A DNA stretch of 64,000 bases from assembly GCA_050251055.1 (NCBI GenBank), contig JBFWNL010000008.1, positions 64,001-128,000 of the forward strand, in the 5' to 3' direction. How positions within the stretch are numbered: the first letter of the stretch is position 1; the number at the start of each line of letters is the position of its first letter. The stretch is from Bacteriovoracia bacterium. Lineage in GTDB: Bacteria; Bdellovibrionota; UBA1018; JBFWNL01. Shown one piece after another: positions 1-64,000 of this stretch. A model generated the notes under the pieces. The model saw only the letters and a program-made list of their open reading frames with translations. It was not told the origin of the DNA and made no database searches. The position numbers and the translations under genes were made by a program.

Positions 1-80
1 ACTTCGGGTAAGTCGGAAACCTGCATCGCATCTGGAGCCATCACCCCGTACTTAGCAGGCAGCCGGTCAATTGAGAAGGC

Positions 81-908
81 TTACTTAGCGCCTTGGCCTT
101 GGGGCCGATCAGGCAACGAATCGATTAACTCTCGCACCGACCGGACTTTCTCGCCTTCGATTTTCTTGGCGATCTCAGGGTACTTCTTGGCCAGGCGCTT
201 CTCCAAACGATCCGCCGCCTCGATCAGGGAGAAATCTCCGACCGCGCGGCAGTCTTGAAAATGATCCTTCATCCGCAAATGAAAAGTCTCCACCGTGACC
301 GGGGCTAGCTCATCGTCGTTCAGCGAGATTTCGTTCAGCGATTTAGCAAGGTACGCGCCGAGCCTTCCCCAATAGGCGGGGTTCAAATCGTCACGGAAGC
401 TCAGCGTCTCGAGAGGGATGTCGTGCTTCTTTTGGACCGATTCGGCGGCGTCTTTTCCGTTAATCAAGAAGCTGCCGACCCCAGAAATTAACTGCGCGCC
501 GGTATCCGCACGAACGAGCACTTCGTCCACCGAGTACTCCGCTTGAGTTTCCGCCTTTCCGTCCTTCACCAGGGGGATCTCCATCTTCAAAACTCGGGAA
601 TAGAAGTCGTACTCGGGGCCGCCCGCCCGAATCAATCCGCGGCCGGTGTGCTTGGGACTCGCCTGCGTAAACTTCGCCCGAAAAGCGCCTTGCGGGTTAA
701 AAAGGTAATATCCCGGCAACGACGAATCCCGTAACATCAGGCCATCGCCTCGCCAGGGCGCCATACGGCCCAGCTCGCCACGGCCGCCGCCGATCGACCC
801 CAACGACTGGAGGCATTTCTCAAACCGGGAAAGTTTACTGGAATCGTCCTCCGCGAACGCGGAGAGGGCAATGAACACCATTAAAAACAGGGCGGTCCGG
901 ACCTTCAT
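81..908 (-). CDS. Hypothetical secreted protein
   Basis: 275-aa ORF with Sec signal (MKVRTALFLMVFIALSAFA), GAGG RBS upstream; no recognisable domain. Confidence 0.75.
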   Translation of the reverse strand: MKVRTALFLMVFIALSAFAEDDSSKLSRFEKCLQSLGSIGGGRGELGRMAPWRGDGLMLRDSSLPGYYLFNPQGAFRAKFTQASPKHTGRGLIRAGGPEYDFYSRVLKMEIPLVKDGKAETQAEYSVDEVLVRADTGAQLISGVGSFLINGKDAAESVQKKHDIPLETLSFRDDLNPAYWGRLGAYLAKSLNEISLNDDELAPVTVETFHLRMKDHFQDCRAVGDFSLIEAADRLEKRLAKKYPEIAKKIEGEKVRSVRELIDSLPDRPQGQGAK

Positions 909-956
909 AGAAAAACCTCGTTTGCCAGCCCCGGAACTTCTTCACTTAAACGCTAA

Positions 957-972
957 TGCAACGAAGATGCCG
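957..972 (-). promoter_or_regulatory. Putative sigma54 (-24/-12) promoter of 81..908
   Basis: Minus strand reads CGGCAT-CTTCG-TTGCA, i.e. GG-N10-GC, close to TGGCAC-N5-TTGCW, ~50 nt upstream of the ATG. Confidence 0.55.
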
Positions 973-1052
973 ACCCATCTCGCTGATAAACGAAAGGAAG
1001 ACATGGAGAACAAAAAAAGTGTAGAAAAATTAAACAATAGGCTTCGCTACAA

Positions 1053-2108
1053 TCAGAGCTTAGTCCTCAACTGAGCGGTTACCAGTCCAGCCGCAATCGC
1101 CACCCCCTCGGGATTCCAGTGGGTGTCGTCTAGCTGATAGAGATGACGCTCGGGGCGGTCCCGACGAGCCGCGAGAAACGCCGACTGAAGGTCAACGACC
1201 ACGATGCCACGCCGCTGGAGCTCGCGCGTAAGCCGCGGCAAGAAAGCGCGCGGGGCATTCGCCCCGAGAAAATCCCAATAAACCGTTTCCTTATTCGGCA
1301 CCGGTAGGAACACGAACCTCGCACCCGTGGTCTCTACCCGGTCCCGGTACGCCAAGATCCGGGTCACCGCCGTTTCCAAAACCGCGTCCGTAGGATCGGC
1401 CAACCCACCGGTTCCTTGCAAGAAATACATGCCGTCGCGTGTGGGTTGCGGGGGGCGCTTAAACCGTGGCACCAGCCGCGAATCTAAAAAATTGAAAACC
1501 AGAGGCGAACGAACGCGATCGTAAAGCATGCGCCAAGGCAGCGGCACGGAGCAATCGCGGGCCGAGTAAGACGCGGACGTCAACTCAGGCAGGACCTCGA
1601 CGTATCTTTCCATCTGCTCAAAAACCACGACGCGTGGACGCATCCCGTGCTTCGCTTGAAAATCAAAGTAGGGCCCCATATCCCCCGGAGCGTACGCGTA
1701 GACGCTTCGGCCCAGTTCGCGTTCCAGACGACTCGCGAGCGTATCTTTCTGCGTGAGGCTCGAGCCCGCCACGTTGCTGTCGCCCACGAGCACGACCTCC
1801 ACCCGCGAGAGATCCTTCTCCGCGTTTCGGTAACCGTGCGAATCGGTGATCCACTCCACGTCCTTCTTTACGGCGCCGTCCGTATGGGCCGCCAAGTCGC
1901 CCACTTCGGTCATCCGCTGGCGCTGGTTCGGATAAAAAAAACCGACCTCGCAGCCATCCCGGTGGTGGAACACGAGCGCCTCCCACATCCGGAACGTAAA
2001 GAAATAAGGGGGAAGCAGAAAGAGTTCGGCGAGGGCGATGAGCACGATGGGGCTTGCCGCCATCGCGACCTTTCCAAAAAATCGAAAATGTTGACGCGCG
2101 TCCCGCAT
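1053..2108 (-). CDS. AlgJ/AlgX-like SGNH O-acetyltransferase
   Basis: N-terminal TM segment, GDS motif (VGDSN), VPNKETVY, DxHWN (DDTHWNPEG); directly follows the MBOAT gene. Confidence 0.8.
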   Translation of the reverse strand: MRDARQHFRFFGKVAMAASPIVLIALAELFLLPPYFFTFRMWEALVFHHRDGCEVGFFYPNQRQRMTEVGDLAAHTDGAVKKDVEWITDSHGYRNAEKDLSRVEVVLVGDSNVAGSSLTQKDTLASRLERELGRSVYAYAPGDMGPYFDFQAKHGMRPRVVVFEQMERYVEVLPELTSASYSARDCSVPLPWRMLYDRVRSPLVFNFLDSRLVPRFKRPPQPTRDGMYFLQGTGGLADPTDAVLETAVTRILAYRDRVETTGARFVFLPVPNKETVYWDFLGANAPRAFLPRLTRELQRRGIVVVDLQSAFLAARRDRPERHLYQLDDTHWNPEGVAIAAGLVTAQLRTKL

Positions 2109-2114
2109 ATGCCC

Positions 2115-3554
2115 CTAAAACTGAAAGTAAATGAACGGCGTCGCCTGCCGTACCCGAAACAACAGGCAAACCGCCACGAGCGACAGGTACACTCCCCAAC
2201 GCACGTAAGCGGGCTGCCGAAGCAGGCGCAACCGGATGCTACCTCTCTCTTGCGCCCCTAAAACCGTGTTCAATACCACGAGCAAAAGCCCGCAGAAGGC
2301 CAAGAAAGCCGCGTTCTGCGCAAAGAGGGGCGGCCACTCCTCCCACCCTTGGAAAAATCCGCGCAGCACCGTCTTCGCGGCCTCAAAAGTCGGGGCCCGA
2401 AAGAACACCCACGTCAGGCAGATGAGCGCAAAGGTCACGGCCTGGCGCCAAGCCCCGAGCCATCGCGGAACCGCGGTCAAACCTAACCGGCGCGCCCCCG
2501 CTTCCCTCCACCGCTTCGTCATTTGGGAAACCACCAGAAACACGCCATTCAACCCGCCCCAGATCACGAAGTTCCAACTCGCTCCGTGCCAGAGCCCGCT
2601 CACCAAAAAAGTGATCATTAAGTTTGCGTACCAGCGCCTTCGGGACAGCCGGTTGCCGCCCAGGGGTAGGTAAACGTAATCGCGGAACCAAGTGGAAAGC
2701 GAGATGTGCCAACGGCGCCAGAATTCCGCGATGGATTGGGATGCGTAGGGATGGTTGAAGTTCTTCATCAGGCGAATGCCCATGACTTCGGACGCGCCGA
2801 TGGCGATGTCCGAATACCCCGAGAAATCGCAATAAATCTGGAACGCAAAAAACACCGTCGCGAGCACCAGCACGGGCCCGCTAAAATCAGCTGGCTGGTC
2901 GTAAACGGGATTCACGAACATCGCCAAGCGATCGGCGATCACCACCTTCTTAAACAACCCCCAAGCCATAAGTTTGAGGCCACTGGCGACGCGCCCATAA
3001 TCGAGGTCATGCCGTTCGCGGAACTGATGCAAGAGATTCTGGGGGCGTTCGATGGGACCCGCCACGAGCTGGGGATAATACATCACGTAAAGCGCGTAAA
3101 TTCCGAAGTGGCGCTCGGCCCGCTGGGCGCCCCGGTAGACCTCGATCACGTAGCTCAGGCTCTGGAAGGTATGAAATGACAACCCGACGGGCAGGATGAT
3201 CTCCAGCACCGAGATCGAATAGTTCCAGCCGATGGCGGCGGAGAGCGCGTTCATGTTCACGGCGAAAAAATTAAAATATTTGAAAACGAAGAGCACCAGG
3301 CAGGTGCTGATCACGCTCCCCCAAAGCCAGATGCGTTTGGCGGCCTGGGTGCGGCTCTCTTCGATCCAACGCCCGGCCCAGTAATCGATACCGATCGTGA
3401 TGGCGAGCACCAGGATGTACGCGGGAACAAACCACATGTAGAACACGCAGCTCGCCGCGAGCAAAAGCGCCCAGCGGTAGGCGTGGGGCAACCAGAAATA
3501 AAGCAGGGTCACGAGCGGAAAAAAGACGAGGAAGCTTCCGGAATTGAAGAGCAT
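2115..3554 (-). CDS. MBOAT family O-acyltransferase (AlgI/DltB-like)
   Basis: MLFNS start, LPVGLSFHTFQ, PQLVAGPIER, FWRRWHISLSTWFRDY, GLWHGA, FIYFQF C-terminus. Confidence 0.92.
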   Translation of the reverse strand: MLFNSGSFLVFFPLVTLLYFWLPHAYRWALLLAASCVFYMWFVPAYILVLAITIGIDYWAGRWIEESRTQAAKRIWLWGSVISTCLVLFVFKYFNFFAVNMNALSAAIGWNYSISVLEIILPVGLSFHTFQSLSYVIEVYRGAQRAERHFGIYALYVMYYPQLVAGPIERPQNLLHQFRERHDLDYGRVASGLKLMAWGLFKKVVIADRLAMFVNPVYDQPADFSGPVLVLATVFFAFQIYCDFSGYSDIAIGASEVMGIRLMKNFNHPYASQSIAEFWRRWHISLSTWFRDYVYLPLGGNRLSRRRWYANLMITFLVSGLWHGASWNFVIWGGLNGVFLVVSQMTKRWREAGARRLGLTAVPRWLGAWRQAVTFALICLTWVFFRAPTFEAAKTVLRGFFQGWEEWPPLFAQNAAFLAFCGLLLVVLNTVLGAQERGSIRLRLLRQPAYVRWGVYLSLVAVCLLFRVRQATPFIYFQF

Positions 3555-3584
3555 CGTCTGGGCTTCCGCTTACGGAAGGGGTGA

Positions 3585-4916
3585 CTAGGCTTCCTTCACC
3601 TTGGATTGATCGAGCAAGAACTGGATGGTCTTGTCTTCACGCACGCGGAAGGCGAGGTTCTCGCGCTTTTCGGCGTCTTTTTCGTAGAACTCGCGGACCT
3701 TTTCGGCTTCGACCTTCATGGCTTCGCCCATTTTCTTGTACTCGCTTTCCAGGTCGGCTTTTTCCGCCTGGATGTTTTCCTTGTTCGCGATGGCCTCGAG
3801 CAGTAGGCCTGCGCGGACCTGGCTTTCGGCCTTCTTCTTCACATTCTCCTGCTCGTGCGTGAGCGCATCGCGGATCATCTCGTCGCTGAAGCGCTGCTGC
3901 TGCAGGTTCTGCACGAACTCCTGCACGATCATGCGCGACTGGGCTTCGATGAGCTGCTGCGGGCATTCGAACGGATTTTTATCGATAAGGGTCTGGATGA
4001 GGTCCGAGCGCAGCTTGCGCTCGACGGTGTCCTGCCGGTTCTTCTCCACCGACTCGCGGGCTTTCTGCTTGAACGACGCTACGCTGTCGTGACCCATGGT
4101 CTTGACAAATTCGTCGGTCAGCTCGGGCAGTTTCTTTTCCTTGATATCGTTGATGGTGACCGTGAATTCGGCTTCCTTGTTGTTGAGCTTCGGCTCGGAA
4201 TAATTATCGGGGAAACGCACGCGGAACTTTTTCGTCTCGCCACGTTTCATGCCTTCCATATTGTCTTCGAAACCCGGGATCAGCTCGCCCATGCCCATTT
4301 CAACTTGGCGCGCGCCCTTCATCCCCTCGTACGGCTCGACGCCCGTTTCGGTGACCAAGCCACCATCGAAGTTGAAATCGACGAAGTCGTGCTTCTTCAC
4401 CTGGCGCGCGGCGATCTGCGCTTCCGTGCCCGCGAGCGGCACGATCTCGGCGCGTTGATCCAGGATGTTGTTGATCACGCCCTGCACGTCTTCTTCCGAA
4501 ACGGCGGACTTCTCGCGCTTCAGCGCGAACCCTTTGTAATTCTTTACCTCGATTTCCGGCAAGATCTCGACCGTGGCGGTGAAGGTCAGGTCCTTGTCCT
4601 CGGTGAGGAGCGGACCAGTTTTTTCGGTCGTTTCGATCGACGGACGGCCAATGGGACGCAGCTTGTGCTCCTGCAAGGCCTTCGAATAGGACTCTTCCAC
4701 CAGCGATTGAAAGAGCCGGGCCTTCACGTCGTCCCCATAGTACTGCTTGACCACATGCATTGGAACATGGCCCGGGCGAAAGCCCTTGAGCTTCGCGGTG
4801 CGGCCGACCTCACTCAGACCGGCCTGATACCGGGATGAAATCATGCCGGCAGGGACGGTGATCGTAAGCTTGCGGGTAACCTTGGAAGGAGATTCGATAC
4901 GGCTGGTGTATTGCAT
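3585..4916 (-). CDS. tig: Trigger factor
   Basis: GFRPGH signature, FKBP domain (LIPGFED...FPDNY), 443 aa. Confidence 0.95.
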   Translation of the reverse strand: MQYTSRIESPSKVTRKLTITVPAGMISSRYQAGLSEVGRTAKLKGFRPGHVPMHVVKQYYGDDVKARLFQSLVEESYSKALQEHKLRPIGRPSIETTEKTGPLLTEDKDLTFTATVEILPEIEVKNYKGFALKREKSAVSEEDVQGVINNILDQRAEIVPLAGTEAQIAARQVKKHDFVDFNFDGGLVTETGVEPYEGMKGARQVEMGMGELIPGFEDNMEGMKRGETKKFRVRFPDNYSEPKLNNKEAEFTVTINDIKEKKLPELTDEFVKTMGHDSVASFKQKARESVEKNRQDTVERKLRSDLIQTLIDKNPFECPQQLIEAQSRMIVQEFVQNLQQQRFSDEMIRDALTHEQENVKKKAESQVRAGLLLEAIANKENIQAEKADLESEYKKMGEAMKVEAEKVREFYEKDAEKRENLAFRVREDKTIQFLLDQSKVKEA

Positions 4917-4944
4917 AAGGCTTGAGGTTTTAGGTCAAAATGGG

Positions 4945-5751
4945 TCAAAACGCAACGTCGCGATACCACACTTTTTCCAGCCATAATCCCCTGGGTTGAG
5001 CGGTCGCCCCCACTAAAGAGCGGTCCTTTTTCTCGAGAATTTCGCGCATACAGGTGGCCGGTCGCTTTCCCTCCCCCACCTGCAAAAGGGTCCCCGCGAT
5101 CCCCCTCACCATCTGCTTTAAAAACCCGCTTCCCACCAGAGTCAGGCGCACCATCCCGTAGCCCAGCGCCTGGGAGGCCTGCAGATCCGGGAACCCAATG
5201 GGCTCCGGGGCGACCCGGGCTTCGAAGATGGTACGGACGGTCGTCTTGACGTTGGCCCCCGCCGCCTGGAAAGGAACGAAGTCGTGCTCTCCCACCAAGG
5301 CGCCCACGGCCTCGTGCATGGCTTCCCAATCCAGGCGCTTGCGGATCCACCAGCTCGTACGCGCGACGTGCGGGAGTTCGCAGGGGCCTTGCTGGAAGTA
5401 AAACGAGTACTGCTTGCGCTCGGCCGAGAGCTGCGCATGAAAGTCCTCGGGCACTTCGCGGATCGCCAGCACGCGGATGGCGTCGGGCAAAAGCGAGTTC
5501 AAGCCGTTCTGGATGTTTTCGCGCTTCCAATCGTCGCGGGTCAGCCGAAAGTGGGCAACCTGCCCGCATGCATGGACGCCCGCGTCCGTGCGACCGCTCG
5601 CGACGCAGCTGATTTTCTCCTGGGTGATCTGGGAGAGCGCTTTCTCGATCGTCTCCTGCAGACTCGGATCGCCTTCGGCGGCGCTCCCCTTCTGGCGCTG
5701 CCAACCGCAATAGCGCGTGCCGAGATAGGAAAGGAGCAATGCGTACTTCAT
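4945..5751 (-). CDS. truA: tRNA pseudouridine(38-40) synthase
   Basis: YLGTRYCGWQ, SGRTDAGVHA, GSGFLKQMVR motifs. Confidence 0.96.
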   Translation of the reverse strand: MKYALLLSYLGTRYCGWQRQKGSAAEGDPSLQETIEKALSQITQEKISCVASGRTDAGVHACGQVAHFRLTRDDWKRENIQNGLNSLLPDAIRVLAIREVPEDFHAQLSAERKQYSFYFQQGPCELPHVARTSWWIRKRLDWEAMHEAVGALVGEHDFVPFQAAGANVKTTVRTIFEARVAPEPIGFPDLQASQALGYGMVRLTLVGSGFLKQMVRGIAGTLLQVGEGKRPATCMREILEKKDRSLVGATAQPRGLWLEKVWYRDVAF

Positions 5752-6795
5752 TTAATACTCGAAAGTCAGGCCGGCCAAGACGCCATAGTCATCGAAGCGG
5801 ACGGCGCCCTTGATGGTCGTGAGCTTCGCATACTCGATATTCAAGTAATAATGTTTGATGCCAAAGCTGTCATACAGATTCCAAGTCATCTCGTCGCTGA
5901 TGCGATCCAGCTGAATGGCGATCCCACCGCCGTAATAAAGCCCCAACGAATACCCCTTGTGCGACGGCTGTCCGTCGTTACGCTCCTCCAGAAAAGGCAT
6001 GAACGTCGGCAAGACCATCACGTAAGGTCTAAGGATCCGTAAAAGATTGAAGCGGTAATTGAGCCCGATGGAAATCGGTAAGTGCACGAAAGCAAACACC
6101 GTGCGGGATTTGCTGCCAAACTGGGCGCCGGTTTTCTCGTTCGGCAAATCCACTTCGAACACCCCATTGCCACGGAATGCGGAAAAACCCACATTGGTCA
6201 TCAACCCCAGGCTACCCAGCCACTCACTGTGAAACGGTTGCCACTCCCAAAAGAAAGAAAAGTTCGGGTGATAACCCTGCGAATTTGGGTAAACGGAGGT
6301 AAAGCTTTGGGCGACCGTCCCCGATTCGCCCGTGGCGTTGAAGCGCATGACGGCGCCCACGCGCAAGCCCGCGGCGAAGCGGATATCGCCCGGTCGCTTC
6401 AATTCAAGCTCGGACGTGCCATCCTTCACGCGCTCGATCGCTCCTTTTTCGGGCGTCGGGTCCAGCTGGCTCTTCGCTACTTCGGTATAAGAAGGGTCCG
6501 CGGGCTTCTGAAAATACTCGGGATCTTTTTCCTTCACGCTTTCAATGAAGCTCTTTTCGGCTTCGCCGGATGGCGGGTTCGCCTCGACGATCTCTTGGCG
6601 TTTTTGCTCGATAAACGTCCCGTCCGGCGGTGGCGGGTTGTCTTTCTCCCGCTCGGCAATTTCAGCCTTCACCTTGTCGATGAAAGGCTGCTTGCTCGGT
6701 TCATCTATCCCTTCGGACGCCGATTTCCCTGCGCAGGCCGCCAATACCGCCAAGCCAGCCAAACCAAGTCCATACGCCCCCCCCCGCCGTATCAC
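5752..6795 (-). CDS. Lipoprotein-signal outer-membrane beta-barrel protein (MXAN_2562-like)
   Basis: GTG start overlaps the upstream TGA (GTGA); lipobox LAAC; amphipathic beta-strands; LDRI...FGIKHYYLNIEY segment; C-terminal aromatic (GLTFEY). Confidence 0.7.
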   Translation of the reverse strand: MIRRGGAYGLGLAGLAVLAACAGKSASEGIDEPSKQPFIDKVKAEIAEREKDNPPPPDGTFIEQKRQEIVEANPPSGEAEKSFIESVKEKDPEYFQKPADPSYTEVAKSQLDPTPEKGAIERVKDGTSELELKRPGDIRFAAGLRVGAVMRFNATGESGTVAQSFTSVYPNSQGYHPNFSFFWEWQPFHSEWLGSLGLMTNVGFSAFRGNGVFEVDLPNEKTGAQFGSKSRTVFAFVHLPISIGLNYRFNLLRILRPYVMVLPTFMPFLEERNDGQPSHKGYSLGLYYGGGIAIQLDRISDEMTWNLYDSFGIKHYYLNIEYAKLTTIKGAVRFDDYGVLAGLTFEY

Positions 6796-8228
6796 GCGCT
6801 CGTCCCCCGCCGGCCGCGCGCCATCCCCACGAGCGACGCCATAAAGACCGCGAACATCAGCGCGATCCCGGCCCAAAGCACCAAGGGATTCAGCACTAAC
6901 CACGCCATGACCTCGAAGGGAACGAGCATCAGCATCACCGGGAACCGAAACTTGGGATGGTCGACGAGCCACGTCGCCAACCGCGGCGAATGGTCGTAAT
7001 ACCAGCGCACGAACGCCCGCCCCGGGCGATGGCGAAGCAGGATACGGTCGCGAAACTCACGCAAGAGATCCACGGGCGCCGAACGCAGCTCTCGAAACGC
7101 GGCCGTGGCGATGAAGCACGCGTTCTGCGACATGAACCCTTGAACCGCCGATGTGCGCACCTGCGTGAAGGCGCACCCCGCCGCGCTCGTATCCGTATTG
7201 AAAGCGCCGATAATGCCAGCGTCATCGCGGGCGGCGATGTTCATAAAATAAGGGTGATCGGAGCTCGTGGTGGTGTTGGTGAAACCCGGCAAAGTCGTGC
7301 CCTGATTGGAAGCCACGGCCGCGTAGATTCCGTTATTGACATACCCCCCGGCCGTCATGTCCGGAGTGGAGCCTTCCTTCGCCACGATAAAGATCCCACC
7401 GGCGCCCGGTCCACCAGAAACGCCGGGCGATCCCGCGACGGCCAGCGGGTTGACCTGAATCGAGGAATCGCCGGGAAAATAAAATTCGCCGGGACTATTG
7501 CACTGCAGAGTCGGCGGTGTGCTCGAAAAAATGAGAGAAACGGTGTTCTTAGAGTCCGGAGATCCCGCCATATCCACGAACCCTTGCGCGTCCGGGGCAC
7601 CCGCCACGAAATCCACGGTCAGGGTGGTGATCGCCGGAGAGTTCCCAGCGGGATTATCGACCTCGCCGCCCGCGGCCGTGCAGCCCTTCGCGTGAACATA
7701 GGTGCTCGACGTCGTGCTCGAACCCACCGCCAGACGGCAAATATCCCGCGGGTAAAGCGCGATGCGGACGGTCGTGCCGGACGTGGCGTAACGAGCCGAG
7801 TAATAATACAGGCCGGCGCCCACCTCACCCGAACAAGTCGTGCTCGTGCAGTTTTCTGGCGTGGCCGAGGGGCTTACGCCCGCCGCCGCGATCGGCACCC
7901 AAAGCTTGTCGGTGTTGTTTTCCGCCAATACTCGCACGCCGATAACGGAACTTGGTCCAAGCGAACTGGCCGAGGTGATCTCAAATACGACGAGCTGCTC
8001 GCGATTCGTGTTTCCCGCGCCCACCGAGGTGTCGTACGCGCGAAAGCCCGCCGCCGTATCGACAAAGCCGGGTGCGATAATTGGGGCATAGGCGTAGAAC
8101 ACCTTGTCGCCGGTGCCCAACGAATACGGCGTGACCGGCTTGACGGTAAGGGCTCCCGCGGTGGCCGGAAGAAACAGAAGCGGTAGACTAAATTTTACCC
8201 AAGAGCATCTCGGCGATCTGAATCCCAT
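6792..8228 (-). CDS. Exported Cys/Thr/Gly-rich protein with CFI-box-CTERM domain
   Basis: C-terminal CFIATAAF...LREFRDRIL...GRAFVRWYY..SP followed by hydrophobic helices and a basic tail; signal-like N-terminus (exact start uncertain). Confidence 0.85.
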   Translation of the reverse strand: MGFRSPRCSWVKFSLPLLFLPATAGALTVKPVTPYSLGTGDKVFYAYAPIIAPGFVDTAAGFRAYDTSVGAGNTNREQLVVFEITSASSLGPSSVIGVRVLAENNTDKLWVPIAAAGVSPSATPENCTSTTCSGEVGAGLYYYSARYATSGTTVRIALYPRDICRLAVGSSTTSSTYVHAKGCTAAGGEVDNPAGNSPAITTLTVDFVAGAPDAQGFVDMAGSPDSKNTVSLIFSSTPPTLQCNSPGEFYFPGDSSIQVNPLAVAGSPGVSGGPGAGGIFIVAKEGSTPDMTAGGYVNNGIYAAVASNQGTTLPGFTNTTTSSDHPYFMNIAARDDAGIIGAFNTDTSAAGCAFTQVRTSAVQGFMSQNACFIATAAFRELRSAPVDLLREFRDRILLRHRPGRAFVRWYYDHSPRLATWLVDHPKFRFPVMLMLVPFEVMAWLVLNPLVLWAGIALMFAVFMASLVGMARGRRGTSA

Positions 8229-9213
8229 TCAGCGCGGCTCCCTTTCGTAGATTGTCCGAAACCACCCACATATTCAGGCCGTGCGGGACCGAATCGTCCC
8301 GCCGCAGCCGGCCTACGTACACCGCGTCTTGGTTGGCGCAATCGACGGCCATCGGATACTTCCCGCGCGCCGGCTCGTCGACCACCTTCAACCCGGAAAA
8401 CTTCTCCATCGCCTGTCGCACTTCCGCGAGCTCAAACGGACGTTCGCATTCGACGTTCACGGTTTCCGCGTGGCTTTGCACGGTCGGCACCCGCACCGCG
8501 GTCGCCGTCACTTTGAGGCCCGGTAAACCCAAGATTTTACGGGTCTCGGCCATGATTTTCTGCTCTTCGCTCGTGTAGGCGTCTTCTTTAAACCCGCCGA
8601 TCTGCGGGATGCAGTTGAAAGCGATCGAGTGCGCGAAAATCTTGGGCTTCACCGGGCGTCCCGCCAGATGGTCGGCGGTCTGCTCGAAAAGCTCGTCGAT
8701 GGCCAGCGAACCCGCCCCCGAAACGCTCTGGTAACTCGACACCACGACGCGCTTAAGCCCCCAGCGATCGTGGATGGGTTTGAGCGCCACGACGAGCTGG
8801 ACAGTGGAGCAGTTTGGCCCAGCCAAGATCCGCTGCTTCGGGTCCGCAGCGCCTTTCGCGAGGCGATCACTCAGGAGCTTCCCGTTCACCTCGGGCACGA
8901 GCAGGAAAACGTCAGGATCCATGCGATAGGTCGCGGAGTTATCGATCACCCACGCGCCATCTTCGGCCGCGCGGGGCACCCATTCTTTAGAAACTTCGTC
9001 GGAGGCGTCGAAAAAAGCGATCTGCACGCCTTGGAAACAACCGGGTTTCATGACCTGACAAACGAGGTCCCGCCCTTGAAAACGGACGGTCTTGCCGGCG
9101 GAACGGGGCGAAGAGAACGCTACTACCTCGGTCACGGGAAATTTTCGCTGTTCGAGAATTTTCAGCGCCTGTTGGCCGACGGCGCCCGTGGCGCCGACGA
9201 TAGCTAATCTCAT
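8188..9213 (-). CDS. asd: Aspartate-semialdehyde dehydrogenase
   Basis: AIVGATGAVG, PNCST, SYQSVSGAG, DNLRKGAALN; ATGA coupling to pssA. Confidence 0.95.
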   Translation of the reverse strand: MRLAIVGATGAVGQQALKILEQRKFPVTEVVAFSSPRSAGKTVRFQGRDLVCQVMKPGCFQGVQIAFFDASDEVSKEWVPRAAEDGAWVIDNSATYRMDPDVFLLVPEVNGKLLSDRLAKGAADPKQRILAGPNCSTVQLVVALKPIHDRWGLKRVVVSSYQSVSGAGSLAIDELFEQTADHLAGRPVKPKIFAHSIAFNCIPQIGGFKEDAYTSEEQKIMAETRKILGLPGLKVTATAVRVPTVQSHAETVNVECERPFELAEVRQAMEKFSGLKVVDEPARGKYPMAVDCANQDAVYVGRLRRDDSVPHGLNMWVVSDNLRKGAALNGIQIAEMLLGKI

Positions 9214-9968
9214 GATCGATCCTGCCGAACGGCCGTGGGTTTCGCCCGCAGGACTAGCGCCAAGTTCCAAGCCAGCGAAGAGAAGATATATCCGATCACG
9301 ATCAGAAAAAGGCTCACTTCCGGTCTCACGGCGATGAGGATCATGCACATCACGCCGATCATTAAATAACCGAAGCTCGCGCGCGAACGCCAATTCAGCT
9401 CCTTGAACGAAGGAAAGCGAACCGTGCTGACCATCAGACTCGCCGACATCAATGCCAGCACGAGCGTGATCCACTGCACCGCTTGGTCATCGATCGCGTG
9501 ACTGGCTTCGCCGTTCAACGACGGCCACCCAGTCGCGAAGTGGAAGATCACGAACGTGGCGATCACCGAGGCCGCCATCGGACTAGGCAAGCCTTGGAAA
9601 TAGCCCTTGGGCACGACGTGCGTGCTCACGTTGAAACGCGCGAGCCGGAGCGCGCCGCAAGCGAGGAACAAAAACGCGGCCAGGTAGCCCAGACGACCGA
9701 ACGGATTGAGCGACCACTGAAAGAGCAACATCGCGGGCGCCATCCCGAACGAGATGAGATCACAAAGGCTGTCGTACTGGACGCCGAAGGAACTGGTCGC
9801 CTTGGCCAGGCGGGCGATGCGGCCATCGAGCGAATCAAAAATCGTGGCCGCCAAGATGGACCAGGCGGCTAACGTGTAGTTTCCGGAAATCGAGGCGATC
9901 ACCGAATAAAAACCGCAAAACATGTTCGCGGTCGTGACGATGTTGGGAACGATATAAATCTTTTTCAT
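9210..9968 (-). CDS. pssA: CDP-diacylglycerol-serine O-phosphatidyltransferase
   Basis: PNIVT, DSLDGRIAR...S.FG..YDSL.D CDP-alcohol phosphotransferase motif, LRLARFN. Confidence 0.93.
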   Translation of the reverse strand: MKKIYIVPNIVTTANMFCGFYSVIASISGNYTLAAWSILAATIFDSLDGRIARLAKATSSFGVQYDSLCDLISFGMAPAMLLFQWSLNPFGRLGYLAAFLFLACGALRLARFNVSTHVVPKGYFQGLPSPMAASVIATFVIFHFATGWPSLNGEASHAIDDQAVQWITLVLALMSASLMVSTVRFPSFKELNWRSRASFGYLMIGVMCMILIAVRPEVSLFLIVIGYIFSSLAWNLALVLRAKPTAVRQDRS

Positions 9969-10047
9969 TTATCTAATGCCCGATAACTTCGGCAGGCTAT
10001 CAATCTCCCGCGCCAAAAACAAGGCGGGCTTTCATGACCACACGCGT

Positions 10048-10821
10048 TTAAATGCGCGTTGGGCCTGGCGGGAGCGCGCCGGCACGGAGCTTCTGTTCCG
10101 CGCTCGATGCGCGCAGATAATTTGGATGAAGCTCGGAAAAACGCACGGCTTTTTTTTCCAAAAACTCCCGCCAAACCAGCGTACCCAGCTCAGCCGCCCG
10201 CACCGAATGAGAGGAAGCCTCCCGGGGCTCCCGACGCTCGCCGGGCAATCCTTCAAAGTAGCGGGGATACCGCAGCACCGCCTCTCCTACCGCGATCCAA
10301 GGTGCATCGCTTCCGCGTTGGGAGAGCACTTGCTCCAGATGAAGGCGCATTGCGGCGGGTTCCATGACCCGTTCTTTTGGACCACCGTTTCTCCATTGGG
10401 AAGCTTCGCCACCAGCAACGAAGAGCTCGCCCTTAGCCGCGTCCGTAGACGCGATGATGTAGGGCTCCCCGGTTTTTTCTGCAGCGGCCTCGGCGATCGG
10501 GATTCCGAGCGCGCGCAGACTCGAAAAGCCGACTACCGGTGCGTCCAGCCCCTGGGCCAGGGAACGCGCCGTGGTCACCCCGATACGTAAACCGGTAAAG
10601 CTGCCCGGTCCGCGCCCCACCGCGAGAAAATCCAGATCCCGAATCTTCCAACGCTGGTTCGTTAAAAGTTCATCAATCGCCCAAAGCAGCCGTTCGGAAT
10701 GCACCGCCGTGGCGTCGAGCGTGAGCTCGGCCCGGCACTCTGGGCGCACGGCCTCCGGTTGAGCTTCAAAGAGCGCGACGCTGCCGACTTTAGAGGAAGT
10801 ATCCCAAACGCAAAACCGCAC
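10048..10821 (-). CDS. tsaB: tRNA threonylcarbamoyladenosine biosynthesis protein TsaB
   Basis: DTS at N-terminus, HSE.L, GPGSFTGLRIG, P.YLR.S.AE C-terminus. Confidence 0.93.
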   Translation of the reverse strand: MRFCVWDTSSKVGSVALFEAQPEAVRPECRAELTLDATAVHSERLLWAIDELLTNQRWKIRDLDFLAVGRGPGSFTGLRIGVTTARSLAQGLDAPVVGFSSLRALGIPIAEAAAEKTGEPYIIASTDAAKGELFVAGGEASQWRNGGPKERVMEPAAMRLHLEQVLSQRGSDAPWIAVGEAVLRYPRYFEGLPGERREPREASSHSVRAAELGTLVWREFLEKKAVRFSELHPNYLRASSAEQKLRAGALPPGPTRI

Positions 10822-10830
10822 GGGGTTAAC

Positions 10831-12462
10831 CTAGAAATTCACGAACCGCAGAATGTCGTTCTTCATGACGATAATCATGAGGAGCAGGATGAGCGAGAGC
10901 CCCACCTGCTGCACGAACTCCATCTGCTTCACGGTGAGCGCCTTGCCGCGGATCCACTCCACACCCAAAAGCAGGATATGGCCGCCGTCCAAGACTGGCA
11001 CCGGTAGGATGTTCAAAATCCCCAGGCCGACCGAAAGAATCGCCATCGTGGTGAGGAAAGCGACCAGGCCATGTTCAAGCGAATCGCCCGCGATCTTCGC
11101 GATCAGCAACGGACCGCCCAAAGTCTTCACCGAAACATCGCCCGTGAACATCTTGAGGATCGAAACCAAGTTGCGCCATGAGAATACAACCGTGCGCTCG
11201 ACGCCCTTGTAAACCAGCGTGAAAGGGTTCAGGATCCGCTCGGCGACCGTTTTCATTTCGGCGTAAACCAGCATCGGCGCGATGCCGATCGTGTACTGCG
11301 TGATCTTGTTCAAGAGCGGGTCTTTTTCCTTGGTCTCGGTCGGCGTGAGCTTCGCGGTCATGAACTTGCCTTCACGCTCCCAAGTCACTTCCACCTGGCC
11401 TTTTTCTCCCATTTTTTGGATGGCTTGGCGCATGGAATAGAAGCTCCCGATCGCGTCTCCGCCCACGCGGGCGATCCGGTCGCCCTTTTGAATGCCGGCC
11501 TTCGAGGCAGGCGCATCGGCTAACGCCTTGTCGACAAAGAGTTCGGAAGAATGCAGGCCCCAGTCGGCGAGCGGAGCCATCTTACCGCCTTTGGCGGTCG
11601 CCACCGTCAGCTCCGCGCTCGCGACGGCTTCCTTCGCATCCTTATACTGGATACGGACCTTATCGCCCGCCCGAAGCGCCGCCGCGGCGGCTTCGACCTG
11701 TTCCCAGTTCGTGACCGCTTGCCCATTGAATTCCGTGATTTGATCACCCGTCTTGAGACCAGCCCGCCCGGCTGGCGATTGCGGGTCGGAGATGCCAATC
11801 TGGGTCGAACGCGCGACCGCGACCATACCGTCGATCTTGCCGACCTGGGTTTCCTCGCCGAACTCGCTGAAGCCGTTTTCGGTCGTGGGCGTCACTTTGA
11901 ACTCCACCGCCTGCGCCTCGCCTGGGTGAAGCACCGTAAAACGCATTTCTTGGTTGGGGTGGTCGTTGATTTGGCTCACCACCTCGTGGAAAGTCTTCAC
12001 CGGCTGCCCGTTGATCTGCTGGACTTCGTCGCCGCTACGGAAACCCATCGTCGCGGCCTCGGAACCGGGCTCCACGCGACCGATGACGCTCGCAAGCTGG
12101 GGTTCACCAATGGCGAGAATCGCCATGAAGACGAAAACCGCGAAGATAAAATTAAAGAGCGGACCGCCGAGAAAAATAAAGAACCGTTTCCAAGGAAGCT
12201 GCGCCTGCAACGAGCGGCGTTTGTCTTCCGGAGGTAGTTCCACGCCCGGTTCCTCGCCCAAGAGTTTCACGTATCCGCCGAGGGGAACCGCCGAGACGCG
12301 GAAATCCGTTTCGCCGTACTTGCGCGACCAAAGCTTGGGCCCGAAACCGATGGAGAAGACTTCGGCCTTCACGCCGAACAGCTTGGCGAACAAGAAGTGG
12401 CCCAGCTCGTGGACGACGACCAAAGGCGCTAAGATGACGATGAAACCTAACATGCTGAGCAA
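10831..12462 (-). CDS. rseP: RIP metalloprotease RseP with multiple PDZ domains
   Basis: HELGH, PLGGYVK, NILPVPVLDGG; TTG start with AGGAG RBS. Confidence 0.95.
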   Translation of the reverse strand: MLSMLGFIVILAPLVVVHELGHFLFAKLFGVKAEVFSIGFGPKLWSRKYGETDFRVSAVPLGGYVKLLGEEPGVELPPEDKRRSLQAQLPWKRFFIFLGGPLFNFIFAVFVFMAILAIGEPQLASVIGRVEPGSEAATMGFRSGDEVQQINGQPVKTFHEVVSQINDHPNQEMRFTVLHPGEAQAVEFKVTPTTENGFSEFGEETQVGKIDGMVAVARSTQIGISDPQSPAGRAGLKTGDQITEFNGQAVTNWEQVEAAAAALRAGDKVRIQYKDAKEAVASAELTVATAKGGKMAPLADWGLHSSELFVDKALADAPASKAGIQKGDRIARVGGDAIGSFYSMRQAIQKMGEKGQVEVTWEREGKFMTAKLTPTETKEKDPLLNKITQYTIGIAPMLVYAEMKTVAERILNPFTLVYKGVERTVVFSWRNLVSILKMFTGDVSVKTLGGPLLIAKIAGDSLEHGLVAFLTTMAILSVGLGILNILPVPVLDGGHILLLGVEWIRGKALTVKQMEFVQQVGLSLILLLMIIVMKNDILRFVNF

Positions 12463-12484
12463 GGGATTCTCCTATCCGCCGGCG

Positions 12485-13306
12485 TTAGCGAAGCAGCTGG
12501 ATGAGAGTATACATGGCGGGAAGGCTAAAAACCACACCGTCGAACCGATCGAGGAAACCGCCGTGACCCGGCAAAATTTTCCCCGAATCTTTTTTGTCAA
12601 AAGCTCGCTTGAGGAAACTTTCACAAAGATCGCCCACTTGGGAGACCACGCTCACGATCGCGGCAATAGCGACGACGAGGAAGGCCGGGATCGGGAAGTG
12701 AAAAACTCGGGTACAAATCAGCGCGACCAACATGCTCGCCAAAAGTCCGCCGAACGCGCCTTCGACCGTCTTCTTTGGACTGATTAGCGGGTAGAGCTTG
12801 TGCTTACCGAAGCGCTTGCCCACGAAGTAGGCCCCGGTGTCCCCCGCCCAATTCACGAATAAAAAAAGCAGCACCCAAGATTGGCCGAATCGATCCTGGC
12901 GAATCGCCGGCAGGAGCAGGGGCAGGTAGATCAGGTAAACGATGGCGAAAATGGAGTACATCAGCTCCTGGCAATGCGCGAGGAACGCGGAACCCTGGTA
13001 ACGTTGCGCGGTGACCAGAAAATAAGTGAAGAGTGCGAGGAACGTAAAAAACAGCGAATTCATCCGCAGCGTGGGTGACATCCAACCCATGACGAATGCC
13101 AGCAGCGCGAGCGCCGCTAGCACCCAGAACTTCTGCTGCTTATCGGGCATGTTAAAAGTAATGTGGCTGAACTCGTAGAGCATGCCGAAGGAAAGCACGA
13201 GGGTGAGAAAAACCGTGCCGCCCACGCCACCGACGGTAACGAGCGCAATGAGCAGAGACGCGCCCAAGACGCCGGTAACGACCCGCAAACCCAGCTCACG
13301 GCTCAT
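12485..13306 (-). CDS. cdsA: Phosphatidate cytidylyltransferase
   Basis: SPKKTVEG, GDLCESFLKR, KDSG..LPGHGG.LDRFD. Confidence 0.95.
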   Translation of the reverse strand: MSRELGLRVVTGVLGASLLIALVTVGGVGGTVFLTLVLSFGMLYEFSHITFNMPDKQQKFWVLAALALLAFVMGWMSPTLRMNSLFFTFLALFTYFLVTAQRYQGSAFLAHCQELMYSIFAIVYLIYLPLLLPAIRQDRFGQSWVLLFLFVNWAGDTGAYFVGKRFGKHKLYPLISPKKTVEGAFGGLLASMLVALICTRVFHFPIPAFLVVAIAAIVSVVSQVGDLCESFLKRAFDKKDSGKILPGHGGFLDRFDGVVFSLPAMYTLIQLLR

Positions 13307-14094
13307 GCCGGCGAGCCCACCTGGGGGGTCACCACGGATCCGGGCGCCACGCCGGACGGAAGACTCGACGCCAGCGGCCGCACGTTTTGCACGCCGCCGA
13401 AACGGCGATCCCGCTGGCCGAACGCGGTCACGGCGGCGGCGAAGTGCTCGGGCGTGAAGTCAGGCCAGCACACGTCATCGAAGTAATATTCCGCGTACGC
13501 CGCCTGCCAGAGCAGGAAGTTACTGATACGCATCTCACCGCTCGTACGAATGACCAGATCCACTTCGGCTAAATCGCCCAAATCCGCAGTCCAGAGATAC
13601 TTCCACATCAGGGCTTCCGACATCTCTTCCGGTCGACGACGGCCCTCCACGCAGTCCCGCGCGAAAAGCGCGGCTGCCCGCACGAGCTCGCTGCGGGCTC
13701 CGTAAGAAAGCATGAGATTGAGCTGCAAGCCGGTATTCTGGGATAAGCGCCGTTCCGCGTCTTGCACGAGCGCCCGCAGCTCGGGATTCAAACGATCGAG
13801 CTGGCCGCATACGCGCAGCCGGATGTTCTCGCGATCGAGCTCCTCGGTCTCGTCGAGGATGCTTTTCTTGAGCAGCTTCCAAAGCACCTGGAGTTCGGCG
13901 GCGGGGCGCGACCAGTTTTCCGTGGAAAACCCGAAGAGCGTGACCGCTTTCACGCCGAGACGGTCGGCCTCCTTCACCACGGCCTTCACCCTAGATGCGC
14001 CGCGTACGTGCCCGTAGGCGCGCGGATGGCCGCGACTTACGGCCCACCGACCGTTGCCATCCATAATGATCGCGACATGCTTCGGAGTTTGCAT
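13303..14094 (-). CDS. uppS: Undecaprenyl diphosphate synthase
   Basis: HVAIIMDGNGRWA, FSTENW, IRTSGE.RISNFLLWQ. Confidence 0.96.
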   Translation of the reverse strand: MQTPKHVAIIMDGNGRWAVSRGHPRAYGHVRGASRVKAVVKEADRLGVKAVTLFGFSTENWSRPAAELQVLWKLLKKSILDETEELDRENIRLRVCGQLDRLNPELRALVQDAERRLSQNTGLQLNLMLSYGARSELVRAAALFARDCVEGRRRPEEMSEALMWKYLWTADLGDLAEVDLVIRTSGEMRISNFLLWQAAYAEYYFDDVCWPDFTPEHFAAAVTAFGQRDRRFGGVQNVRPLASSLPSGVAPGSVVTPQVGSPA

Positions 14095-14096
14095 GC

Positions 14097-14654
14097 CTAC
14101 ACCGTCATGATTTCTTTTTCTTTGGCTTCAATCAGCTTGTCGACTTCGGCGATCTTCTCGTCCGTCTTCTTCTGGATGAGATCCATGCCCTTCTTGGCTT
14201 CGTCGGTGGAGACGGCCTTCGCCTTCTCCTGCTTCTTGAACTCTTCGTTGGCGTCGCGGCGGTGGTTACGGACGGCGATCTTGGCGTCTTCGCCGAGCTT
14301 TTTAACGACCTTCACCATCTCCTTGCGGCGCTCCTCCGTGGGGGAAGGCACCGGCAGACGGATCACCTTGCCGTCCGAGCGGGGGTTCAGGCCGATATTG
14401 GCGGCCAAAATAGCTTTTTCGATCGGCGCGATCATGGCCGGTTCCCACGGCACGATCTGCACTGTACGCGCGTCGGGCACGGTCACGTTCGCCACCTGGC
14501 TAATCGGAACGTTCGATCCGTAGTAATCGACGCTCACCGAATCCACCAGGGCGGTCGAAGCGCGGCCCGTGCGAACCTTTACCAGCTCCTTCTGGAGGCT
14601 CTGCACGCTCTTTTCCATGTCTTTGCCCATTCCATCTACGATTGCGTTAGTCAC
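14097..14654 (-). CDS. frr: Ribosome recycling factor
   Basis: RTGRAS, DYYG, TEERRKE, VRNHRRDA. Confidence 0.97.
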   Translation of the reverse strand: MTNAIVDGMGKDMEKSVQSLQKELVKVRTGRASTALVDSVSVDYYGSNVPISQVANVTVPDARTVQIVPWEPAMIAPIEKAILAANIGLNPRSDGKVIRLPVPSPTEERRKEMVKVVKKLGEDAKIAVRNHRRDANEEFKKQEKAKAVSTDEAKKGMDLIQKKTDEKIAEVDKLIEAKEKEIMTV

Positions 14655-14666
14655 CTAAGGCTCCTC

Positions 14667-16006
<1,340 letters not shown>

Positions 16007-16029
16007 GAGATGCTCCTTATGCTACGCGA

Positions 16030-16950
16030 TTACTTCTTCTTCTTGGCCGGAGCCTTGGCGGGCGCCGCAGCGTCCGTCGGGGCAGCGGCGGCTTCCGCGC
16101 CAGCCTCGGGGGCTTCGCCTTCGGTGGCTTCCGCCGCCGACATCGCTTCCAGATCGGCCTCGTCGATGCCCTTGAGGTCGATATCGCCTTCGAACTTCGA
16201 GACCTTCTTCTCCTGGTCCGAATCGTCCTGGTTGGCGTCCACCTGGTTGGCGCGCAGCTTTTCTTGGAAAACCTTATCGCCTTCGAGGCAGCTGTCGGCG
16301 ATCAAGCGCGCGAACAAGCTCACGCTGCGGATCGCGTCGTCGTTGCCCGGGATGACGTAGTTCACTTCCGAAGGATCGCAGTTCGTGTCCACAACGGCCA
16401 CGATCGGGATGCCCAACTTCTTGGCTTCCTTCACGGCGATGTGTTCCTTCATCGTATCGACGATGAACAGGGCGCCCGGGAGCTTCTTCATGTCTTGAAT
16501 GCCGCCCAAGGACTTCTTCAGCTTATCGAGCTCGCGCTCGTAGCGGGACTGCTCCTTCTTCGAGGTGTGGGCCCATTCGGTGGATTCCTTGAGGGCCTCG
16601 ATCTTCTTCATGCGATCGATGGAGGCCTTCACGGTTTGGTAATTCGTGAGCATGCCGCCCAACCAGCGGTTGGTGACGTAGCCCATGCCGGCGCGCTTGG
16701 CTTCGCTTTCAATCACGTCCTTGGCTTGCTTCTTCGTGCCGACAAAGAGCACGCGCTTGCCTTCGGAAGCGAGCTTCGAAACGAAGTCGCAAGCCGAACG
16801 GGTGTGTTCGACGGTCTTTTGGAGATCGATGATGTAGATCCCGTTACGAGCACCAAAGACGAAAGGCTTCATCTTGGGGTTCCAGTGATTGGTTTGGTGA
16901 CCGAAGTGAACCCCGGCTTCCAGCAGTTCCCGCATAGTGACGGTTGGCAT
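16030..16950 (-). CDS. rpsB: 30S ribosomal protein S2 with acidic/Ala-rich C-terminal tail
   Basis: [28 protein letters not shown]. Confidence 0.98.
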
Positions 16951-17014
16951 TGTTTTCTATTCTCCTGATGTGAATAGCGGAATCGCGAAACGCAAAGAAA
17001 GTGCGCTCAGAGAG

Positions 17015-17103
17015 CCCGCGGTTTATCCTCCACCCTCAAAACCGCCGGGGTCGATTCCGATCCCGAAGGCACCACGTTCATGACGAGGGTGTGTGTAGTT
17101 TTA
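17015..17103 (-). ncRNA. S2 leader (t44-like) autoregulatory RNA
   Basis: Minus strand ACACACAC...GGTGCCTTCGGG...GTGGAGGATAAACC upstream of rpsB matches the t44/rpsB leader architecture; TTGAAG-N17-TACAAG promoter just upstream. Confidence 0.8.
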
Positions 17104-17220
17104 CTTCTGGAAAGCTTGTACCGTGCGGGGGGAAGCGCTTCAAGGGGATTCTCTGAGTAGCGTTGTAGGCCAATAGGGGGGCGTAGAAGTTGATCATTTC
17201 AATAAGAATACGTGTAAGTA

Positions 17221-18051
17221 TTGATTATTGCTGATTCTACTGCGAAGCTAGTGCCAGTGAGAGTTGCCACCCTTCTCCTCCTTAGCCTCGGAGGCCTTGG
17301 ACTTGCCACGTATCCGGGCTCCTTCGCCGATGAACCTACCCTGTCGGCGGCCACGTCCGTGTACGACCCCAGAAATCGGCTGGTACCAGAGCTCAAGCAA
17401 GCGCTCGAGGCCATTTCGATCGAGCAGCTGACCGCAGGCGGCCAACGCCTGATGCTCGCGGTGTTCGATCAAGCGGAGGGCGGATCGCCCGAGGACACGG
17501 CTCGCCGATACTTCGATCGATCGCGGCAAGTGGACGCGGGCCTGCTGGTGCACGGCTCGAAAGATCAACGCATTTTGGTGGCTCTCTTTTGGTCAGAAAA
17601 AGAAGTCGTCGTCGAAACTGGGCTCGGTTTGGACGCTCTAGTTAGCCGCGACACCCTCCAAGGGATCGCCGACGAGCAGCTCGCACCCCGACTTAAAGGA
17701 GGAGGGGTCGCCACCGGCATCATCCGCACCTACCTCGGTATCTTGCGCGCGATCGAAAGCCCGCTGGTGCCCAGTCAAAAGGCCGAGCAAATTTTCAACG
17801 CGTGGTCGATCGAGGGCGCCGCCGCACCCGCGCCGGTATCGTGGACCTGGCTTTTCGTGATCTTCGCGAGTTCGGGATTGGCGCTCGCCGTGATCGGCGT
17901 CCTGATTTCTTCGGTGGAATGGCACGTCTCGCACGAAGGCACGATCCGTATCAGCCCCGTGACCCGCTTCCTGTTTGACCTGCGGACGCGCCTAGCCGGC
18001 CGAAAGACCGCGGGGCCAGGCGATCTAGGAGGCTCCGTTGCTGACTGGTAA
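17221..18051 (+). CDS. TPM-domain membrane protein
   Basis: G.L.....DQR...VETGLGL..LV.D TPM-like core, C-terminal TM and GGS..DW end; start uncertain. Confidence 0.7.
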   Translation: MIIADSTAKLVPVRVATLLLLSLGGLGLATYPGSFADEPTLSAATSVYDPRNRLVPELKQALEAISIEQLTAGGQRLMLAVFDQAEGGSPEDTARRYFDRSRQVDAGLLVHGSKDQRILVALFWSEKEVVVETGLGLDALVSRDTLQGIADEQLAPRLKGGGVATGIIRTYLGILRAIESPLVPSQKAEQIFNAWSIEGAAAPAPVSWTWLFVIFASSGLALAVIGVLISSVEWHVSHEGTIRISPVTRFLFDLRTRLAGRKTAGPGDLGGSVADW

Positions 18052-18421
18052 GTCGTCCAAGATCCAAACCGCGATCGAAGAGGCGCAGGCCCAGGCGCTA
18101 GGTGAGATCCGGGTGCACATCAGCTCACGGCGGTTTGAGCGGGATCCCCTGCGCTCGGCCCAAAACCTGTTTCGCATGCTTAAGCTCGATCGATCCGGCG
18201 CGCGTAACGGGGTTCTGATCTACGTGAATCAACGCCGGCGCAAGCTCGCCGTCGTGGCGGATTTTGTGTTCATGGAGGCGGTAGGCCCCCGCTACCTCGA
18301 TGACCTCTGCACGCTTCTACGCAATGACCTGAACTGTACGCACATCGAGAATGCGCTCGCGATGGCGGTGCGTGTGCTGGGGATTACCCTGCAGAAGCAC
18401 TTTCCGCGATTGGAAGCCTAA
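18038..18421 (+). CDS. Small TPM-domain protein
   Basis: AIEEA....GEIRVHI, RNGVLIYV...KLAVVAD, HFP ending; overlaps the preceding TPM gene. Confidence 0.8.
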   Translation: MLTGKSSKIQTAIEEAQAQALGEIRVHISSRRFERDPLRSAQNLFRMLKLDRSGARNGVLIYVNQRRRKLAVVADFVFMEAVGPRYLDDLCTLLRNDLNCTHIENALAMAVRVLGITLQKHFPRLEA

Positions 18422-19383
18422 AAATCAAGTAGCTGCTCGGCGGGTTGATTCAAGCGCCACGACGGGGCCCGCGAATTCAAGGGTTCGCCCGCGATTACCT
18501 TCGCATAAAGCTTGAGGTAGCTTTCCACCATGACCGCGGAAGAAAACCGCGCTTCCGCGCGCGCCCGGATGCATTCCGGATCGAAAGCCTTCGGCGGTTC
18601 CAGCAGGGCACGGGAAAAATCCGCGAAGCGATCGCAAAGAATGCCGTTCTCGTCGTCAACGAGCTCGGGCAGGCTACCGTACCGGGAGCCGATTACCGGC
18701 AACCCCGTCGCGAAGGCCTCGACCATCGAGATCCCGAAGGGTTCGTGCCAGCGTACGGGATTCAGGAGCGCGTGCGCGTTTTGGAGCAGACGGTTTTTTC
18801 CGACCTGGTCCACCTGGCCGTGGGATTTCACGTAGCGCGACCATATCCAGGCCCGCCCGCCCGCGATATCGAGCCGTTTGCGGCTGGCGCGAGCGGCCCG
18901 CACGCAATCCCGCAAGTTTTTCACCTTCCAGCTGGCCTTGGCGAGAAACAAAAACCGCTCCCACCCGGTGCCCGGGCGAGGGTGAAACGGATATTCCGAA
19001 AAATCCACGCCATTGTAGACAAAGCACTCGGCGCCGTGATTTTCAGCATGCTTACGGGAGAGAAAAACCACGTTCGGGGGGAAGACCTCACCCGTCCGCC
19101 CGTTCCCGTGAATGGTGGCCAGCGTCGGCACGCCCAGATCCCGCGGCGGCGGGTAGGTCAGGTGAACCACGTCCACGCCCTTCGGCAACCGGGTCCACCA
19201 CTCTCCGGTCGCGTCTTTCACGAAGCGCACGCCATCCCGCGAAAGATCGCTGCCGGCGGGCCCGATGAAAGTCACCTCGTGCCCCTGGCGTACGAGCTCT
19301 CGCATTGTCCATACGAGAATTCGCTCGGTACCGCCGTACTTCAAGGCGGGCAGGACGCGGGGATAATGGAATGTTACCTTCAT
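18418..19383 (-). CDS. Glycosyltransferase family 4
   Basis: YGGTER, TIHGN, W.EPFGISMVEA.A.G.PVIGS..GSLPE. Confidence 0.9.
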   Translation of the reverse strand: MKVTFHYPRVLPALKYGGTERILVWTMRELVRQGHEVTFIGPAGSDLSRDGVRFVKDATGEWWTRLPKGVDVVHLTYPPPRDLGVPTLATIHGNGRTGEVFPPNVVFLSRKHAENHGAECFVYNGVDFSEYPFHPRPGTGWERFLFLAKASWKVKNLRDCVRAARASRKRLDIAGGRAWIWSRYVKSHGQVDQVGKNRLLQNAHALLNPVRWHEPFGISMVEAFATGLPVIGSRYGSLPELVDDENGILCDRFADFSRALLEPPKAFDPECIRARAEARFSSAVMVESYLKLYAKVIAGEPLNSRAPSWRLNQPAEQLLDF

Positions 19384-19398
19384 TATACTGGTTACTTA

Positions 19399-22300
19399 TT
19401 ATTGGGTGACCGTCGGGGTGGCCACGACCCGGCTCCGTTTGCGACCCGGGTGACCGGAGCCGTTCCCCTGGGTATTTGCGGACTCGTTCTCTTCTCCCGG
19501 CGCCTCGCCATCGAGCCACGACTTTTTGTTCTCGAACCGGCTCAGTGCCAGATAAACGCAGGGAACCAAGTACAACGTGAAGATCGTCGAGACCAGCACC
19601 CCACCGATGACCGTGACGGCCATCGGGATACGGCTCTCCGCCCCGGGGCCGATGGCCAAGGCGGGAGGGATCGCGCCCGCGATGGTCGCAAAGGACGTCA
19701 TTAAAATCGGCCGCAGCCGGATCGGGCAGGCCTGGAGCAGCGCCTTCACGACCGACTTCTCGCCGCGCTCGCGCACCTGGTTGGTGAAGTCCACGAGCAG
19801 GATCGAATTCTTCTTGGCGATCCCCATCAAAAGAATCAAGCCAATCATGCTGTAAATATTAATCGACTGCCCGCCCAGGTAAAGCGCGAAGAACGCGCCC
19901 GTGATGCTGAAAGGCAGCGCCACCAACACCGTCACCGGATCAATGAAGCTGTTGAATTGGGTCGCCAGCACCATATAGGCCACAAAAATTCCGAATACCA
20001 ACGCGAAGATTAGGCTACCGAACGATTCTTGAAACGTCTGGGAGCTTCCGCTGAAGACCACGTGATATTGATCAGGCAACACGCGCTTGGCGATGCTCTG
20101 AATTTCATCGAGGGCTCGCTTCTGGGATTGTCCCTTGGCGAGGTTGGCGTAAACCGTGATCGATCGTTCGCGATTCACGCGTGCCACCGCCTGCACGGTG
20201 GGCTTCTTGTCGATCCGCACGAGATCGGAGAGCCGCACCAGCTCTCCCCGATTATTACGGACATAAAGTCCCCGGATGCGTTCTACTTGGTCGCGTTCGT
20301 CGTCCTGAAGCTTGATGCGGATATCGTAACGATGGCCGTCCTTTGGATACTGTCCAATTCGTTGGCCCCCGATCATGGCGTTGATCGTCTCGCCCACGGC
20401 CCGTAGCGGCACCCCACGTTCGGACGCCTTGATGCGGTCCGGAAAAATCTGAATCTCCGGCATCCCTACCTTATAGTCGGTATCGATATCCGTCACGAGA
20501 CCGGTCTTCGAAAGTTCCTCGCGGATCGCGTTCGCGTGCTTAGCCAGCTCTTCCCAGTTCGGACCTTGCACGGTGAATTCCACCGGAAACCCGCGAGAGC
20601 TAGTTAATCCCCGCATATTGAAATCCTGTACGACCAGGCGAAATTCCTTGCTCTTGCCGAGCGTCTTACGCGCCAACGCCATCATGTCCTGCTGGGTCAG
20701 CTCACGCCCGAGCTCCGGATCGATCCCGCGCTGCCCGCGCGGCTTCATCGTGACGACCACGCGCGCCTGGTTGATGTCGCCGCTTTGGTTACCGCCGCCG
20801 GCCCCCACCGTGACGAAGTAACGGAACACTTCCGGACGGTTCTTCACGAACTCTTCCACGGTCTTGGCGCGCTCGTCGGTGAGCGATAGTGACGATCCGA
20901 CCGGGGTTTGAATCACGATCGCGAAACGCCCTTGATCCTCGGCCGGAATGAACTCCTGACGAATTAATTTCAAGATGAAGAAGCTGCCCACGCAAACCGC
21001 GGTAGCCGCGCCGATCACCGCCCACTTGCGCCGAAGCGCCAACTCGAGCGTGCGTCCGTAGAAAGTCGCCGCCGCCGTCATCGCGGCTTCGAAAAACCGA
21101 CCGAGCTTGGTCGCGCGCTGCTCGGCCACGTGTTCGGCGCCCAAGCTCGCCGCCCGCATGGGGCTTAAGGTAAGGGCTTCCAGTAGGGAAATCAACACCG
21201 CCGCCGTCATCGTTACGCCAAACTGGAAAAAGAACTTGCCGATGATGCCGCTCATGAAAGCCACCGGCAGAAAGATCGCGACGACCGAGACGCTAGCGGC
21301 GGCCGCGGCAAACGTGATTTCCTTTGCCCCATCCAGCGCCGCGCGGCCCCGGGACTTCCCCATCTCCCGGTGACGGGTAATATTCTCCAGCACCATGATG
21401 GCATCGTCGACGACGATTCCGATCGCCATGCTCAGCGCGAGCAAGGTGAAGGTATTCAGCGTGAACCCAAAAAAGTGCAGGACGCTAAACGCGCCAATGA
21501 TGGAGGTGGGAATCGCGAGCAGGACGTTGAACGTGGAGGAGAACGACCCCAAGAACATCCAACATACGAGGCCGGTCATCAGGGCCGAAAGAAGCAGCGT
21601 GAAATTCAGCTCGCCCACCGCCTCTTCTACGTATTTTGAGGAATCGAAGTTGATCCCGACGCTCATGCCTTTCGGCAGGTCGGGCTGGATCTCGGCGAGC
21701 TTTGCGCGAACCGCGCGGGCCACCGCCACCGCGTTCGATCCCCGCTGCTTGACGATCCCGACGTTTAGGGAGGACTGGCCCATCGCGCGCGCCACCGTGC
21801 GCACGTCCTCGGTGCCTTCCTGAAGCGTGGCCACGTCGGCTAGCCGGATGGGATTGTAGTTCGGACCGCCGCCCCGCGTATTGAGCCGAAGCTGGCCAAA
21901 CTGATCGGGTTCGGTCGCCTCTCCGTAAAAGCGCATGTTGTATTCGAAAACGCCTTCGTTCACCTGGCCCGTCGGCGGGTCGACGTGCTCGCGTCCGACG
22001 TTGTCGATCACGTCGTTCACCGCGAGTTGAAAACGCTTCAGATCCTTGTCCCGAATCCACACCCGCATATTAGGTTCGAGGTATCCGCCCATGCGCACCT
22101 CGCCGACGCCGGGCAAGGTGGCAAACTTGTTCTTGAGCGTATCGCGCACGTAAGTCATGAGCTCCTGGCGCGTGTAGCCTTCCGCCTGGACAGAAAAGAA
22201 AAGAATCGGCAGGTCATCCGGGTTGGTCTTGGTGATACTCGGAGGATCCATCTCCGAGGGGAGCTGCTTTTGCGCTTGCGCGATCTTCGCCTGAACATCT

Positions 22301-22617
22301 TGCAACGCGAGGTCGATGTTGCGGCTCAGATCGAATTCCACCTTCACGGTAGCCGAGCTGGACTTCGCCGACGAGCTGACGGACTTCACGCCCTCGATGC
22401 TCATCACCTTGTCTTCAATGACGTCGACCACGTCGAGCTCCATCACCTCCGGTGGCGCCCCCTCCATTTTCAGATTGATAGTAATGACGGGAAAGTCGAC
22501 GTCGGGAAGCTGGCTCACCCCCAAACGGGTAAAGGCCAGACCGCCAAAGACGATCAAACCTAGCATCAACATCCAGGCAAAAACGGGGCGACGTATCGAG
22601 AGTTCGGCTAAAGTCAT
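19399..22617 (-). CDS. RND efflux permease (AcrB/AcrD/AcrF family)
   Basis: IRRPVFA start, GIVVDDAIMVLEN, RLRPILMT; 1072 aa. Confidence 0.95.
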   Translation of the reverse strand: MTLAELSIRRPVFAWMLMLGLIVFGGLAFTRLGVSQLPDVDFPVITINLKMEGAPPEVMELDVVDVIEDKVMSIEGVKSVSSSAKSSSATVKVEFDLSRNIDLALQDVQAKIAQAQKQLPSEMDPPSITKTNPDDLPILFFSVQAEGYTRQELMTYVRDTLKNKFATLPGVGEVRMGGYLEPNMRVWIRDKDLKRFQLAVNDVIDNVGREHVDPPTGQVNEGVFEYNMRFYGEATEPDQFGQLRLNTRGGGPNYNPIRLADVATLQEGTEDVRTVARAMGQSSLNVGIVKQRGSNAVAVARAVRAKLAEIQPDLPKGMSVGINFDSSKYVEEAVGELNFTLLLSALMTGLVCWMFLGSFSSTFNVLLAIPTSIIGAFSVLHFFGFTLNTFTLLALSMAIGIVVDDAIMVLENITRHREMGKSRGRAALDGAKEITFAAAAASVSVVAIFLPVAFMSGIIGKFFFQFGVTMTAAVLISLLEALTLSPMRAASLGAEHVAEQRATKLGRFFEAAMTAAATFYGRTLELALRRKWAVIGAATAVCVGSFFILKLIRQEFIPAEDQGRFAIVIQTPVGSSLSLTDERAKTVEEFVKNRPEVFRYFVTVGAGGGNQSGDINQARVVVTMKPRGQRGIDPELGRELTQQDMMALARKTLGKSKEFRLVVQDFNMRGLTSSRGFPVEFTVQGPNWEELAKHANAIREELSKTGLVTDIDTDYKVGMPEIQIFPDRIKASERGVPLRAVGETINAMIGGQRIGQYPKDGHRYDIRIKLQDDERDQVERIRGLYVRNNRGELVRLSDLVRIDKKPTVQAVARVNRERSITVYANLAKGQSQKRALDEIQSIAKRVLPDQYHVVFSGSSQTFQESFGSLIFALVFGIFVAYMVLATQFNSFIDPVTVLVALPFSITGAFFALYLGGQSINIYSMIGLILLMGIAKKNSILLVDFTNQVRERGEKSVVKALLQACPIRLRPILMTSFATIAGAIPPALAIGPGAESRIPMAVTVIGGVLVSTIFTLYLVPCVYLALSRFENKKSWLDGEAPGEENESANTQGNGSGHPGRKRSRVVATPTVTQ

Positions 22618-22717
22618 GAGTCTTCCTAGTGACTCAATATCCTAACCGTTTCCGGTCGGCAAATCACCGGGGGCCGCGGAATCACTCGGCAAAATCCGCC
22701 GGTTTCCCGGCGGTAAC

Positions 22718-23518
22718 TCAGAGCTTGGCTTTACGGTCCTTCATGAATTCGAGGTACTCGAAGAGATGTTCGAGTTCCTCGGACTTCAAATTTTTGAAAG
22801 ACGGCATTTTACTCCGGGCCCGAAAACTCGAGGCGTCGGCGATGAATTTCAGCAAGGTGCCGCGCGACCAGTACTCCGTCACGTTCTGAGGAACGTTCAG
22901 CTCGGGCCCCAGATCTCCACCCTGCAGATTGATCGAGTGGCAGCGCAGGCACTGATCCTTAAAAAGCGCGAAGCCCTTATACTCTTCCGAAGCCTTATCC
23001 TTCCCCACCGGATAGAGCTGATCATACTTCTGAGCGAAGTTAACCGCCTCGATCTTCACCATTTGATACGGCCACGGCACGGCTTCTCCGAGCGCCCTGC
23101 CTTCCTCCCAGACCAGGTAATAAGGCGCCGGCGAAACCATGGCTTTCCCTTGCTTCACCTTGCCAAATTTGAGCCGCGTACCGTGTTCTTGAAAAGCAAC
23201 ATAGCCTTTGTGTTTCTGAATTTTCTCGAAGGTGGTGTTGGGCGCATAGCCGTCTTTGGCGGTAAAGACGATTTCCTCGGTCGTGGCCTTCTCATCCCAA
23301 CCCGCATGCTTCAGGAGATCCACGAGCGCGAAAGCGTCGAACTTTTTGGCCTTCCCGTAAACCGGATCGTCGATCTCTAGGGTTTTTACCGGAAGGTTTT
23401 TCTTGAGATCCACGAGCGAATACTTCGCGGACTTACCGGCGATCACCACCTCCAGCGTATTGGCGGAGGCGAGCGTAGAAAGGCACATACCTAAAACCAG
23501 CGGAAGGATTTTATTCAT
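22718..23518 (-). CDS. Exported protein with Moco-oxidoreductase-like N-domain and C-terminal class I cytochrome c
   Basis: Signal peptide; FTAKDGY motif; CLRCH heme motif and distal Met (SKMPSF). Confidence 0.8.
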   Translation of the reverse strand: MNKILPLVLGMCLSTLASANTLEVVIAGKSAKYSLVDLKKNLPVKTLEIDDPVYGKAKKFDAFALVDLLKHAGWDEKATTEEIVFTAKDGYAPNTTFEKIQKHKGYVAFQEHGTRLKFGKVKQGKAMVSPAPYYLVWEEGRALGEAVPWPYQMVKIEAVNFAQKYDQLYPVGKDKASEEYKGFALFKDQCLRCHSINLQGGDLGPELNVPQNVTEYWSRGTLLKFIADASSFRARSKMPSFKNLKSEELEHLFEYLEFMKDRKAKL

Positions 23519-23582
23519 ATGCCTATGAAGCTAAGGGGAAACGACGGGGATTACAACGAGGAAGGAGTATCGCGATATAAAT

Positions 23583-23626
23583 GTAGGGCGAGCCCCCCGA
23601 ACTTCTGGGCGCCCGCCCTACTTACT
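23583..23626 (-). terminator. Hairpin/intrinsic terminator after 23629..23952
   Basis: GTAGGGCG...CGCCCTAC stem followed on the minus strand by ATTTAT. Confidence 0.5.
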
Positions 23627-23628
23627 GC

Positions 23629-23952
23629 TTACTTCGACGTCCAGTTGAACTTACGGACCGAGCTTTCGATGTGGTTGACCGACTTCCGGAAATCTTCTTG
23701 GGTCATGATCGCCGTGCATTCGACATTGGCGCGGAAACCCAACCAGAAGGGCTCGGTGATGCGAGGAAGCTCATGACTGCCTTCGACGTTCACCACGCAG
23801 AAAAACGCGCGCTGGCCGTTCTTAATGCCGAAATAGAAGTTCTCGGGGCGAACTTCGGTCAGCAGGGTTTCCATCTTACGGTTCATTTCCTTGTCGGCGC
23901 AGAGCTGATTGCCGGCTTCATTTTCCAGGGTAGCGGTGATCAAAAAACGCAT
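23629..23952 (-). CDS. Conserved small hypothetical protein (DUF3303/GYD-like alpha-beta fold)
   Basis: 107 aa, AAGGA RBS, PE..YF....G.R and EPFW..F.A.VE...MT.ED pattern. Confidence 0.7.
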   Translation of the reverse strand: MRFLITATLENEAGNQLCADKEMNRKMETLLTEVRPENFYFGIKNGQRAFFCVVNVEGSHELPRITEPFWLGFRANVECTAIMTQEDFRKSVNHIESSVRKFNWTSK

Positions 23953-24173
23953 AACGATTCCTTTCGTTGCGCCGGGCCCTCACCGAAAACCCGCGATTTG
24001 CTGAGTTTTCCGAAATGGCACGGCGATGTTTGTTTTTGGTACCGTACGAGCGTAGGAGCGAGCGCGATTGAATACAATGCAAAACCGATGGCGCGGTTTG
24101 TTTATGCCGCGAGCCGGATCGGCGCGCAGAAAATCTTTTGACGAACGCCACGCGCCGACGGAGCGCGCATGGG

Positions 24174-25046
24174 CTATTTCTGCACCGCGGGCACCCACGC
24201 CGCCGTGCGCCCGCCAATCGTGTCGTGCACGATGCGATGCTTGCGGGAAGTTTGCGCGTCTTTTTCCTTTCCCCACCGATGATGAAAAAGCCAGGTCGAT
24301 GGGTATCGATCGTAATCCGCGTCCACCGCGACGGACTTGCGGATGATCGCCAGCAGTTTCGTACGAAGCCGCGCGACTTCCGCGGGCTTCAGCTTCGCCG
24401 CCAAGCGATGCGGGGAAACTCCCGCCTGATAAAGGACTTCGTCGGCAATCCAATTCCCCACTCCGGCGAAGACGGCCTGATCGAGCAGCACGGACTTGAT
24501 CGGCGCGCGTCGTTTGGCCAGCAGGGGCGTGAGTTCTCGCGCCGTCGGAAACGAAAGCAAAGGGTCAAAGCCCAGCTTCGATACTGGCGGCTCAGCCAGC
24601 GGGTCATCCGCCAGGCGTATCCGACCGAAACGCCGGGGATCGGTGATCGCGACGTGCGTACCGTCATCGAGCACGAGCCGCAGTCGGCAAAACGGCAGGA
24701 ACTTCTGATCAAAATCGCCGTCGCGCTTGGGCTCGCTCCAAAGCTTCAGCCCGCCCCACGCCTTCGTGAACTTGCCGCCGCGCTTGTTTCGGATTTCTAC
24801 GTTGCCCGTCATACCCAAGTGGAACACTGGCCAGGGTCTACGGTTAAGCTTCAACCAGAAGTACTTCCCCTTACGGCCCGCACCCAGGACGCGCGCGCCC
24901 TCGATGGCGCGGCGAAATTCCTCGGGGCTCGCTTGATCATAAACGATGCGGTCATCGGGATCGGGGAGCACGCGGGCCAACCGCTTTCCTTTTAACACGC
25001 GCTCCAGGCGACGACGGGACGTTTCGACTTCCGGTAGTTCGGGCAT
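24174..25046 (-). CDS. mutM: Fpg/Nei DNA glycosylase/AP lyase, zinc-less
   Basis: MPELPEVE, R.GKY, HLGMTG, DPRRFG, LLDQ...AGVGNWIADE; no C-terminal CxxC pairs. Confidence 0.9.
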   Translation of the reverse strand: MPELPEVETSRRRLERVLKGKRLARVLPDPDDRIVYDQASPEEFRRAIEGARVLGAGRKGKYFWLKLNRRPWPVFHLGMTGNVEIRNKRGGKFTKAWGGLKLWSEPKRDGDFDQKFLPFCRLRLVLDDGTHVAITDPRRFGRIRLADDPLAEPPVSKLGFDPLLSFPTARELTPLLAKRRAPIKSVLLDQAVFAGVGNWIADEVLYQAGVSPHRLAAKLKPAEVARLRTKLLAIIRKSVAVDADYDRYPSTWLFHHRWGKEKDAQTSRKHRIVHDTIGGRTAAWVPAVQK

Positions 25047-25147
25047 GAGGCGTGCTTACTTGAAACGACCTATAAACACAAACCAAAGCCGTCGGTTACC
25101 CCCCCAAGAATTGCTACCTTATGCGGTACTTTGCTAAGATGCGTCCC

Positions 25148-26194
25148 GTGTACACCGACCCTCTCGTGACCTGGACGGAAAAGGGGCTCTACTGTCCGTC
25201 GGGAAATTTTTACATCGATCCTCACCGCGCGGTGGACATCGCGGTCACCACGCATGCCCACAGCGACCATGCCCGACGCGGGAGTCGCCGTTATATCTGC
25301 GAGAAGTCGGGCGTGGGCTTGCTGCGTGCCCGCGTCGGGGAAAAAATCAACGTGCACGGCTTGGCTTATCAAGAGCGGCTGCGGATGGGCGATGTCGAGA
25401 TGAGCCTCCATTCCGCCGGTCATATCCTAGGATCCGCGCAGGTGCGGATCCAGCGGGGAGAAGAAGTGTGGGTCGCCTCGGGCGACTACAAGCGGGATCC
25501 CGATCCGAGCTGCGAGCCATTTGAAGTCGTGAAGTGCGACACTTTCATCACGGAGGCCACCTTCGGAACGCCCCAGTACGTTTGGCCAAAAGAAGCGCGG
25601 CACGGTGAGGAAATCTTTCGGTGGTGGCAGGAACTGCAAGCCCGCGGAGCGAACGGCGTGCTCTTCGGCTACTCGCTCGGCAAAGCCCAGCGGATCTTGG
25701 CGGAGCTCGCCCCTTACGCGGAAAAACCCGTGCTCATTCACCCGACGATCCATGCTTTGGCGGAATGTTATCGGGCGGAAGGCCGGAAGCTAGCGCCCAC
25801 GGCGGATCTTCCCAGCTCCGTTTCCACGAGCCTCGCGCGCGGAGAACCCTTCCGCGGGGAATTGATCTTGGCTCCGCCCGCCGTGCTGCAGGGACCCGAC
25901 GCGCGGGCCTTTGGCGTTTACGAAACGGCATTCGCCTCGGGATGGATGCGCGAAGGAGGACGGGGGCACGGCCGCCGCTACGATCGCGGTTTCATCATGT
26001 CGGATCACGCGGACTGGAACGACTTAAATCAGACCATCACCGAGACGGGCGCCTGGCGAATCTTCGTACAACATCGTAACGGGGCGCTCGTTCGGCACCT
26101 GCGCGCCAAAGGCCTGGCCGCGCATTCCATCTCGGAGCTGACCCCCACCGGATTCGCGAGGATTTCTGCACCAAATCTCGAACTGTTTCAATAG
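25148..26194 (+). CDS. Ligase-associated DNA damage response exonuclease (MBL/beta-CASP)
   Basis: GLYC...FYIDP, THAHSDHAR, AGHILGSAQ, SGDYK, EATFG, YSLGKAQR, ASGWM, SDHADW; GTG 25148 is the preferred start. Confidence 0.9.
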   Translation: MYTDPLVTWTEKGLYCPSGNFYIDPHRAVDIAVTTHAHSDHARRGSRRYICEKSGVGLLRARVGEKINVHGLAYQERLRMGDVEMSLHSAGHILGSAQVRIQRGEEVWVASGDYKRDPDPSCEPFEVVKCDTFITEATFGTPQYVWPKEARHGEEIFRWWQELQARGANGVLFGYSLGKAQRILAELAPYAEKPVLIHPTIHALAECYRAEGRKLAPTADLPSSVSTSLARGEPFRGELILAPPAVLQGPDARAFGVYETAFASGWMREGGRGHGRRYDRGFIMSDHADWNDLNQTITETGAWRIFVQHRNGALVRHLRAKGLAAHSISELTPTGFARISAPNLELFQ

Positions 26195-26317
26195 TGAGTT
26201 ATCTAAAAGTTAACTTATTCTGATTAGTGAATATATTTTAAATTTACTAAATAGACTCATAGCGTCATATTGCGTGCGGCAATCTTCGAAAAATTATCAA
26301 ATCCCTCTGGAGGCACT

Positions 26318-26845
26318 ATGAATCTGTTTTTTAAATCTATCCTATTCGTGACTGGCCTAGGCTTCGCCGCCTCGGCATCCGCGAGCATCGCCTACGAAGA
26401 CCAAAAAAAAATCGCCATCGATCGATATGAAACCGCGTCGATCATGATGGGTCACGTCCTCAGTAAGGACAACACTACCCCGGGCGGAGTCTGCTGGCAC
26501 TACGGCGAAGGGTCAGCGGGCGCCTTCCTGGGTACGGTTACCCAAGGCAGCTCGATCGCCGAGCGCTTCGTGGATATCGACGCGCGATCCAAAGCCCTTC
26601 TGGCGCAGGCGAAGGAGGGAAAAATCACTCCGGAAGCCGCCCAGGCCGAGAATGAAAAAATCGCCGCCGAAGCCAAGCAGCTGCAAACCCTCATGGACAA
26701 GATCTACGAATTTAAATTCGAACAAAAAGAAGCCAGAAACTACTGCTACGGCCGGGCGGAAGGATCGCTGGAAAAGGCGAAGACCGAAGCCGCTAAAAAT
26801 CAGAAAGGCTTGGACGCCCTGGTGAAAACTCTCAACAAGCTCTAA
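26318..26845 (+). CDS. Hypothetical secreted helical protein
   Basis: GGAGG RBS before ATG 26318; signal peptide ending ASA-S; two Cys. Confidence 0.75.
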   Translation: MNLFFKSILFVTGLGFAASASASIAYEDQKKIAIDRYETASIMMGHVLSKDNTTPGGVCWHYGEGSAGAFLGTVTQGSSIAERFVDIDARSKALLAQAKEGKITPEAAQAENEKIAAEAKQLQTLMDKIYEFKFEQKEARNYCYGRAEGSLEKAKTEAAKNQKGLDALVKTLNKL

Positions 26846-26885
26846 TTCTTGCCGGACCGGCCACGGAAGGCCGCGCTTCGGACAA

Positions 26886-27407
26886 CTAGGCTTGCAGCCG
26901 CCGCCAAAGCTTCTCGAGCGTGCGTGTAAATTCCTTGCACTCGCTCTCGCTCAGATCGGAAAAAAGCTCGGCGACGCGCTCTTTATAAGCCGAGCAGCCC
27001 AGGGCGACTTCGCCACTGGCTTTGCTGGTAAGTTCTAATACCGTCGCCCGTCGATCCGATGGGTGCGCGCGACGCGCGACCAACCCGTCGCGCTCCAATG
27101 CGTCCACGAGCGCCGTGATATTCGTCGCCGTCACGCCTAGCTCTTCCTTCAAATCACTCATGATGCGCGGGCCACGTTCGTGCAAGGAGCTCAAGATGCG
27201 CAGCCGCTGCGTGGAAAGGCCTTTTTCCGTCATCAACGATTCCGACCAACGCTGGAAAGCGGGCGTAAAACTCCAAAGCAATTCCACGAGGCGCCGGCGC
27301 GGGGAGGCTGAGTTACAAGGATGCGTGTGGTCCGAAGTCGGTGCCTTGGCTTTCGTCGGGCTTGCTGGTTTCCCGCGGGAAACTACGGGTTCTTTAGTAT
27401 TCCGCAT
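26886..27407 (-). CDS. MarR family transcriptional regulator
   Basis: wHTH: T..VD.LE..GLV.R..HP.DRR...L.LT; three Cys; divergent from trxA-nemA. Confidence 0.92.
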   Translation of the reverse strand: MRNTKEPVVSRGKPASPTKAKAPTSDHTHPCNSASPRRRLVELLWSFTPAFQRWSESLMTEKGLSTQRLRILSSLHERGPRIMSDLKEELGVTATNITALVDALERDGLVARRAHPSDRRATVLELTSKASGEVALGCSAYKERVAELFSDLSESECKEFTRTLEKLWRRLQA

Positions 27408-27454
27408 ACTTAGCCTTACTATAGCACGGTTTTCCTAAAAAAGTAAAATAATGA

Positions 27455-27510
27455 ATAGTTCATATATTGACTATTTAATGGTTCAGCACTATTATTCATA
27501 TATGAACTAT
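27455..27510 (+). promoter_or_regulatory. sigma70 promoter flanked by 12-bp inverted repeats (putative MarR operator)
   Basis: TTGACT(27467)-N17-TATTAT(27490); ATAGTTCATATA (27455-27466) and its exact reverse complement TATATGAACTAT (27499-27510). Confidence 0.75.
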
Positions 27511-27621
27511 CGGTCAAAATCTTCAAAACACCAGGGAGCCGTAGAAGTCGCCCAGGCCCTCTGGCAGTCCGCCGTGCTGCTGGGCCTGCTGTTTACGGGT
27601 GCCCTCCAGTACCTCAAGTAA
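27502..27621 (+). CDS. Putative leaderless 39-aa membrane peptide
   Basis: MNYRSKSSKHQGAVEVAQALWQSAVLLGLLFTGALQYLK; ATG 6 nt after the -10 box; GC3-rich codons in the 3' half; stop just before the trxA RBS. Confidence 0.55.
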   Translation: MNYRSKSSKHQGAVEVAQALWQSAVLLGLLFTGALQYLK

Positions 27622-27640
27622 GGACGACGAAGGAGCGTAT

Positions 27641-27964
27641 ATGAGTCAGATCGCAACGGATAAAAACTTTGAAACGGACGTGCTACAGGCCAGCGGCCTG
27701 AGCTTAGTCGATTTCTGGGCCGAATGGTGTGGCCCCTGCAAGGCGCTCGCCCCGACGATCGACCAGATCGCCCGGGAGCGCGCCGATTCGCTGCGGGTCT
27801 TCAAGCTCGACGTCGACGCCAACCCGGACACCGCGGTTCGCTACGGCATCCGCGGTATTCCCGCTTTGCTTCTATTTAAGAACGGAGTGGTGGTCGATCA
27901 GCTGGTCGGCGCCCATCCCAAAGCCACGATTGATCAAATCATCACCAAACATCAAGGAGCCTAA
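27641..27964 (+). CDS. trxA: Thioredoxin
   Basis: DFWAEWCGPCK; AAGGAG RBS. Confidence 0.96.
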   Translation: MSQIATDKNFETDVLQASGLSLVDFWAEWCGPCKALAPTIDQIARERADSLRVFKLDVDANPDTAVRYGIRGIPALLLFKNGVVVDQLVGAHPKATIDQIITKHQGA

Positions 27965-27967
27965 AAC

Positions 27968-29038
27968 ATGTCTACCCTTCTTCATTCCGAAATTCCATTC
28001 GGCCGCATTCAACTTCGCAATCGCGTGATCATGGCACCCATGACCCGTAGCCGCGCCGTCGGTAATGTGCCCAACGAAATAATGGCCCGCTACTATCGGC
28101 AACGCGCGGATGCGGGCCTCATCATCACCGAAGGCACTTCGCCGTCCCCGAACGGGCTGGGTTACGCCCGCATCCCGGGACTTTTCAACGCCGAACAGGT
28201 GAAAGGCTGGCGGCCCGTCACCGACGCCGTTCATCAAGCGGGCGGAAAAATTTTCGTGCAGCTGATGCACACCGGGCGTGCGTCCCATCCGGCGAACCTG
28301 CCCGCCGATGGACGCACGCTCGCCCCCTCCGCGATCGGCCTGACCGGCACGATCTACACCGATAGCCAAGGACCGCAACCCTATCCGGTGCCGAAAGCAA
28401 TGACCGCCGACGAGGTCGAAGCCGCGATCGCCGAATTCGTGCATTCCAGCCGCCTGGCCATCGAAGCCGGTTTCGACGGGGTGGAGCTACACGGGGCGAA
28501 CGGCTACCTCATCGATCAGTTTTTAAATTCCGCTTCCAACCACCGTACCGATCAATGGGGCGGCAGTATCGAAAACCGAATTCGTTTTCCCTTGGAGATC
28601 GCCCGGCGGGTAAGCGAAGCCATCGGGCCCGACCGCGTGGGGATCCGCATCTCTCCGTACGGCGTGTTCAACGATATGAAACCTGATGCCGAGATGGACG
28701 CGATGTACGAGCGTCTCACACGCGAGCTCAATCAGCTGGGGATTGTTTACATCCACGTAGTCGACCACAGCTCGATGGGCGCACCCGAGGTAAGTCCGAC
28801 GTTGAAGCGCAAAATTCGCCAACAGTTTCGGGGACACTACATCCTTTCGGGTGGGTACGACGCGCAACGCGCCGAGGTCGATCTCGCGGAAAAGAAAGGA
28901 GACGTGGTCGCTTTCGGACGGCCTTTCATTAGCAACCCTGACCTGGTGGCAAAACTACGTGAGGGCAAGCCATTGGCCACCGCGGACCCCGGTACCTTCT
29001 ATACCCCGGGTGAGAAGGGATACACGGACTACGCCTAG
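27968..29038 (+). CDS. nemA: Old yellow enzyme / alkene reductase (NemA-like)
   Basis: MAPMTRSRA, QLMHTGR, ELHGANGYL, FGRPFISNPDL, GYTDY. Confidence 0.9.
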   Translation: MSTLLHSEIPFGRIQLRNRVIMAPMTRSRAVGNVPNEIMARYYRQRADAGLIITEGTSPSPNGLGYARIPGLFNAEQVKGWRPVTDAVHQAGGKIFVQLMHTGRASHPANLPADGRTLAPSAIGLTGTIYTDSQGPQPYPVPKAMTADEVEAAIAEFVHSSRLAIEAGFDGVELHGANGYLIDQFLNSASNHRTDQWGGSIENRIRFPLEIARRVSEAIGPDRVGIRISPYGVFNDMKPDAEMDAMYERLTRELNQLGIVYIHVVDHSSMGAPEVSPTLKRKIRQQFRGHYILSGGYDAQRAEVDLAEKKGDVVAFGRPFISNPDLVAKLREGKPLATADPGTFYTPGEKGYTDYA

Positions 29039-29100
29039 TCCACCTTTCCTGTGTATAGACCGGATTTGACCTTTCGCAGCAATAGCGTTAGGTTCGCGCC

Positions 29101-29547
29101 ATGAAAACTTTATGCGTAATCTTGGTTTTGGCGATCTCCAACCTGGCTTCGGCCGCGGACCTACTGGACATTCAGTTCAAGGGGACCACGACGATCGGCA
29201 CGGAGAAAGTCGATTGCACGGTGAAGACAATCCCGTACGAAGACCACGCCTATCTCGAGTACGAGAACGACAAGATTTTCGTCCCGGTCCGTTTTGATAT
29301 CAAGGCCGGGTCTACCCAGAAGCGCGCCCTCGGCACCTTTAAAAAGTCCGTACCTGGCAGCGGCGGGTTTGGTAGCTACACTCCCGCCGAAAAGTCCAAA
29401 GGTGAAATCGTCATCACGCTGGAAAAAGACGATCGCTACCTCGCGAAGATCACGGCGGAAAACTGCGTAGAGCGGACTTTCCTCAACAAAGGTCTGGGAA
29501 TTTTCAAGTGCCAGACCACGAAGCAAACCTGCACCCAACCTAAGTAA
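29101..29547 (+). CDS. Hypothetical secreted beta-rich protein
   Basis: Signal peptide ending ASA-A; TTGACC-N17-TAGGTT ends 6 nt before the ATG (leaderless). Confidence 0.75.
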   Translation: MKTLCVILVLAISNLASAADLLDIQFKGTTTIGTEKVDCTVKTIPYEDHAYLEYENDKIFVPVRFDIKAGSTQKRALGTFKKSVPGSGGFGSYTPAEKSKGEIVITLEKDDRYLAKITAENCVERTFLNKGLGIFKCQTTKQTCTQPK

Positions 29548-29582
29548 ACGCAAAAATTAGGATTGTGGTATCCTAGTAAGCG

Positions 29583-29650
29583 GGCAATGGAGTCTGCCTT
29601 ATAACCGCCATTCGGCTGATGACTCCTACTGAACCCCTATCCAGTAGGAG
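29583..29650 (+). ncRNA. Fluoride (crcB) riboswitch with SD-sequestering expression platform
   Basis: GGCAATGGAGTCTGCC...AACCGCC...GCTGATGACTCCTAC consensus; CTCCTACTG/CAGTAGGAG hairpin covers the AGGAG RBS. Confidence 0.93.
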
Positions 29651-29655
29651 ATTTT

Positions 29656-30024
29656 ATGGATTTTTTGATCGTAGGCCTCGGCGGATTCATTGGCGCGATT
29701 ATGCGCTACACCCTGTATCTCGTGGAACGAGCGCTCGGCGTGACTGCTTTTCCTTGGGGAACCCTGGCTATCAATTTGATCGGCTGCTTTGGCGCGGGAA
29801 TGCTATTCGCGCTAGCGGAGCGGATGGTTCCGGTGCAACGGCCCTGGCTATTGTTCGGGGCCATGGGGATCATCGGCTCGTTCACGACCTTCTCTGCGTT
29901 TAGCGTCGAGTCGTTGCAACTCTTTCGAAGTGGGCATGCCGGCATGGCGCTCGCGAATATCTCGGCGAACGTGGTTTTGGGATTAGCATTGGTTTGGGGC
30001 GGGCACTGGGTTATCCAGGCTTAA
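29656..30024 (+). CDS. crcB: Fluoride efflux channel Fluc/CrcB
   Basis: GG..GA..RY, FPWGTL.IN..G, G..GSFTTFSAF..E. Confidence 0.95.
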   Translation: MDFLIVGLGGFIGAIMRYTLYLVERALGVTAFPWGTLAINLIGCFGAGMLFALAERMVPVQRPWLLFGAMGIIGSFTTFSAFSVESLQLFRSGHAGMALANISANVVLGLALVWGGHWVIQA

Positions 30025-30096
30025 GGGAACCCCCTCGAAGACGCCATCTAGCGGCCGATCTACGTCAGTCAAATTTCCGTCACCAAGTTTGAACCC

Positions 30097-30124
30097 TCAA
30101 ACTCCTTAAAACCGCTACCGAAGA
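30097..30124 (+). promoter_or_regulatory. Putative sigma28 (FliA)-like promoter
   Basis: TCAAA-N15-ACCGAAGA resembles TAAA-N15-GCCGATAA. Confidence 0.4.
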
Positions 30125-30272
30125 GACTACGTGAAGGTCTGCCTTAAACTATGGATTTTGGTGACTGGGCTCGTACCGCATGAATCCGGATATGCACTCT
30201 TGCAGGAAAAAGTGAGACGGGCGGACGGTAGAAACTTGGCCGAAGCCCTAAGCGCCACGGGGGCCAGTTGAG

Positions 30273-31139
30273 ATGCGACTAGCCATCCTCATCGTTAGTA
30301 CGATCTTCGCTGCCGCATCGACCGCGCAAGCCGACGGGCTATGGCGGAATTTCACCGAATGCCTCACCCGAGCCTTGACCCGGAGTACGGAAACATCCTT
30401 GAGAACGAAGGCCGATCGTAGTTTGGAAAACGGCGTAACCACAGCGATGAATCCAGCCCCTCCCGTGGCCGCGCCTCCCGTAAAATATATTGAGCCCGTA
30501 TTTCCCGAACCAAAGTACGATCCAGCGCTTCGGGCTTGGGCGCGGGAGCTCAAGGATGCGGGAAACAGCATCCTGCCTAGAATACCACCCGAGAAATTAG
30601 AAGAAGTCCGTCCCGTTTACGTCCCGGCCGGAACCGCCAGCAGCACTCTTTTTTCCGCCACGTTAGACGGAAAAAAAGTTTTCATGAAAGCCTACACCAG
30701 CCACCGAATCGAGGAAGAGGCCAAGATGCTCATGATCGCTAACCGGATCGGGTTAGCGCCGAAGTTTCACGGCTTATCTACCGTGAGGGGAGAAACCGTG
30801 TTGGTAATCGACTACGTCGAAGGCTACATCCTCCGCAGCAATAAAATCCCAAATCTCCCGCCGCCCAGCTTCACCATTACCCGAGAAATGTTCGAAACGA
30901 TGAAGGCCGACATCACCCATGCCGGCCAAGCGCTTTACGAAGCGGGAGTAACCGACACCCGTGACCTTCAGTTCATCCTGACCCCGGAAGGGCGTGCGGT
31001 GTTGGTGGATTTGGACTCATTTAAGCTGGGGGTACGGGAGCAGTGGCCCCAGGAGTCGGGGTCGGAGGATCCACGCAAGCGCGCGCACTACCTGATCCGA
31101 CGGCTGTCCGAAGTGGTTGACTCGCCTTCCGACAGGTAG
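30273..31139 (+). CDS. Secreted protein-kinase-like protein
   Basis: Signal peptide, Pro-rich linker, AGTASS loop, VFMK, EEEA helix, DLQFIL...VLVDLD catalytic/metal loops. Confidence 0.7.
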   Translation: MRLAILIVSTIFAAASTAQADGLWRNFTECLTRALTRSTETSLRTKADRSLENGVTTAMNPAPPVAAPPVKYIEPVFPEPKYDPALRAWARELKDAGNSILPRIPPEKLEEVRPVYVPAGTASSTLFSATLDGKKVFMKAYTSHRIEEEAKMLMIANRIGLAPKFHGLSTVRGETVLVIDYVEGYILRSNKIPNLPPPSFTITREMFETMKADITHAGQALYEAGVTDTRDLQFILTPEGRAVLVDLDSFKLGVREQWPQESGSEDPRKRAHYLIRRLSEVVDSPSDR

Positions 31140-31140
31140 G

Positions 31141-31251
31141 GAGGATTGGCTTGATCACGGCTATCCTGGCCGTGCCCCTTCGGGTGTGCCTTCGGCACAT
31201 CCAATTTTGGCCTCCATGGCCAAATTGTCCGGTTCCGCGCCTTAATCTCAC
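31141..31251. repeat. Multi-hairpin structured element A
   Basis: Hairpins CACGGC-TATCCTG-GCCGTG, CCC-TTC-GGG, TGTGCC-TTC-GGCACA, CAATTTTGGCC-TCCAT-GGCCAAATTG; begins GGATTGGCTT like element B. Confidence 0.65.
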
Positions 31252-31470
31252 ACATCCTGCACTGATCTTCCCAACTTGTGTACGACTGTGAACACCGTTT
31301 CGAATAACAATCCTCTACACACTCCGTCCCTTGTCCGAATGCAAATAAATCGACAAGTGTAGATAAACTTTCCAAATTCACGGAAGCGCAAGCTTTGCAC
31401 TACGTTAAGATAATGATTCCATTTAGGTTAAATCACTCAACCAGGCACATATTTTGAACATAGCTAGATC

Positions 31471-32403
31471 ATGCGGTCCTTTCAATTCCTCTTGATCCTT
31501 GCTTGTTTAGCGACAACCGCGGAAGCCACGGAGCCCCCGCATGATAACACGGTCGAGAAACAGCCTGGCACCGAGGCTTGGAAGTCTGATGGCCTAACTC
31601 CAGTCCTAAAAGAAGGAGACCGCGTAGAAAGTGACGAACTTCTTTTAGTCACTCATGCTGCGCGGCCGTACTCGAATGGGGTCGAAAGCGAGGAGTTGAA
31701 CCGACTGATCGAAAGCTTTCTCCAGAGGGGGCTTCCCGTGATCTATTTGGTAGGCACTCTTGATCCTGAATTCCTGAAAATGCAGTGGCCAAAGTTCAGG
31801 CCGACATATCTCTACGTTTCGTCGGGTGGCCAAATAAAGCTGCGTTTTAAATCTAAAAACATCCACATCGCTGGGGGATTTTTCGAGCTATGCGGATCAA
31901 ACACGGTTCGCGATAGTTTGATCAGCACTGGCCGAGAAAATGACGAAAAGACGGGGCCGGCCCGAATCACTTACGAACCAGACTCCGTTTTCTTAAATAC
32001 GCATGAACAAGTTCTCAAAAGGAAGCTAGATTCGATGTCGGATGAACAAATACTTCGCTATCTGTCGAAGGGCCTGTTTGCCGGCGGACGAATTGGAGAC
32101 GAGTTTGGCTGTAAATTTGGATTAGGTCTAGCAACCTTCAATGAGTATACCTTCGAAATCTTGCGCGATGGCAATCCGATCGGAAGCTTCGGAACCGGCA
32201 GTCGCAAGGTGAGTTTGGACTTTCCAACCAAGTCCATCTCCGAGCGAATTGCAGCGCAAAACCTGAAGACAACCGAAGTGTCGTCGAACTCGGTTTGCCA
32301 GGCCAAACTAGATTCAGAGGTAGTGAATTTAGTCCAAATCGCCCTACTAAAAGCGGTCGCGGCGGCGAGCCAAAGCTCAGCCGCGCCTAAGAAACAAGAG
32401 TAA
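31471..32403 (+). CDS. Hypothetical secreted protein (AT-richer than flanks)
   Basis: Signal peptide; IAGGFFELC motif; preceded by sigma54-like AGGCAC-N5-TTGAA (31443-31458). Confidence 0.7.
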   Translation: MRSFQFLLILACLATTAEATEPPHDNTVEKQPGTEAWKSDGLTPVLKEGDRVESDELLLVTHAARPYSNGVESEELNRLIESFLQRGLPVIYLVGTLDPEFLKMQWPKFRPTYLYVSSGGQIKLRFKSKNIHIAGGFFELCGSNTVRDSLISTGRENDEKTGPARITYEPDSVFLNTHEQVLKRKLDSMSDEQILRYLSKGLFAGGRIGDEFGCKFGLGLATFNEYTFEILRDGNPIGSFGTGSRKVSLDFPTKSISERIAAQNLKTTEVSSNSVCQAKLDSEVVNLVQIALLKAVAAASQSSAAPKKQE

Positions 32404-32445
32404 CGTAATCAATTCCCGATTGAGACCGGCTGCTTTTCCGTTTCC

Positions 32446-32602
32446 AGGGATTGGCTTCCGCTCTCAGCGCTAAACGCGCTTCGGCTGCAGCCCGGCCTCA
32501 GGGCGGGCCCGCAAGCGGGCACCCCCGCCCTTCCGGCTTTCACCGCTCGGCCATCGTGGCCTCACTATCCCTATAGCAAGGTACGAAACGCTACGCGTTT
32601 CG
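32446..32602. repeat. Multi-hairpin structured element B
   Basis: AGGGAT...ATCCCT closing stem with internal hairpins AGCGC/GCGCT, GCCCGC-AA-GCGGGC, GGCC-ATCGT-GGCC, then CGAAACGC-TAC-GCGTTTCG. Confidence 0.65.
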
Positions 32603-32612
32603 GCATTATAAA

Positions 32613-32815
32613 CCCACCATTTCTCAGCCACCGCCCGAGAACTTCTCGTCCAACATTCTCTTATAAAAAGACACAAGCCTCAGAGGGGGCATCCGCGGGC
32701 CACGAAGGCGCTGAGCGGTTGAGCCCATGGATGGGCGTCCCCATCTGAGGCTTGTGTCTTTTTATAAGAGAATGTTGGCTGGGAAATTGTGGTGCGGTGG
32801 CTGAGAAATGGTGGG
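32613..32815. repeat. ~200-bp imperfect inverted repeat overlapping the tRNA-Val 3' end
   Basis: Perfect 22-bp arms (32613-32634/32794-32815) and perfect 35-bp arms (32650-32684/32744-32778), with further pairing inside. Confidence 0.92.
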
Positions 32816-32883
32816 AGCTATAGGGATTGAACCTATGACCTTGACCGTGTAAAGATCCTGCTCTACCGCTGAGCTAAGCTCCC
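32809..32883 (-). tRNA. tRNA-Val(TAC)
   Basis: GGGAGCTTAGCTCAGCGGTAGAGCA...TTTACAC...GGTTCAATCC...CTCCCACCA cloverleaf. Confidence 0.93.
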
Positions 32884-32902
32884 ACCTACTGCGAACAAAC
32901 TG

Positions 32903-32935
32903 AAAAGGCGGCCCACCGGTGAAGCGAGCCGCCTT
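32903..32935 (-). terminator. Intrinsic terminator after rpoC
   Basis: AAGGCGGC...GCCGCCTT stem followed by TTCAGTTT on the minus strand. Confidence 0.7.
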
Positions 32936-32959
32936 CGTATCTTTTGAGTACCGACGCTA

Positions 32960-37102
<4,143 letters not shown>

Positions 37103-37154
37103 GGTCTTCTTTTCTCCGGTTCTTTAAAAACTAAGGCAAAGCGCGACATGCTCC

Positions 37155-40100
37155 TTAGAGCATGTCGGCTTTGATGTCCTTTTCGTTGTCGCCTTCGATC
37201 AATTCGACGTTCAGGGCCAAGCTTTGCAGCTCCTTCACCAAGACGTTGAACGACTCCGGCAATCCGGGCTCGAGCAGGTGCTCGCCCTTGACGATCGCTT
37301 CGTACATGCGGTTACGGCCCGTGACGTCGTCGGACTTCACGGTCAGGAATTCCTGCAATCCGTAAGCGGCACCGTAAGCTTCGAGCGCCCACACTTCCAT
37401 TTCCCCGAGTCGCTGACCGCCGAACTGGGCTTTGCCCCCGAGCGGCTGCTGCGTCACGAGGCTGTAAGGCCCGATGCTGCGCGCGTGGATCTTTTCTTCG
37501 ACCAAGTGGTGGAGCTTGAGGATGTACATCACGCCCACCGTGACTTCTTCGGCGAAGGTGTCGCCGGTCACGCCGTCAAACAACGTGGTCTTACCCAGGT
37601 TGGGCAAGCCCGCGAGCTCCAGCATGCGGCCGATCTCTTCCTCGTTCGCGCCGTCAAACACCGGCGTTGCGAAATGGATGCCGTCCTTGAGGTGCGAGCA
37701 CATCCGGCGCACTTCGGCGTCGGAGGCCTTCTCGAGGAACTTCTCCATGTCCGGATGCGAGTAGACGTCCTTGAGCAGCTTGCGCAGTTTCGGCATCTCT
37801 TCGCGCTCCACGTACTCGGTGATGCGATCGCCGATACCCTTGGCGGCCCAGCCGAGCGTGAGCTCGAGCAGCTGGCCGATGTTCATACGCGAAGGCACGC
37901 CCAGCGGGTTGAGCACCATATCCACCGGCCGACCGTCCGCCGTGTAAGGCATGTCTTCGGCGGGGAGAATACGGCTGATCACGCCCTTGTTACCGTGGCG
38001 TCCGGCCATCTTGTCGCCAACTTGCAGCTTGCGCTTGATCGCGATCTGCACCTTGACCATCTTGATGACGCCGGGGGCGAGCTCGTCGCCCTTCTTCAGC
38101 TTGTCGATCTTGTCCTTGAACATGTGCTTGACGCCTTCGATCTTCTCGCGCGCCATCTTCATGATCTGGGAGATTTCCTTTTCGACGTCGTCCTTCACCG
38201 GGATGAAGCCCAAGAGATCGAACGGGATCGCCTGGAGCATCTTGCGGTCGAGCTTCTCGCCTTTCTTGAGCAGCTCTTGCGAGCCGTCTTCGGAGAGGAG
38301 CTTACCGGTGGTCATTACACCGTCGAGGATCTTCGCGAGCTTATTGAAAGCCGAGAAGCGAATGGCGTCGGACTCGATCTTTTCGTCGCGGCGGATCTTG
38401 GCGATATGCTCTTCCAAGATCTGCTTCGTGCGCTCATCCTGCTCCGTGCCTTCGCGAGCGAAGACCTGGGCATTGATAACCGTACCGAACACGCCCGAAG
38501 GCACGCGGAGTGAGGTATCGCGAACATCGCCGGCTTTCTCGCCGAAGATCGCGCGCAACAGCTTCTCTTCGGGAGAGAGCTGGGTTTCGCCCTTCGGCGT
38601 CACCTTACCAACGAGCACGTCGCCGGGCTTCACTTCCGCGCCGATGCGGATGATGCCGCTTTCGTCGAGGTCTTTCAGCGCTTCTTCACCGACGTTCGGG
38701 ATGTCGCGCGAAATTTCTTCCTTACCGAGCTTCGTATCGCGGGCCACGCATTCGAACTCTTCGATGTGGATCGAGGTGAATACGTCGTCCTTGATCACGC
38801 GTTCGGAGATCAGGATCGAGTCTTCGAAGTTGTAACCGCCCCACGGCATGAACGCCACGAGCACGTTCTGGCCGAGCGCCAGTTCACCGGCGTCGATGGA
38901 CGGACCGTCCGCCAAGACGTCGCCTTGCTTCACCTTATCGCCGACCTTCACGACCGGACGCTGGTTCAAGCAGGTGTTCTGGTTGGAACGCTGGTACTTC
39001 GTCAGGTTGTAGATATCGACATCGGACCCGATCTCGTCGCCGCGGAAATTCGTGCGGCGGACAACGATCTTGAACCCGTCGACCATGATGACTTCGCCGT
39101 CGTGCTTGGCGATCGCGACGTGACCGGAGTCACGCGCCACGATGCGCTCCACGCCCGTGCCCACGAACGGGGCATGGCTGCGGAGAAGCGGCACGGCCTG
39201 TCTTTGCATGTTGGAACCCATGAGCGCGCGGTTAGCGTCGTCATGCTCCAGGAACGGGATCAGGGAGGCGGCGATGGATACGAGCTGGTTCGGCGACACG
39301 TCCATGAGTTCCACGTCGTCGGCGTTCACCAACGAGTAGTCCCCTTTGCGGCGCACGGAGATCAGATCGTCCGTCGGGAGCTTTCCGGTCTTCAACGCCT
39401 TCGGCAGGACTTGGGCGATGATCTTGTTCTCTTCTTCGGTTGCCGTGAAGTACTTGATATCGTCGGCGAGTTTCTTCGCTTCGATCGTACGATACGGGGT
39501 CTCGATGAAACCGAACTCGTTCACGCGGGCGTAAGCCGACAGCGACGCGATCAGACCGATGTTCGGTCCTTCGGGCGTTTCAATCGGGCACAGACGGCCG
39601 TAGTGGGTGTTGTGAACGTCGCGGACTTCGAAGCCGGCGCGCTCGCGGGTCAAACCACCGGGCCCGAGGGCCGAGAGGCGACGCTTGTGCGTGACTTCGG
39701 ACAACGGGTTCGTCTGGTCCATGAACTGCGAGAGCTGGCTGGAGCCGAAGAATTCCTTCACGACGGCGGCCACCGGCTTCTGGTTGATCAAATCGTGCGG
39801 CATGAGCGTTTCCACTTCCTGGATGCTCATGCGTTCCTTGATCGCGCGTTCCATACGCACAAGACCGATACGGTACTGGTTTTCCACCAACTCGCCCACC
39901 GCGCGGACGCGGCGGTTGCCCAAGTGGTCGATGTCGTCGATCGTGCCGCGGCCGTTGTTGAGCTCGCAGAGATAGAACAACGTCGACATGATGTCGGCCT
40001 TGGTCAAAGTCGTGGTTTCCTCGGTGATCTTGTTTTCCGGGAACTTGTAATTGAGCTTCAAGCGGCCGACGCGCGAGAGGTCGTAGCGGTCGGGATTGAA

Positions 40101-41309
40101 GAACAGGTTCTCGAACAGGAGCTTGGAGGCTTCGATGGTCGGCGGATCGCCCGGGCGGAGGCGCTTGTAGATTTCGATCAGCGCTTCGTCGGGGTTGCCC
40201 ACCTTATCGTTCACCAAGGTGTCGCGCACGAACGAGCCGTGCGTGAGGTTGTCGGTGAAGATGAGCTTCAGCTCGGTGATACCCTTGCTGATGATCGTGT
40301 TCAGGCGATCTTCCGAGATCTCGTCGCTGGCCTCGGCTAGGACTTCCCCGGTGCTCTCGTCGACGATATCCTCGGCGGCGATGCGGCCGACCACGGACTC
40401 GTGCGGAACTTCCATCTTCTTGATGCCGGCGTCTTCGATCTTCTTGATGACCGCGCGGGTGAACTTGCGGTTCTTCTTGACGATCAACTCGCCCGACTTC
40501 GGATCGACGATATCTTCCTCGGCGCGCTGGCCGGAGAGGATCTCGAGGTCGACTAACTTGAAGTAGCGGTTCTTCTTCGGGCCGCCCTTCGTGTCCACCT
40601 GGATGGTTTCCACGTCGTAGAAGTAATCGAGGATCTCACTGGGAGCCATGCCCATCGCGCGCAGGATGATCGTGGCCGGAAGCTTGCGCTTGCGGTCGAT
40701 ACGGGCGTGCACGATGTCCTTATGATCGAATTCGAAATCGAGCCAAGAACCGCGATGCGGGATGACGCGAGCCGAATAAAGGATCTTGCCGCTGGAGTGG
40801 GTCTTCCCCTGATCGTGGGTGAAAATAACCCCAGGCGAGCGGTGCAACTGGCTGACGATCACGCGCTCCGTGCCATTAATAATGAAGGAAGCGCTTTCGG
40901 TCATGAGCGGAATTTCGCCCATGTAGACTTCCTGCTCTTTAATGTCGCGAATGTTGCGCGTGCCGGCTTCCTCATCCACATCGTACACCACGAGACGGAC
41001 CGTGATCTTCAGCGGAGCGGCGAAAGTCATTCCGCGCTGGCGGCACTCCAAGACGTCGTACTTGGGTTCTTCCAGCGTGTAGCTTTCGAATTCGAGCGAA
41101 GCCGTGCGGTCAAAGTCCTCGATCGGGAAAACGGACTTGAAGACACCCTGCAATCCAGTGTCGGTCCGTTTGTCCGGCGAAGTCTTCGCCTGCAAAAAGC
41201 GGTCGTACGAACTCTTCTGCAGCTCGATCAGGTTCGGGATCGCGAGCGGAGACGCGATATCCGAAAAATCTCTGCGAATTCTGCGGTTTTCCGAAATGAC
41301 GGAAGCCAT
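37155..41309 (-). CDS. rpoB: RNA polymerase beta subunit
   Basis: [33 protein letters not shown]. Confidence 0.99.
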
Positions 41310-41453
41310 GCCTACTCCTCAGGTTTTAGGAAGCATAAATAGGAGAAACCCGCCTCGGCCAAAGGCCGAACCAGGTTAAATCCTATAAAGGTACACGTGC
41401 GCCCAGGGCGCAATTTTGATTAGCGATGGATCGAAGGCAAAGAGAAGGTCGAA

Positions 41454-41837
41454 TCACTTAAGTTCGACCTTGGCTCCTGCGGCTTCGAGCGTCTTCTTCA
41501 TCGTTTCAGCGTCGGCCTTGGCCACGCCTTCCTTCACGACTTTCGGAGCGCCTTCCACGAGGTCCTTGGCTTCCTTCAAGCCCAGGCCAGTGATGGTGCG
41601 GATTTCCTTGATGACGTTAATCTTGTTAGCGCCACCGTCGGTCAGCATGACCGTGAATTCCGTCTTCGCTTCCGCAGCCGGAGCGGCTCCGCCAGCAGCG
41701 GCGCCCGCGACGGCGACCGGAGCGGCAGCGGACACGCCGAACTTGGATTCCAAGTCCTTCACGAGCTGCGAGAGTTCGAGAACCGACATGTTCTCGATAA
41801 AGGAAACGACGTCTTCCTTAGAAATTGCAGTTGCCAT
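41454..41837 (-). CDS. rplL: 50S ribosomal protein L7/L12
   Basis: FGVSAAAP hinge, [15 protein letters not shown]. Confidence 0.98.
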
Positions 41838-41959
41838 GAGTCAAACCTCTTCTTAGATGCACAGCCTTCGTAGCTTTGGCGACGTCAAAGAATAATCAGT
41901 CACCGATTGTTCATCCCCGGTCGTCCTAACCGAAGATCATTAGATCAAAACCTAAACCT

Positions 41960-42490
41960 TTAACCCTGCTTCTTCTTCTCGAGCGCCACAAGGACGTTGA
42001 GCAAGCTACGCGGTACGGCGGCGAGCACGCACGCGAAGTTGGTGATCGGGGCATTCATCGTGCCCAGCATCTTGGCCAAAAGAACTTCACGGGACGGAAG
42101 GTTGGCGAGCTCTTGCACCTGGGCGACCGGAACGCGCTTACGCTCCATCCAGCTGTCTTTCAGGTTGAAAGCTTCGTTGTCCTTCGCGAAATCATTGATG
42201 ACCTTCGCCGCCGCGGCCGGATCACCGAAAGCGAACGCGACCAGGGTCGGGCCCACCATCGAATCGAGCAGGGCGACGGTTTCCGCACCGAGCGCGTCGC
42301 CTTTAACGGCTTGGCGTGCGATGTTGTTCTTCAGCACCTGGACCTTGGCGTTCTTCTCGCGCAGCTTCTTGCGCAGATCGTCCGCCTGGGTAGCCTTCAA
42401 GCCTTTGTAATCGGCGAAGATGGCGACCTTGGATTTTTCCAGGTTGGTCTTAAAATTTTTGGCCCATTCGGCTTTTTCAGTAGAATTCAT
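41960..42490 (-). CDS. rplJ: 50S ribosomal protein L10
   Basis: DYKGL, LRKKLR, KNN, LANLPSRE.LLA. Confidence 0.96.
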   Translation of the reverse strand: MNSTEKAEWAKNFKTNLEKSKVAIFADYKGLKATQADDLRKKLREKNAKVQVLKNNIARQAVKGDALGAETVALLDSMVGPTLVAFAFGDPAAAAKVINDFAKDNEAFNLKDSWMERKRVPVAQVQELANLPSREVLLAKMLGTMNAPITNFACVLAAVPRSLLNVLVALEKKKQG

Positions 42491-42501
42491 CTTTTAATCC
42501 C

Positions 42502-43236
42502 TCACGCCACCGTGAATGCGCCATCGGTGGTATCCACCTGAACGCCGGGGCTCATGGTGGTGCTCAAAGTGATCCGTTGCAGGTAAACGCCTTTGCTCGT
42601 CGGCGGCTTCGCGCGCACGATGACTTGCGCCAGGGCGCCGAAGTTGTCGCGCAGCTTGCTCGCGCCGAAGGACTTCTTGCCGATCGCCACGTGAATCAGG
42701 CCGGTCTTGTCCGTGCGGTATTCCACTTTACCTTTTTTCTGGTCTTCCACGGCGCGCGTGACGTCCATGGTGACGGTGCCGAGCTTCGGGTTCGGCATGA
42801 GGCCCTTGGGACCCAGGATCTTACCGACTTTGGAGACGGCCACCATTTGGTCCGGCGTCGCGATCAACTTGTCGAACTCGAGCCAGCCGCCCAAGATTTT
42901 TTCGATGAGGTCATCGCCGCCCACGACGTCGGCGCCAGCCTTCTCGGCTTCCTTGGCCTTGTCGCCCTTGGCGATCACGGCCACGCGGGCCGACTTACCC
43001 ACGCCGTGCGGGAGCACGACCGCGCCGCGGATCATTTGTTCCGCGTGCTTGGGGTCAACGCCCAGCTTGAAGCAAACTTCGACGGTTTCGTCGAATTTCG
43101 CATAAGCTACTTTTTCCAGTAATCCGAAGGCCTGCTCAACGCCGTAGCGCTTGCCGACTTCGAGGAGAGCAGCGGCGTTCGAATACTTCTTGCCGCGGCC
43201 AGGGATGCTTCCCTTTTTCTTTTCTGCATTTGCCAT
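42502..43236 (-). CDS. rplA: 50S ribosomal protein L1
   Basis: [28 protein letters not shown]. Confidence 0.98.
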
Positions 43237-43247
43237 TCAACACCTCT

Positions 43248-43298
43248 GTGGTTCATGCGTCAGTCGGTCACGCGTTTCGGCGGCCGCCCAACTCCCAC
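43248..43298 (-). promoter_or_regulatory. L1-binding autoregulatory mRNA element between rplK and rplA
   Basis: Minus strand GTGGGAG...AACCAC, the canonical L1-binding internal loop, adjacent to the rplA RBS. Confidence 0.75.
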
Positions 43299-43313
43299 GG
43301 TTTAGTTAAACTT

Positions 43314-43739
43314 TTAAAGCTCCGACTCGATGCCCGCGCTGCGAGCACTGCCCGCGATCGTGCGCATCGCCGCTTCGATCGAGCCCGCGTTCAAATCGGG
43401 CATCTTGACCTTAGCGATGTCTTCCAGCTGCTTTTTCGTAACTTTTCCGACCTTCTTCTTGTTCGGTTCGCCGCTACCCTTTTCAATTTTGAGCGCTTTG
43501 AACAGAAGCACCGCCGCCGGCGGCGTCTTCGTGTAGAACGTGAAGGAACGATCCGAATAAACGGTGATGATCACCGGGATCACGGTCCCCTTATGTTCCT
43601 GCGTCTTGGCGTTGAACGCCTTGCAGAACTCCATAATATTGATCCCGCGCTGACCGAGCGCCGGACCGACTGGAGGCGCGGGGTTAGCCATACCGCCAGG
43701 GATCTGTAATTTTACTTGACCAACTACTTTCTTAGCCAT
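43314..43739 (-). CDS. rplK: 50S ribosomal protein L11
   Basis: [23 protein letters not shown]. Confidence 0.98.
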
Positions 43740-43764
43740 GAACCGCCCTTAGTAGCACAACGGA

Positions 43765-44466
43765 TTAAACTTTTTCAACCTGAATAAAATCAAGCTCGAT
43801 CGGGGTTGAGCGCCCGAAAATGCTGACCACCACTTTGACTTTGCCCTTATCTAGATTGACCTCTTCGATAATGCCACTGAAATTTGAGAACGGGCCGTCG
43901 ACCACGCGCACGCTCTCGCCTTCCTGAAAGGAGATCCGAGGGCGGGGTTTGACCTGCCCTTCGGCAATCCGGTTGGTCATTTTCTGAACTTCCGACTCAG
44001 GTACTGGCACGGGCTTTACCTTGTCGCCCACGAAACCCGTAATACGGGGGGTTTCCTTCACGACGTGCCAGGTTTCGTTGTTCAGGATCATCTTCACCAG
44101 GATGTAGCCTGGGAAGAAGCGACGTTTAGTCGTCTTCTTCTGGCCCTTGACCAGCTCGATGACGTTTTCTTCCGGAACGATCACTTCTTCGAAAAACTGC
44201 TGAACTTTCAGGGATTTGATCCGGTCCTCGAGGGCCAGTTTCGCCTTATTCTCAAAACCAGAATAGGTGTGGACCACATACCAGCACATCTGGGAATCGG
44301 CCGCGGGGGTAGCGAGGTTTTCGCTGATCCGTGCCGCGCGGGTGGCGGCGGGTTTTTCGACCGCCAGCGATCCCATCGCATCTTCGCGAGAAGGTTCGGG
44401 GGTGGCCCCGGTTTCCTGATTTTCCTCGGAAGCTACGGGGTTTTCGCCTTCTTGATTCTCTACCAC
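43765..44466 (-). CDS. nusG: Transcription termination/antitermination factor NusG with acidic N-terminal extension
   Basis: WYVVHTYSGFE, FFPGYILV, KOW motif GPF..F.G, IFGR.TP. Confidence 0.97.
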   Translation of the reverse strand: MVENQEGENPVASEENQETGATPEPSREDAMGSLAVEKPAATRAARISENLATPAADSQMCWYVVHTYSGFENKAKLALEDRIKSLKVQQFFEEVIVPEENVIELVKGQKKTTKRRFFPGYILVKMILNNETWHVVKETPRITGFVGDKVKPVPVPESEVQKMTNRIAEGQVKPRPRISFQEGESVRVVDGPFSNFSGIIEEVNLDKGKVKVVVSIFGRSTPIELDFIQVEKV

Positions 44467-44475
44467 AACTACTCC

Positions 44476-44871
44476 TTATCCAATCCAGTTCTTGAGCTGG
44501 AACGAGCTCTTCACGATCCACGTCCAGAGGCTGTCCAATCCGCCTAAGATAACGCCCGAGATGATGACCATTATAATGACCACAACGGTCGCGCGGGAAG
44601 TATCGTTACTCGTAGGCCAGGTCACGCGGCTCAGCTCCTCCACCACTTCGTTCATGAACTGGTTAGCTTTATCGTTCGCGTACAAGATGAAAAAACAGAG
44701 GGCAGTGACCCCGACCCCCACTCCACGCAAGATGAGGTCGATGTTCTGCATCCGCGCTTCGAGGTCGTAGGTGCCGGCCACCATGGTGGCGAGCTGGAAC
44801 ACGACGTAGCCCAGCAGCGCCGCCGCCGTGAGGAAACTACCGTTGACCCATCGTTGCCTTTGATTTTCCAT
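44476..44871 (-). CDS. secE: Preprotein translocase SecE
   Basis: EL.RVTWP motif, three TM segments, located between tRNA-Trp and nusG. Confidence 0.93.
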   Translation of the reverse strand: MENQRQRWVNGSFLTAAALLGYVVFQLATMVAGTYDLEARMQNIDLILRGVGVGVTALCFFILYANDKANQFMNEVVEELSRVTWPTSNDTSRATVVVIIMVIISGVILGGLDSLWTWIVKSSFQLKNWIG

Positions 44872-44884
44872 AAATCCTCTTTAG

Positions 44885-44961
44885 TGGCAGGCCAGGAGGG
44901 ATTCGAACCCACAACCTACGGATTTGGAATCCGCCGCTCTAGCCATTCGAGCTACTGGCCT
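44885..44961 (-). tRNA. tRNA-Trp(CCA)
   Basis: AGGCCAGTAGCTC...TTCCAAA...GGTTCGAATCC...GGCCTGCCA. Confidence 0.95.
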
Positions 44962-44969
44962 ACTCGCTA

Positions 44970-45119
44970 CTACTTACCTTCACGATGCATCGTGTGCTTA
45001 CGGCAGAATTTGCAGAACTTCTTGAACTGCAGCTTATCGGTCGTCTTCTGCTTGTTCTTCGTCGTCTGATAATTCTTCTGCTTACACTCGGTGCAATCTA
45101 AACCTACTCCGACTCGCAT
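44970..45119 (-). CDS. rpmG: 50S ribosomal protein L33 (Zn-binding form)
   Basis: [49 protein letters not shown] (49 aa; absent from the ORF track). Confidence 0.95.
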
Positions 45120-45230
45120 ACTTCACTTCCTTCTAATGTACTTTCAGGTGCTCGCTAAAATCGACATCCTGTCGTTTTTGGGTCCACTGGACCCACGCTG
45201 CACTCCAGAAAAATTTGCTCCTGCAAATTT

Positions 45231-46421
45231 TTACTCGATGATCTCGGACACGACGCCGGCGCCGACGGTCTTGCCGCCTTCGCGAATGGCGAAGCGCAGT
45301 TCCTTCTCCATCGCCACTGGCGTAATGAGATCCACCGTGATCGCGATGTTATCGCCCGGCATCACCATCTCCACGTTCGGCGGCAACTCCACGATGCCCG
45401 TCACGTCCGTCGTGCGGAAGAAGAACTGAGGACGGTAACCCTTGAAGAATGGAGTGTGGCGTCCGCCTTCTTCCTTCTTCAAGATATAAACCGAGCCCTT
45501 GAACTTCTTGTGCGGCTTCACCGATCCCGGCTTCGCCAACACTTGTCCGCGCTCGACTTCTTCCTTCTTCGTGCCGCGGAGCAAAGCGCCCAGGTTGTCC
45601 CCGGCTTCGCCGTAATCAAGCAACTTGCGGAACATTTCGATGCCCGTCACCGTCGTCTTCGTCGTCGGACGCAGACCGATGATTTCCACTTCCTCGCCCA
45701 CCTTAATCGTTCCGCGTTCCACGCGGCCCGTGACCACCGTACCGCGGCCCGAGATGGAGAACACGTCTTCCACCGGCATCAAAAACGGCTTGTCCTTATC
45801 GCGCTGAGGCTGGGGAACGTAAGCGTCCACCGATTCCATCAGCTGCACGATCGCCTTTTCGCCCAGGTCGCCCTGGTCGCCAGCCAGACCCTTCGTCGCC
45901 GAACCCTTGATGATCGGGATCTTGTCGCCCGGGAATTCGTACTTCGAGAGAAGCTCGCGAACTTCCATCTCCACCAGGTCCAAAAGCTCCTTGTCGTCGA
46001 CCATGTCGCACTTGTTGAGGAATACAACAATGGCCGGAACACCGACCTGGCGGGCGAGCAGGATGTGCTCGCGCGTCTGCGGCATCGGACCGTCAGCGGC
46101 CGAAACCACCAAGATCGCGCCGTCCATTTGGGCGGCGCCCGTGATCATGTTCTTCACGTAGTCGGCGTGCCCAGGGCAGTCGACGTGCGCGTAGTGGCGC
46201 TTGTCCGTTTCGTATTCCACGTGCGAGGTGTTGATCGTGATCCCGCGCTCTTTTTCTTCCGGCGCGTTGTCGATCTGGTCGTACGCACGTGCCTGCGCGT
46301 AACCCTTCTTCGCCAGCACCGTCGTGATCGCCGCCGTCAACGTCGTCTTGCCGTGGTCGACGTGACCGATCGTCCCGATGTTGCAGTGGGGTTTCTTTCT
46401 ATCAAATTTCTCTTTTGCCAT
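45231..46421 (-). CDS. tuf: Elongation factor Tu
   Basis: [21 protein letters not shown]. Confidence 0.99.
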
Positions 46422-46488
46422 TCTTCGTTCTCCTAAAAAACTTTACTGGGTGAGACGCCCGGAACATCCGAACGCCTCACCGAAATCA

Positions 46489-46564
46489 TGGAGCTCCCGA
46501 CGGGACTTGAACCCGTGACCTCACCCTTACCAAGGGTGTGCTCTACCAACTGAGCTACAGGAGC
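46489..46564 (-). tRNA. tRNA-Thr(GGT)
   Basis: Cloverleaf, anticodon loop TTGGTAA, CCA end. Confidence 0.95.
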
Positions 46565-46595
46565 ACCTAGTTCAACACCTTTTCAGACGTTGAAC

Positions 46596-46672
46596 TGGAG
46601 CGGGAGACGGGACTCGAACCCGCGACCCTCAGCTTGGAAGGCTGATGCTCTAGCCAACTGAGCTACTCCCGC
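46596..46672 (-). tRNA. tRNA-Gly(TCC)
   Basis: Cloverleaf, anticodon loop CTTCCAA, CCA end. Confidence 0.95.
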
Positions 46673-46735
46673 AAACTGCTCTCACTCCACAAATCCGAAA
46701 ACCAAAACTTTCACGGCACGCTCCACGCAAAAGTG

Positions 46736-46821
46736 TGGTGGAGAGGGAAGGGTTCGAACCTTCGAAGGCGTGAGCCGCCAGATTTACAGTCTGGTCCCTT
46801 TGACCGCTCGGGAACCTCTCC
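46736..46821 (-). tRNA. tRNA-Tyr(GTA)
   Basis: Cloverleaf with long variable arm, anticodon loop CTGTAAA. Confidence 0.95.
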
Positions 46822-46850
46822 GTCTCACAAACATTTTGCGCAACAATAAG

Positions 46851-46926
46851 TGGAGCTGGAGAAGGGACTTGAACCCATAACCTGCTGATTACAAATCAGC
46901 TGCTCTACCAATTGAGCTACTCCAGC
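46851..46926 (-). tRNA. tRNA-Thr(TGT)
   Basis: Cloverleaf, anticodon loop TTTGTAA, CCA end. Confidence 0.95.
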
Positions 46927-47137
46927 AACCGAAATTTCTGGATAGACAAGCCCACCAGCGTCGTACCGAATTGCGCAATTTTGCCGTTGCCGGCAAATTT
47001 CCATCCTTTAGTGGAAAAGTCAATGAGTTTGAGGGCTTTCCGGGGGAAAAGCGGCTTGAAAACTCCGGCTGAACTCCCTCGGAAAAGTGGAATTAACCGG
47101 GAATCTAGGTTGCTTATAGCAAATACTCGCGCTAGCG

Positions 47138-47698
47138 ATGAGAAATATGAAAAAACAACTTACAGTATTTACAGTTCTTTTTGGTTTAACCGCCGCCGTT
47201 TTCGCCTCCGGAAACGCCCTCGCCGCTGAGAAAAAGGGGTCCTCGACCACCTCTTCGATGGAGTCCTTCCGCAGCAGCAGCAGCGCCCCCTGGGGACTAG
47301 GTCTCACGACTACCTTAAACGGCATGTCCGGCATCAGCGGCTGGATCCCGTTTGGTGAAGGGATGCAAGGCCTGCAGCTGGGTTTCGGCATCCAGACCAC
47401 GTCTCCTTTCACTTTTGCTCTGGGCGCGGCTTATAAGTCCACCCTGGCCGGAACTCGTCAAACAGGCTTCCACATCGGCGGCGGTATCGCCCTCGGCACC
47501 GGCGGAAACGGACTGGGCGGCACGCAATTCAATATCGGCATTTCCGGCATCTTGGGCGTTCACTACTCCCCGGTGGAAGCGTTCCAAATGAGCTTCGACG
47601 CCGGTCCCACCGTCACCATCGCCGGCGGTTCGGCTAGCTTCGGAATGGGCGCCCTGTCCACCCTGGCTGGCTTCACCGTGATGTATATGTTCTATTAA
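47138..47698 (+). CDS. Small outer-membrane beta-barrel protein
   Basis: Signal peptide, Gly-rich amphipathic strands, C-terminal YMFY. Confidence 0.75.
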   Translation: MRNMKKQLTVFTVLFGLTAAVFASGNALAAEKKGSSTTSSMESFRSSSSAPWGLGLTTTLNGMSGISGWIPFGEGMQGLQLGFGIQTTSPFTFALGAAYKSTLAGTRQTGFHIGGGIALGTGGNGLGGTQFNIGISGILGVHYSPVEAFQMSFDAGPTVTIAGGSASFGMGALSTLAGFTVMYMFY

Positions 47699-47730
47699 CT
47701 TCAAACTCTTTAAATAAATATTAACAATCA

Positions 47731-47772
47731 AGGCCCTTGGTATTTTAAGTATTTAAAATCCAAGGGCTTTTT
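47731..47772 (+). terminator. Intrinsic terminator
   Basis: GCCCTTGG...CCAAGGGC stem with AT-rich inner pairing, followed by TTTTT. Confidence 0.8.
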
Positions 47773-47857
47773 CATATCTTCCGTTCCTTGAAGTCTTCAA
47801 GGCCCTTTGACATAATTAAACCATAACAGTCGGTCTTTGAACTTTTAAGGAGTCTCT

Positions 47858-48499
47858 ATGAAACGCGGTACGTTTGTGGTGAGAGCTTCTCTCTTATTTA
47901 TTATGGCCCTCTCGAGCATGTCCTGCTTGAAGGGAGCGAACACGACCCGGGCGGCGACCCTGGCGAACATGATCGCGCGCAATTCGGCGGCGGATGACGG
48001 TGGCGATAAGCCAGCCGATCCGATCGTAGAAGAAGATAAATCCCTCGTGGCCTCCCTTGAAGAAGAGGAAGAAGAAAAAGCAGTCGAGCTGGCGTCGGAA
48101 GCCTGGGAAGACACCGCGGGCTGCGAAGCTACGGGAAAAAATCAAAGCGTCCTGATGGCGATGAATTTCGCCAGCGACGGCAGCATGGAGTTAGTGTCGA
48201 ATGCATATAGCGACGAAGTTTGCGGCGCGATCGCCAAACAGGTGACCGCCACGGGTACGTGGGGCGTCGTGAAAGAAGACGATAGCCTGCGCACGATCAA
48301 GCTGGATACGGGCGAAGCGGCCCTTTATCAAGTCGTGGCGGATAAGTTCGGCGACTTCACCCTCGTCCTGATCAGCGGCGACGACCACGAATTGCTCTTG
48401 GGCGAATACCTGCTCACCAAGGCCGTGGACGAAGAAGACGCCATGGACGACGCCAAGGATGATGGCGGCGACGACGGCGCCCTCGAATCCAAGAAGTAA
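47858..48499 (+). CDS. Acidic hypothetical lipoprotein
   Basis: AAGGAG RBS, signal with Cys (SMSC), lipocalin-like GTW/W...C motifs, D/E-rich segments. Confidence 0.7.
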   Translation: MKRGTFVVRASLLFIMALSSMSCLKGANTTRAATLANMIARNSAADDGGDKPADPIVEEDKSLVASLEEEEEEKAVELASEAWEDTAGCEATGKNQSVLMAMNFASDGSMELVSNAYSDEVCGAIAKQVTATGTWGVVKEDDSLRTIKLDTGEAALYQVVADKFGDFTLVLISGDDHELLLGEYLLTKAVDEEDAMDDAKDDGGDDGALESKK

Positions 48500-48596
48500 G
48501 CGCCTCCGTTCATTACCACACCAGTTAAACGGCAGACATGATTCGCCCTGGTTTGCGCAGACGAGCGCGCGGACCGGGGCGAAATCATTTTTCCCA

Positions 48597-49202
48597 TCAC
48601 AAATGAATCGCGTAGCCACCGGTGAACTGCCACTCGGCCTGATGCAGGCTCGGAAAGCTGCGGAACACCACCGTGACGCCGAAGTCGGCGGAATTCTTCT
48701 CGGCCACGCGCAAGGAAGTACCTAACCCGAAGTAAGGATCGATCTGCGTCGGGCTGTACGAAGTGGAAACGCTGGTGCCGACGGTCGTGACGGTCTTTAC
48801 CTTGCTGATCTGCCCGCCGCCGCGCAGGCTCGCGGAGAACACACTGCCCATCTGATAAGTGCCTTTGAGCCCCAGCTTGATCTTTTCCGCGGTGTCGCTG
48901 ACGGTTTCGCCGCTCGCGGGAAACGTTTCGGTACCCGCGCCATGGGTGTACTCAAGCTCGAGCGAAAGGAAGCTGTAAGTGGCCGCCGCGTTCACCCCGT
49001 ACGTGAGGCGATTGTAGGTGTGCGGGGTCGGGGTATCCTTGTACACGCGGTCATAGCCGATGATGGGCTTGACCGTGTACTGGACGCCGCCGAACTCGGC
49101 GGCGGACGCGAACGGCCCGGTCGCCGCCAGAAAACCGACGGCGCCAAGACCTCCGAACGCGATTAAACGGCGAAGAATGCGCATACTTCGCTTTTCGGTC
49201 AT
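48597..49202 (-). CDS. Outer-membrane beta-barrel protein
   Basis: Signal peptide, alternating strands, C-terminal GGYAIHL; ATGA-coupled to rlmB. Confidence 0.72.
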   Translation of the reverse strand: MTEKRSMRILRRLIAFGGLGAVGFLAATGPFASAAEFGGVQYTVKPIIGYDRVYKDTPTPHTYNRLTYGVNAAATYSFLSLELEYTHGAGTETFPASGETVSDTAEKIKLGLKGTYQMGSVFSASLRGGGQISKVKTVTTVGTSVSTSYSPTQIDPYFGLGTSLRVAEKNSADFGVTVVFRSFPSLHQAEWQFTGGYAIHL

Positions 49203-49981
49203 GGCGGGGCGAACCTTGAAATGAGGATGCCCGCGGCGACCGAGACGTTGAGCGAGGTCACCTCACCCGCATCGGCCGAAGCGGGCGGGATGGCGCAGAT
49301 CTCGTCGCAGTTTTTCTCGACCTGCTTGCGCATGCCGCTCTCTTCGTTGCCGAGCACAAGCAGCCACGCGCGGTCGCGCGCCACCTGATCGTAGCGAGCC
49401 TTGGCGTGCTCGCTAGTGCCCAGGATCCAAAGGCCCGCCTCCTTCGCTTTCTCCAGGCAGCGGTTCAGATTCGTTTCAATACAAAAGGGGACGTTTTCCA
49501 CGCCACCGCAGGCGGTGTCGTACACTACCGGGCCTAACGTCGCCGCGCGGTCGCGGGTCATCATGATGCCCTTCACGCCGAAGAACGCGGCCGTGCGGAA
49601 GATCGCGCCGACGTTGTGCGGATCAAGTAACCCGTCGAAGGCAAGCCAAAGGCCCTGATTCGGGTCCACATTGGCGAGTAGCTCTTCGAGCGCGACGGGT
49701 TCGCGGTCTTTCACGAGCGCTTCGGAGAGTGCGGTGCGGCCGTCTTTGGCGCCGGCTCCGCCGCCGCGCTGGTCTCGCGGGTCCCGACGTCCGCCCGCAT
49801 TCTGCCCTGCCGGTCCACCGGAAACCGTGCGCACGTTCACACGCTTCTGCTGTGCCAGTTCGCGCACCTGCTGCCAGGCTTCGCTCACGCCCGCGGCCGG
49901 AATGCGCACTTCTACGACGTCTTGTGGGCGGGAAACGAGCGCGGCCATCACGCTATGCGGATTCTTGAGGGTCAGCGCCAT
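49199..49981 (-). CDS. rlmB: SpoU/TrmH 23S rRNA 2'-O-methyltransferase (RlmB-like)
   Basis: DP.NVGAI.R, LGNEESG, SLNVSVAAGI. Confidence 0.85.
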   Translation of the reverse strand: MALTLKNPHSVMAALVSRPQDVVEVRIPAAGVSEAWQQVRELAQQKRVNVRTVSGGPAGQNAGGRRDPRDQRGGGAGAKDGRTALSEALVKDREPVALEELLANVDPNQGLWLAFDGLLDPHNVGAIFRTAAFFGVKGIMMTRDRAATLGPVVYDTACGGVENVPFCIETNLNRCLEKAKEAGLWILGTSEHAKARYDQVARDRAWLLVLGNEESGMRKQVEKNCDEICAIPPASADAGEVTSLNVSVAAGILISRFAPP

Positions 49982-50718
49982 CAGCCGCTCAGCTCTTTCA
50001 AAATCGCTTCGGTCGCCGCGCGCGGATCCGCGGCCTGCGTGATGGGCCGACCCACCACGATCGCGCCGGCCCCAAGCTGCGCGGCTTGCTTCGGCGTCAT
50101 CGTACGCCCTTGGTCTTGGGCCGCGGTACCGGCGGGGCGGATGCCCGGCACGACGGTGTAGAGGCCGGCGAACTCTTCCCGCAAGGCTTCGAGCTCATGC
50201 GAGGAACAGACGATCCCGTCCACTCCCCAGGCCTTCGCCTGCCGGACCATGTTCTTCACCGACTCGCCGATCACATAAGGCTTCGCCGAAACGGTGGACA
50301 TCGCCTGCGACCAGCGATCTTCATCGAAAGACGTCAGCACGGTCACCCCTAGAATTTTCGGACGCGCCGCCGAGCGCGCGCCGTCAGCCGGAGCAAGCTC
50401 ACGTACGGTGGCCTGGACCATTTCGGGACCGCCCGCGACGTGCAGGGTGAACATCTCGGCGCCCATGCGCGCGACCTGCGCGGCGGACTTGGCTACCGTG
50501 TTCGGAATGTCGTGGAACTTCAGGTCAACGAAAACGCGCTGACGAAGCGAGACGAGCTTGCGTACGAGCTCCGAGCCGCCGGACTGGAATAGCTCGAGCC
50601 CGACCTTGTAAACGACGGGCAGCCCCTTGAGCTTTTCGACCAGGGCAAATGCCTCGGCGGCCGTGGCGAAATCCAGCGCCACAATCAACTCGGTCTGCGT
50701 GGCGTTCTTTTCGGACAT
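49981..50718 (-). CDS. pyrF: Orotidine-5'-phosphate decarboxylase
   Basis: IVALD, KVGLE, DLKFHDIPNT, PGIRP, VVGRPI. Confidence 0.96.
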   Translation of the reverse strand: MSEKNATQTELIVALDFATAAEAFALVEKLKGLPVVYKVGLELFQSGGSELVRKLVSLRQRVFVDLKFHDIPNTVAKSAAQVARMGAEMFTLHVAGGPEMVQATVRELAPADGARSAARPKILGVTVLTSFDEDRWSQAMSTVSAKPYVIGESVKNMVRQAKAWGVDGIVCSSHELEALREEFAGLYTVVPGIRPAGTAAQDQGRTMTPKQAAQLGAGAIVVGRPITQAADPRAATEAILKELSG

Positions 50719-50729
50719 GCGGCCCCCTC

Positions 50730-52205
50730 TTAGTAAGACTTCGCGAAAATGGTCCGTACGCAGTTCGTGGTCTTGCCCGTGAAGATGCACGGCTCTTTTT
50801 CCACGATCGGCTTATGGTTTTCATCCAGCATAATGCAGCGAACGGTGGCCTTGGTCTCTTCCTTCACCTTGGCTTCGGCCGCGGCGTCCTGCGACCAGGA
50901 GCAGATGAGGAATCCGCCCGGGGTTTCGATCTTTTCCTTGAACTCCGCATAAGAGCCCACGCGGAAGGTGTTCTCGTCGCGGAACTTCCGCGCCCGCTCT
51001 AAAAGATCTTTCTGCATCGCGCCCAGTTCACGCGCGACGGTGGAGGCCAGCTCGCCCAGCGGGATGAAGTTCTTCACGCCCAGATCCCGGCGGGTCATCA
51101 CGACCTGGTTCTTCTCTAAATCACGCGGACCCACTTCAATGCGCACGGGCACGCCGACCAATTCGTACTCGAAGAACTTCCAGCCCGGCTTTTTGGTTTC
51201 GTCTTTATCCACTTCCACCATCACGTCGTACGGAAGGCCGGCCGACTTGCCCGCGGCGCGGATTTCGGCGGCGAGCTTGTCCGCCACCTCGTACACTCTC
51301 CCTTTGGCCGATTCATCGCCGCCGTAAATCGGCACGATCACCGCGTGCAGAGGCGCGAGCCGAGGCGGCACGACGAAGCCCTTGTCGTCGGAGTGGGTCA
51401 TGATCACGCCGCCCACGAGGCGCGTGGACACGCCCCAGCTGGTTTGGTGCACGTGCTTTTGCTTGCTGTCGCTGTCCAAGAACTGCGTATCGAACGCCTT
51501 GGCGAAATTGCTCGCTAAATTATGGGACGTACCCGCCTGGAGCGCCTTCTTGTCCTGCATCATGGCCTCGATACAGTACGTGCGCAGGGCGCCCGCGAAC
51601 TTCTCCGCCTCGGACTTAAGGCCTGGAATCACGGGAATGGCGAGCACATTCTCGGCGAACTCGGTGTAAACCTTCAGCATCTGAATCGTCATCGCCTCGG
51701 CTTCTTCCGCCGTCGCGTGGCAAGTGTGGCCTTCCTGCCAAAGGAATTCGGTGGTGCGCAAAAAGAGGCGCGTGCGCATTTCCCAACGCACGACGTTCGC
51801 CCACTGGTTTATCAGCAGAGGCAGATCGCGATACGACTGGATCCACTTGGCGAACATGCTGTTAATGATGGTTTCGGAAGTGGGACGCACGACGAGTTTT
51901 TCTTCGAGTGCCTTGCCGCCGGCAATACCCACGACCGCGAGCTGGGGCGCGAAACCTTCGACGTGCTCGGCCTCTTTCTTCAGAAAGCTCTCCGGGATGA
52001 ACATCGGGAAATAGGCGTTCTTCACGCCGCACGCCTTGATCCGGGCATCTAGCTCGCGCTGGATGCGCTCCCACACCGCGTACCCATTGGGGCGAATGAC
52101 CATGCACCCCTTCACGGGGCTATAGTCGGCCAGCTTCGCCTGGATGACGATATCCTGGTACCACTCGGAAAAGTCCTTACTACGCGGGGTGATTTTTTCG
52201 GCCAT
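50730..52205 (-). CDS. proS: Proline-tRNA ligase, archaeal/eukaryotic-like type
   Basis: [42 protein letters not shown]-terminal Tyr; no INS editing domain. Confidence 0.96.
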
Positions 52206-52327
52206 AAGTCCTCACAACCTAATCGCGAGGGGTCGCTGCCGCAAGGAGACAAATCGCTTGCGGGGCATTTTGGGGTACGGCATGTAGAAGGAGGGTCCCA
52301 AGAGACAGTCACGGAGTAAACCAACGG

Positions 52328-54673
52328 TTGGAAAACCAGATTAAATCAATCGGACAAACCGTGAGCGAACACCGCAAGCGCCGGCGCGAGCGAATCGCCA
52401 TTCTCTTGCTGGCCGTGCTCTTCTTTCTCCTGACCATCGCGGAATTCCGCCTGACCCGGGTGTCGAGCACGCTCCCCTTCGTGAACTCGATCTTTTTCTT
52501 CGGTCTCCTGAACATTAACATCGTGCTTTTGATCGCCCTCTTCTGGCTGATCTTCCGCAACATCGGAAAGCTTTTTTTGGAGCGCCGAAGCCGCGTCTTG
52601 GGCGCCCGCCTGAAGACGAAACTCGTGGTCGCGTTCCTGGCGTTCTCCATCACGCCGACGTTGATCCTGTTCGTGATCTCGTCTTTTTACATCAACTCGA
52701 GTTTCGATAAGTGGTTCTCGATCAAGATTCAAAATACGTTGCAAGCCTCGCTCGAGATCACCGGTACCTACTACCGTAACGCCGAGCGGACCACCAAGCA
52801 CTTCGCTGAACACCTGGCCAACCAGCTCTCGAAGCATCCGGCGGCCGAAGAGTCCATTAACCCCATCACCGCGGAAGCGATCCCGAAGTGGGTGGGTAAG
52901 TTTCTCGAGGATCAGCGCGAGCTGCTCGCGCTGAATGCGGTGGAATTTTACGGCGATCCGTTCGACGAACGCTTCCTCTCGCAAGAGGGCTCTTCCGCGG
53001 AAACGATCAATCACTACCCCCGCCTTTCCTTGGATATCTTGGATAAGGCGTTCGGTGGCGAGGTCACGACCGTCACCCAACGCATCGGCACGGGAGATTT
53101 GATCCGCTGCCTGATGCCGGTGCGGATCGATAAACGCGGGCCCGTCGTCGGCGTGGTGGTCGTGGACGCCTACATCCCCATCAGCCTCGTGAATAAGGTC
53201 GGCGAGATCGCCGGCGTATTCGAGGATTACAAAGGGACGAACCCGCTGAAATATCCCATCAAGACGGCCTATTTCGTGATTCTGGTCATGATCACGCTCG
53301 TGCTGATCTTCGTCGCGGTGTGGATCGGGCTCTACCTCGCGCGCGAGCTGACCGTGCCGGTCGAGCGCCTGGTGCGCGGCGCCCAGCAGGTCGGCTCGGG
53401 CAATTTGGACGTTTCCATCGAGGCGGCGGGGCAGGACGAGATCGCCGTGCTGGTCGATTCGTTCAACAAAATGACGCGCGACCTGAAGGACAATCGCGCC
53501 CGGCTCACCCAGGCCAGCGTCGATCTGGAAGCCCGCAAGATCCAGCTGGAAGCCGTGCTCGCGAACATCGGCACTGGCGTCATCGTGGTCGGCCGCGACG
53601 GCGTCATTACGACGTTCAACCGCGCGGCGGCGCAGCTTTTGGAAATCGCGCCGGATCGCATGCTGCACGCGCGGTACGACCAGGCCTTAAGCGGCGAAAC
53701 CGTACCGCTCGTGGAGCTCATCGAACGCGCCTTCAAGGCCTTCCAAAGCAACAAGGACGTTCCCGCCGAAATCACCCACTGGAACTTCAAGGCGCCCGAC
53801 AACGTGCGCGCGCTGGCCGGCATCGCCACGCCGCTCAGGGACGCGGAAGCGCACTGGGGCGTGGTCGTCGTGATCGACGACATGAGCCACCTGATCAAAG
53901 CCCAGCGTGAAGTCGCGTGGCGCGAAGTCGCCCGCCGCATCGCCCACGAGATCAAGAATCCGCTCACGCCCATCAAACTCTCCGCCCAGCGCCTGCAGCG
54001 CCGCCTCGGACACTACCGCGGCAAGGAAGGCGAAGTACTGAAAGAATGCACCGAGACCATCGTGAAACACACGGACGAGCTCAAGGAAATGGTGAACGAG
54101 TTTTCCAACTTCGCCCGATTCCCGGAAATCACGCCGGCTCCGAACGACATTGCCAAGGCGATCCGCGAAACGCTCACCCTTTTCAAGCAGGCCCATCCGC
54201 AGATCTCGATGACGTTTGAACCCGACACGCGCATGCCCACCTTCGAGTTCGACCGCGAACAAATCAAACGCGTGGTGATGAACCTGCTCGACAACGCCAT
54301 CTCCGCCTTGAACGCCGTCCACACCGCGAAGCTAAAAGAGATCCGCATCCAAACCCACTACAATGAAGCCTTACAGATGGCCGTGGTGTCGGTCGAAGAC
54401 AATGGCCCGGGCATGGAAGAGGACGTGCGCTCGCGCGTTTTCGAGCCCTATTTTTCCACCAAGCAGGACGGCACGGGACTGGGCTTGGCCATCGCCAAAC
54501 GCATCGTAAACGACCATGACGGGTTTATCCGCGTGGAATCGACGCCCGGCAAGGGCACCCGCTTCTGGATCGAGCTGCCGACTGCCCTGCGCCGCGACTT
54601 TTCCGGGGCCGAATCGCCTGAAACCGTGCTAAACAAATCCTCAGGCAAGGCAAGCCGAGGAGCCGCAAAATGA
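52328..54673 (+). CDS. ntrY: NtrY-like PAS/HAMP sensor histidine kinase
   Basis: N-terminal TMs, HAMP, PAS, AWREVARRIAHEIKNPLTPI, GTGLGL. Confidence 0.88.
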   Translation: MENQIKSIGQTVSEHRKRRRERIAILLLAVLFFLLTIAEFRLTRVSSTLPFVNSIFFFGLLNINIVLLIALFWLIFRNIGKLFLERRSRVLGARLKTKLVVAFLAFSITPTLILFVISSFYINSSFDKWFSIKIQNTLQASLEITGTYYRNAERTTKHFAEHLANQLSKHPAAEESINPITAEAIPKWVGKFLEDQRELLALNAVEFYGDPFDERFLSQEGSSAETINHYPRLSLDILDKAFGGEVTTVTQRIGTGDLIRCLMPVRIDKRGPVVGVVVVDAYIPISLVNKVGEIAGVFEDYKGTNPLKYPIKTAYFVILVMITLVLIFVAVWIGLYLARELTVPVERLVRGAQQVGSGNLDVSIEAAGQDEIAVLVDSFNKMTRDLKDNRARLTQASVDLEARKIQLEAVLANIGTGVIVVGRDGVITTFNRAAAQLLEIAPDRMLHARYDQALSGETVPLVELIERAFKAFQSNKDVPAEITHWNFKAPDNVRALAGIATPLRDAEAHWGVVVVIDDMSHLIKAQREVAWREVARRIAHEIKNPLTPIKLSAQRLQRRLGHYRGKEGEVLKECTETIVKHTDELKEMVNEFSNFARFPEITPAPNDIAKAIRETLTLFKQAHPQISMTFEPDTRMPTFEFDREQIKRVVMNLLDNAISALNAVHTAKLKEIRIQTHYNEALQMAVVSVEDNGPGMEEDVRSRVFEPYFSTKQDGTGLGLAIAKRIVNDHDGFIRVESTPGKGTRFWIELPTALRRDFSGAESPETVLNKSSGKASRGAAK

Positions 54674-56070
54674 GCGCCCGTACCGTCCTGGTCATCGACG
54701 ACGAAGTTTCCATCCAGGCCTCCCTCAAAGGAGCCCTTACCGACGAAGGCTACAAAGTCCTCACCGCGTCCTCCGCGATGGAGGGCATCGAACTCATGCG
54801 GGCGGAAAATCCCGACGTCATCCTGCTCGACATCTGGATGACGGAAATGGACGGCATCACCGCGCTCAAGACCATCCGGGAGGAACGTCCCGACCAGGTC
54901 GTGATCATGATGTCGGGGCATGGCACGATCGAAACCGCGGTGAAAGCCACGAAGCTCGGCGCTTACGACTTCGCCGAAAAGCCCCTGTCGCTCGAGCGCA
55001 TTCTCGTATTGATCAAGAACGCGGGCCAGGCGCACGACCTTTTGCGCGAGAATCGCGCGTTGAAAAAACAAGTCAGCAAGCACAAAACCCTCCTCGGCGT
55101 GAGCCCGGCCATGAAGACCCTGCAGGGGCTGATCGCGCGCGTCGGCCCCACCACCGGTTCGGTGCTGATCACCGGCGAAAACGGCACCGGCAAGGAGCTG
55201 GTCGCCCACAGCCTGCACGCGGCCTCTCCGCGCGCCGCCAAGTCCTTCGTCGAGGTGAACTGCGCCGCCATCCCGGAAGACCTGATTGAGAGCGAACTTT
55301 TCGGCCACGAAAAGGGCGCGTTTACCGGCGCGACGCAGTTGCGGCGCGGGAAATTCGACATGGCCCACAACGGGACCCTGTTTTTGGACGAGATCGGCGA
55401 CATGTCGCTCAAGACCCAAGCGAAGGTCCTGCGGATCCTGCAAGAGCAGAAGTTCGAGCGCGTCGGCGGATCGCAAACCATTTCCGTGGACGTGCGTATC
55501 GTCGCCGCCACCAACAAAGACATCAAGGCCGAGATCCAAGGCGGGCGTTTCCGCGAGGACCTGTTCTACCGCCTGAACGTCATTCCCTTCCACGTGCAGC
55601 CCCTACGCGAGCGGCGGGAGGACATTCCGATCCTGGCCGAACACTTCCTCTCCGAGTTCAGCTCGGCGCACGGAAAGTCTAACCGCGCCCTTACGCCGGA
55701 GGGGCATAACGTGCTCACGAACTATCCGTGGCCCGGAAACGTACGCGAGCTCAAGAATCTCATCGAGCGCTTGATCATCCTCACCACGGAAGCCGAGGAC
55801 GGACAGCCTATCACCGCCGCCCACTTGCTCTCGCACCTAAAGGATGAAGCGGCCGACGCCGCCGTGGCCCAACTGCCCGGCAGCGCGGCCACCGACGTCT
55901 CACGCGCGGGCCGTAACCTCAAGGACGCGCGCCAGGAGTTCGAAAAGGAATTCATCATCCGTACGCTCGAGGCACACGACTGGAACATCTCCAAGACCGC
56001 ATCGATCCTGGGCATCGAGCGTAGCCATCTGCACCGAAAAATCAAATCTTACGGAATTGACGTAAAATAA
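54670..56070 (+). CDS. ntrX: NtrX-like sigma54-dependent response regulator
   Basis: REC domain LLDIW, GENGTGKE, GAFTGA, Fis-type HTH; ATGA-coupled. Confidence 0.88.
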   Translation: MSARTVLVIDDEVSIQASLKGALTDEGYKVLTASSAMEGIELMRAENPDVILLDIWMTEMDGITALKTIREERPDQVVIMMSGHGTIETAVKATKLGAYDFAEKPLSLERILVLIKNAGQAHDLLRENRALKKQVSKHKTLLGVSPAMKTLQGLIARVGPTTGSVLITGENGTGKELVAHSLHAASPRAAKSFVEVNCAAIPEDLIESELFGHEKGAFTGATQLRRGKFDMAHNGTLFLDEIGDMSLKTQAKVLRILQEQKFERVGGSQTISVDVRIVAATNKDIKAEIQGGRFREDLFYRLNVIPFHVQPLRERREDIPILAEHFLSEFSSAHGKSNRALTPEGHNVLTNYPWPGNVRELKNLIERLIILTTEAEDGQPITAAHLLSHLKDEAADAAVAQLPGSAATDVSRAGRNLKDARQEFEKEFIIRTLEAHDWNISKTASILGIERSHLHRKIKSYGIDVK

Positions 56071-56085
56071 GCGCGAAGCGCCGGA

Positions 56086-57363
56086 TTAATCACCCGTACG
56101 CAGCAGCGCCGCGAACGCCTGTAGTTGCGCCCGGGTATCCAGAAACGGCTCGTGCCAACGGACATCCTTGCCCACCAGCGGCCTTTCGAGCTCGAACTCC
56201 GTCGCCAGCTGCGCGAGCGCCTCGGCCTGCCGCAAACGTTCCAGCTTCGGAACTCCCGCCGAAGCCAGCAGCACGTCCGCCGCCCCCCCGTACACGTGCG
56301 CGGCCACGGTCTGCATATCCCCAAAGGCGGCCGTGGTCTTGAGATCGGGATCGTGTTCGCGGCGATACCGCAGCACCCTCACCATGCGCGCGGCAAGCGT
56401 CGCACCGGGCGTACGGATCGCCGCCACCAGGTCTGCTCCGGCGGCCTCGCGTACGTCCTGCGGAGCGGGCTGTTCGCCCGAGTCCCGCAACAGAAGCCCG
56501 TAAATTTTCTTTAAGACGTCCGTCTTGGCCCACTCCGAAAGATCCTTCCGCCAATGCTCCTCGGCCGCCTGTCGGATCCGTTCGCGTTCGAGCGCCTCGT
56601 CGATCTCGTCGAGCCACCCCGAAGCCACCACATCGTAGGCCCCCATCTCCCGCCACTCGCGCAGATACGGAGCGCGTTCCAGATCCCCGAGGAAAGCCAC
56701 TATTTCCTCCCGGAACTTTTTAATCTCCTTAAAATCACGAGTCTCGAAGCGATGGCTCATCACGCGGAAATACCCGTGCAGCACGAGCACCGTGAGCAGA
56801 TCTTGGTCGTCGCCCAGATAATAGTAGGGGCTGAAATAATGCTTTTTATCAAACGGATCCCGGAGCGCGCGCAGCAGTTTCCGCATTTCCGCCAAGGTCA
56901 TATCGGTGCGAAAACTTCCCACCTTCGTCTGGATGAACGCCGGCCAGTTGCGAGGATTTTCCCCGTACGCGGTCTTCTTGCTTTGCTTCCAGGCCTTCAA
57001 GATATCGTCGGCGCTTTCGGTACCGACCACAGGTTGGGGAGCCGGGCGCAACAGGTGGCGCGGATTGGCGGGAACGGCCGATTTCGCCGGCAAGGCCCCG
57101 GTCCAGGCCGGGGGGTTTAGGATCGCCGTGCAAAGCGCCAGATCGTCCGCGTCCTTTGCTTGCGCGGAATACGGCGAAGCGCAGGCCTTCGCGGCGGCCT
57201 CGCAGCTGGGGACGCCTACGGCGAACGCGGGGCGATTGGCCACGCACCGAAGCAGCAGACGATCCACCAACGCGGGATCCGTCGAGGTACGAAAAAGCTG
57301 GTAGGCCCGGGCTTCCGGACTGAGCGCGCCCAAGCCGATCACGAGCGCCAAGATCGCGATCAT
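56086..57363 (-). CDS. Hypothetical secreted protein
   Basis: Signal peptide, 4 Cys in the N-region, Pro-rich linker, helical body; ATGA-coupled to the protease. Confidence 0.65.
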   Translation of the reverse strand: MIAILALVIGLGALSPEARAYQLFRTSTDPALVDRLLLRCVANRPAFAVGVPSCEAAAKACASPYSAQAKDADDLALCTAILNPPAWTGALPAKSAVPANPRHLLRPAPQPVVGTESADDILKAWKQSKKTAYGENPRNWPAFIQTKVGSFRTDMTLAEMRKLLRALRDPFDKKHYFSPYYYLGDDQDLLTVLVLHGYFRVMSHRFETRDFKEIKKFREEIVAFLGDLERAPYLREWREMGAYDVVASGWLDEIDEALERERIRQAAEEHWRKDLSEWAKTDVLKKIYGLLLRDSGEQPAPQDVREAAGADLVAAIRTPGATLAARMVRVLRYRREHDPDLKTTAAFGDMQTVAAHVYGGAADVLLASAGVPKLERLRQAEALAQLATEFELERPLVGKDVRWHEPFLDTRAQLQAFAALLRTGD

Positions 57364-59498
57364 GGCGACGCCCCTGCAACTGGCGCATCACTCACGTCTT
57401 TTTGGTATGCCTCTGCTCCAAGCTGCTGCAGGGAAAAATAAAAATCCAGATCCACCGCGACCCGGCTTTCTTCATAGGCGAGATAGAGCTCTTTCACCAA
57501 GGCGTAAGGTCGCGGACAGTCGCGGATCACCGAGAGGATCCGGCGATAGGGCTCGACGGGGTCGGCGCTCACGAGCCAATGATCGGACTCAACGAATGCT
57601 CCCAACCGGGAACGCGCCGGCGCCTGACGCTGCCACGACGAACGCCGCTTCACGCTCAGGATTGCTTCTTCCAAAAGCCGCAAGGGCCGCAAGGCCAAAC
57701 GCAACGAGTCCGTCCGGCAACCGCGGGCTTGCGTCTCAATCTGCTGCCAAGCCCGTTCCGCGCTGTCCAACACGAAAAGCGCCAAGAAGTCCTTTACGTC
57801 CGGATCCCCGAAAAACGCGCGGGGCCCTCCCATGGACTTGAAATCCGTCGCGAGCGCCTCAAAGACACGCATGCGCGCGGCCGCGCTCACCTGGGGCGGG
57901 ACGAGCCTCTCGATCTCGCCCAAAGTTTTCCCGGCTTCCCCAGCCGGCGACATGCCCGAACCGGAAAGCGACTTCACGAGCACGCGATAAAGCTCCGCTT
58001 GCTGAGGACGACCCAGGGTTTCGAAGGCTTCGCGGAACATGCGGATCCAGCGCACGGTGAGTTCTTGGTGCATGCGGGAGATTCGTTCGCTCGGAAAGAC
58101 CTTGCGCTCGCTCGGATCGTACTGCTCGTACCGCCCGTGCCCGCCACCACCGATGGAGATACTGAGGCCCGTACTCTCCTGGTATCCGCCCGGCGTCCAG
58201 AGCTTGTAACCGAACAGCGTTTTTTCGTAGCGATAACCGCCATCAAAGCGGACCTTCGCGAGGAACTCCTTACGCAAGTCAGATTCCTTACGCACGCTCT
58301 CCCGCAACAGGCTACCGACTTGCTTCATCACGTCGGGACAAACGGCCATGCCTTCGACCAGCACCGAGGACTGGTAAAGCTCGTCTCCGTAAAACTGCAC
58401 CAGGTGGTCCACGTATCCGTCGCCCGAGGAGACCTGAGGCCAGGTCATGCCGCGAGGACTAAAGAATCCGTGCGGCCCGGGTACCGCCAGATTCTGTGGG
58501 CAAACATGCGTGCGCACGCACTCCGGCCGGCGGGGATCGTAGGGACAAAACGAACTGGGCTTGCGATCGGATTTTTTCTTTTTGACCGGCTCTTCCTTGA
58601 ACACCGGATCCGGCCAGCGGGTGAGCACGTGGCCAACGGATTTGTAGTTGTGCGGCTCCACCTGCATCTGGCCCAGGTACTGTTCGTAGACCTGGGTGTG
58701 CGTCGGCACCGCTTTCGAAAAGAAGGTCATCGGCGTGGCGAACACGGCGCTCACCGCGCCCACCACGTACTCCGTGCCCCGAACTACCACGGCGGGAAGC
58801 TCCTGCTGGATGGACTTCAGGATCGCGACCGCTTCTCCAGCGTCGTTCACGAGGGGACTGCCCGAGTTTCCGGGACGCGCGGTGCATCCGGACAGGATCC
58901 AATTCACACCCTCTTCATCAATTGCGGAGCAGGCTTCGAGGTCGATCGTGGGCGCGTAACCGACGCGGGCCTCGGCCAAATAACGCGGATCGAAGGTCGA
59001 CGAAATTTTCCAAGGATGCTTTGGCAGCGCGCCTGCCGTGGCGATCGCGATCGGATCCACGCCTCGGATCGCGACCGGCTCTTCGAGGCGCAGCAAGGCC
59101 AGATCCTCCGTCGCGGACTCCAGCAAGATTTGGGGAGCCAAGAAAGTCTGCAGCTCACGCGGACGAACCCCTTCCGGAGGAGGATTGCCCGAAGCATCGA
59201 GCCCCGGATCCCGCACCAGCACGCGAATACGCAACGACTGCTGGGGGGCGTGGGAAACGCAGTGTTGGTTCGTCAGCACGAGCTGACGCCCCACCAGGAA
59301 CCCCGTGCAAGCACCGGCTTCCACGGTCTGATCCGACTCCCGCTTTTCGACGATGAGGCTTACGGTCGCTCGCTGGGCTTTCACCACGCCCTCGGGGAGT
59401 CGCGCGCGTCCGTCGGACGCGGACGTAACGTTAGCCGAAACGGCTATGAGCGTGAAAAGCCAGAGGGTCACCCGAACCATAACGCATAGCGTTAGCAC
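57360..59498 (-). CDS. Secreted trypsin-like (S1) serine protease with large C-terminal extension
   Basis: CTGFLV, TNQHCV (His), DLALLRL (Asp), GNSGSPL (Ser); signal peptide. Confidence 0.8.
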   Translation of the reverse strand: MLTLCVMVRVTLWLFTLIAVSANVTSASDGRARLPEGVVKAQRATVSLIVEKRESDQTVEAGACTGFLVGRQLVLTNQHCVSHAPQQSLRIRVLVRDPGLDASGNPPPEGVRPRELQTFLAPQILLESATEDLALLRLEEPVAIRGVDPIAIATAGALPKHPWKISSTFDPRYLAEARVGYAPTIDLEACSAIDEEGVNWILSGCTARPGNSGSPLVNDAGEAVAILKSIQQELPAVVVRGTEYVVGAVSAVFATPMTFFSKAVPTHTQVYEQYLGQMQVEPHNYKSVGHVLTRWPDPVFKEEPVKKKKSDRKPSSFCPYDPRRPECVRTHVCPQNLAVPGPHGFFSPRGMTWPQVSSGDGYVDHLVQFYGDELYQSSVLVEGMAVCPDVMKQVGSLLRESVRKESDLRKEFLAKVRFDGGYRYEKTLFGYKLWTPGGYQESTGLSISIGGGGHGRYEQYDPSERKVFPSERISRMHQELTVRWIRMFREAFETLGRPQQAELYRVLVKSLSGSGMSPAGEAGKTLGEIERLVPPQVSAAARMRVFEALATDFKSMGGPRAFFGDPDVKDFLALFVLDSAERAWQQIETQARGCRTDSLRLALRPLRLLEEAILSVKRRSSWQRQAPARSRLGAFVESDHWLVSADPVEPYRRILSVIRDCPRPYALVKELYLAYEESRVAVDLDFYFSLQQLGAEAYQKDVSDAPVAGASP

Positions 59499-59550
59499 AT
59501 TCCTCGGCCCTAGACAATTGGGTCTAACGCATTAATAATTCAGGCTTTAG

Positions 59551-60816
59551 TTACATTTCCGGGAGCCGCGGCTGCTGCTCCACCGGAGAAAGCTCTTCGA
59601 TTTCAACACTTTGCTGGGCGCTCTCGAGCTCTTTAAAGCGGCGTGCGCTCACCAGCACGCGCGATTCGAGCGACGCCATGGCCTTGTTGTAAGACTCGAC
59701 CGCACTGCCTAGGCCCTTACCTACCTTCGAGAAGTGGCTCGCAAGATCCGAAATACGCTTATACAACTCGCGCCCCAGCTCGCTGATCGCCTGCGCGTTT
59801 TTCGCCACGCTTTCCTGCCGCCACCCGTAAGAGACCGCGCGCAGGAGCGCAATCAAGGTAGTCGGCGTGGCTAGGATCACGCGTTGGTCGACGCCCGCTT
59901 CGATCAAGGCCGGATCTTCTTGTAAGGCCGCGCTGAAAAAAGTCTCGCCGGGTAAAAACAAAACCACGAACTCGGGGGCGGGCTGAAACTGATCCCAGTA
60001 GTTTTTACGGCTAAGCTGGGTCATGTGCGTGCGGATCTGCTGCGCGTGCTGGCGAATTTTCTCCTTGCGGGTCTCGTCGTCCGGCGCCTCCATCGATTCA
60101 AGATACGCCGAAAGCGGCGCCTTGGCGTCGACCACGATGGTCTTCTCCCCGGGCAACCGCACGACGAGATCGGGACGCAGGCGCCCGCCATTGTCGGTCA
60201 GGGCGCTTTCCTGCTCGAAGAAATCGCAATGATCGAGCATGCCGGCCATTTCGACCACGCGCTTGAGCTGGATTTCTCCCCAACGGCCGCGCACGTTCGG
60301 CGCCCGCAACGCGCGCACGAGATTTCCGGTTTCGCTGCGCAGTTCCTTCTGAGTATCGAGCAGCGAACGCAGCTGCTGGTCGAGCGTGGCGTAGGCCCCG
60401 ACTCGCGCCTTTTCAAGTTCTCCGATCTTGCCGTCGACCTTCTCCAACGATTCGCGCATGGGCTTGATCAGCGAGTCGATCGCCTGGTGGCGCTTGTCGA
60501 GGTCGCCCTTGGCCGCCTGCTGATACTGCTCGAGCGAGGTGCGCGCGAGCTCCAAGAAAGATTGGTTGTTGTGCCGAAGCGCTTCCGCGGAGAGCGCCTT
60601 GAAGCTGTCGGACAGGCGATTCTGGGCGTCCGTAATGGCGGCGATTTTCTCGCTCGCGGAACGACGCTCCTGGGTGAGCGACGTTTCCAGCTGCGCTTCT
60701 TTCGTCTTCAGATCGGTGAGCTGCCCAAGCAGAACACGCTCGCGGCGGGAGAGGTAAATGAATGCGCCCAGCGCGCCCAACAAAACCCCGACCAGAAAAA
60801 GCAGTATCCCCATCAT
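59551..60816 (-). CDS. rmuC: DNA recombination protein RmuC
   Basis: [39 protein letters not shown]. Confidence 0.93.
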
Positions 60817-60900
60817 TTCGACGCACATTAACCGCAGGGCGCGGGAGAAGTCAAACGGGCGAAAAACAGGCTTTTTCGCCAAATTCGGGGAAGGGGGAGA

Positions 60901-61839
60901 TCAGCGACGGAAAGCGAGATCGCGATAATAACGCAGGAGATCAGCCAACCGGGCAGGTCGGGCGGCACTGCCCTCGCGAACGGTGGCTGGCAGCAGGCTA
61001 TAGGGATCGGATCGATCGGTGAAGGACGCGACCTTGGCTCCCTGCTGAACAAACTTCTTCTCGTTCAATCGCCAGTACTCCTCGTACTCGTACCAGGGAA
61101 TCGTGGGTTTGAGGTGATGCACCAGATGCAGGTTTTGATTGAACATGATGAATTGCAACCAGCGCGGGACATACAGGTTGCGCGTGTTGCCGATGCGCGA
61201 GGTATCCTGCGCCGGGTGATGCGGCCAGGAGGTATTGGCGAAGGCCAGCAGGCCGATCCCGACGAGGTTCGGCAGGATCCAGCCCAGCAGGCAGGCTTGC
61301 GAAAACTCCGTGAACAAACCCAAGCCAATGATGATGCTGGGCCCGACCGTGGACGAAATCATCGTCAGCGCATTCCAGAATCCGCCGGTCCCGTAGTGTT
61401 TGAATCCGTACCAGTAATAATAAAAGATAAGCAGGAACGAACGGGTCCACCGCGCCGAAAGCTTTTCGGAAGCCGTGAAATGATCCGGGTCCATCTCCGG
61501 GTGGTTCGTGTAGGCGTGGTGAGTGATGTGCAGGCGCTTGAAAAAAATCGGGCTATTGAGAAAAACCGGCCAGGTCCCCCACAAAATAAGGTCGTTCAGC
61601 CAGCGGGTGCGGCTCGCCACGCGGTGCACGCCATCATGCAGGGGCGTGAACATCGCGAAGATCAGTACGACCTGCACGCAGAAAATAGCGCCGGCCAGGT
61701 ACCACGGCAGCGGACGAAACCAAACCAACAAGAAGATGTTGAGGTAAAACCAAATGGAAACGACGAGAAAAATAATCAGGGTCGGATTGATCGCGCGGTC
61801 TTGGCTCGTTGAGCGGCCGGGCGTTGAAGTCGGAAGCAC
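60901..61839 (-). CDS. Membrane fatty-acid desaturase/hydroxylase superfamily (CrtR-like)
   Basis: His boxes HDGVH, HITHH, HLVHH; DPD motif; P.IPWY. Confidence 0.85.
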   Translation of the reverse strand: MLPTSTPGRSTSQDRAINPTLIIFLVVSIWFYLNIFLLVWFRPLPWYLAGAIFCVQVVLIFAMFTPLHDGVHRVASRTRWLNDLILWGTWPVFLNSPIFFKRLHITHHAYTNHPEMDPDHFTASEKLSARWTRSFLLIFYYYWYGFKHYGTGGFWNALTMISSTVGPSIIIGLGLFTEFSQACLLGWILPNLVGIGLLAFANTSWPHHPAQDTSRIGNTRNLYVPRWLQFIMFNQNLHLVHHLKPTIPWYEYEEYWRLNEKKFVQQGAKVASFTDRSDPYSLLPATVREGSAARPARLADLLRYYRDLAFRR

Positions 61840-61934
61840 TCCCTTACCTCCAGAAAAGCGCGCTTAAATTTATAGCCGCGCTGCATATAGATTAAAAGAG
61901 ATGCGCCCGCCAATGCAAGTGTTATTAATGAGGA

Positions 61935-63419
61935 ATGCGCAAAACCCAGTCTCGTTGGGCCGTACCTACCGGATTATTGGCGTCTTTTTTTCTCGCGGGC
62001 TTTCTCACTGCGTGCGGGAGCTTGCATAAGCGGGCGAAGGAATACATGGAGGCGGGCGCCCATCTGGAAGCGGCCCGGACCTACGAGGAGATTCTAAAGA
62101 AAGACCCCCAGGACCCCGAAGCTAAGCTTGGCCTAACCGAAGCCCGCTCCCGCTTGATCGACAGCCGCCTCATCGACATCCGGCGCGCGCGAACCTCGGG
62201 CAACCCGGAGCAAGGGCTGGATCATTTAATGGCGCTCCTGAACGATCAGGCGAAGTGGGGGTTGAACGCCCACGCGGCGGCGACCCTGACCCAGGAAGAA
62301 GAGACGGAATTTGGCGCGAACCTCGTGGCCAAAAAGGTAACGTCCGCCAACCAGGCGAATCACCCCCTGCGCGCATCCTCCCTACTTCTCCGCTACCGGC
62401 CCCTCTTCCAAGACAAACGCGCCTCCCGTCACGACGCCTTGAACGCCGAGACCGAGCGGGTCGGGCAAAAGCACTGCAAGAAACTGCAGGCGATGGATCT
62501 CAAGAAAGCGCCTTACTTCGCCGAGTTTGTCATTAAGTATTGCGCCTACTTCAAGGAAGAGTCCGCGCAACTCGCCGACCGCATCGGCCATCGTGCGGCC
62601 GATCTCGTGAATGACGTAACCGTCACCGTAAAGATCAAGGATTTGCCGAACGAAAGCACGCCAAAATTCACGGAGAACTTCCGCGACGCCCTCAAGCGCA
62701 CCGCCTGGTACGACGCCGAAGGCAAGCAGACGATCGCGCTCACGGTAGACGGCACGCTTGAGTTCTCGCGCCAACAGGTGCCGGTGAATCTCGTCCACCA
62801 ATACAAGGAAGACGAACCCTACGTCGAGGTCATTGACGTGCAAAAAATCCGGCAAGTCCCTTACGAAACGACCGAGTCACGCATCAATCCCACCACTCGA
62901 GCCATCGAGGTGGTGCCCGTTACGAAGTATAGGCAAGAGACTTATATCGAAAAGCAATCCGTCACGCGCACCCGGGAGGTGCTGAAAACCTACCCTTACG
63001 GCGCTTGGAAGCACATGCAACATCTCAAGCTCGCCCTCACGGGCGCGAGTACCGTCGCGGGACGGGCCGTGAACTTCTCGCTCACCGAGGAGCTAAATCA
63101 AAACAGCTTCCAGCACGACCTGGACCTGCCCGCGATTGGGCTGAAACCGGCGAAACTCACGCTCACCGACGAAGGGGCCTGGATCGACGAGCAGGCGAAG
63201 CGTGCGTCCGGGCTCTTCGAGGGCAAACTGGCGGAACTCTGGAAGGACCTTTACTGTTCGGGCAGCGAGAAACTTTCACTGGTAGCGTCCGGCGAGCAGG
63301 TGCACCGCTGCTTGCGCGAGCAGTCGGGCGACGCGCCCGAATTCGCGCAGGGCTGGTATCAGAAGCAACTCGATATGGACATGAAAGAGGCGATGTCCCT
63401 CATCGGCCTCAAGCGCTGA
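61935..63419 (+). CDS. TPR-containing lipoprotein
   Basis: Lipobox LTAC, N-terminal TPR-like helices, beta-rich central insertion, paired Cys. Confidence 0.75.
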   Translation: MRKTQSRWAVPTGLLASFFLAGFLTACGSLHKRAKEYMEAGAHLEAARTYEEILKKDPQDPEAKLGLTEARSRLIDSRLIDIRRARTSGNPEQGLDHLMALLNDQAKWGLNAHAAATLTQEEETEFGANLVAKKVTSANQANHPLRASSLLLRYRPLFQDKRASRHDALNAETERVGQKHCKKLQAMDLKKAPYFAEFVIKYCAYFKEESAQLADRIGHRAADLVNDVTVTVKIKDLPNESTPKFTENFRDALKRTAWYDAEGKQTIALTVDGTLEFSRQQVPVNLVHQYKEDEPYVEVIDVQKIRQVPYETTESRINPTTRAIEVVPVTKYRQETYIEKQSVTRTREVLKTYPYGAWKHMQHLKLALTGASTVAGRAVNFSLTEELNQNSFQHDLDLPAIGLKPAKLTLTDEGAWIDEQAKRASGLFEGKLAELWKDLYCSGSEKLSLVASGEQVHRCLREQSGDAPEFAQGWYQKQLDMDMKEAMSLIGLKR

Positions 63420-63434
63420 GCCGTCGCGGCGAGC

Positions 63435-64000
63435 TTAGAGCGTGGGTGGCCCCGCCGTCGGCGAACTATTCAGGAAATAAGAAACCCCGAGCGTGAGCGT
63501 ATTCGTCCAGTTCGCACGGTCGGCGATGAATTGCCCCACGGCGAAGCCACTGGCCGCGGACTTGGCGACGATCGCTTCCTTGTAGTACATGGTCCGGAAA
63601 TCCAGGCGCAGCGTGAGCGACTGCGAGAGATAGATCTGCTGCCCGATCCCCAGGAAAGGCGTCACGTAGCGCCCGGTTTCGGTCTTCGTCAGCCCCAAGC
63701 CGCCTTGAAGGTGTAGATCAAAGTAAATGATCGATTTCCCCACGAAGCTCAGCTTCCCGTACATGATGCTCCCGCGGCCTTCTACGCCGAAGAAATAATA
63801 CGGACGATTCGTATTCGTGGTGAACCCCACTTCGCTCTCGAACGTTTGCAAGGCGCGCGAAGAGCTGACGAAGTGCTTCCACCCCAGGAGGTGGGCCGAG
63901 AAATACTCGCTGAAGTGATACCCCGCTTCGCCCCCTACCCCACTCATGCTCAAAAACGGATCCGAGCTGATCGTGGCGTAAAACAAACCCGTCTCCACGC
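63435..64000 (-). CDS. Outer-membrane beta-barrel domain protein (deltaproteobacterial type), 5'-truncated by the window edge
   Basis: DPF, GYHFSE, YGKLS.....IIYFD, G.GQ..YL...LRLD.R, GVSYF. Confidence 0.75.
   Translation of the reverse strand, partial: VETGLFYATISSDPFLSMSGVGGEAGYHFSEYFSAHLLGWKHFVSSSRALQTFESEVGFTTNTNRPYYFFGVEGRGSIMYGKLSFVGKSIIYFDLHLQGGLGLTKTETGRYVTPFLGIGQQIYLSQSLTLRLDFRTMYYKEAIVAKSAASGFAVGQFIADRANWTNTLTLGVSYFLNSSPTAGPPTL

Follow-up and report, generated by a model that had tools for sequence, protein, structure and literature searches.

RESULTS

Two stacked modules behind a tRNA-Val gene

The minus strand of the window, by which we mean the whole 64-kb stretch of DNA analysed here, carries a tRNA-Val(UAC) gene followed by two stacked modules, a long hairpin that resembles a two-way intrinsic terminator and has a conserved apex, and then a structured module of ~140 nt, termed M1 (Table 1). 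Read along the tRNA strand, the end of the gene (S1) is succeeded by the long hairpin, an antisense copy of the final ~23 nt of the tRNA (aS) that is split by the H1 module, a two-hairpin body of ~85 nt and a second sense copy (S2). The hairpin and the 11-mer that had been noticed first at this locus are both parts of M1.

The arms of the inverted repeat (32613-32689 and 32739-32815) are 77 nt long, 90% complementary and spaced by 49 nt. Their outer part is perfect over 22 nt (32613-32634 with 32794-32815) and takes in the final 7 nt of the tRNA gene (32809-32815), their inner part is perfect over 35 nt (32650-32684 with 32744-32778), and the 15-nt block between these (32635-32649 and 32779-32793) has diverged, the two arms being alike at 8 of its 15 positions; the distal version of this block is a mini-palindrome in itself. 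The sequence-only reading had described perfect arms of 22 and 35 bp that include the last 7 nt of the tRNA, an 11-mer (32567-32577) that is the exact reverse complement of 32817-32827, and a 35-nt insert (32578-32612) between 11-mer and arm with an 8-3-8 hairpin, and all of this was found again in every detail. The inner arms carry an A-run, a G+C-rich stem and a T-run, and, to judge from its sequence, a hairpin with such A- and T-runs probably stops transcription of the tRNA gene. A terminator consensus scan, which covers loops of 3-8 nt, is blind to it, as its 'loop' is the folded apex of 58 nt. Folded as RNA, the window strand at this locus yields -248.7 kcal/mol (z = -14.1; 0 of 100 shuffles as good), and folded as DNA it yields z = -14.8.

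Table 1. Features of the tRNA-Val locus, listed in the direction of the tRNA strand
Feature	Position	Strand	Description and basis
tRNA-Val(UAC) gene	32809-32883	minus	ARAGORN; Rfam tRNA, 62.6 bits
S1	32809-32831	minus	Last 23 nt of tRNA-Val, T-loop to CCA; sense copy mirrored by the downstream modules
Long hairpin, proximal arm	32744-32808	minus	tRNA trailer; base-by-base reading, inverted-repeat search
Proximal sub-parts	32794-32808; 32779-32793; 32744-32778	minus	Outer arm, which runs on inside the tRNA as far as 32815; asymmetric block of 15 nt; inner arm, with an A-run at its end beside a G+C-rich stem
Long hairpin, apex ('core', ~58 nt)	32685-32743	minus	nhmmer copies; two small helices, compensatory variation
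Long hairpin, distal arm	32620-32684	minus	Inner arm 32650-32684; asymmetric block 32635-32649; outer arm 32620-32634
aS1	32613-32619	minus	Antisense of the last 7 tRNA nt (discriminator-side acceptor bases and CCA); outermost part of the long hairpin
H1 module of M1	32578-32612	minus	A+T-rich linker with TATAAT-like hexamer; 8-3-8 hairpin 32584-32602; conserved GTACCTT linker
aS2	32567-32577	minus	Antisense of 11 tRNA nt: T-loop side, 3' strand of T-stem, start of acceptor 3' strand
Extra 24-nt hairpin	32543-32566	minus	Inserted in the inverted T-loop; M1 alignment
M1 body	32454-32538	minus	Two G+C-rich hairpins with conserved loops and linkers; nhmmer match 32443-32610
S2 remnant	32446-32453	minus	8-nt sense copy of T-loop and 3' strand of T-stem; closes the M1 stem against aS2

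H1 breaks up the antisense copy at a distance of 7 nt from the CCA end, and one tRNA nucleotide is missing at this point. The extra 24-nt hairpin is peculiar to tRNA-Val copies, having been found again in the M1 unit behind tRNA-Val(CAC) (locus L109), and is followed by the last 4 nt of the inverted T-loop (32539-32542). S2 is only 8 nt long in the window, whereas it measures 21 nt and reaches the CCA in fresher copies. As the antisense copy lies between S1 and S2, it can pair back with the real tRNA end in a giant fold-back; it can also pair forward with S2, closing the M1 stem. The palindrome represents one copy, by now partly decayed, of a composite element that has no genes and is attached to the 3' ends of tRNA genes.

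In an Rfam scan of 32200-33000 the tRNA alone was significant, all other matches having E-values of at least 0.048 and lying far under their gathering scores. A search for a larger island found no further copy of the tRNA-Val end, with up to 3 mismatches, in the 64-kb window, and the two ORFs nearest to the locus belong to no Pfam family.

Independent contigs reproduce the palindrome

Fold-back chimeras can yield palindromes and the genome is a draft of 21 contigs; an artefact of assembly had been raised beforehand as a way in which the structure might fall. Contigs from two public runs of one study cover 31900-32679, 32650-32740 and 32749-33187 with 0 differing letters, a comparison that rests on DNA contigs and speaks to neither transcripts nor rare excision or inversion. 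Flank and left arm, apex, and right arm plus tRNA are thereby all present in independent contigs, no different join was seen, and within 32400-32900 there is no contig joint among the DNA contigs of the two runs. Together with the occurrence of the same architecture at 18 tRNA genes of this genome and in other genomes, this makes the likelihood of an artefact negligible.

A family fitted to the local tRNA

A palindrome that begins inside the tRNA's own 3' end stands behind 18 of the 45 tRNA genes of this genome (G000). The apex has 25 copies by nhmmer, 16 of which sit 33-66 nt 3' of a tRNA gene, every one in sense orientation; the copies behind protein genes face in the direction of the nearest gene wherever this can be determined. 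M1 was recovered by profile search in 11 copies and stands behind 9 different tRNA genes, there again always in sense orientation. No evidence was found for an invertible segment, one of the options of the sequence-only reading: the apex copies (16) and the M1 copies adjoining tRNAs all point the same way, and the contigs hold no strand-switch joint.

At each M1 locus the split antisense and the closing sense copies fit the local tRNA, with a 7-9 nt piece at the position of aS1, 8-16 nt antisense to the copy's own tRNA at the position of aS2, and an S2 that extends over 21 nt at tRNA-Arg(ACG) and tRNA-Gln(UUG). The arm sequences of the window have their own partner arm as sole match in the genome, and only the apex recurs. 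Whether complementarity between a flank and the 3' end of its own tRNA gene is found at other tRNA genes had been suggested as a check, and it clearly is: an antisense match of at least 11 nt to the own tRNA is found in 11/45 cases against 4/1592 swapped tRNA/flank pairs, and one of at least 12 nt in 6/45 against 0/1592. In the M1 units of tRNA-His and tRNA-Asp the bodies are alike at 79 of 85 positions and the antisense pieces at 8 of 11, a pair that proves little about a change of arms, since both T-stems are similar.

Stacked or tandem units occur at tRNA-Arg(ACG), tRNA-Asp and tRNA-Gln(UUG), and a different trailer follows S2 at tRNA-Gln(UUG) and tRNA-Pro(GGG). About half of the M1 copies have a TATAAT-like hexamer before H1. 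Short hairpins that take in the tRNA end and carry no shared module are present at tRNA-Arg(UCG) and tRNA-Arg(CCG).

Conservation of structure

Throughout the family the stems vary in a compensatory manner, H1 helix included, and the loops and linkers stay fixed. In the 16 full copies of the apex, 90.7% of cells are paired, compared with 67.9% in shuffles, none of 500 of which reaches the observed value, and 21 of the 33 pairs are altered on both sides. RNAalifold predicts 42 pairs for M1 from 8 copies, 18 of them with compensatory change; when 26 copies are compared across several genomes, 31 of 38 pairs occur as at least two pair types.

The stems of these 26 M1 copies comprise 893 Watson-Crick cells, 20 G-U and 11 A-C, wobbles thus making up ~2% of paired cells. 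The long arms are almost purely Watson-Crick, with 31 G-U against 54 A-C, counts that include five loci with spurious arms from local alignment and fall to ~24 and 32 without those. The wobble counts are not decisive between readings at the level of RNA and of DNA. One apex copy preserves a helix via four G-U pairs. For the stretch from aS to S2 at tRNA-Arg(ACG), folding as DNA gives helices of 7 and 12 bp with the H1 branch between them (z = -5.5).

Occurrence in related genomes

The element is found behind many tRNA genes in a group of Bdellovibrio-like bacteria and always carries the tail of its tRNA in a backward and a forward copy. Of 115 other genomes of the order, about 20 have M1, which stands behind tRNA genes there as well, and the arms of the family fit at least 15 different tRNA species. 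S2 is exact over 18-21 nt, from position 56 in the T-loop to the CCA, in 14 of the 18 tRNA-linked M1 loci outside this genome (12/14 in a first set and 2/4 in a second). A tree of M1 bodies groups by neither genome nor tRNA type. Behind the tRNA-Gly(CCC) gene by a ribonucleotide reductase gene, a unit is present in G097 and absent in G098 of the same genus, the downstream flanks of the two not being alignable. Two pairs of genomes from different genera retain M1 at a shared place: G097 and G090 behind the tRNA-Gly(CCC) that follows ribonucleotide reductase, and G098 and G046 behind the tRNA-Gln(CUG) that follows a class I Glu/Gln-tRNA synthetase gene (Pfam tRNA-synt_1c).

The neighbours of M1 units in the relatives are ordinary genes, with an integrase among 0 of 24 ORFs, so that the units stand alone. 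One M1 unit in G013 is located 3' of an integrase gene, and one in G006 adjoins a reverse transcriptase gene, which we take as a mere neighbour. For the apex, BLAST gave no match in 30 genomes of the same order, and an exact degenerate pattern retrieved 0 stretches from genome contigs and 0 from metagenome contigs. Inspected by eye, relatives have hairpins with a similar small loop motif at the apex's place.

DISCUSSION

What kind of element places folded copies of a tRNA end behind that very tRNA? We tentatively favour a miniature, non-autonomous integrative element with a folded attachment site, a plausible reading that we stop just short of calling probable. Site-specific recombination in the T-loop would bring such an element into a tRNA gene, to which it would supply a replacement 3' end, trailer and terminator, the old 3' end being displaced downstream as S2. 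Its attachment site would probably be recognised as a folded single strand, in which the antisense and sense copies would form the stem, H1 the unpaired central feature and the body the variable tip, following a logic as in integron attC sites and in the attachment hairpin of CTX phage. The arms could stay fitted to the local tRNA through selection on S1 combined with correction of the imperfect palindrome by template switching, or through repeated re-integration. Already the sequence-only reading had named, as an alternative, the end of a tRNA-targeting, hairpin-based mobile element; the anatomy fits this much better than the antisense control, because of the direct tRNA-end repeats starting from the T-loop, the stacked units, and the presence and absence between related genomes, but the enzyme and the moving intermediate that should go with it were not seen.

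The units contain no ORF. The genome encodes 8 tyrosine recombinases, none adjoining an M1 locus, and two large serine recombinases, none beside an M1 unit; the best match to the integron integrase model TIGR02249 reaches 77 bits, against a cut-off of 265. Y1/RAYT transposases (PF01797), IS110-family DEDD recombinases (PF01548) and reverse transcriptases (PF00078) have 0 matches in this genome, which is 93.5% complete. No empty site with both flanks conserved was found in the compared relatives, whose flanks are too diverged, and no circular or excised form in the contigs of the two runs. Further, exchange of the tRNA end for the element's copy by a recombinase would leave unexplained how arms on closely related bodies match at least 15 tRNA species; we infer that arms fitting so many tRNA species need a re-templating step. 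The uniform orientation, the conserved unpaired motifs and the retention of M1 at like loci across genera would also fit a host RNA function.

Such a function at the level of RNA, with the element transcribed with or just after the tRNA, is in our view unlikely, if a serious contender. The antisense piece would pair with the precursor's 3' end and S2 would release it in an alternative-pairing switch, or M1 would be a small RNA with a tRNA-like CCA end, serving termination, 3' processing or tRNA sensing. This would agree with the sense orientation of all copies behind tRNAs, with the apex copies that follow the direction of the nearest protein gene where determinable, with compensatory conservation of structure around invariant unpaired motifs, and with the retention of M1 at like tRNA loci in different genera. 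The TATAAT-like hexamer ahead of H1 in about half of the copies, the slight preponderance of G-U over A-C in M1 stems and the helix maintained by G-U pairs in one apex copy point the same way. However, wobbles are rare overall and A-C exceeds G-U in the long arms, nothing passes a scan for sigma-70-like promoters, no Rfam family besides tRNA is matched, and the tandem or stacked units, the exact 21-nt repeat and the presence or absence within a genus are left unexplained. RNA runs listed as containing the locus were not found. The cis-antisense control of tRNA maturation proposed in the sequence-only reading gains no direct support: the arms show no excess of G-U over A-C, and the antisense piece belongs to a conserved module, closed downstream by another sense copy of the tRNA end.

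Could the structures instead be a passive by-product, in which stable hairpins such as terminators behind tRNA genes provoke polymerase template switching? Palindromes would then be extended into the tRNA end and sense-antisense-sense triplications would arise with nothing mobile involved, the shared modules being old terminator sequence. The locus-unique, nearly perfect arms, the lack of strand bias in the mismatches, and the existence of short tRNA-end hairpins without a shared module, as at the tRNA-Arg(UCG) and tRNA-Arg(CCG) genes, are in line with this. We nevertheless consider it improbable, as many unrelated loci share the conserved apex, H1 and body, and an identical architecture, with its split point fixed 7-9 nt from the CCA, is seen in about 20 other genomes, which independent copying accidents would not rebuild; nor does the tree of the bodies follow the genomes. 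Still less credit is due to a guide-type element, in which M1 would be or encode a structured guide whose variable aS1 and aS2 pick the target tRNA end for a recombinase acting in trans, like the bridge RNAs of the IS110 family. Two short variable segments in a conserved, structured scaffold do fit the flanking target at every locus. Yet this genome has no IS110-type recombinase, recombinase genes are absent next to the units, and a guide would have to change before each move. To our knowledge, IS110-type systems make no 21-nt sense repeat such as each M1 copy carries.

How does the integrative element that we favour compare with known systems? Integrative elements with a tyrosine integrase that crosses over in the T-loop, for which Williams reportedly set out a scheme of tRNA sublocations (Nucleic Acids Res, 2002), likewise leave a direct repeat of the tRNA 3' end from T-loop to CCA, bring a working 3' end on the incoming DNA and form stacked or tandem units by repeated entry. 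The units described here differ in being gene-less, 0.2-0.4 kb long and not accompanied by an integrase, in carrying an internal antisense tRNA end and conserved folded modules, and in occupying at least 15 tRNA species with one family. The attachment hairpin of the CTX phage, reportedly described by Val et al. in 2005, is a second point of comparison. Integron attC sites have paired boxes, an unpaired central spacer and a variable tip (PMC5027507). The likeness lies in the order of sense, cargo, antisense, variable tip and sense, in an outer box of ~7 nt parted from an inner box by an unpaired central feature, and in a structure that is kept with very few wobble pairs while the stem sequence varies; predicted folds show the analogous layout of a 7-nt outer helix, H1 branch, 12-nt inner helix and structured tip. 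In contrast, the paired boxes here are copies of the neighbouring tRNA with no common GTT core site, an entire conserved hairpin forms the central feature, and there is no integron integrase.

Short, non-coding, multi-copy hairpins at the 3' ends of genes, which can act as terminators, are familiar from REP/REPIN, Correia, ERIC and RUP sequences. The present units resemble these and other miniature inverted-repeat elements in the features just named. In those sequences conservation lies in the arms, whereas in the present units it lies in the tip, with arms made of local sequence; neither a Y1/RAYT transposase nor an ordinary short target duplication is found here. At the tyrT locus of Escherichia coli, 178-bp repeats follow the tRNA-Tyr genes, each starting with the last 19 nt of the tRNA. 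There too, a tRNA gene is followed by tandem units that each open with a direct repeat of its 3' end, but these repeats are confined to a single locus and lack both an antisense copy and a structured module common to different tRNAs. Finally, template switching, which corrects quasi-palindromes in the model of Ripley, could keep the arms perfect and relay the tRNA sequence to the antisense and then to the second sense copy; alone, it does not place the same conserved modules behind many tRNA genes of many genomes. A literature search with subscription journals outside its coverage yielded no paper on tRNA-flanking elements with inverted and direct copies of the tRNA end, and PMC5217627 describes a different motif behind archaeal tRNA genes.

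It is possible, if on the whole rather doubtful, that the units form an undescribed class of gene-less mobile elements on tRNA gene ends, the arms of which are rebuilt in antisense and sense from the tRNA at which they land, around conserved folded modules, so creating their own folded attachment site or a guide for a recombinase acting in trans. The ends of tRNA genes are classic landing sites for phages and genomic islands; here, a tiny gene-less element occupies up to two fifths of the tRNA genes of a genome and recurs across a bacterial order. If it is mobile, it would point to a further enzyme and to a route of recombination in which the target tRNA end is copied or read by way of folded DNA; such a route might serve as a programmable system for tRNA-directed insertion. 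Should the element instead act as RNA, it would control tRNA 3' ends in cis, with a wide distribution, and be of a kind absent from Rfam. In practice, the units account for many of the unusual palindromes, out-of-place pieces of tRNA and contig breaks that are met next to tRNA genes in metagenome-assembled genomes, and M1 and apex units are not to be taken for prophage scars.

The Palindrome at tRNA-Val(UAC)

Downstream of the tRNA-Val(UAC) gene, which sits just after rpoC, a repeat search finds two inverted arms of 77 nt each that are 90% complementary. Read base by base, they comprise a perfect outer arm of 22 nt, which takes in the last 7 nt of the tRNA, a perfect inner arm of 35 nt and, between these, a 15-nt block in which the two sides are unlike each other. 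Beyond the arms, an 11-mer is the exact complement of tRNA-Val bases 32817-32827, and the 35-nt gap between it and the arm contains an 8-3-8 hairpin. The search and the base-by-base reading thus confirm the inverted repeat over the tRNA 3' end, the 11-mer and the hairpin, all of which the sequence-only reading had reported. Against shuffled controls, the fold stands at z = -14.1 as RNA and -14.8 as DNA. An assembly or chimera artefact, which that reading had wished to see checked, is excluded by contigs of one study (two public metagenome runs), which cover the left arm and its flank, the centre, and the tRNA together with the right arm, and at the palindrome show 0 differing letters and 0 alternative joints. 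The canonical intrinsic terminator of rpoC (14-bp stem, 5-nt loop, T-run) ends about 20 nt ahead of the tRNA gene, which therefore probably has its own promoter or relies on read-through.

Coordinates of the features discussed (window positions unless a contig or locus is named)
Feature	Coordinates	Strand
tRNA-Val(UAC) gene	32809-32883	minus
rpoC gene	32960-37102	
rpoC terminator	32904-32936	minus
Inverted arms	32613-32689 / 32739-32815	
Block of about 15 nt in which the arms differ	32635-32649	
Palindrome centre (tip)	32685-32743	
11-mer	32567-32577	
M1 copy of the window	32443-32610	minus
Added T-loop hairpin in this M1 copy	32543-32566	
Second sense copy in this M1 copy	32446-32453	
tRNA-Thr/Tyr/Gly/Thr cluster and tRNA-Trp	44885-46926	
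Added T-loop hairpin at tRNA-Val(CAC), other genome	L109, about 360-385	
Other bodies at Pro, Lys(UUU), Ser, Val(GAC) and Cys loci	C6:135510-136000 (L069), C2:455800-456286 (L070), C13:64000-64520 (L071), C1:238900-239512 (L073), C4:265200-265614 (L074), C6:189996-190400 (L075), C9:105800-106227 (L076)	
tRNA-Ser 3' half	C2:198200-198700 (L077)	

Palindromes Matched to Their Own tRNAs

The 3.77-Mb draft genome of the window holds 45 tRNA genes (ARAGORN). At 18 of them the best local inverted repeat starts within the tRNA itself, 6-26 nt from its 3' end, runs on into the trailer and closes 20-200 nt downstream on the reverse complement of the tRNA end. For 13 of 45 tRNAs, the 450-nt flank contains the complement of at least the last 7 nt of the same tRNA, versus 72 of 1980 swapped tRNA/flank pairs. 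Exact antisense copies of at least 11 nt (last 25 nt, 600-nt flank) occur in 11 of 45 own versus 4 of 1592 swapped pairs, and those of at least 12 nt in 6 of 45 versus 0 of 1592, the swapped set of 1592 leaving out tRNA pairs with at least 18 of 25 identical end bases. Given this excess of own pairs, the covariation test proposed earlier, on whether other tRNAs have flanks complementary to their own 3' ends, is positive.

The centre of the palindrome belongs to a family of tips of about 58 nt, with 25 copies in this genome. Sixteen lie 33-66 nt 3' of an annotated tRNA, every one in the orientation of the tRNA; by eye, two more stand beside apparent tRNA 3' fragments, and the remainder are found 3' of protein genes, mostly between convergent genes. 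The arms flanking the tip differ locus by locus, yet pair almost perfectly, and those of the window have no other match anywhere in the genome. Among 16 full copies, 90.7% of cells are in standard pairs, versus 67.9% when shuffled and 35-47% with slid partners, and 21 of 33 pairs have changed on both sides, some of them in the two small helices of the tip. Where the arms mismatch, G-U is not favoured over A-C (31 versus 54, a count including five spuriously aligned loci, or about 24 versus 32 when these are left out). The arms beside the tip have an A-run, a G+C-rich stem and a T-run, and to judge from its sequence the long hairpin looks like a two-way intrinsic terminator whose loop is folded and oversized.

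An asymmetric block of about 15 nt, located 22 nt from the outer end, recurs at the same position in longer hairpins, at tRNA-Ala(GGC), Leu(CAA), Asp and Ala(CGC). Its distal side is a small palindrome, alike in sequence at several loci, and its proximal side an A/C-rich, G-poor motif common to trailers.

The M1 Module

The 8-3-8 hairpin and the 11-mer are parts of a module family of about 140 nt, M1, of which the genome carries 11 copies, all in sense orientation and 48-200 nt 3' of nine different tRNA genes, with second copies further out at tRNA-Asp and tRNA-Arg(ACG). In order, M1 is composed of an A+T-rich linker, often with a TATAAT-like hexamer; a small hairpin, H1; a GTACCTT linker; a variable piece, antisense to the local tRNA over its T-loop, the 3' strand of its T-stem and the first bases of its acceptor; a conserved body with two G+C-rich hairpins; and a closing piece, a sense copy of the local tRNA from the T-loop on. 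The exact antisense match of the variable piece spans 16 nt at Leu(UAG), 15 and 9 nt at Asp, 14 nt at both Arg(ACG) and His, 13 nt at Gln(UUG), 11 nt at Val(UAC) and 9 nt at Leu(CAG). The closing piece reaches CCA with 21 nt at Arg(ACG) and Gln(UUG), measures 8-9 nt at Val, Leu(CAG), Ala(CGC) and Lys(CUU), and matches over only 7 nt at Asp. The variable piece and the last 7 nt of the long hairpin together make up a whole antisense copy of the last ~23 nt of the tRNA at each locus, which H1 splits 7-8 nt from the CCA side with a loss of 1-3 nt. The split antisense end first noticed at tRNA-Val is the arrangement of the other M1 loci as well, the overall order being sense (the tRNA itself), antisense, sense.

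The M1 copy of the window shows wear, with a second sense copy of 8 nt only, and it has an additional 24-nt hairpin within the inverted T-loop. The same added hairpin, of 24-26 nt, is seen in the M1 unit of a tRNA-Val(CAC) in another genome; being common to both valine copies, it suggests a sub-lineage tied to valine tRNAs. Valine tRNAs have a T-loop unlike the common TTCGA type.

By eye, M1 is replaced by other conserved bodies at tRNA-Pro(GGG/UGG), Lys(UUU), Cys, Ser(UGA/GGA), Val(GAC) and Phe, likewise with antisense and sense tRNA pieces. At Lys(UUU) the antisense copy of 22 nt is followed by 10 nt antisense to the D-arm, and Pro(GGG) has a 20-nt sense repeat and a multi-hairpin insert of ~86 nt in the T-loop of the displaced copy. 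None of the modules is present at the clustered tRNA genes of the window (the usual tRNA-Thr/Tyr/Gly/Thr cluster, with tRNA-Trp), which lie ahead of the ribosomal protein and rpoBC region.

M1 across the Order

With one M1 unit as BLAST query against 116 genomes of the order, matches were found in 27 besides that of the window, in 7 of which the tRNA-Arg end inside the query is the sole match. M1 proper occurs in about 20 of 115 other genomes, from four other families and often in 3-7 copies per genome; in 19 genomes of family f11 BLAST found none. An exact two-motif pattern picks out 12 loci among species-representative genomes, in records titled as Bdellovibrionales, Bdellovibrionia, Oligoflexia or Bacteriovoracaceae MAGs, one 'bacterium' and one 'candidate division WWE3'. 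The last (L117) has a typical M1 unit behind tRNA-Arg(CCU) in a stretch of 53% G+C, and its label may be a misfit for the contig.

Outside the genome of the window, 18 distinct copies have a same-strand tRNA: 14 in a first locus set (tRNA within 700 nt upstream) and 4 in a second, where 5 of 9 tRNA-linked loci were identical to earlier ones and counted once. Seven further loci have no such tRNA within the sequence fetched, five of them in the first set and two in the second, whose third locus of this kind repeats an earlier one. The tRNAs concerned are Arg (four anticodons), Gln, Tyr, Ser (two), Gly, Leu (two), Lys, Val and Pro. In 14 of the 18 copies the closing repeat, in sense, is exact over 18-21 nt, from position 56 to CCA; in the first set, the piece that follows H1 is exactly antisense to the local tRNA for 8-15 nt at 11 of 14 loci, and an antisense piece of 7-9 nt precedes H1 at 7 of 14, being shorter elsewhere. 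A perfect terminator-like hairpin always lies between the tRNA and the first antisense piece. The consensus fold of 26 M1 copies has 38 pairs, 31 with at least two pair types, and its cells comprise 893 Watson-Crick, 20 G-U, 11 A-C and 31 other combinations.

Signs of Turnover and the Search for an Enzyme

Units stack. At tRNA-Arg(ACG) the unit of sense repeat, trailer, antisense piece and H1 is repeated 1.6 times, tRNA-Asp has two units about 1 kb apart, and at tRNA-Gln(UUG) and tRNA-Pro(GGG) a different trailer follows the second sense copy; tandem units are present in relatives too. Within one genus, tRNA-Gly(CCC) after a ribonucleotide reductase gene has a unit in genome G097 and none in G098. 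A tRNA-Val(CAC) identical over 84 nt is followed by a full unit in L109 and by only the 3' body part in G097. Flanks at these loci are too diverged, and a clean empty-site alignment was not obtained. In a tree of M1 bodies with tRNA-derived columns masked, neither the genome nor the tRNA type accounts for how the copies group; mean identity is 0.78 within the genome of the window, 0.73 between it and others and 0.71 among others. M1 nevertheless stands at the same tRNA and gene context in different genera, at Gly(CCC) in G097 and G090 and at Gln(CUG) in G098 and G046, which counts against simple mobility; in both cases the sense repeat tracks each genome's own tRNA exactly.

The units are without ORFs. 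The genome of the window (93.5% complete) yielded no Y1/RAYT transposase, reverse transcriptase or IS110-type recombinase, and no integron integrase over the cut-off; none of its eight tyrosine and two large serine recombinase genes adjoins an M1 unit. In relatives the neighbours are housekeeping genes, with 0 integrases among 24 neighbouring ORFs of at least 170 aa. On contig C18 of G013 (L082/L101), a unit lies 3' of a tyrosine integrase gene and ahead of a DpnII-type restriction enzyme gene, and on C8 of G006 (L094/L102) one stands beside the gene of a 271-aa reverse transcriptase, another, partial M1 copy being 1.5 kb off. We take both enzymes as neighbours rather than unit parts; these loci may be island contexts where units accumulate.

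Nature of the Element

What can be discerned about the nature of these units? The finding is real and far larger than first reported, a lineage-wide element system anchored on tRNA ends. Its members, folded modules that carry no genes, form one family attached to tRNA 3' ends. Their arms copy the end of the local tRNA in antisense and in sense, the repeats have a sharp boundary within the T-loop, and the units are stacked and patchily distributed. Quite possibly, we infer, they are miniature integrative elements that recombine at the T-loop. A unit would enter the tRNA gene there and supply a replacement tRNA end, trailer and terminator, the old end being displaced to become the second sense copy. 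An order of sense, cargo, antisense, tip and sense results when CTX phage integrates as a folded single strand, and the rare wobble pairs fit folded DNA. Integron cassettes with folded attC have this order (PMC5027507), and the layout of M1, with an outer helix of ~7 nt, an unpaired central feature (H1), an inner helix and a variable tip, may be analogous to that of attC. The weak point of this reading is the matching of the arms to each new tRNA, which might come about through selection that keeps the tRNA intact, coupled with the correction of imperfect palindromes step by step (the tRNA end templating the antisense copy, and this in turn the second sense copy), or alternatively by repeated re-integration.

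A role as RNA, either as a terminator with alternative pairing to the tRNA end or as a small RNA with a tRNA-like CCA end, is favoured by the constant orientation, the invariant unpaired motifs and the retention at the same loci across genera, and we regard it as a less likely candidate. Pure accidents of copying would leave the shared modules unexplained and are improbable; for the palindrome at tRNA-Leu(CAA), the genome-wide count contradicts an isolated accident of this sort. Lastly, a guide-type system, the enzyme of which is missing, is very improbable. We class the units as akin to known kinds, namely att-flanked integrative elements, folded recombination sites and hairpin repeats, with an unexplained step that could be new biology; searches of open-access papers and preprints gave no description of such elements.

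Far from any tRNA-Ser gene, the genome of the window also contains a tRNA-Ser 3' half, from T-arm to CCA and without an ARAGORN call, which has its own apex-bearing palindrome and downstream body; it could represent either a dead tRNA or an end that was displaced.
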